Of a stretch of 64,000 nucleotides of DNA, positions 1 to 64,000 are shown in pieces (position 1 is the first letter of the stretch; each line of letters opens with the position of its first letter). Location of the stretch: positions 197,545-261,544 of the forward strand of contig URLC01000002.1 in assembly GCA_900548695.1 (NCBI GenBank). Reading direction: 5' to 3'. The notes under the pieces are model-generated. The model was not told the DNA's origin. It did no database searches and saw only the letters and a program-made list of their open reading frames with translations. Source of the stretch: an uncultured Mycoplasmatota bacterium (lineage in GTDB: Bacteria; Bacillota_I; Bacilli_A; RF39; UBA660). A program made the position numbers and the translations under genes.

Positions 1-9575: not shown

Positions 9576-9678
9576 ACAGAAAAAAACGATAGAATTATAT
9601 AAACATAAATAATTGATTACAATGTTTAAACTCTATCTAAATGAAATTTTATATAAATAATAATATTTTATAATTGCA

Positions 9679-9706
9679 GCAAACAGGGAAAAAATCCTGT
9701 TTTTTT
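9679..9706 (+). terminator. rho-independent terminator
   Basis: aaacagg-gaaaaaat-cctgttt hairpin plus tttt. It is followed by an extended -10 promoter (tgtTATAAT). Confidence 0.55.
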
Positions 9707-9738
9707 ATGTTATAATATAGTGCAATGGGTGATATGTA

Positions 9739-10965
9739 ATGAAGTGGAATGTAGCAGTATATTTAAGAGTTTCTAAAGAAGTAGATGATTTGTGTGAGAC
9801 TAACAGTTTAGATAACCAAAAACTGATAATTGAAAATTTTGTAAATAACAATCGAGATTTAGTTATTAAAGATTATTATATTGATAATGGATATAGTGGC
9901 ACAAATATGGAAAGACCTGCATTAGAGCAAATGATGGATGATATACATAATAAAAAAATAAATTGTGTAATCGTTAAAGATATGTCTCGATTTGCAAGAA
10001 ATTATGCATGATGCCAAATATATTTAGGAGAACGTTTTCCCAGTAATAACGTAAGATTTATTTCTATAAATGATAATTTAGATAGTTTAGAAAATCCTAA
10101 TTATACTGATAAACTGGAATTTGTTTTGCTAAATCTTGTTTATGAACATTATGCTATTGAAGCTTCTGAAAAAGTAACAACAATAAAAAGAATGCAACAA
10201 AAAAATGGAGATTATTTAGGAGTATCAGCCCCATATGGATATATTAAAGATCCAAATGATGGTCATAAAGTTTTAATAGATGATTATGCATCAAAGATAG
10301 TAAAACGAATTTTTGATATGACTTTAGAATGCAAGAGTAGAAATGAAATAGTAGATATATTAAATGATGAATGTGTATTACCACCTTCTAAATATAAAGC
10401 TGAAATTATAAAAGTAACAAGTTTATCCACTAAGATAGCAGAAAAGTGGCAGCCTAACATGATTAGAGAAATATTAAAAAATGAATTCTATATTGGTAAC
10501 ATGGCACAAGGAAAAGTAAGAAAACCTACTAGAAGATTAAATAAACTTGTAAAAGTGTCTAAAGATGATTGGATAGTGGTAGAAAATACACACGAAGCTA
10601 TTATAGATAAAAATGATTTTGAGACAGTTCAAAGAATATTAGAATTTTCTTCCTCAATTTTAAATTCTAGTGAAATGTTGCTAATGTATTTAAAATGTCC
10701 TGATTGCAATGGTATATTTCATAAAAAGAAAACTAAATATAATGAGTACTATTATTGTAATACTTATTATAGAAACAAGGGATGTTCTAAACATTCAGTT
10801 ATAAAATCAGTTTTAGAAGAAATGGTTTTAGAAGATTTAAAAGAAAATATTGATCAAAATATCAAGTATTTAACAAAAGACATACTTAAAAAGTATATAA
10901 AAGATATTTTTATATTTGACAATGGAAAAATAGAAATTGAATACAAAAGTAAGGAGGTGAAATAA
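9739..10965 (+). pseudogene. large serine recombinase inactivated by a single in-frame TGA (10009-10011)
   Basis: N-terminus VAVYLRVSK...SLDNQ...IVKDMSRFARNYA is a resolvase catalytic domain. After the TGA the same frame continues ...GERFPSNNVRFISINDNLDS... and ends with a Cys-rich zinc-ribbon-like part (CPDCNG...YYYCNTY...GCSKH). Confidence 0.8.
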
Positions 10966-11143
10966 TGTCTTGGAATGAAATTTTAACTCAAATTGTAATA
11001 CCATTAATATCAGGATTTATTGGGGGAAGTATTGGGAACGTAGTTATACAAAAATATAGGGATTCAAGAAAATATGTAATGAAGTATAAAGATGTAGAAT
11101 TTAAAGTTGTTGGAGATGTTGTAAATGGAGAAAAAAAGTAAAA
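10965..11143 (+). CDS. small predicted membrane protein (58 aa), overlaps the start of the next gene
   Basis: ATG 6 nt after AAGGAGGTG. Contains the hydrophobic helix ILTQIVIPLISGFIGGSIGNVVI. Confidence 0.35.
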
Positions 11144-13461
11144 AACATTTTTTGTTAAATTTATTTACTAAATTTTCTGTTAAAGGAGATGTTGTAAATG
11201 GTGATAAATATGTTTTTAAAATGCCACCGTCTTTAAAAGAAGATCTCCTAAAAATTATTAATAAAAATGATGAAAACTATTCTGATTTTTATAAAAATTA
11301 TATTTCAAAATTTGACGAATTAGATAATTATGCTTTTTCTTTATTTTATCCTAATTTAATAAAGGAAGAGTTTTCGGTTAAGAGTAAACCATTGATATTA
11401 GGTAAAAAAATTATTAATTGGATTTATGGATTAGAAAAATTTCCTACTAAAGATATTGAAGAATTTTATAAATTAATAAAAGTTGAGTATAAGTTTAGTA
11501 ATGATACAGCTATTGTTAAGCGATGGAATGCTAATATTGCCTATTTTAATAATGATTTAAAAAGAGCTTCTGATAATTATAGCAAGCTATATGATGATTT
11601 AAAAGATGTTGATAGTATACCTAAATGGTATATCGATGATATTTGCATAGATGGAAGAAATATTTTACACCAATATGGAAACACACAAAATACTCATTAT
11701 TATAATAATAAATATCAAGATAAAATATCATCAAATCCTCATAAATTATCTTATCCAGATGTTGATCGTATAAAAATTAATATTTATGAAAATGTATCAA
11801 AACATATATTTAATAATAAAAACAAGGCAAAATATACAATTATTTATGGTGCTGGGCTTGAGGAAATTTTCAAGGAAATACAAAATCTAGTCTATTTAAC
11901 TATTTTTTATGGTTCTATAACTCATTTAAAACTTATTAGGGAATTAATTTCAGATATAATGTATATGTATGCCGAAACATTTGAAGATGAACAATTTTAT
12001 AAACTATCTTTGAAAATGTTATTTATTAGTGGAAAGTACAAAGAATTTAGAAATTTATACAATAAATTAAAACTAAATTATTCTTTTGTAAATTCAGAAG
12101 AATTTATTAAAGATATATTGAATTCAAGGAAATCATTGTTTGGTTTTGAAATAAATAGAAATAGTATTTTTTTGTTTGATATATATGGAAGATATTTAGA
12201 TGATAATGTTTTTACAAAATTAGAAAATGAACTTTTTGAAATAGTAACAATTAACTCTAATTTTCAAATAGATTTAATTAGTAATGCTTTTAAAGCAATA
12301 GCGGCTAATTTAATACGTTCAACTAATATTGGTTCATTGTTGAAAATAATGAAGAAATATTTCTTCAAGTCTTATTCAAGGTTTTATATTGATTTTGGTG
12401 GAATTATAAAAGCGGTAGATGTTAATAATTTATCATCATCTGAATTCTCTAATTTTAAATTTATTATAGATTCGTTGATTAAAGAAAAATCACATTTAAA
12501 TTATGATCTATCAGATCAAATAATTGCTATAAAAAAACGTAACCCCAAAATAACAAAGTATGATGAATTAATAGGAACTAATGGAACTTTAGAAAATTTT
12601 AAATACGAGGCAGAAAAAGATAATAACTATGTCGAAATGGCCAAAAAGGTTATTAAAATTTTTAAGGATGAACATGAAGTAATAGAAAAAAGATGTTCTG
12701 GTGTGTATTACGATAAATTCTCGGAATATAGGCTTGGCAATAAAATATTTCAAAAAGATTTATATAGTAAAACAAGAGAGTTTATTATAAATGATTACTT
12801 ACCTTTGGCGAAAAGTATAATAAAATCTGAGAAAGAAATAATTTATGAAAAGATAAAACATATTAAATATTTAAGTTATTTTTTAATGATAGAAAAAGAT
12901 TCGGAAATCGTAGACGAAGTAATCAAAGATATACATACTGTTGAATTTACAAAATTTAATGATGTTTCTACATTTGGTGGTGTTAAAGATAGAGATATAT
13001 ATGACTTAAAAATAAATATCATTATGTGTGATGTGATTTGTAATAAAATAAAATATAGTGATGGTTTAATTAAATATTTAGAAATAGCTATAAATAGAAA
13101 TGAAAATCTTGAAGAAATAGTTAACTGTATTTTAATATTAAATGATTATTGTATTTTGAATAAAGATGATATTCAAAATTTATATTTATTATTTAAAATT
13201 TGCTATAATGTTAATGATATTGATGTGAGAAATAAAATTGTAGAAATTAGTAATTGTTTTATTGAGACATTTTACCAAGAGGAAGTACTCGAAATTTTAA
13301 ATGAAAGATCAAAATATTTAAGTGAAGATGAATGTATAGGGTATATAAAGTTAATCACAAGTGTTAACGATAAAACAATATTTGATGCTAGTATTGAAAA
13401 CTTAAAAAACAATAGAAACTTTTATATAAAATATATGGTTGATAAATATTTAAAAGATTAA
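11125..13461 (+). CDS. large orphan protein (778 aa), predicted all-alpha, no recognisable domain
   Basis: Uninterrupted ORF in an extremely AT-rich stretch, directly downstream of the recombinase pseudogene. Confidence 0.6.
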   Translation: MEKKSKKHFLLNLFTKFSVKGDVVNGDKYVFKMPPSLKEDLLKIINKNDENYSDFYKNYISKFDELDNYAFSLFYPNLIKEEFSVKSKPLILGKKIINWIYGLEKFPTKDIEEFYKLIKVEYKFSNDTAIVKRWNANIAYFNNDLKRASDNYSKLYDDLKDVDSIPKWYIDDICIDGRNILHQYGNTQNTHYYNNKYQDKISSNPHKLSYPDVDRIKINIYENVSKHIFNNKNKAKYTIIYGAGLEEIFKEIQNLVYLTIFYGSITHLKLIRELISDIMYMYAETFEDEQFYKLSLKMLFISGKYKEFRNLYNKLKLNYSFVNSEEFIKDILNSRKSLFGFEINRNSIFLFDIYGRYLDDNVFTKLENELFEIVTINSNFQIDLISNAFKAIAANLIRSTNIGSLLKIMKKYFFKSYSRFYIDFGGIIKAVDVNNLSSSEFSNFKFIIDSLIKEKSHLNYDLSDQIIAIKKRNPKITKYDELIGTNGTLENFKYEAEKDNNYVEMAKKVIKIFKDEHEVIEKRCSGVYYDKFSEYRLGNKIFQKDLYSKTREFIINDYLPLAKSIIKSEKEIIYEKIKHIKYLSYFLMIEKDSEIVDEVIKDIHTVEFTKFNDVSTFGGVKDRDIYDLKINIIMCDVICNKIKYSDGLIKYLEIAINRNENLEEIVNCILILNDYCILNKDDIQNLYLLFKICYNVNDIDVRNKIVEISNCFIETFYQEEVLEILNERSKYLSEDECIGYIKLITSVNDKTIFDASIENLKNNRNFYIKYMVDKYLKD

Positions 13462-13553
13462 TTAAAACATATTTATTGAAGAGAGTAGGTAAAACTACTT
13501 TTTTTATGATATAATGTTGTATGTTGGAAAACTTTAAAAAAGGAAGTGAAACA

Positions 13554-14429
13554 ATGGAAAATTTAGAAAAAACGTTCCCAAAAACAAGTATTAACTGGTA
13601 TCCAGGTCATATGGCTAAAACTAAGAGAGAAATCAAAGAAAAGTTAAATTTAATAGATATTGTTTATGAGGTTATTGATGCTAGAATGCCTCTTTCTTCT
13701 AAGATTGCTGATATTGATGATTTGATTAAAAATAAGCCTAAGATTTTGATTATGACTAAGTATGATTTATGTGATAAAGTTGAGACTGATAAGTTTATTC
13801 AGTATTATGAAGAAAGGGGATATCAAGTAATTCCAGTTGATTTAATGAGTGGTTTAAATGTTAAAAAAATCATTGATGCTAGTGAAGTTGTTTTAAAAGA
13901 AGAAAATGAAAAGAGAAAGTTAAAAGGATTAAAGCCTAGAAATATTAGAGCTTTGATTTTAGGAGTTCCTAATGCTGGTAAAAGCACACTTATTAATCGA
14001 TTGGTTGGTAGAAAATCAGCTGGTGTTGGTAATAGGCCAGGATTTACTAAAAGTTTAAGTTGGATTCGTATTCATAAGGATATTGATTTATTAGATACTC
14101 CTGGTATTTTGTGGCCAAAGTTAGAAAATCAGGAATCAGCTCATATTTTAGCTTGTTTTTCTTCCATTAAAGAGGAAATATTAAATGAGGATCAAATAGC
14201 TAGTTTTATTTTAAGAAAATTATATGAACTTTATCCACAAAGTTTAGAAAAAAGATATGGAATCACGGAGTTTGATGATGATTTGATAGAAGTTTATGAT
14301 ACTATAGCAGCAAGACGTGGAGCATTAACTAAGGGCGGAGTTGCTGATTATGAAAAAGTATCTAATTTAATTATTAGAGATTTTAAAAACGGGTATTTTG
14401 GACCGATTACTTTTGATCGTTTAAAGTAA
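13554..14429 (+). CDS. rbgA: ribosome biogenesis GTPase A (YlqF)
   Basis: Circularly permuted GTPase: NWYPGHMAK, DARMP, GVPNAGKSTLINRL, DTPGILWPK. RBS AGGAAG lies before the ATG at 13554. Confidence 0.85.
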   Translation: MENLEKTFPKTSINWYPGHMAKTKREIKEKLNLIDIVYEVIDARMPLSSKIADIDDLIKNKPKILIMTKYDLCDKVETDKFIQYYEERGYQVIPVDLMSGLNVKKIIDASEVVLKEENEKRKLKGLKPRNIRALILGVPNAGKSTLINRLVGRKSAGVGNRPGFTKSLSWIRIHKDIDLLDTPGILWPKLENQESAHILACFSSIKEEILNEDQIASFILRKLYELYPQSLEKRYGITEFDDDLIEVYDTIAARRGALTKGGVADYEKVSNLIIRDFKNGYFGPITFDRLK

Positions 14430-14440
14430 TTTTGAAAAAA

Positions 14441-14472
14441 AGAATAATAGTTTGTTTATTCTTTTTTTATAT
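14441..14472 (+). terminator. rho-independent terminator after rbgA
   Basis: aaagaataa-tagtttgt-ttattcttt followed by a T-run. Confidence 0.6.
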
Positions 14473-14507
14473 TTGTGGTAAAATGAGAATAGATTTGAGG
14501 GAAGTAT

Positions 14508-15491
14508 ATGATAAAACTTGAGATTTTTAAAAAGTTGAAAGAACTTAATTTAGATAAAGATAAATATGTGGTAATAGGTGATGCAAGCTTGGTGTGTCAT
14601 GATATTATTGATGAGGCTGATGATATTACTATTTGGTGTTTAGAGGAAGTTTTTAATTTATTAGATTGGCCCAGTCGTGAAGAAAATAAAACTTTAGTTA
14701 AATATAGAGATGTGATTACTATAAGTAAATCTTTATATGATGATTGGTGTATAGATATTATTGATGGCTATTGTTTTTTAAATATTATTTCTTGTTATGA
14801 GTTAAAGAAGAGAGTTAATAAAAAGGAAGATAAAAAATTAATTCAAAAGCTAGAACTTATGGTTTGTAGCCAAAATAATTATTATTTTGAAAGTAAGTTA
14901 AAAAAGCAAGGTGTAAAGTATATTGCTGGTGTTGATGAAGTTGGACGTGGTCCTTTAGTTGGTCCTGTTGTTGCGGCTTGTGTTGTTTTACCCGATACTT
15001 TTTCTTTAGAGGGACTTACGGATTCAAAAAAACTTAGTGAGAAAAAAAGAGATTATTATTATGATGAGATTATGAGGCAAGCACTTGGTGTTGGTGTTGG
15101 GATTGTTTCAGAAAAGGTGATTGATGAAATTAATATTTATGAGGCAACAAAAAGAGCTATGAGGGAAGCTATTTTAGATTGTAATATTAAACCAGAACAT
15201 ATTTTAATTGATGCGATGCCTCTTTCTTTGGAGATTCCTACTACTTCTATTATTAAGGGTGATTTAAAAAGTATTACGATTAGTGCGGCGAGTGTTATTG
15301 CTAAGGTTACTAGAGATAGAATGCTTGATGAATTAGATAAAAAATATCCTATGTATGATTTTAAAGATAATAAAGGGTATCCTACTAAAAAACATATTGA
15401 AGCTATTCATACTTATGGAATTATTGATGAACATCGAAGAAGTTATGGACCTGTCAAGGACTATTTAGAAAAACAATTTTCAACTTTTTAG
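14508..15491 (+). CDS. rnhB: ribonuclease HII with about 125-aa N-terminal extension
   Basis: Core YIAGVDEVGRGPLVGPVVAA...DSKKLSEKKR... is RNase HII. Good RBS GAGGGAAG before 14508. Confidence 0.8.
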   Translation: MIKLEIFKKLKELNLDKDKYVVIGDASLVCHDIIDEADDITIWCLEEVFNLLDWPSREENKTLVKYRDVITISKSLYDDWCIDIIDGYCFLNIISCYELKKRVNKKEDKKLIQKLELMVCSQNNYYFESKLKKQGVKYIAGVDEVGRGPLVGPVVAACVVLPDTFSLEGLTDSKKLSEKKRDYYYDEIMRQALGVGVGIVSEKVIDEINIYEATKRAMREAILDCNIKPEHILIDAMPLSLEIPTTSIIKGDLKSITISAASVIAKVTRDRMLDELDKKYPMYDFKDNKGYPTKKHIEAIHTYGIIDEHRRSYGPVKDYLEKQFSTF

Positions 15492-15535
15492 TAAAAGTAG
15501 GGAGTTTTTCATAATATATTAAATGAGGTGGTAAT

Positions 15536-16174
15536 ATGGGATTTGTGTCAGATATTGTAGGAGATAGAAAAACAAATAAATATGGAGAACATCTTAATCA
15601 TTTGGCAGTCTCTAATAGATTTTTTTATCATAAGCACCCTTCTAATTGTATACAGCCTGATGAGTTAGCTTTAGGGGCAAATTCTAAAGAAGAGTTACGT
15701 AGAACGGTTTGTGTATCGTTGTATTATCGAGGAAAACCAGATTTTTATGACTTTAGTTTAATTATGGGTTTGTTTTTTGGGACTTTTAATATTTATTCTT
15801 ATCAGAACTTGACAGAAAATATGAAAAAGGAACTTGTTAGTTTAGATTTGAATTCTGAAATTACTAGAAATTTTTTGAGTGAATATTCGTCGAGTTTGAT
15901 TGATTATTTTCAGAAAACTTATGATATTCATGCTGATTTTTATCAAAAAGAAGTTGATAGGATGTTTACAGTTGTTGATGATGAATCTTTATATGGAAAT
16001 GTAGTTTGTAATGATCTTGGGAAAATACTTATTGCTAGTTATTTAACGATGTCATCCTTTGATAATTGTTGGTCTAAGAAAGATATTGCTGATAGAATTA
16101 GTAATGGAGAAATGATTGTAGAGTTTTCTAGGTTAAATGGTAAATTTAAAGAGTCAAGTAATATTTTAAAATAG
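15536..16174 (+). CDS. hypothetical protein (212 aa)
   Basis: ORF with RBS. No motif recognised. Confidence 0.45.
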   Translation: MGFVSDIVGDRKTNKYGEHLNHLAVSNRFFYHKHPSNCIQPDELALGANSKEELRRTVCVSLYYRGKPDFYDFSLIMGLFFGTFNIYSYQNLTENMKKELVSLDLNSEITRNFLSEYSSSLIDYFQKTYDIHADFYQKEVDRMFTVVDDESLYGNVVCNDLGKILIASYLTMSSFDNCWSKKDIADRISNGEMIVEFSRLNGKFKESSNILK

Positions 16175-16234
16175 GTATTTTCATTGACAAAAGCATAAAT
16201 TACTAGTATAAGTATGTGAGTAAGGAGGATTTTC

Positions 16235-18265
16235 ATGGCAAAGAATTTGGTAATCGTCGAAAGTCCTAGTAAGAGTAAGACGATTGAGAAGTATTTGGGA
16301 AAAGATTATAAGGTAGTTTCATCTAAGGGACATATTCGTGATTTAGCTACTTCTGGTCCATTGGGACTTGGTGTTGATATTGAGAACGGTTTTTTACCTA
16401 ATTATGTTCCAATTAAGGGAAAAGGTTCTATTATTAAAGAATTGAAAAAAGATGTTAAAGATAGTGATATGGTATATCTTGCAAGTGACCCGGACCGTGA
16501 AGGGGAAGCAATTGCTTGGCATTTAAAAGATGCTTTAAATATTTCTGATAATCATTATAAACGTATTTTGTTTCATGAAATTACTCATGATAAGGTTTTG
16601 GAAGCGATTAAAAATCCAACTGTTATTGATGATAATTTGGTGAAGAGTCAAGAAACAAGAAGAATTTTAGATCGTATTATTGGTTTTCGTCTTTCTAAAT
16701 TATTACAAAGTAAAATCGGGGCGAAGAGTGCGGGACGTGTACAAAGTGTTGCGTTAAAATTGATTGTTGATAGAGAAAGAGAAATTCTTTCTTTTATTCC
16801 AGAGGAATATTGGACTATTACCGCTATATTTCCAGAGTATGAGGCAACGTTATTTAAATATAAAGATAAAGATATTGAATTAAAGTGTGAGGCGGATGCT
16901 AATAAAGTTTTAGAACAATTAGGTAGTACTTATGTTGTTGAGTCTGTTGAGAAAAAGGAAAGAGCAAAGAAGAGTAAGTTTCCATTTATTACTTCTACTT
17001 TACAACAGGAAGCATCTACGAAATTAGGTTTTCCAGCTAAAAAGACAATGAGTATTGCTCAGAAGTTATATGAAGGTATTGACTTAGGTGATGAGACTGT
17101 TGGTTTAATTACTTACATGAGAACTGACTCTGTTCGTTTATCTGATGATTTTGTTGGACCTGCTAGAAAATATATTGAAGAAAAATATGGTAAGAAGTAT
17201 GTTGGCTTTGTAAAGCAAAGTAAGAAAAAAGAAAATGTCCAAGATGCTCATGAAGCAATACGTCCTACTAGTGTTTTAAGAACGCCAGATGCTGTAAAAG
17301 CACATTTAAAAGCTGATGAATTTAAATTGTATTCATTAATTTATAAAAGAACCATTGCTTTTTTAATGGCTGATGCAAAAGTTAATCAAACTACTATTAT
17401 TTTTGATAATTGTGATTATAAGTTTAAGACTACGGGCCAAATACTTATTTTTGATGGTTATTTGAAAGTTTATCAAGATTATGAATCAAGTGAAGATAAA
17501 GTGTTGCCAGAGATTCATGATAAAGAAGAAGCTATTTCTACTGATATTTCTTCTGAGCAGCATTTTACTAAACCTCCAGCTCGTTATACAGAGGCTAAGT
17601 TAATTAAAGAATTAGAAGAACTTGGTATTGGTAGACCATCTACTTATGCGAAAATCATTGATACTATTAAAGAGCGTAATTATGTTGAAGTAGTAGAGAA
17701 AAAATTTAAGCCAACAGAGATGGGAATTGAAACTACGGATAAGTTGCAAGAGTTTTTTAGTGATTTAATAAATGTTGAGTATACTCGCGATATGGAAGAA
17801 GATTTAGATAAGGTTGCTGAAGGTAAGGAAGTTTGGAATGAAGTCTTGGCTAATTTTTATCAATTATTTGAACCGCGAGTTAAAAGTGCTTTTTCAGATA
17901 TGGAGAAGAAAGCACCTGAAGAAACTGGAGAAGTTTGTCCAGAATGTGGTAGTCCATTAGTGGTGCGTAATGGACGATATGGAGAATTTGTAGCTTGTTC
18001 TAATTATCCAACTTGTAAATATATAAAAAAGGAAGAAAAAGAAGAAGTTGTTGTTATGGATTGTCCTGATTGTGATGGTAAGATTATCGAAAAAACAACG
18101 CGTCGTGGTAAGGTTTTTTATGGCTGTAGCAATTACCCAAAATGTAAATTTGCATCTTGGGATAAACCAATTTCTAGAAAATGTCCAGAATGTGGTAGTT
18201 ACTTAGTTGAAAAAAATGATAAAATTAAGTGTAGTAGTTGCGCTTATGAAGAAAGTCAATCTTAA
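16235..18265 (+). CDS. topA: DNA topoisomerase I
   Basis: TOPRIM N-terminus (LVIVESPSKSKTIEKYLG), active-site region, three C-terminal CxxC...CxxC zinc ribbons. Confidence 0.9.
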   Translation: MAKNLVIVESPSKSKTIEKYLGKDYKVVSSKGHIRDLATSGPLGLGVDIENGFLPNYVPIKGKGSIIKELKKDVKDSDMVYLASDPDREGEAIAWHLKDALNISDNHYKRILFHEITHDKVLEAIKNPTVIDDNLVKSQETRRILDRIIGFRLSKLLQSKIGAKSAGRVQSVALKLIVDREREILSFIPEEYWTITAIFPEYEATLFKYKDKDIELKCEADANKVLEQLGSTYVVESVEKKERAKKSKFPFITSTLQQEASTKLGFPAKKTMSIAQKLYEGIDLGDETVGLITYMRTDSVRLSDDFVGPARKYIEEKYGKKYVGFVKQSKKKENVQDAHEAIRPTSVLRTPDAVKAHLKADEFKLYSLIYKRTIAFLMADAKVNQTTIIFDNCDYKFKTTGQILIFDGYLKVYQDYESSEDKVLPEIHDKEEAISTDISSEQHFTKPPARYTEAKLIKELEELGIGRPSTYAKIIDTIKERNYVEVVEKKFKPTEMGIETTDKLQEFFSDLINVEYTRDMEEDLDKVAEGKEVWNEVLANFYQLFEPRVKSAFSDMEKKAPEETGEVCPECGSPLVVRNGRYGEFVACSNYPTCKYIKKEEKEEVVVMDCPDCDGKIIEKTTRRGKVFYGCSNYPKCKFASWDKPISRKCPECGSYLVEKNDKIKCSSCAYEESQS

Positions 18266-18282
18266 TCAGATTGATTTTTTTG
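18257..18282 (+). terminator. rho-independent terminator overlapping the topA stop
   Basis: caatct-taatc-agattg followed by attttttt. Confidence 0.55.
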
Positions 18283-18322
18283 GTTATTTATGATATAATT
18301 TAGCCAAACTAGGGGGGATATT

Positions 18323-19624
18323 ATGGCCGGTATTCATTATTATTTAGTAGGACAAGAAAAATTTAGTCATCAGTTTCAAGTTATAGATTTTTATCCGGAT
18401 GATTATTTTTATGGTGCTCATCAGAAATTAGAACAATTGGATTTACTTTCTACTATGTTTGAAAATGAAGAAAAATTCGTTCAGTTTTTATGTGATAAAG
18501 GAAGACTTCCTAGCTCTAATTATCATCTGATGATTGCCTTTTTTAAAAATAAAGATATTAAATTTTATAATGTTATTTATAATGATCAGTATAATAAACA
18601 TTTGAATCATTTACGAAAGGGAGCAAGAGAATCCTTATTAGATACGAAGGCTTATATTAAGTCTGCTAGTGATGTTATTAAAGAATTTTATGATAGTGTA
18701 AAGACTAATGATAGATTGTATAGTATGATTACTGCTAATGCGACTAATATTTATGGTAAATTTTTAGATTTTTTTAAAACTAAAGATAGAGTGGAGAGTT
18801 TTTCAGATTTAAAGAATAGGGATGGTGGTTGGTTTTTACGCTCTTATACGCTACTTCGTAATATTGTAGAGGCAGAATGTCATTACGAGAAGTTGAATCA
18901 GCGTTCTGATGATTTTTATCGTTCTATGGTTGAAGAAAGGCGTATGAATGAGAGAAAATTATTGAAAGGGAAGGAAAAATTACGTAAATTATTAGGTGAT
19001 AGAGATAATCCTATGGTGATTCCAGGGCAATTAAGTTTGTTTGATGTTGGTATATTATCTGATGGTTATACAGTACCTAGAAAATCTCCTACTGGATATA
19101 TTTTAGAAAAGGATATGAAAGAACCAAAACAGATTGGTCCCGCTTTGCCAAGGAAAAAAAGAATTCAAATCCCTGATTATTCTGCAATTGATCATTCTAC
19201 TAAAGTTTCGGAGGTTTTTGCTACTTTAAATAGAGTGGGTGTAAATCCACTAAGACTTGGAGATTATGGCCAAGTAGAATTTTCTTCTCGGTATTTTTCT
19301 TATCCAATTTCTTCAGAACAGTTGGAAAAGCTTAATAAGTATATGGATAAAAGGACATTAAAAAATTGTTATTATTATATGCGGTATGATACTTTGATTG
19401 ATATTGAAAATCGTAAAGGTTTTTCTGTTTGTAGAGAGTTATATGAAGATCGTGATTTAGAGGCAAGAAGTCTTAGAAAAAAATTAAAAGATGAAAAAAT
19501 CTTAAATAGAGCTTATGCTTGGTGTGTTGTTTTTCGAGATTGTTTAGCAGAACAAAAGGAGTATGAAGAGCGTTCTAAGTGTGAAAGTAGTGAAGGGCAT
19601 GTTTATGTTAAAAAGCGAGACTGA
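18323..19624 (+). CDS. hypothetical protein (433 aa)
   Basis: Long ORF ending in TGA. No recognisable motif. Confidence 0.5.
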   Translation: MAGIHYYLVGQEKFSHQFQVIDFYPDDYFYGAHQKLEQLDLLSTMFENEEKFVQFLCDKGRLPSSNYHLMIAFFKNKDIKFYNVIYNDQYNKHLNHLRKGARESLLDTKAYIKSASDVIKEFYDSVKTNDRLYSMITANATNIYGKFLDFFKTKDRVESFSDLKNRDGGWFLRSYTLLRNIVEAECHYEKLNQRSDDFYRSMVEERRMNERKLLKGKEKLRKLLGDRDNPMVIPGQLSLFDVGILSDGYTVPRKSPTGYILEKDMKEPKQIGPALPRKKRIQIPDYSAIDHSTKVSEVFATLNRVGVNPLRLGDYGQVEFSSRYFSYPISSEQLEKLNKYMDKRTLKNCYYYMRYDTLIDIENRKGFSVCRELYEDRDLEARSLRKKLKDEKILNRAYAWCVVFRDCLAEQKEYEERSKCESSEGHVYVKKRD

Positions 19625-31521: not shown

Positions 31522-32190
31522 ATGAAAGAAAAAAAAGAAAGAAAGGTTCACAAAAAAAAGCTGATTAAAAAGTTAAAAATATCTGATATTAAACGTAGTG
31601 AAGGTGCACATGTTGGGCATTTACTTGCGAAGGTTAAGGCTAAAGAAGTGGAACTTACTTTTTTCTGTGTTTTGATTTGTTTAGTAATTGTTTTGGTTAG
31701 TTTATATTTAGTTTTTTCTGCAGTGCGTAAACCAAATGATTATAATGTGATGCAAGTTGGTAATTTATCTGTTACATATAATGATGTTGGAACTACTTTA
31801 GGTAATATTGTTGATTTGACTCCTGTAGAACCTATGTCAGATTTGCTTGGAAAAGAAAGTAAAGCGTATACTGTTACTGTTCATAACACATCTAAAAAAA
31901 GTCAAGAATTTCAAGTTGTATTAGTGCGAGATTTAGCTATGATTGAAGAAGATAAATGTAGTGATAAACAAGTTCCATATAGGTATTTTCATTATCAAAT
32001 TGGAAAGGGACAAGTAAAAAAAATTCACTTAGAAGATGTTTCTCCTATATTATTGCAATCTGTTTTGAAACCAAACGAAAAGAAGACATATCAAGTTAGA
32101 ATTTGGATTAATAATCAGTTGCCTTTAGAGTATTTAGATTATCATTATCATGGAAAACTCACTATAAAAAATATAAAGACAGTTAATTAG
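31522..32190 (+). CDS. hypothetical membrane-anchored protein (222 aa)
   Basis: Lys-rich N-terminus and one TM helix. Confidence 0.45.
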   Translation: MKEKKERKVHKKKLIKKLKISDIKRSEGAHVGHLLAKVKAKEVELTFFCVLICLVIVLVSLYLVFSAVRKPNDYNVMQVGNLSVTYNDVGTTLGNIVDLTPVEPMSDLLGKESKAYTVTVHNTSKKSQEFQVVLVRDLAMIEEDKCSDKQVPYRYFHYQIGKGQVKKIHLEDVSPILLQSVLKPNEKKTYQVRIWINNQLPLEYLDYHYHGKLTIKNIKTVN

Positions 32191-32964
32191 TTAGCTGTCT
32201 TTTTCATCTAATAAAAATTTTTCTATAATATTGATTGTTAGGTTAGAATATTCTAAGTAAGAGTAGTGAGTAGATTTAGGATAAACTATTAAAGCAGAGT
32301 TTTTTATTTTTTTATGCATTAATATACCATCTTTTAAAGGAGTATCTTGATCATGTTCACCCCAGATTAGTAATGTTTCTGAGTCAATGTAGGGAAGGTA
32401 ATATTTTAAGTCTTCATTGATTACATTTTTGAAGGTTTGCTGCATATTGGGAGAAAGTGCTTTATAGTCGTTGGAGGCAAATATTTTTTGTAATTTTTTA
32501 TGATATTTTTCTTTTAATTTTTTGGGTAATATTTTTTTTATTTGTTTTAAAATTTTATAAAGTTTTTCTTTTAACCATATTTTTAATTTTTTATGTCTTT
32601 TTATACCGGCACTATCAATTAATATCATTTTATCTATTTTTTCTTTATAGTAACCGGTTAAAAGAGTCGCTATTCTGCCACCAAAAGAGTGTGCGATTAT
32701 TATAGGATTTCTAATGTTTTTTTCTGATAGAAAATCTCTAATTATATTAGTGTAGTCGTAAATTGTTAAATTTTGATTTGGAAATGGGCTATTACCAAAT
32801 CCTGGATAGTCAATAATATAAATAGTGAAGTTATTTTTTAAACTTTCTATGATAGATTTAAATGTTTTTCTAGTATCTCCCCAACCTGGTAGTATGATGA
32901 TTGTTTTTTCGTTTTGACCATATTTTTCATAGTAGATAGAAAAGTCATCTTTATTATAGTACAT
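32191..32964 (-). CDS. alpha/beta hydrolase
   Basis: Nucleophile elbow IIAHSFGGRIA and a later HD pair. Confidence 0.65.
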   Translation of the reverse strand: MYYNKDDFSIYYEKYGQNEKTIIILPGWGDTRKTFKSIIESLKNNFTIYIIDYPGFGNSPFPNQNLTIYDYTNIIRDFLSEKNIRNPIIIAHSFGGRIATLLTGYYKEKIDKMILIDSAGIKRHKKLKIWLKEKLYKILKQIKKILPKKLKEKYHKKLQKIFASNDYKALSPNMQQTFKNVINEDLKYYLPYIDSETLLIWGEHDQDTPLKDGILMHKKIKNSALIVYPKSTHYSYLEYSNLTINIIEKFLLDEKDS

Positions 32965-33015
32965 ATATCATCACCTGATATAGTTTATTCATATTGTCTA
33001 ATTGTGTTAAAAGGC

Positions 33016-33046
33016 TTGTATATTATTTTTTAGATGTGATATAATA
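33016..33046 (+). promoter_or_regulatory. sigma-A-type promoter with extended -10
   Basis: TTGTAT, 18 nt, TGaTATAAT. Confidence 0.5.
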
Positions 33047-33052
33047 TAAGTG

Positions 33053-33240
33053 TCAAGGAAATGCGAGATCTGTTCTCATATAAAACCGACTAAAGTGACG
33101 ATAAGGGAGTTTTGATCAGTTATTGGTGTTGAAGACCTATTGTTATAGGGATCCTAAAGATAACGTATGAACACCCACCTGTGGAAATGCAGGTTTTATC
33201 GTTGGGCAGAACGCTTTCCTTGATCTTTTTTTTGTTTGCA
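33053..33240 (+). ncRNA. ssrS: candidate 6S RNA (SsrS-like)
   Basis: About 185 nt between promoter and T-run. The 5' tcaaggaaatgcg pairs with 3' cgctttccttga; ctgttc pairs with gggcag; ataaaacc pairs with ggttttat. These are separated by internal loops. A small hairpin acctg-tggaaatg-caggt lies on the 3' side. Sits upstream of tcdA. Confidence 0.5.
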
Positions 33241-33275
33241 TAAAAAGATGTTTTATGATATAATAACCGCACGGG

Positions 33276-34142
33276 GTGATGGGTATGTTAGTGTTGCCAA
33301 TTGTTAATCGTAATCGTGTTATGAATGTTAAAGTTAGTTTAAAGGATGCATATCAAACTCATACTGGAGTCATCTTAGAAAACGTTAAAGAAAGTGATGT
33401 TATTGTAAATCAGCATAATTTTTTAGACTCTAATTATCGAGATGATGAGAGTGTTATTCATTTTATTAGAAATACGTCTTTGATTAGTAAGAATGATTTT
33501 CAAGTTACAACAAGAGAAGGAGCAGAGTCAAACCGGTATAATGTTTATCAGGTTGGACATCCTCCACGATTTGTTAATCCGGCACTTGATAATTTGTATG
33601 CTAGTGTTATTACTGACATGAGAAAAGAAATACCTAATGTAAAAAAAGGACGTTATTTGTCTTTTGAAAAATTAGGCATGGGACAATATTTGACAGAAGA
33701 AAAAATTGCAGCACTTCAACATATTATCAAAACAGAACATGATAGAGGTAGATGGCCAATGTTATTTGAACAAGCTGGTATTGCTGATTTACCTAGTACT
33801 TTAGAATTTTTAAATCATTTTAATTGTACTATTATTAGTGATACTACTTTACCAGAAGCTACTTTACAATCTACTTTGCAGGCTTTAGAGCCTTTAAATA
33901 CTCAGGATTATCGTAATTTGAAAAAGTATTATGATATGGCATTATCTAATCAAAAAATTTATTCTAGATTATCTTTAGTTAATCATTTACTTTATAATCA
34001 ACCATATCATTTAATTACAACATCATCAGCAGAAAAGAACCAGAGAAATGGTCAACATGAGGATTTTCTTCAGGCTAAACAAAAAGTAAAATCACCAAAG
34101 GAAGTTTATTCAGAGGTAGGAGAATATGGTAAAACAGCATAG
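33276..34142 (+). CDS. hypothetical protein (288 aa)
   Basis: ORF; overlaps the tcdA start by 17 nt. Confidence 0.45.
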   Translation: MMGMLVLPIVNRNRVMNVKVSLKDAYQTHTGVILENVKESDVIVNQHNFLDSNYRDDESVIHFIRNTSLISKNDFQVTTREGAESNRYNVYQVGHPPRFVNPALDNLYASVITDMRKEIPNVKKGRYLSFEKLGMGQYLTEEKIAALQHIIKTEHDRGRWPMLFEQAGIADLPSTLEFLNHFNCTIISDTTLPEATLQSTLQALEPLNTQDYRNLKKYYDMALSNQKIYSRLSLVNHLLYNQPYHLITTSSAEKNQRNGQHEDFLQAKQKVKSPKEVYSEVGEYGKTA

Positions 34143-34821
34143 TTTTTCTAGATTAGAAGCACTAGTAGGGGTAGATTTTGTTAATTATCTACATGATAGG
34201 TCTATTTTTGTTTTAGGTGTTGGTGGTGTAGGCGGATATGTTTGCGAAGCTTTAGCTCGTAGTGGTATTGGAAAAATTATTTTGATGGATCCTGATTTAG
34301 TTGATGTTACCAATTTGAATAGACAAATTATTGCGTTAAATTCTACTATTGGGATGAAGAAAGTTCAAGTGATGAAAGACAGAATTTTGGACATTAATCC
34401 GAGGTGTGAAGTTGTTACTTTTGATACTTTTTTGACAAAAGATAATATCTCTATTTTAGATGAGATGTCATTTGATTTTTTAGTAGATGCTTGTGACACT
34501 GTTTCTACAAAACAAAGTATTATTCAGTATTGTTTAGAAAAACACCTTCCATTTATTACTTGTTTAGGTACAGCTAAAAAAATGAATCCTAGTCTATTAG
34601 AAATTACAGAACTAAAAAAGACCTATAATGATCCATTAGCTAGAATTTTAAGAAAGTATGTAAGGGATAATCAGTTAAAAGGTTCTATTCCAGTTTTATT
34701 TTCTAGTGAGTTACCTATTCAGTGTCAAGGGCTTGGTTCAACGGCTTTTGTTCCTAGCAGTGCTGGGCTTATGATTGGAAGTTATATAATACAAAAATTT
34801 TTAGACCAAAAAAAAGGATAG
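34126..34821 (+). CDS. tcdA: tRNA threonylcarbamoyladenosine dehydratase (ThiF/MoeB family, YrvM-like)
   Basis: VLGVGGVGGYVCEALARSGIGKIILMDPD.VDVTNLNRQ Rossmann motif of E1-like enzymes. Confidence 0.75.
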   Translation: MVKQHSFSRLEALVGVDFVNYLHDRSIFVLGVGGVGGYVCEALARSGIGKIILMDPDLVDVTNLNRQIIALNSTIGMKKVQVMKDRILDINPRCEVVTFDTFLTKDNISILDEMSFDFLVDACDTVSTKQSIIQYCLEKHLPFITCLGTAKKMNPSLLEITELKKTYNDPLARILRKYVRDNQLKGSIPVLFSSELPIQCQGLGSTAFVPSSAGLMIGSYIIQKFLDQKKG

Positions 34822-34840
34822 CTATGCTATCTTTTTTTTA
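34809..34840. terminator. bidirectional terminator between tcdA and lexA
   Basis: aaaaaaaa-gatagc-tat-gctatc-tttttttt. Confidence 0.6.
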
Positions 34841-35455
34841 GAACTTTCTATATAAGCCGATTGCTTTTCCTAGTATTGTAACATTTTTCAGGATGATTGG
34901 ATCCATGGTATCATTTTCTGGTTGTAATCTAAAATATCCATTTTCTTTGTAAAAAGTTTTAACAGTTACTTCATTGTCGTCATTCATAGCTACTACTGTG
35001 TCTCCATTATTAGCTGTGTTTTTGCGCTCTACAATTAAGATATCTCCGTCGTAGATACCTACATTTATCATGGATTCACCACTGACTTTTAAGGTGAATA
35101 TTTCATTTCTAGTTGTGAATAAATTAGTTGGTAAGGCAAAGTATTCATCTGGAGTTTCAATGGCTTCAATTGGACTACCAGCGGTTACTTTTCCCAGTAA
35201 GGGTACTTCAACAATGTTTTCATCTTTTTCTAGATATTCATTAGGAACTAGTACCTCGATTGTTCTATTTTTACCATTGCCTTTTTGAATGTAGCCTTTT
35301 TCTTCTAGTTTTGTTAAATGAAAATGAATGGTTGCAGGGGAGTTTAGATGGGCTTCCACTCCAATTTCTCTAACTGTTGGAGGGTAACCATATTTTGCAA
35401 TCCATTTTTTAATAATTTGTAGAATTATTTCTTGCTTAGTAGTTAGTTTTTCCAT
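34838..35455 (-). CDS. lexA: LexA repressor
   Basis: N-terminal winged HTH (GYPPTVREIG); C-terminal S24 peptidase with AG cleavage site, Ser (VSGESM) and Lys. Confidence 0.9.
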   Translation of the reverse strand: MEKLTTKQEIILQIIKKWIAKYGYPPTVREIGVEAHLNSPATIHFHLTKLEEKGYIQKGNGKNRTIEVLVPNEYLEKDENIVEVPLLGKVTAGSPIEAIETPDEYFALPTNLFTTRNEIFTLKVSGESMINVGIYDGDILIVERKNTANNGDTVVAMNDDNEVTVKTFYKENGYFRLQPENDTMDPIILKNVTILGKAIGLYRKF

Positions 35456-35502
35456 TGTCTACCTCCTTTTATACAAGTTTAACACTAGGTATGTAAAATG
35501 TC

Positions 35503-35553
35503 AAACAAATGTTTTAAAAATCTGTTGACACGAACAATCGTACGATATATAAT
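35503..35553. promoter_or_regulatory. divergent SOS-regulated promoter region with LexA-box-like sites
   Basis: CGAACaatcGTACg at 35531-35544 fills the 17-nt spacer between TTGACA (35525-30) and TATAAT (35548-53) of the + strand promoter. AAACaaatGTTT at 35503-35514 overlaps the putative lexA promoter on the - strand. Confidence 0.55.
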
Positions 35554-35580
35554 TGAGGTGTAATGAAGGGAGAGATGTGT

Positions 35581-35745
35581 ATGAAAATTAAAAAAATGGT
35601 AAAAGAGGGGTTCTGGTTATTTCTTCTTTATTCTTTTGTGACTTTATGTTTGTTTTTAGCAACTGATAGAATTGAACGTTTAGAACAAGTAGAGGGGGAT
35701 TTTCGTAATACGAATAGTAGTGTTTCCTTTAATTTTACTAAGTAA
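35581..35745 (+). CDS. small single-TM protein divergent from lexA; candidate SOS cell-division inhibitor (YneA/SosA-like role)
   Basis: 54 aa from the ATG at 35581 (RBS AAGGGAGAG). Helix FWLFLLYSFVTLCLFLA. Promoter contains a LexA-box-like site. Confidence 0.45.
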   Translation: MKIKKMVKEGFWLFLLYSFVTLCLFLATDRIERLEQVEGDFRNTNSSVSFNFTK

Positions 35746-35784
35746 AGTGTAAAGATTTATGTTATACTACTGTTAGGTGATGTT

Positions 35785-38388
35785 ATGAATAAAATAATCT
35801 TGGTAGATGGTAATAATCTATTGTTTCGTAGTTTTTATGCGACCGCTTATCAAGGAGTAATTATGAAAAACTCGAAAGGTTTTCCTACTAATGCATTATA
35901 TGGATTTATTAATATGATGAATAAGATTATTCAGGATGAAAATCCTAGCTATATTATGGTTGCTTTTGATAAAGGGAAAACTTTTCGACACGATAAATAT
36001 GGTGATTATAAAGCAGGACGTAGTGAGATGCCTGATGAGTTACGTTTACAATTTCCTAAAGCTAAAGAAGTCTTAGAAGCTATGGGAATTAAATATTTTG
36101 AGATTGATAATTATGAGGCTGATGATATTATTGGTACTTTGGCCAAAGAAGTTGAAATGCGTGATGATTATATAGCTACTATTGTTAGTAGTGATAAAGA
36201 TTTGTTGCAGTTGATTAGTGATAAGGTAGATGTAAAACTTTTAAAACAGAGTGGTCATATAATGATGACTAAAGAAGAATTTATTAAGACATATCAAGTT
36301 CCACCAATTAGAATGATTGATTTGAAAGCATTAATGGGCGATAGTAGTGATCATATTCCTGGTGTTAAAGGAATTGGTGAAAAAACAGCAATTAATTTAC
36401 TTTCTAAATTTGATAGTTTAGATAATTTATATGCACATATTGATGAGGTTACTGGTAAAACAAAAGAGAAGTTAGAAAATGATAAAGAAAATGCTTATAT
36501 GAGTTATGATTTGGCTACTATTTATAGAGATGTTTTACTTGATTTTAGTTTAGATGATTGTCGATATACTAAAGAAAATACGAAACGTTTTACAGAACTA
36601 TTACAAGAGTTTGAATTTCATTCTTTAATAAAAAAATATCATTTGGATCAAGATATACCAGTAGAAGTTAGGAAAGAAGATATGATTCATATTTTGCCTA
36701 TTGATCAGTTGGTTGCTAATAGTTTTTCATTTTATGTAGAAACTAGAGGTAGTGTCTATAGTAAGAGTGAGGTTTTGGGAATAGGTATTTATGATGGTAT
36801 TTCAGGCTACTTTATTTCTGCTTCAGAGTTAGAAAAATATAAAGATTTATTTTCTAGTAATAGTTTTAAATATACTTATGATTTAAAGAAAAATATAGTT
36901 GTATTAAATTCTTTAGGAATTTCTATTTCTAATGTGACTTTTGATACTATGATAGCAGCTTATTTATTAGATTATGTTGTTAAAGATGATATTAGTTTTG
37001 TTGCTCAAGCTTTTTCTGTTTCCATTCCTTTATATGATGATTTATATGGAACAGAAAAACGTCCTAAAGAAGTTAATTTAGAAACATTACAGGAGGTTTG
37101 TTGTCGTAAAGCTAAGTTTATTTATGATACTCGTAATCAATTATTAGAAGAGTTACAAAAAAATAATGAATTAGATTTATTTCAAAAGATAGAGATGCCA
37201 TTATCTTTAGTACTTGCTGATATGGAACTTACTGGTATTAAAGTAGATGTTTCATATTTAGAGAAAGTTGAAGAAGATTTAGCTGGTCAGATGGCTATTT
37301 TAGAAAAAGAAATTTATGATTTGGCAGGAGTAGAGTTTAATATTATGTCGCCAGCGCAGCTTTCAAAAATTTTATTTGAACATTTAGAAATTCCGTATCC
37401 TAAAAGAGTAAAAGATGGAAAATATTCTACTAGTAAAGATATCTTGGATAAGATTCGTTTTGTTCATCCAATTGTTGATAAAATATTAGAGTATAGAACT
37501 TTGGCTAAACTATATACTAACTATGCAGTTGGTCTTAAAGCAGAAGTGCGTGAAGATGGTAGAATCCATACTATTTTTACTCAGACTTTAACTAGAACAG
37601 GCAGACTTTCTAGCATTAGTCCTAATCTACAAAATATACCAGCTAGGGCAGAATTTTCTAGATTAATTCGTAAAGCCTTTGTTCCTGATGTTAATTCTAA
37701 GCTTTTATCTAGTGATTATTCACAAGTAGAACTTCGTATTTTTGCTCATATGTCTAAAGCTTTAAATTTAATTCAAGCTTTTAAAGAGGGTAAAGATATT
37801 CATACTAAGACAGCTTCTGATATTTTTCATGTTCCAATGGATGAAGTTACTAAGGATATGCGCCGCACAGCCAAGGCTGTTAATTTTGGTATTTTATATG
37901 GAATTAGTAGTTTTGGACTTAGCGAGGATTTAGGGATTGATATTAGTACAGCTAAAAAATTTATTGATAATTATTTGGAAACTTATCCTGGTATTTCAGA
38001 ATACATGGAAGAAGAAAAAAAGAAGGCTTATGAACTTGGTTATGTTACGACACTGATGAATCGACGACGAGTTATTGAAGAGTTAAAAAATAAGAACTAT
38101 ATGATTCGTAGTAGTGGAGAGAGAATGGCGTTAAATACACCAATTCAAGGTACTGCTGCTGATATATTAAAAAAAGCAATGGTTGAGATTTACGATGAGT
38201 TTAAACGTCGTGGTTTAAAGAGTAAAATGTTAATTCAAGTACACGATGAGTTGGTGTTTAATGTTTTAGATTCAGAATTGGAAGAAGTTAGTCAAATCGT
38301 TAGAAATATTATGGAAAGTACAATAAAACTTAGTGTGCCTTTGAAAGTTGATATTGAATATGGGAATAATTGGTACGAAGCAAAGTAG
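35785..38388 (+). CDS. polA: DNA polymerase I
   Basis: 5'-3' exonuclease, 3'-5' exo-like and polymerase domains (RRTAKAVNFGILYG, VHDELVF). 867 aa. Confidence 0.9.
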   Translation: MNKIILVDGNNLLFRSFYATAYQGVIMKNSKGFPTNALYGFINMMNKIIQDENPSYIMVAFDKGKTFRHDKYGDYKAGRSEMPDELRLQFPKAKEVLEAMGIKYFEIDNYEADDIIGTLAKEVEMRDDYIATIVSSDKDLLQLISDKVDVKLLKQSGHIMMTKEEFIKTYQVPPIRMIDLKALMGDSSDHIPGVKGIGEKTAINLLSKFDSLDNLYAHIDEVTGKTKEKLENDKENAYMSYDLATIYRDVLLDFSLDDCRYTKENTKRFTELLQEFEFHSLIKKYHLDQDIPVEVRKEDMIHILPIDQLVANSFSFYVETRGSVYSKSEVLGIGIYDGISGYFISASELEKYKDLFSSNSFKYTYDLKKNIVVLNSLGISISNVTFDTMIAAYLLDYVVKDDISFVAQAFSVSIPLYDDLYGTEKRPKEVNLETLQEVCCRKAKFIYDTRNQLLEELQKNNELDLFQKIEMPLSLVLADMELTGIKVDVSYLEKVEEDLAGQMAILEKEIYDLAGVEFNIMSPAQLSKILFEHLEIPYPKRVKDGKYSTSKDILDKIRFVHPIVDKILEYRTLAKLYTNYAVGLKAEVREDGRIHTIFTQTLTRTGRLSSISPNLQNIPARAEFSRLIRKAFVPDVNSKLLSSDYSQVELRIFAHMSKALNLIQAFKEGKDIHTKTASDIFHVPMDEVTKDMRRTAKAVNFGILYGISSFGLSEDLGIDISTAKKFIDNYLETYPGISEYMEEEKKKAYELGYVTTLMNRRRVIEELKNKNYMIRSSGERMALNTPIQGTAADILKKAMVEIYDEFKRRGLKSKMLIQVHDELVFNVLDSELEEVSQIVRNIMESTIKLSVPLKVDIEYGNNWYEAK

Positions 38389-38402
38389 AAAGTAGGTGTT
38401 TT

Positions 38403-39221
38403 ATGCCAGAAAAACCAGAGGTAATTACAGTTGCTAAGAAGTTAGAGAGGCAAGTAATAGGGAAAACTATTACAGATACGATTATTTATTGGGATAATAT
38501 TATTGCATATCCCGATGTTTCATCTTTTCAAAAAGAAATAGTTGGACAGAAAATACTATCTATTACTACTAGAGGTAAATGGTTAGTGTTTGAACTTAGT
38601 AGGGATTTATTATTAGTTCATCTAAGAATGGAAGGCAAGTTTTTCTTTAGAGATAAAAAGGATGCTAGAAATAAACATGAACATGTTTTTTTCACTTTAG
38701 ATGATAAAGTTAGTTTTCGATTTCATGATGTTAGAAAATTTGGAAAGATGTATTTACTTCCTAAAGATAAAGCATATTCTATGAAGCCACTTTCGGAATT
38801 GGGGTTAGAATATAATGATGAACTTTTAACTGCTGATTATTTATATCAAAAGATACATAGTAAGAATTTACCTATTAAGACAGTTTTATTAGATCAAAGG
38901 ATTATTACAGGAATTGGAAATATTTATGATGATGAAATTTTGTTTTTTAGTCATATTTCACCTCTTAGGAAAGCTAAGGATATTACTTTGGATGAGTGTG
39001 GTTTCATTATTGAAAATACTAGAGAAGTTTTAGATGAAGCTATTACTATGGGTGGGACTACAATTAAAAGTTTTACTTCCAGTGAAGGGGTTCATGGCCT
39101 TTTTCAAAATAAGTTGGCTATTCATGGAAAAAAGGGAAACTGTCCCGTTTGTGGCACTGCTACTTTAAAAATTAAAGTAGGAGGAAGAGGAACATATTAT
39201 TGTCCCAATTGTCAAAAGTAG
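38403..39221 (+). CDS. mutM: formamidopyrimidine-DNA glycosylase
   Basis: Starts MPEKPEV (catalytic Pro2/Glu3). H2TH region and C-terminal zinc finger CPVCGT...CPNCQ. Confidence 0.85.
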   Translation: MPEKPEVITVAKKLERQVIGKTITDTIIYWDNIIAYPDVSSFQKEIVGQKILSITTRGKWLVFELSRDLLLVHLRMEGKFFFRDKKDARNKHEHVFFTLDDKVSFRFHDVRKFGKMYLLPKDKAYSMKPLSELGLEYNDELLTADYLYQKIHSKNLPIKTVLLDQRIITGIGNIYDDEILFFSHISPLRKAKDITLDECGFIIENTREVLDEAITMGGTTIKSFTSSEGVHGLFQNKLAIHGKKGNCPVCGTATLKIKVGGRGTYYCPNCQK

Positions 39222-39333
39222 CATAGCTAATGCGCTTTTTTTCTTGGTAAATATTCAAAAAAGTTTAAAAAATTGCTATACAAATAGATTGTTTTGTTGT
39301 ATAATTATATCTGTTTGAAAAGGAGTAGTGAAT

Positions 39334-40749
39334 ATGAAAAAGACAAAAATTATTTGTAGTATCGGACCTTCTTCTAATCAACCAGATGTTATGGAACAAA
39401 TGGTTTTAGCTGGAATGAACGTTGCTAGAATTAACTTTACACATGCAACAATAGAAGAAAGAGATCAAGCTATTGCATCTGTTCGTGAAGTTAGAAAACG
39501 TACTGGAAAGAATGTAGCAATTTTATGGGATACTAAGGGACCTGAATTTCGTAGTGGAATGCTTGAAAATGATTCTATTGAATTAGTTCCTGGTAATACT
39601 ATTCGTCTTGTTAAGGAAAATGTTTTAGGAAATCAAGAAAGATTTACTGTTAACCATCCTGAAGCTTTAGATAGTTTAAGTGTTGGTGATGTAATTTTAC
39701 TTGAAAATGCTAAGATGAAACTTGAAGTTATTAGTGTAGAAGATGATGGAGTTACATGTAAGATTGTTAATGGAGGAGTACTTGGTAATCGTAAGAGTAT
39801 GAGTGTGCCTGGTATTAAATTAAATATTCCTTATGTCAGTGATTTAGATCGTGCTGATTTAGAATATGCATGTCTTCACGGTGGAGAATATTTAGCTATT
39901 TCTTTTGTTTCTTCAAAAGAAGATGTATTAGAAATTAAGGAAATTTTAAAGCAATATAATCGTCTTGATTTACAAATTATCTGTAAGATTGAAAGTGATT
40001 TAGGAATTCAAAATTTAGAAGAAATTTTAGAAGTATCTGATGGAGTTATGGTAGCTCGTGGAGATTTAGGTACTGAAATTCCTAGTGAAAGATTACCTAT
40101 TGTTCAAAAAGATATGATTAAAGTATGCCGTCGTATGGGTAAGATTTGTGTTGTTGCAACGGAAATGCTTGAAACTATGATGGAAAATGCTCGTCCAAAG
40201 AGAGCAGAAACTAGTGATATTGCTAATGCTGTTTTAGATGGTACTGATGCAGTTATGTTAAGTGGTGAAACTACTATTGGCAAACATCCAGTTGAAACAG
40301 TTGCTGCTATGGCTAAGATTTGTGAAGTAACTGAACAATATGCTCATTTTGATTACATTTCTGGTGTTAAGAGTGTTAATGATGTTCAAACTGCTATTGC
40401 AGAAAGTGTTGTTTCTAGTGCTAATCGTTTAGATGCTAAGTTAATTTGTGCTGCAACTATTAGTGGTAAAACTGCTAAAATGATTAGTAATTTAAAACCA
40501 AGAGCTCTTATTGCTGGACTTTGTCCAGATGAAAAGAGTGGACGTCGTTTAGCATTAAATTGGGGTGTATATCCAATTGTTATGCCTATTTGTAACTCTA
40601 CTGATGAAGTTTTGACTGAAAGTATTGTTAGAGCTAAACAATTTATGGATTTGGAAAAAGGTGACATTGTAGTTACTACTGGAAGTTTTCCTAATACTGG
40701 AGAATCTAGACCAACTAATTTAATGAAAATCGAAGAAATCGAAGGTTAA
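39334..40749 (+). CDS. pyk: pyruvate kinase
   Basis: KIICSIGPSS, MVARGDLG, TIGKHP. No PEP-utilizer extension. Confidence 0.9.
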   Translation: MKKTKIICSIGPSSNQPDVMEQMVLAGMNVARINFTHATIEERDQAIASVREVRKRTGKNVAILWDTKGPEFRSGMLENDSIELVPGNTIRLVKENVLGNQERFTVNHPEALDSLSVGDVILLENAKMKLEVISVEDDGVTCKIVNGGVLGNRKSMSVPGIKLNIPYVSDLDRADLEYACLHGGEYLAISFVSSKEDVLEIKEILKQYNRLDLQIICKIESDLGIQNLEEILEVSDGVMVARGDLGTEIPSERLPIVQKDMIKVCRRMGKICVVATEMLETMMENARPKRAETSDIANAVLDGTDAVMLSGETTIGKHPVETVAAMAKICEVTEQYAHFDYISGVKSVNDVQTAIAESVVSSANRLDAKLICAATISGKTAKMISNLKPRALIAGLCPDEKSGRRLALNWGVYPIVMPICNSTDEVLTESIVRAKQFMDLEKGDIVVTTGSFPNTGESRPTNLMKIEEIEG

Positions 40750-40751
40750 AT

Positions 40752-40780
40752 CAGCACTCTTATGCTGATTTTTTCTTGTT
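40752..40780 (+). terminator. rho-independent terminator after pyk
   Basis: aatcagc-actcttat-gctgatt followed by ttttc. Confidence 0.6.
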
Positions 40781-40831
40781 GTTATTTTGAAATTATGGTA
40801 TTCTAGTTTTAAGATATTTTGAGGTGCCTTT

Positions 40832-41524
40832 ATGAAATATATTAAGAAGTTTAAGATAATTTTGAAAAAGCCTATATTGCTTTGCATTATTCTTTCTTTT
40901 ATTTGTTTTTTATTTTTTATTTTTCGTGATAGTGAAGCAGATTATACCCATTTAAAAAAAGATTATAACCAGGAATATATTATTCTTGCTGCATCTATTC
41001 CTCAATTTAATTTAGCTTCTTTTGAAATAGATGATTTAAATAAAAAAATAGAAGAGGATTTTTTGTTTTATCGTAATCAAATTGGTGTCACTTATGATAT
41101 TAAAAGTTATTTGTCATCCTCTATTTTATCTTTAGTTGTTTCTTTTACTTATACAGAAGAGGGGAATACTCTTTATGAAACTACTAAATATTGTACTTAT
41201 AATTATGATTTAGAAAATCAGGCTGTTTTTTCTAATCAAGATTTATTAGATTTGTATGATCTAACTTCTAAACAAGTAAGTATGTTTTTGGAACAGAAGT
41301 TTAAAAATTTTTATTATAATCAACTTTCTGAACATCAAATAGATTCTTCTAGTAGTTATTCTTATTTTTTACAAAGTAAAGGTATTAATGATTATATAGA
41401 TGAAGTTTCTTTTTCTGTTGAAAATGGTAGCCTTATTTGTTATAGACCATTTTATATTACTCCTGTAAATGATGATTATAAAAATTTTACTATTGAAGAT
41501 TTTAGATTTGTGGTAGTTAAGTAG
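40832..41524 (+). CDS. hypothetical membrane-anchored extracytoplasmic protein (230 aa)
   Basis: N-terminal TM then a soluble domain. Confidence 0.45.
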   Translation: MKYIKKFKIILKKPILLCIILSFICFLFFIFRDSEADYTHLKKDYNQEYIILAASIPQFNLASFEIDDLNKKIEEDFLFYRNQIGVTYDIKSYLSSSILSLVVSFTYTEEGNTLYETTKYCTYNYDLENQAVFSNQDLLDLYDLTSKQVSMFLEQKFKNFYYNQLSEHQIDSSSSYSYFLQSKGINDYIDEVSFSVENGSLICYRPFYITPVNDDYKNFTIEDFRFVVVK

Positions 41525-41532
41525 GTGATATT

Positions 41533-62184: not shown

Positions 62185-63669
62185 ATGAATAAAAATAAAC
62201 ATAGGAAAATACGATATGTCGGACGTCATAGCTCTTACAAAGATATGAATCTGTTAGCTAAGAGGAACTTGATTGAAAAAAGGCTAAGAAGAATTACTAT
62301 TTTTACCCTTTTCTTAGTTGTTTTCTCGTGCCTTTTTATTGGTTATCAGAAGCTTTTCTTACCGGGAATTGAGTTGAAAGGTTCTAGTGTAGTAGAAGTT
62401 TCTTATTTAGGTAAGTATAAGGAGGCTGGTTTTTTATCTAACTATAGAAACAAAGATATTAGCTCCTTAGTAAAAGTTAAGGGACATGTGAATTCGGCTA
62501 AGCTTGGAGAATATATTATTGAGTATAGTGTTAAATATAAGGGACATACTGTTCATAAAACTAGAACTGTTAGGGTGGTTGATGATGAAAAACCAGAGAT
62601 TACTTTTTTAAATAATGAAAAGGATACATTGTATATTTGTCCTAATGGTAAATATTTATTTGATGATTATAAGGCAATAGATAATTATGATGGTGATATT
62701 ACTGATAAAGTTCAAGTCAAACGTATTGGTAACAAATATCGTTATTTTGTTACTGATTCTTTTGGTAATACCAATGTAGTTGAGAGAGTTTCTTTTTATC
62801 AGGATATTTCTAAACCAACAGTAACCTTAGATTCTTCTCTTAATATAACACTTACTGTAGGTGAGAAGTTTAATGATTCTAATTATTCTGTTTCAGATAA
62901 TTGTGATCATAATGTTTCAGTTAAAGTTGATGGTAATGTCGATACTAATATACCTGGTACTTATTACCGAAATTATGTTGCGACTGATAAGGCGGGGAAT
63001 ACCACAAAAGTAACGCAACGAATTGATGTTTTGGAACCTCGAAAGAATGGAGTTATTTATTTAACTTTTGATGATGGTCCAAGAAGTGGAACTACTGATA
63101 TTATTTTAAATATTTTAAAAGAGGAAGGAGTAAAGGCAACTTTTTTTGTAACGAATAGTGGACCTGATGATTTGATTAAAAGAGCTTATAACGAGGGACA
63201 TACTATTGGTCTTCATACAGCAAGCCATGATTATTCGGTAGTTTATGCATCCGTTGATTCTTATTTTTCTGATTTGGAAATGGTCTCTTCTAGAGTTGAG
63301 AGAATTACGGGAGAAAAATCTAAAATAATTCGCTTTCCAGGAGGTTCTAGTAATACAATTAGTAGACGATATTCTCCAGGTATTATGTCAACACTTACTA
63401 CTGAAGTTTTGAATCGAGGATATCGATATTATGATTGGAATATTGATTCGAGAGATGCGGAAGGTGGTAGATATAATGCAGATGATATTTATCAATTTGT
63501 TACTTCTAGTTTATCTCACGATAAAGTAAATATGGTGTTAATGCATGATATTAAAGTGACAACTAAGGATTGTTTACGTAAAATTATTCAATATGGAAAA
63601 GCTAATGGATATACGTTTGAAGCAATAAGCCCATATACTGATATGGTAACGCAACGTGTAAATAATTAG
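62185..63669 (+). CDS. membrane-anchored polysaccharide deacetylase (NodB domain) with Ig-like repeats
   Basis: N-terminal TM, then repeated domains, then IYLTFDDGPRSGTTDIIL ... HTASHDY NodB motifs. Confidence 0.75.
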   Translation: MNKNKHRKIRYVGRHSSYKDMNLLAKRNLIEKRLRRITIFTLFLVVFSCLFIGYQKLFLPGIELKGSSVVEVSYLGKYKEAGFLSNYRNKDISSLVKVKGHVNSAKLGEYIIEYSVKYKGHTVHKTRTVRVVDDEKPEITFLNNEKDTLYICPNGKYLFDDYKAIDNYDGDITDKVQVKRIGNKYRYFVTDSFGNTNVVERVSFYQDISKPTVTLDSSLNITLTVGEKFNDSNYSVSDNCDHNVSVKVDGNVDTNIPGTYYRNYVATDKAGNTTKVTQRIDVLEPRKNGVIYLTFDDGPRSGTTDIILNILKEEGVKATFFVTNSGPDDLIKRAYNEGHTIGLHTASHDYSVVYASVDSYFSDLEMVSSRVERITGEKSKIIRFPGGSSNTISRRYSPGIMSTLTTEVLNRGYRYYDWNIDSRDAEGGRYNADDIYQFVTSSLSHDKVNMVLMHDIKVTTKDCLRKIIQYGKANGYTFEAISPYTDMVTQRVNN

Positions 63670-63712
63670 ACTATTTTCAATAATTAGTGTATAATGAATT
63701 GTAGGTGGTGTT

Positions 63713-64000
63713 ATGGGTATATTTAAACCAACAATGTATCGGAAAGATATTTTCGATATTGATTATCAAAAATTAAAAGATCAGGGCATTCGTTGCCTTG
63801 TTTTCGACTTAGATAATACTTTGGGATTATTGGAACATGAGCGTTGTCCTTTAAAAACCAAGAAATTGATTAAAAGTTTACAAAATGATTTTTTGATTTT
63901 TATTGCATCTAATAATTATATGGGAAGAATCAAGCCTTATATGGAAGATTTAGGTGTAGGAGGAGTAGCATTTTGTATGAAACCTTCTACACGTGGTCTT
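63713..64000 (+). CDS. yqeG: YqeG-family HAD phosphatase, N-terminal part (continues past window)
   Basis: CLVFDLDNTLG HAD motif I. The frame is open to the window end. Confidence 0.6.
   Translation, partial: MGIFKPTMYRKDIFDIDYQKLKDQGIRCLVFDLDNTLGLLEHERCPLKTKKLIKSLQNDFLIFIASNNYMGRIKPYMEDLGVGGVAFCMKPSTRGL

Follow-up and report, generated by a model that had tools for sequence, protein, structure and literature searches.

Genomic context of the RNA gene

The window, by which we mean the whole 64-kb stretch of DNA that was analysed, belongs to an AT-rich bacterium of the class Bacilli that has not been cultured. Near its middle, the genes follow one another in the order hisS, aspS, an ORF of 222 amino acids, an alpha/beta hydrolase gene on the opposite strand, a very probable 6S RNA gene, an ORF of 288 amino acids and tcdA. 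The features of this region and of its immediate flank are:

28116-28286, + strand: candidate T-box, just short of the threshold, directly upstream of hisS-aspS (Rfam; 86.6 bits against a gathering score of 93, E-value 2e-17)
28323-29681, + strand: hisS
29687-31435, + strand: aspS
31522-32190, + strand: ORF of 222 amino acids just downstream of aspS, without a Pfam or NCBIfam family
32191-32964, - strand: alpha/beta hydrolase gene
33048-33229, + strand: very probable 6S RNA gene (RF00013)
33276-34142, + strand: ORF of 288 amino acids between the 6S gene and tcdA
34126-34821, + strand: tcdA, encoding a ThiF-family tRNA ct6A37 synthase, the syntenic anchor (NF011696, PF00899)
34838-35455, - strand: lexA
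35785-38388, + strand: polA

The product of tcdA matches NF011696 with an E-value of 1.1e-46 and 159.7 bits, below the equivalog cut-off of 304, and also matches PF00899. An identical protein is encoded on 17 metagenome contigs, the longest among those listed being 185 kb; one contig with the locus is k119_13759 of ENA assembly ERZ27234941. The 288-amino-acid ORF, which overlaps the start of tcdA by 17 nt, gave no hit against Pfam, NCBIfam or the sequences of the PDB; its true start is likely the ATG at 33285, behind GGGGTGA. It is found, with 35-77% identity, in part of the lineage only, and is absent where the 6S gene abuts tcdA. At the place corresponding to the 222-amino-acid ORF, several relatives have an ORF of 27-55% identity.

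The original prediction, made from the sequence of the window, had compared this arrangement to the neighbourhood of the B. subtilis 6S-1 gene, bsrA. The comparison holds, with hisS-aspS upstream and tcdA (the yrvM of B. subtilis) downstream. Among 19 loci of a close subfamily (defined below), 18 have the 6S gene directly 5' of tcdA and on the same strand, at TcdA identities of 36-69%. The RNA had also been placed upstream of tcdA in the window: the two do share a strand, but they are not immediate neighbours, as the 288-amino-acid ORF intervenes. 6S-1 (bsrA) is one of the small RNAs encoded between aspS and yrvM in B. subtilis (Suzuma et al. 2002, as cited in PMC10578484).

Some further elements of the window can be mentioned in passing. 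A second T-box leader (2997-3270, + strand), above threshold at 103 bits, lies upstream of asnA (aspartate-ammonia ligase, 3474-4442). An ORF of 142 amino acids (2512-2940, + strand) matches only the first 80-110 or so of the roughly 690-700 positions in RelA/SpoT profiles; it may represent either a short protein made up of a single domain or a fragment. The match to a ribosomal protein L19 leader at 1525-1561 (+ strand) is weak, with 26 bits where the gathering score is 36 (E-value 0.29), and probably due to chance. Between lexA and polA, an ORF of 60 amino acids (35563-35745, + strand), for which no Pfam hit was recorded, is called as a gene on two independent metagenome contigs (L123 and L124).

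A full-length match to the 6S RNA family

When the whole window was compared with all 4227 Rfam families, RF00013 (6S/SsrS) matched positions 33048-33229 of the + strand with 52.7 bits and an E-value of 1.2e-7. The match exceeds the gathering score of 46.4, spans positions 1-187 of the 187 model positions and, with 182 nt, falls within the length range of 6S RNAs (about 160-200 nt), so that the proposal of a 6S RNA is borne out by the family model itself. RF00013 also scores above threshold at the same place in both nearest genomes (51.3 bits in L001 and 52.6 bits in L002). In the consensus alignment with Rfam, the family-specific motifs GGGAG, CACCCACCUG and GCAGG are found at the right places. 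A second 6S copy was not found in the 64-kb window, either with Rfam at E-values up to 1 or with our own covariance model.

Could the match be a borderline false positive favoured by the AT-rich composition, the locus encoding some other stable, rod-shaped small RNA such as a base-pairing regulator? The margin over the gathering score is only 6.3 bits, and intergenic DNA rich in AT often contains long hairpins with imperfect pairing. This reading, however, would leave aside three independent above-threshold matches to RF00013 at syntenic sites, the correct placement of the three motifs, the covariation along the whole rod (described below) and a genomic position that is that of B. subtilis 6S-1, and we regard it as highly improbable. 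Membership in the 6S family is supported by the match in sequence and structure, by a covarying rod-like fold and by the conservation of promoter, U-run and neighbourhood. We are confident that 33048-33229 (+ strand) is a 6S RNA gene of the Firmicutes 6S-1 type and the positional counterpart of B. subtilis bsrA. Every feature by which the family, and the 6S-1 subtype as defined by position, can be recognized in the sequence is present. This is known biology and a known kind of gene; an Rfam-based standard annotation pipeline would label 33048-33229.

Secondary structure

The elements of the RNA and of its presumed transcription unit are listed here, with RNA nucleotides (nt) numbered along the 6S match:

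33016-33021, + strand: weak -35-like element TTGTAT, 18-nt spacer to the -10
33037-33045, + strand: extended -10 TGaTATAAT (TGnTAnAnT in relatives)
33052-33065, + strand: closing stem, 5' strand (nt 5-18), partner 33212-33224
33069-33075, + strand: middle helix, 5' strand (nt 22-28), partner 33204-33210
33080-33087, + strand: helix P2 (downstream helix), 5' strand AUAAAACC (nt 33-40), partner GGUUUUAU at 33192-33199
33088-33104, + strand: central bubble, 5' strand (nt 41-57), unpaired in the Rfam consensus
33097-33104, + strand: predicted collapse helix, 5' half GACGAUAA (nt 50-57), partner UUAUCGUU at 33196-33203 (nt 149-156)
33105-33176, + strand: apical (terminal) arm (nt 58-129), interrupted by internal loops and capped by a hairpin
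33177-33194, + strand: central bubble, 3' strand with hairpin ACCUGUG-GAAA-UGCAGGU (nt 130-147)
33226-33233, + strand: run of 8 T directly after the closing stem, likely termination site
33235-33264, + strand: TTTGCA-18-TG-TATAAT (10 of 12 matches, TG present), a second promoter-like site with an extended -10, outside the RNA and placed to serve the downstream ORF

The pairings proposed originally between the two ends of the RNA all recur in this structure. In the outer helix, tcaaggaaatgcg (33053-33065) pairs with cgctttccttga (33212-33223), leaving one bulged U (33062). The middle helix joins ctgttc (33070-33075) to gggcag (33204-33209) through four Watson-Crick and two G-U pairs, and in the inner helix the 8-mer ataaaacc (33080-33087) is perfectly complementary to ggttttat (33192-33199). 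The short hairpin announced on the 3' side is equally found, as ACCTGTG-GAAA-TGCAGGT at 33177-33194, with 7 bp and a GAAA loop; its last three nucleotides overlap P2, so that the two bubble strands of the canonical fold comprise nt 41-57 and 130-144. The delineation of P2 is based on the Rfam alignment, on a constrained fold and on pairs in relatives.

The 182-nt stretch has a minimum free energy (MFE) of -51.7 kcal/mol, against -39.6 +/- 3.9 kcal/mol for dinucleotide shuffles (z = -3.07, with none of 200 shuffles as good). The canonical 6S structure reaches -47.7 kcal/mol, or -50.7 kcal/mol with minor bubble pairs. Folding was expected to reveal a long interrupted helix with a central bubble. 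The long interrupted helix is indeed obtained, but the unconstrained MFE fold is a collapsed conformer that lacks P2, whose probability in the ensemble is about 0.15-0.17.

Covariation in relatives

A TcdA search of species-representative genomes returned two relatives, both metagenome-assembled genomes labelled 'uncultured Bacilli bacterium', with 66-69% identity. Since these were the only ones, metagenome contigs were scanned with a DNA pattern taken from the 3' bubble; 80 loci were fetched, 31 of which contain a 6S match. A covariance model was built from the window sequence and the canonical 6S structure, and not from an alignment, because MAFFT applied to three sequences shifted the inner closing stem by one column. 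It matched 31 stretches, of which 19, the window included, form a close subfamily scoring 70-233 bits; 16 of the close relatives were added by the metagenome scan, beyond the two nearest genomes.

Over the 31 sequences (30 distinct), 93.0% of the cells of the 53-pair 6S structure are paired, versus 68.2% after shuffling and only 39-48% when partners are slid by 1-3 columns; the percentage paired is inflated by the fitting of the alignment to the model's structure. Double changes occur at 45 of the 53 pairs, with a covariation score of 0.561 versus 0.166. None of 500 column shuffles reaches any of the observed measures, and every helix contributes. The closing stem (helices 2 and 3) shows double changes at all 13 of its pairs, and so does the middle helix (helix 4) at all 7, with 88% of cells paired. 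P2 (helix 5) is 94% paired with double changes at 4 pairs, and the apical arm (helices 6-9) 90-99% paired with double changes at 18 of 22 pairs. The long interrupted helix with a central bubble, suggested at first from a single sequence, is in this way backed by 30 distinct ones.

RNAalifold was also run on an unfitted MAFFT alignment of 18 sequences. It found the closing stem again, as well as the apical arm and the hairpin of the 3' bubble, and 19 of the pairs have double changes. P2 and the middle helix were not recovered from this alignment, the flanks being poorly aligned by MAFFT, and the covariation in these two helices is that of the model-fitted alignment. As for the 3' bubble hairpin, its constancy among the metagenome sequences carries no independent weight, since the search pattern fixed its outer five pairs.

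The pattern of substitutions also bears on the coding potential of the locus. ORFs of 21 and 20 amino acids on the + strand and of 50 and 32 amino acids on the - strand might suggest that a small protein is encoded here and that the conservation is that of a coding sequence. However, substitutions are paired across helix arms instead of being periodic, loops carry indels of 1-30 nt, and no gene was called in the 6S interval on the four listed metagenome contigs with an identical TcdA. As no + strand ORF inside the RNA exceeds 21 amino acids, and considering the paired substitutions, we reject this reading, whose probability we hold to be negligible.

Predicted promoter, terminator and transcription unit

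The original prediction described a promoter-to-terminator unit of about 185 nt. The extended -10 is conserved and the T-run is present, which agrees well with that description. In 18 of the 19 loci, exactly 2 nt lie between the end of TGnTAnAnT and model position 1, and CTTGTA(T) occurs at the corresponding distance upstream of the -10 in the closest relatives. The fixed position of the -10 places the transcription start at about 33050-33052. The likely transcript would then run from there to about 33230-33233, for a length of about 180 nt, its ends being deduced from the -10 and the U-run.

A scan with promoter and terminator consensus sequences did not list the 6S promoter, whose -35 matches at only 3 of 6 positions, and did not score the closing stem as a terminator. 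Our calls for both elements are based on conservation among relatives and should be read as predictions. The closing stem followed by the U-run is not a compact hairpin terminator. A T-run is nevertheless found at the corresponding position in most of the 19 relatives, and three loci without it (L015, L022 and L051) have instead a compact, separate hairpin terminator a few nucleotides downstream. This argues that the U-run terminates transcription in the other loci.

The relation of the RNA to the downstream genes deserves some attention. In five loci (L037, 7509-7527; L054, 1170-1189; L069, 3098-3122; L056; L014), the ribosome-binding site and start codon of tcdA follow the 6S U-run by about 10-20 nt. 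This leaves no room for a promoter, and tcdA is probably reached there by read-through from the 6S promoter. Such loci, together with the absence of a compact, scored terminator, are what one would expect if the element were mainly a cis-acting 5' leader of the ORF288-tcdA operon, with its 6S-like shape serving in processing or attenuation. Against a leader stand the full-length, above-threshold RF00013 matches in the window and in the two nearest genomes, the conservation of the bubble sequences and of the product RNA (pRNA) template motif, for which a leader has no need, and, in the window, a distinct promoter-like sequence with an extended -10 that lies past the U-run and ahead of the ORF. 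We consider a leader function very unlikely. The ssrS gene of E. coli shares a transcript with ygfA, its downstream neighbour; co-transcription is hence compatible with a 6S gene and is no argument against one.

The 6S RNA of the window most likely forms its own unit, given the U-run and the second promoter-like site ahead of the 288-amino-acid ORF. The scenario that the original prediction had named as its refutation, in which the stretch merely acts as the 5' UTR of the ORF at 33276, is thus unlikely, and some read-through from the 6S gene into the downstream genes may occur.

The central bubble and its predicted collapse

Both the collapse helix (nt 50-57 with nt 149-156) and the 3' hairpin (nt 130-147) are part of the MFE fold. 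For the free RNA, the predicted minimum, which is this collapsed conformer, lies 1.0 kcal/mol below the canonical conformer that keeps P2.

Folding the relatives with the template stretch blocked gave a collapse helix of 6-9 bp in 17 of 19, including L021 and L079, where the sequences differ, and a 3' hairpin of 6-8 bp in all but one of these 17. In 7 of the 19 subfamily members, the window among them, blocking the template costs no energy, and the minimum predicted for the free RNA is the collapsed form from the outset. In the alignment, 77% of the cells of the collapse helix are paired with few informative changes; covariation is weak here because the helix is nearly invariant.

In B. subtilis 6S-1, a central bubble collapse helix (CBCH) and a preformed 3'-CB hairpin have been described (PMC8876501). 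The collapse helix and 3' hairpin predicted for the window match these two elements.

Predicted template and start of the product RNA

The template of E. coli 6S RNA contains the motif GAGCCGAU44. That of B. subtilis 6S-1 reads ...CCGAAC40, as implied by the 14-mer 5'-GUUCGGUCAAAACU, and the start is at C40 (PMC8876501). Aligned with these two templates, AAAACCGAC43U44A45 of the window suggests by homology that pRNA synthesis would start at C43 or U44 (PMC8876501, PMC8414754).

The full template AUAUAAAACCGAC43U44A45 gives either 5'-GUCGG..., with GG at positions 4/5, or 5'-AGUCGG..., with GG at positions 5/6. GG at one of these two places and an adenine beside the start are hallmarks of pRNAs (PMC8414754); both are found in the window, the adenine (A45) lying beside the start if U44 is used. 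Among the 19 relatives, CCGACUA is nearly invariant: U44 and A45 do not vary at all, while C43 is replaced by G in L021 and L079. The invariance of U44 and A45, the adenine beside the start and the GG at 5/6 make us lean towards a start at U44, with 5'-AGUCGGUUUUAUAU as the putative pRNA, although this does not fix the start to the single nucleotide.

The choice determines the predicted initiating nucleotide, which would be G from C43 and A from U44. B. subtilis RNA polymerase uses A-starting templates poorly, a GTP-start requirement which was shown only for that polymerase (PMC3753640).

Proposed mode of action

6S RNA mimics an open promoter and restrains RNA polymerase in resting cells. From the biology of the family, we would expect the gene to be driven by a sigma-A promoter of its own, of the extended -10 kind, and transcription to end at the U-run, with a stable product about 180 nt long. 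The rod with its open central bubble would mimic a melted promoter and occupy the active-site cleft of RNA polymerase in its sigma-A holoenzyme form, and this binding would dampen housekeeping transcription under nutrient scarcity.

When NTP levels rise, the polymerase would use the 5' bubble strand as a template, from C43/U44 (33090/33091) into the 5' strand of P2, with 5'-(A)GUCGGUUUUAUAU as the predicted product. Synthesis of this pRNA would melt P2, and the freed 3' strand could pair with GACGAUAA of the 5' bubble to form the bubble-collapse helix, while the 3' bubble hairpin would extend by three pairs. The refolded 6S RNA would no longer fit the polymerase and would be released.

Comparison with known 6S RNAs

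The RNA was compared with B. subtilis 6S-1 (bsrA) through the Rfam model and the literature. The two have in common the Rfam family, the closing stem, P2, a bubble with a preformed 3' hairpin and the apical arm, as well as the location between aspS and tcdA/yrvM. In both templates, CCGA(N)N immediately precedes the known or predicted pRNA start, which places a GG early in the pRNA, and in both RNAs the distal part of the 5' bubble has the potential to form a collapse helix with the 3' strand of P2 (PMC8876501). Differences concern the mature length (about 190-197 nt in B. subtilis versus about 180 nt in the window) and the 5' end: pre-6S-1 carries an 11-nt 5' leader (PMC10578484), and none is expected in the window RNA as its -10 lies so near the first paired nucleotides. 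The collapse helix of the window is predicted to be stronger, with 8 pairs including 2 G-C, and its collapsed conformer is the MFE. The start may be at U44 (ATP) instead of a C (GTP). Finally, an additional ORF and an alpha/beta hydrolase gene in divergent orientation are inserted between aspS and tcdA in the window.

Relative to the second B. subtilis 6S RNA, 6S-2 (bsrB), the likeness lies in the family and, provided that U44 is the start, in a pRNA beginning with A (PMC3753640). The 6S-2 gene, however, lies elsewhere in the genome and the central bubble of its RNA is less structured, and the synteny of the window is that of 6S-1.

Lactobacillales likewise possess one canonical RNA of the 6S-1 kind, whose gene has a TATAAT promoter of its own and a terminator, and their pRNAs present GG at positions 5/6 with an adenine beside the start (PMC8414754). 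The pRNAs of Lactobacillales have AA at positions 9/10, where that predicted for the window has UU. In lactic acid bacteria, the 6S gene lies between rarA and uspA, whereas that of the window lies between the alpha/beta hydrolase gene and ORF288-tcdA.

With E. coli 6S (ssrS), the RNA of the window shares the family, the outline of the mechanism and the CCGA-U template motif. In both, once the downstream helix has melted, its 3' strand becomes available for an extension of the 3' bubble hairpin; in the window, the hairpin and P2 overlap by 3 nt. The E. coli RNA is processed from the ssrS-ygfA transcript, and its 3' bubble is unstructured in the free RNA. For the RNA of the window, on the contrary, a preformed hairpin and an available collapse helix are predicted, as in Firmicutes.

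Significance

The practical result is a correct 6S RNA gene annotation for a poorly studied, uncultured gut-type lineage of Bacilli, and little is at stake in it. Two observations may be of minor use to specialists: the conserved and comparatively strong collapse helix, and the tcdA genes of some relatives that have no room for their own promoter behind the 6S gene.

The 6S RNA of this lineage might be a variant poised for release, in which the 8-bp collapse helix and the hairpin are predicted to be as stable as the open fold, initiation with ATP is possible and the RNA would form, in several relatives, an obligatory 5' part of the tcdA transcript. We put this forward as a speculation that is unlikely to hold. 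If it did, 6S abundance, release kinetics and expression of the tRNA ct6A37 enzyme would be coupled, an arrangement undescribed for 6S-1.

The finding also shows that the aspS/tcdA-linked position of 6S-1 reaches well beyond the Bacillales, to relatives whose TcdA is only 36-69% identical.

Follow-up and report, generated by a model that had tools for sequence, protein, structure and literature searches.

A putative back-to-back SOS control region and a candidate division-checkpoint protein encoded beside lexA in uncultured gut Bacilli

In Gram-positive bacteria, cell division after DNA damage is held back mainly by small membrane proteins encoded next to lexA, each lineage having its own, unrelated protein. 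Such inhibitors are widespread and are predicted to bind TM7 of FtsW, which has been proposed as their common target, and their mode of action on the divisome is just beginning to be understood (PMC13396833). SosA of Staphylococcus aureus (77 aa) is encoded divergently from lexA; it has one helix in the membrane, and its extracellular C-terminus is most strongly conserved just beyond the membrane. Overproduced SosA stops division, cells in which it is deleted become more sensitive to genotoxic stress, and CtpA turns the protein over (PMC6851548). Two-sided membrane proteins that are SOS-induced and divergent from lexA also include YneA of Bacillus subtilis and Listeria and ChiZ (Rv2719c) of Mycobacterium tuberculosis, both of which need an extracellular LysM peptidoglycan-binding domain. 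Cheo-type operators lie in the intergenic region that their genes share with lexA (PMC6851548 citing Kawai 2003; PMC13396833). In Caulobacter crescentus, SidA and DidA are damage-induced and block late division via FtsW or FtsN, leaving the Z ring undisturbed (PMC13396833).

Here we describe the lexA locus in a window of 64 kb, by which we mean the whole stretch of DNA that was analysed. The lexA gene (34838-35455, minus strand) encodes a protein of 205 aa with an N-terminal winged-helix DNA-binding domain followed by a self-cleaving S24 domain (Pfam PF01726, LexA_DNA_bind, 4.4e-20; PF00717, Peptidase_S24, 2.1e-34), and it scored 221.5 bits against the TIGR00498 equivalog, the cut-off of which is 110.95. 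The protein matched LexA entries in the PDB (best 2.5e-36) and was 37% identical to E. coli LexA. In the alignment with the latter, VTA92-G93SP, GES128M and TVK166T correspond to A84-G85, S119 and K156, which places the cleavage site at Ala92-Gly93 and the catalytic dyad at Ser128 and Lys166. Judged by these features, LexA is complete and catalytically competent. On the minus strand 3' of lexA, a terminator scan found a terminator-like site (GATAGCATAGCTATC followed by a T-run); the hairpin between an A-run and a T-run at 34817-34831 is probably a bidirectional terminator that separates lexA from a convergent thiF-like gene.

Two promoters stand back to back upstream of lexA. The divergent one (35525-35553, plus strand) matches the consensus at 12/12 positions, with TTGACA at 35525-35530, TATAAT at 35548-35553 and a 17-nt spacer, the first 14 bases of which form a candidate LexA operator, box 1 (CGAACAATCGTACG, 35531-35544). 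Box 1 has one mismatch to GAAC-N4-GTTC (GTAC), agrees with CGAACN4GTTCG at 9/10 positions and is the sole site in the 64-kb window with no more than one mismatch to the latter motif. The lexA promoter (35476-35504, minus strand) consists of a -35 hexamer TTGACA (35504-35499), a 17-nt spacer and an extended -10 element TGTTAAACT (TGnTAAACT; -10 at 35481-35476), and was rated 10/12 with TG in the promoter scan. Its -35, TG and TAAAC(T) elements are invariant in alignment A2 and kept across the 86 loci introduced below. A second putative operator, box 2, is the 14-mer CAAACAAATGTTTT at 35502-35515, which overlaps the lexA -35 hexamer; its core, AAAC-AAAT-GTTT at 35503-35514, agrees with the Cheo consensus at 7/10 core positions. 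The preliminary description had already placed a one-mismatch box in the spacer of a TTGACA/TATAAT promoter and an AAAC-N4-GTTT site over the lexA promoter; both were confirmed, as were its other statements on the sequence.

Counted within the window, GAACN4GTWC occurs once against 1.4 expected, so box 1 is not significant inside the window alone, and the case for it was therefore built on comparative data. We compared 86 lexA-anchored loci, with LexA proteins 70-100% identical; these loci are related to each other, so that the conservation counts given here are not counts of independent events. A homologue of the divergent small ORF, 46-58 aa long, was found in the same place in 74 of the 86. 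A Cheo-type box lies directly 3' of the -35 hexamer in all 74 loci with the small ORF (TTGACA itself is kept in nearly all of them); one half-site of box 1 is always perfect and the N4 is variable. Three distant relatives (L069, L078 and L081) have the canonical CGAAC-N4-GTTCG (10/10) at the same position. Roughly one in eight of the related species lacks the small ORF, and none of the 11 loci without any trace of it has a box, be it in front of polA or of other genes. Over 1.35 Mb, 26 of the 27 Cheo matches of at least 9/10 were upstream of lexA, at a distance of 70-160 nt. One strong box away from lexA, at L069:15713, was set aside as intragenic and devoid of promoter context; it looks like a chance site.

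A matrix was also built from 50 unique box 1 sites. At a threshold of at least 12 bits it found 158 sites upstream of lexA versus 6 elsewhere, a count to be read with the choice of its sites by match to the Cheo consensus in mind, which makes it partly circular for box 1 and not for box 2. The half-sites are conserved and the central N4 is free, with values of 0.99 at A4, 0.90 at C5 and 0.81 at A3 and of at most 0.54 at positions 7 and 8. Box 2, on which the matrix had not been trained, scored 13.9 bits and was the second-best match in the 64-kb window, the next one having 8.8 bits. Its form CAAACN4GTTTK occurs once in the window, with 0.43 expected. It is anchored by GTCAAAC in 86/86 loci, and in distant species its right half reads GTTCG, CTTCG or ATTCG. 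We regard box 2 as the putative autoregulatory operator of lexA.

The linkage between the small ORF and lexA was seen from either gene as the search anchor. With alignment A1 of the small protein as the query, 12 metagenome loci were obtained, and in 11 of them the small ORF adjoins lexA; the twelfth (L101) is a spurious weak match, GC-rich, with 28 aa matched and without lexA. The same query found no small-ORF copies on viral contigs. In L078 and L083, where a gene other than polA follows, the small ORF still adjoins lexA. The preliminary description had named conservation of the small ORF next to lexA in relatives as a test of its reading, and the small ORF was indeed retained there, judged both by the 86 loci and by the reverse search. 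With the box kept at a single promoter position, these comparisons indicate that the box is real, and control of the small gene by LexA, as a prediction from sequence, is well supported. A tblastn search for recA over 1.39 Mb of locus DNA gave no match. The ruvAB genes lie 3-4 kb upstream of the window, in flanking DNA that was covered for 10 kb in either direction (L086, L087), and no box of at least 8/10 was present near them.

The small gene itself occupies 35581-35745 on the plus strand. It is preceded by the ribosome-binding site AAGGGAGAG (35566-35574), and the ATG at 35581 is the preferred start, since the core GGGAG (35568-35572) lies 8 nt upstream of it and the relatives, in which an equivalent GGAG is conserved, begin at the equivalent Met. 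This start gives the 54-aa protein with a single transmembrane segment that had been proposed opposite lexA. The longer reading in the ORF list (35563-35745, 60 aa) was rejected; its ATG at 35563 lies 2-3 nt away from where transcription likely begins, and no ribosome-binding site stands at a suitable distance from it. Among its relatives, 40 homologues are 70-96% identical, clustering at 50% identity gave 42 representatives, nearly all of 47-69 aa, and the differences at the three codon positions (648/225/1097) fit a coding sequence. This pattern indicates that the peptide is under purifying selection. Both the homologue and the cluster searches confine the family to one group of uncultured bacteria.

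The protein begins with a 9-aa basic head, MKIKKMVKE, continues with the membrane helix GFWLFLLYSFVTLCLFLAT (approximately residues 10-28) and ends with DRIERLEQVEGDFRNTNSSVSFNFTK, an outside tail of about 24-26 aa in which the segment next to the membrane is conserved. The N-terminus has a net +2.5 in 99% of the sequences; together with hydropathy, the charge fits an N-in, C-out topology. The helix carries an invariant Tyr, and just outside the membrane there is R-I/V-x-x-L-E/D; the broader motif R[IVLM]xx[LI][EDN] is found beside the membrane in 66 of 71 sequences (R-I-E-R-L-E, within DRIERLE, in the window protein). AlphaFold2 predicted one long helix over residues 2-38 and a disordered tail. 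When the protein and 47 relatives were searched against Pfam, NCBIfam and PHROG, they matched no family, the sub-threshold matches being typical of membrane helices. Neither the 47 family members nor the window protein had a LysM match at E<=1.

How does this protein compare with the described inhibitors? SidA and DidA are likewise very small inner-membrane proteins; they are proteobacterial, are not known to be encoded beside lexA and have a different type of operator, DidA being LexA-independent, and no sequence relation to them is to be expected. YneA has 105 aa, about twice the size of the small protein. As with YneA and ChiZ, a single N-terminal helix is encoded by a gene divergent from lexA and under putative LexA boxes; unlike them, the family lacks LysM, and its sequences showed no similarity to YneA or ChiZ. 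SosA resembles the small protein in being divergent from lexA, LexA-controlled (here a prediction) and devoid of LysM. The layout described for SosA (PMC6851548), with an inside N-terminus, one helix and a conserved membrane-proximal segment outside, corresponds to that predicted for the small protein. The parallel with lexA-yneA and lexA-sosA drawn in the preliminary description is supported. In both proteins the helix is predicted to reach beyond the membrane (AlphaFold2 here; PMC13396833 for SosA). In comparison with the 77 aa of SosA, however, the present family is shorter (46-58 aa, with a tail of about 24 aa) and belongs to another lineage, the uncultured gut Bacilli.

Downstream of the small ORF, after a spacer of 39 nt, lies polA (35785-38388, plus strand), encoding DNA polymerase I of 867 aa (Pfam 5_3_exonuc_N, 5_3_exonuc, DNA_polI_exo1 and DNA_pol_A). 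It is followed after 14 nt by fpg/mutM (38403-39221, plus strand), encoding a formamidopyrimidine DNA glycosylase of 272 aa counted from MPEKPEV; Pfam Fapy_DNA_glyco, H2TH and zf-FPG were found in its orthologues of the same length. No terminator was predicted between 35745 and 35785, and therefore transcripts from the small-ORF promoter would probably continue into polA-fpg. In 62 of the 74 loci polA starts at most 100 nt from the stop codon of the small ORF. However, the spacer contains an extended -10 element of polA's own (TGTTATACT, 35760-35768), and TGnTATAMT is present in this spacer in nearly all loci and precedes polA also in loci without the small ORF. Co-transcription with polA, as suggested earlier, is plausible, with the qualification that polA has this conserved -10 element of its own and that no box precedes polA in species without the small ORF; damage-induced read-through into polA is plausible but secondary.

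Taken together, the most likely role of the small protein, by analogy, is that of a damage-induced cell-division brake, and we give a probability of roughly 60% to the reading that the region is a back-to-back SOS control region in which a SosA/YneA analogue acts as a LexA-repressed division checkpoint. The analysis establishes what the genes are, how promoters and operators are laid out, how far they are conserved, that box and small ORF go together, and how the protein is built as far as sequence can tell; that LexA binds, that damage switches the gene on, that division is blocked and at which target are inferred. In this mechanism LexA would repress its own promoter via box 2 over the -35 hexamer and the very strong divergent promoter via box 1 between the -35 and -10 elements. 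Upon DNA damage, RecA would stimulate the self-cleavage of LexA (Ala92-Gly93, with Ser128/Lys166) and the divergent promoter would be freed. The 54-aa protein would then be made and inserted with its N-terminus inside and its C-terminus outside, and, by analogy with SosA and YneA, its membrane helix would most likely bind the late divisome, FtsW being the target that recent literature favours. The DRIERLE helix extension and the outside tail may stall septal wall synthesis until repair ends.

Other explanations start from the same arrangement. The small protein could be under LexA control and yet be a membrane-active toxin or persistence factor that depolarises the membrane in the manner of TisB and DinQ of E. 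coli, depolarising peptides of 27-29 aa that lie entirely in the membrane and have antisense RNAs as partners. It shares with them its small size, its hydrophobicity and a predicted repression by LexA, its promoter is near-consensus, and no homology assigns it a function. Nevertheless, we consider this explanation unlikely. Type I toxins of this kind have less than about 40 aa and are essentially all membrane helix, whereas the small protein has 54 aa with a head and about 24 residues outside the membrane that include the conserved membrane-proximal segment. No promoter antisense to the small ORF came out of the promoter scan, and no antisense RNA feature was seen in the locus; Rfam, which covers known RNA families only, had no match at E<=1 over 34700-36000. 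The absence of copies from viral contigs in the search with A1 also argues against a toxin, and so does the constant position of the gene next to lexA, where Gram-positive checkpoint inhibitors typically lie (PMC6851548). A LexA-regulated membrane protein with some other role (for example envelope repair, competence, control of a mobile element, or modulation of a protease or of LexA/RecA at the membrane) is rather unlikely. The proposed function rests on analogy and the family is limited to one uncultured group, which leaves room for such roles, but no specific one of them has positive support, and position and architecture best fit a checkpoint inhibitor.

It is also conceivable that the chief purpose of the operator and promoter is to let damage induce polA-fpg, and that the small ORF is a leader peptide or passenger with no checkpoint role. 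Both genes are repair genes, and the short distance to polA and the missing terminator would suit such an arrangement. We find it quite improbable, however: polA has its conserved extended -10 promoter, the eight species in which polA directly follows lexA have no box before polA, and both box and small ORF persist in species that have a terminator hairpin 3' of the small ORF (L036, L047 and L027) or an unrelated gene in that place (L078 and L083). Purifying selection on the peptide itself argues in the same direction. As for the box being a chance match in ordinary conserved promoter sequence that LexA does not bind, the count within the window, which does not exceed expectation, would allow it. 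This explanation is effectively refuted by the comparison, in which nearly all strong matches lie upstream of lexA, half-sites are kept while the N4 varies, distant relatives have the canonical form and loci that have lost the small ORF have lost the box too.

In the preferred reading, that of a division checkpoint, the type of system is already well known and the gain is incremental; the protein family is new. Tentatively, and with somewhat less than even confidence, we propose that the 46-58 aa proteins form an undescribed minimal, LysM-free family of SOS checkpoints in a large group of uncultured gut Bacilli, in which division arrest and read-through into polA-fpg are combined in one transcript. 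If so, a membrane helix, the conserved R-I-E-R-L-E extension of that helix and a short tail outside would be all that they need to halt septal wall synthesis, they would be the smallest LysM-free inhibitors encoded beside lexA, and division arrest would be coupled on a single transcript to base-excision and gap-filling repair. The more than 70 natural variants of this very short family would offer a compact set for asking what suffices for inhibition.

The comparison also defines an operator, CGAACAWWTGTTCG, for a widespread uncultured gut lineage, so that the SOS regulon and LexA-controlled prophage genes of this lineage should be predictable from metagenomes. This group consensus differs from the Gram-positive Cheo box (CGAACRNRYGTTYC / GAAC-N4-GTTC): in this genus one half of box 1 is GTAC or GTAT and the halves of box 2 are AAAC and GTTT, so both would be sub-consensus operators. 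Predicted LexA boxes with GAAC-N4-GTTT half-sites have been listed for lexA, recA and ruvC of C. difficile (PMC4234289). Within the group, one further instance of the box was found at locus L016, where it lies in a promoter that belongs to a KilA-N gene.

The lexA gene lies on the minus strand of the AT-rich window (G+C 28.5%) at 34838-35455 and encodes a 205-aa protein with LexA_DNA_bind and Peptidase_S24 domains. The protein reached 221 bits with the TIGR00498 equivalog model, whose cut-off is 111, was 37% identical to E. coli LexA and matched solved LexA structures (best E = 2.5e-36); in the alignment, the Ala-Gly cleavage site (A92-G93) and the Ser/Lys dyad (S128, K166) were in register with E. 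coli LexA. The 125 bp between lexA and the ATG of the small gene (35456-35580) hold two back-to-back promoters. That of lexA (minus strand) consists of TTGACA at 35504-35499, 17 nt and TGTTAAACT, and that of the small gene (plus strand) of a perfect TTGACA (35525-35530), 17 nt and TATAAT (35548-35553). The 14-mer CGAACAATCGTACG (box 1, 35531-35544) occupies the spacer of the plus-strand promoter, and CAAACAAATGTTTT (box 2, 35502-35515) overlaps the lexA -35 hexamer. The small ORF of 54 aa (plus strand, ATG at 35581, end at 35745) has its ribosome-binding site, GGGAG, at 35568-35572 and is followed by polA (start 35785) and fpg (start 38403). What the preliminary description had stated about the sequence of lexA, the promoters, boxes, 54-aa ORF and polA was correct throughout.

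Within the 64 kb, GAACN4GTWC was not enriched (1 observed, 1.4 expected), nor did CAAACN4GTTTK exceed chance (1 observed, 0.43 expected); the site at 35531 was the only one with at most one mismatch to CGAACN4GTTCG. No LexA box was found at ruvAB, just upstream of the window, and a search for recA in all the DNA examined gave no hit. Scanning species-representative genomes with LexA gave 80 loci (LexA 70-96% identical); the window itself and five looked-up loci brought the total to 86. The scanned loci come from metagenome-assembled genomes whose records bear the labels Bacilli, Tenericutes/Mycoplasmatota or Erysipelotrichaceae; Candidatus Scybalousia, Onthousia and Faecenecus are among them. 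GTCAAAC-N4-(G/C/A)TT(T/C) was present at the lexA -35 hexamer in 86/86 loci and a second box stood directly 3' of the TTGACA of the divergent promoter in 74/86, although these loci are phylogenetically related and the counts are not independent events. Box 1 reads CGAACAATTGTATG or ...GTACG in the genus of the window and CGAACAATTATTCG, AGAACAATTGTTCG or TAAACAACTGTTCG outside it, with the canonical CGAAC-N4-GTTCG in three loci (L069, L078, L081); one half-site was intact every time, while the central four bases varied freely.

Fifty unique sites, all of them box 1 sites picked by their likeness to the Cheo consensus, gave the symmetrised matrix CGAACAWWTGTTCG. Its motif is that of the Gram-positive LexA (Cheo) operator, known as GAAC-N4-GTTC in B. 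subtilis and listed as GAAC-N4-GTTT at lexA, recA and ruvC of C. difficile (PMC4234289). Box 2 was the second-best site of the window by this box-1-only matrix (13.9 bits; next 8.8). At 12 bits or more, 158 sites lay upstream of lexA and six elsewhere, and 26 of the 27 sites with at least 9 of 10 core positions in the 1.35 Mb examined were 70-160 nt upstream of lexA. One of the six, in the related locus L016, is a perfect palindromic CAAACAGTTGTTTG (3743-3756) and represents the motif independently. It lies immediately 5' of a TATACT -10 element, in the promoter of a gene (3861-4730, inserted between gmk and pyk) for a 289-aa KilA-N domain protein; the gene is probably LexA-controlled and of mobile-element or antirepressor type. 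Three other relatives (L062, L065, L072) carry three or four boxes upstream of lexA, one of them in the lexA leader (CACGAACATATGTAAAC). In L068 and L070 a different gene, starting MSMATLVYT…, is divergent from lexA, with a conserved stem-loop (CTCTTAAC…GTTAAGAG) ahead of its start and two adjacent CAAAC-type boxes at lexA.

The small ORF is kept beside lexA in relatives: 74/86 lexA-anchored loci encode a homologue of 46-58 aa, whose end is about 290-370 nt away from the start of lexA. A database search returned 40 proteins 70-96% identical to it (the nearest named relative from Candidatus Faecimonas), and an exhaustive profile search 42 cluster representatives, nearly all of 47-69 aa. Differences among close relatives at codon positions 1/2/3 were 648/225/1097, so the ORF appears to be translated and under purifying selection. 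A metagenome search with the small protein as query gave 12 loci: in 11 of them lexA is the divergent neighbour and both boxes are present, and the remaining one was a spurious, GC-rich match. No copy was found in the viral contigs searched. In L081 the promoter and a perfect CGAACAACCGTTCG box are present upstream of lexA (~330-470), the ORF is interrupted in frame by a TAA following MKKK with the remainder (…LRIQRL…) intact (a pseudogene or else a misassembly), and a prepilin-like gene comes next instead of polA.

Across 71 unique sequences, the small protein (median 52 aa) has a 9-aa head with net charge +2.5 (positive in 99%), a single strongly hydrophobic 19-aa stretch (mean hydropathy 2.35) and a slightly acidic tail of about 24 aa, from which the N-terminus is predicted inside and the C-terminus outside. 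A Gly before the helix and a Tyr within it are conserved family-wide, R-[IVLM]-x-x-[LI]-[EDN] follows just past the helix in 66/71, and FRNTNxSVS is additionally conserved in the genus of the window. An AlphaFold2 model built with 47 sequences (pLDDT 75) shows one continuous helix from residue 2 to 38, with the tail disordered. No family matched in Pfam, NCBIfam or PHROG, and LysM was found in 0/47 family members.

In the 11 loci without a trace of the small ORF, the boxed TTGACA promoter was also missing, and in eight of these polA directly follows lexA, preceded by its own TGnTATAMT promoter only. Box and ORF were kept together despite a terminator hairpin 3' of the ORF (L036, L047, L027) or a downstream gene other than polA (L078, L083). 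This joint loss and retention argues that the operator belongs to the small gene and not to polA. In L047, a second TTGACA-CACAAACGTTTGTATG promoter (1-40) lies 3' of that terminator. The distance from the small ORF to the start of polA is no more than 100 nt in 62/74 loci. The proposed co-transcription with polA stands in part: transcripts from the SOS promoter are likely to run on into polA-fpg in the window, since no terminator was found between small ORF and polA, though the spacer holds a conserved extended -10 element (35760-35768), a promoter of polA's own. With read-through, DNA damage would raise the expression of polA and fpg above a constitutive level. The longest fpg ORF (TTG 38370) overlaps the polA end; because orthologues have 272 aa and begin MPEKPEV, the real start is ATG 38403, and the 14-nt gap after polA suggests a polA-fpg operon.

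Given the promoter and operator anatomy and established LexA biology, LexA on box 1 would occupy the gap between -35 and -10 of a consensus-strength promoter and on box 2 would cover the lexA -35 hexamer, a classical promoter occlusion; after DNA damage, RecA-stimulated self-cleavage of LexA would derepress both promoters. LexA control of the small gene is very likely (probability about 0.85), and both the regulation and the placing of the gene follow the textbook pattern of Gram-positive bacteria. The SOS division inhibitor is encoded divergently from lexA in B. subtilis, Listeria, S. aureus, M. tuberculosis and C. glutamicum (PMC6851548). SosA is small and without LysM, with a membrane helix and an extracellular C-terminus most conserved beside the membrane (PMC6851548); the protein described here likewise has no LysM, one predicted helix, membrane-proximal conservation and a predicted outside C-terminus. 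The membrane helix of YneA binds FtsW TM7, and the same contact is predicted for SosA, ChiZ and SidA (PMC13396833). By analogy with these inhibitors and the SosA-like layout, we assign the small protein as a candidate division-checkpoint effector, and division inhibition is moderately likely. New here are the protein family, the shortest such candidate and without LysM, and an operator definition for this uncultured gut lineage.

The counts inside the 64 kb are what chance would give, but the comparative sequence evidence is decisive for the box being more than that, and a chance match is effectively excluded. Some other membrane role is the least improbable alternative to division inhibition, unlikely as it is. 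Somewhat less credit goes to a TisB-like SOS membrane toxin, against which stand the conserved outside segment, the fixed position beside lexA and the lack of a match to any known RNA family at the locus. The closeness of polA could make the ORF a leader or passenger for polA induction, but the pattern of gene gain and loss contradicts this, and we consider it more doubtful still. A division inhibitor under LexA control is our preferred reading.

Elsewhere in the window, the division/cell-wall gene cluster has three tandem genes of about 445-454 aa, all without a Pfam match, at 47619-51639 between divIB (POTRA_1) and ftsA. The first is clearly a paralogue of the third (38% identity, E = 7e-75), and both resemble multi-pass membrane proteins. 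In the related locus L004, an ApeA_NTD1/HEPN_Apea gene (a defence-type HEPN nuclease, 9092-10462), missing from the window, is inserted downstream of pyk. At 9739-13461 of the window, a serine recombinase appears to be in two pieces, a Resolvase ORF of 90 aa and a Recombinase/Zn_ribbon ORF of 279 aa (annotation from loci L086 and L088), followed by a 778-aa protein without a Pfam family; the region may be a decayed integrative element.
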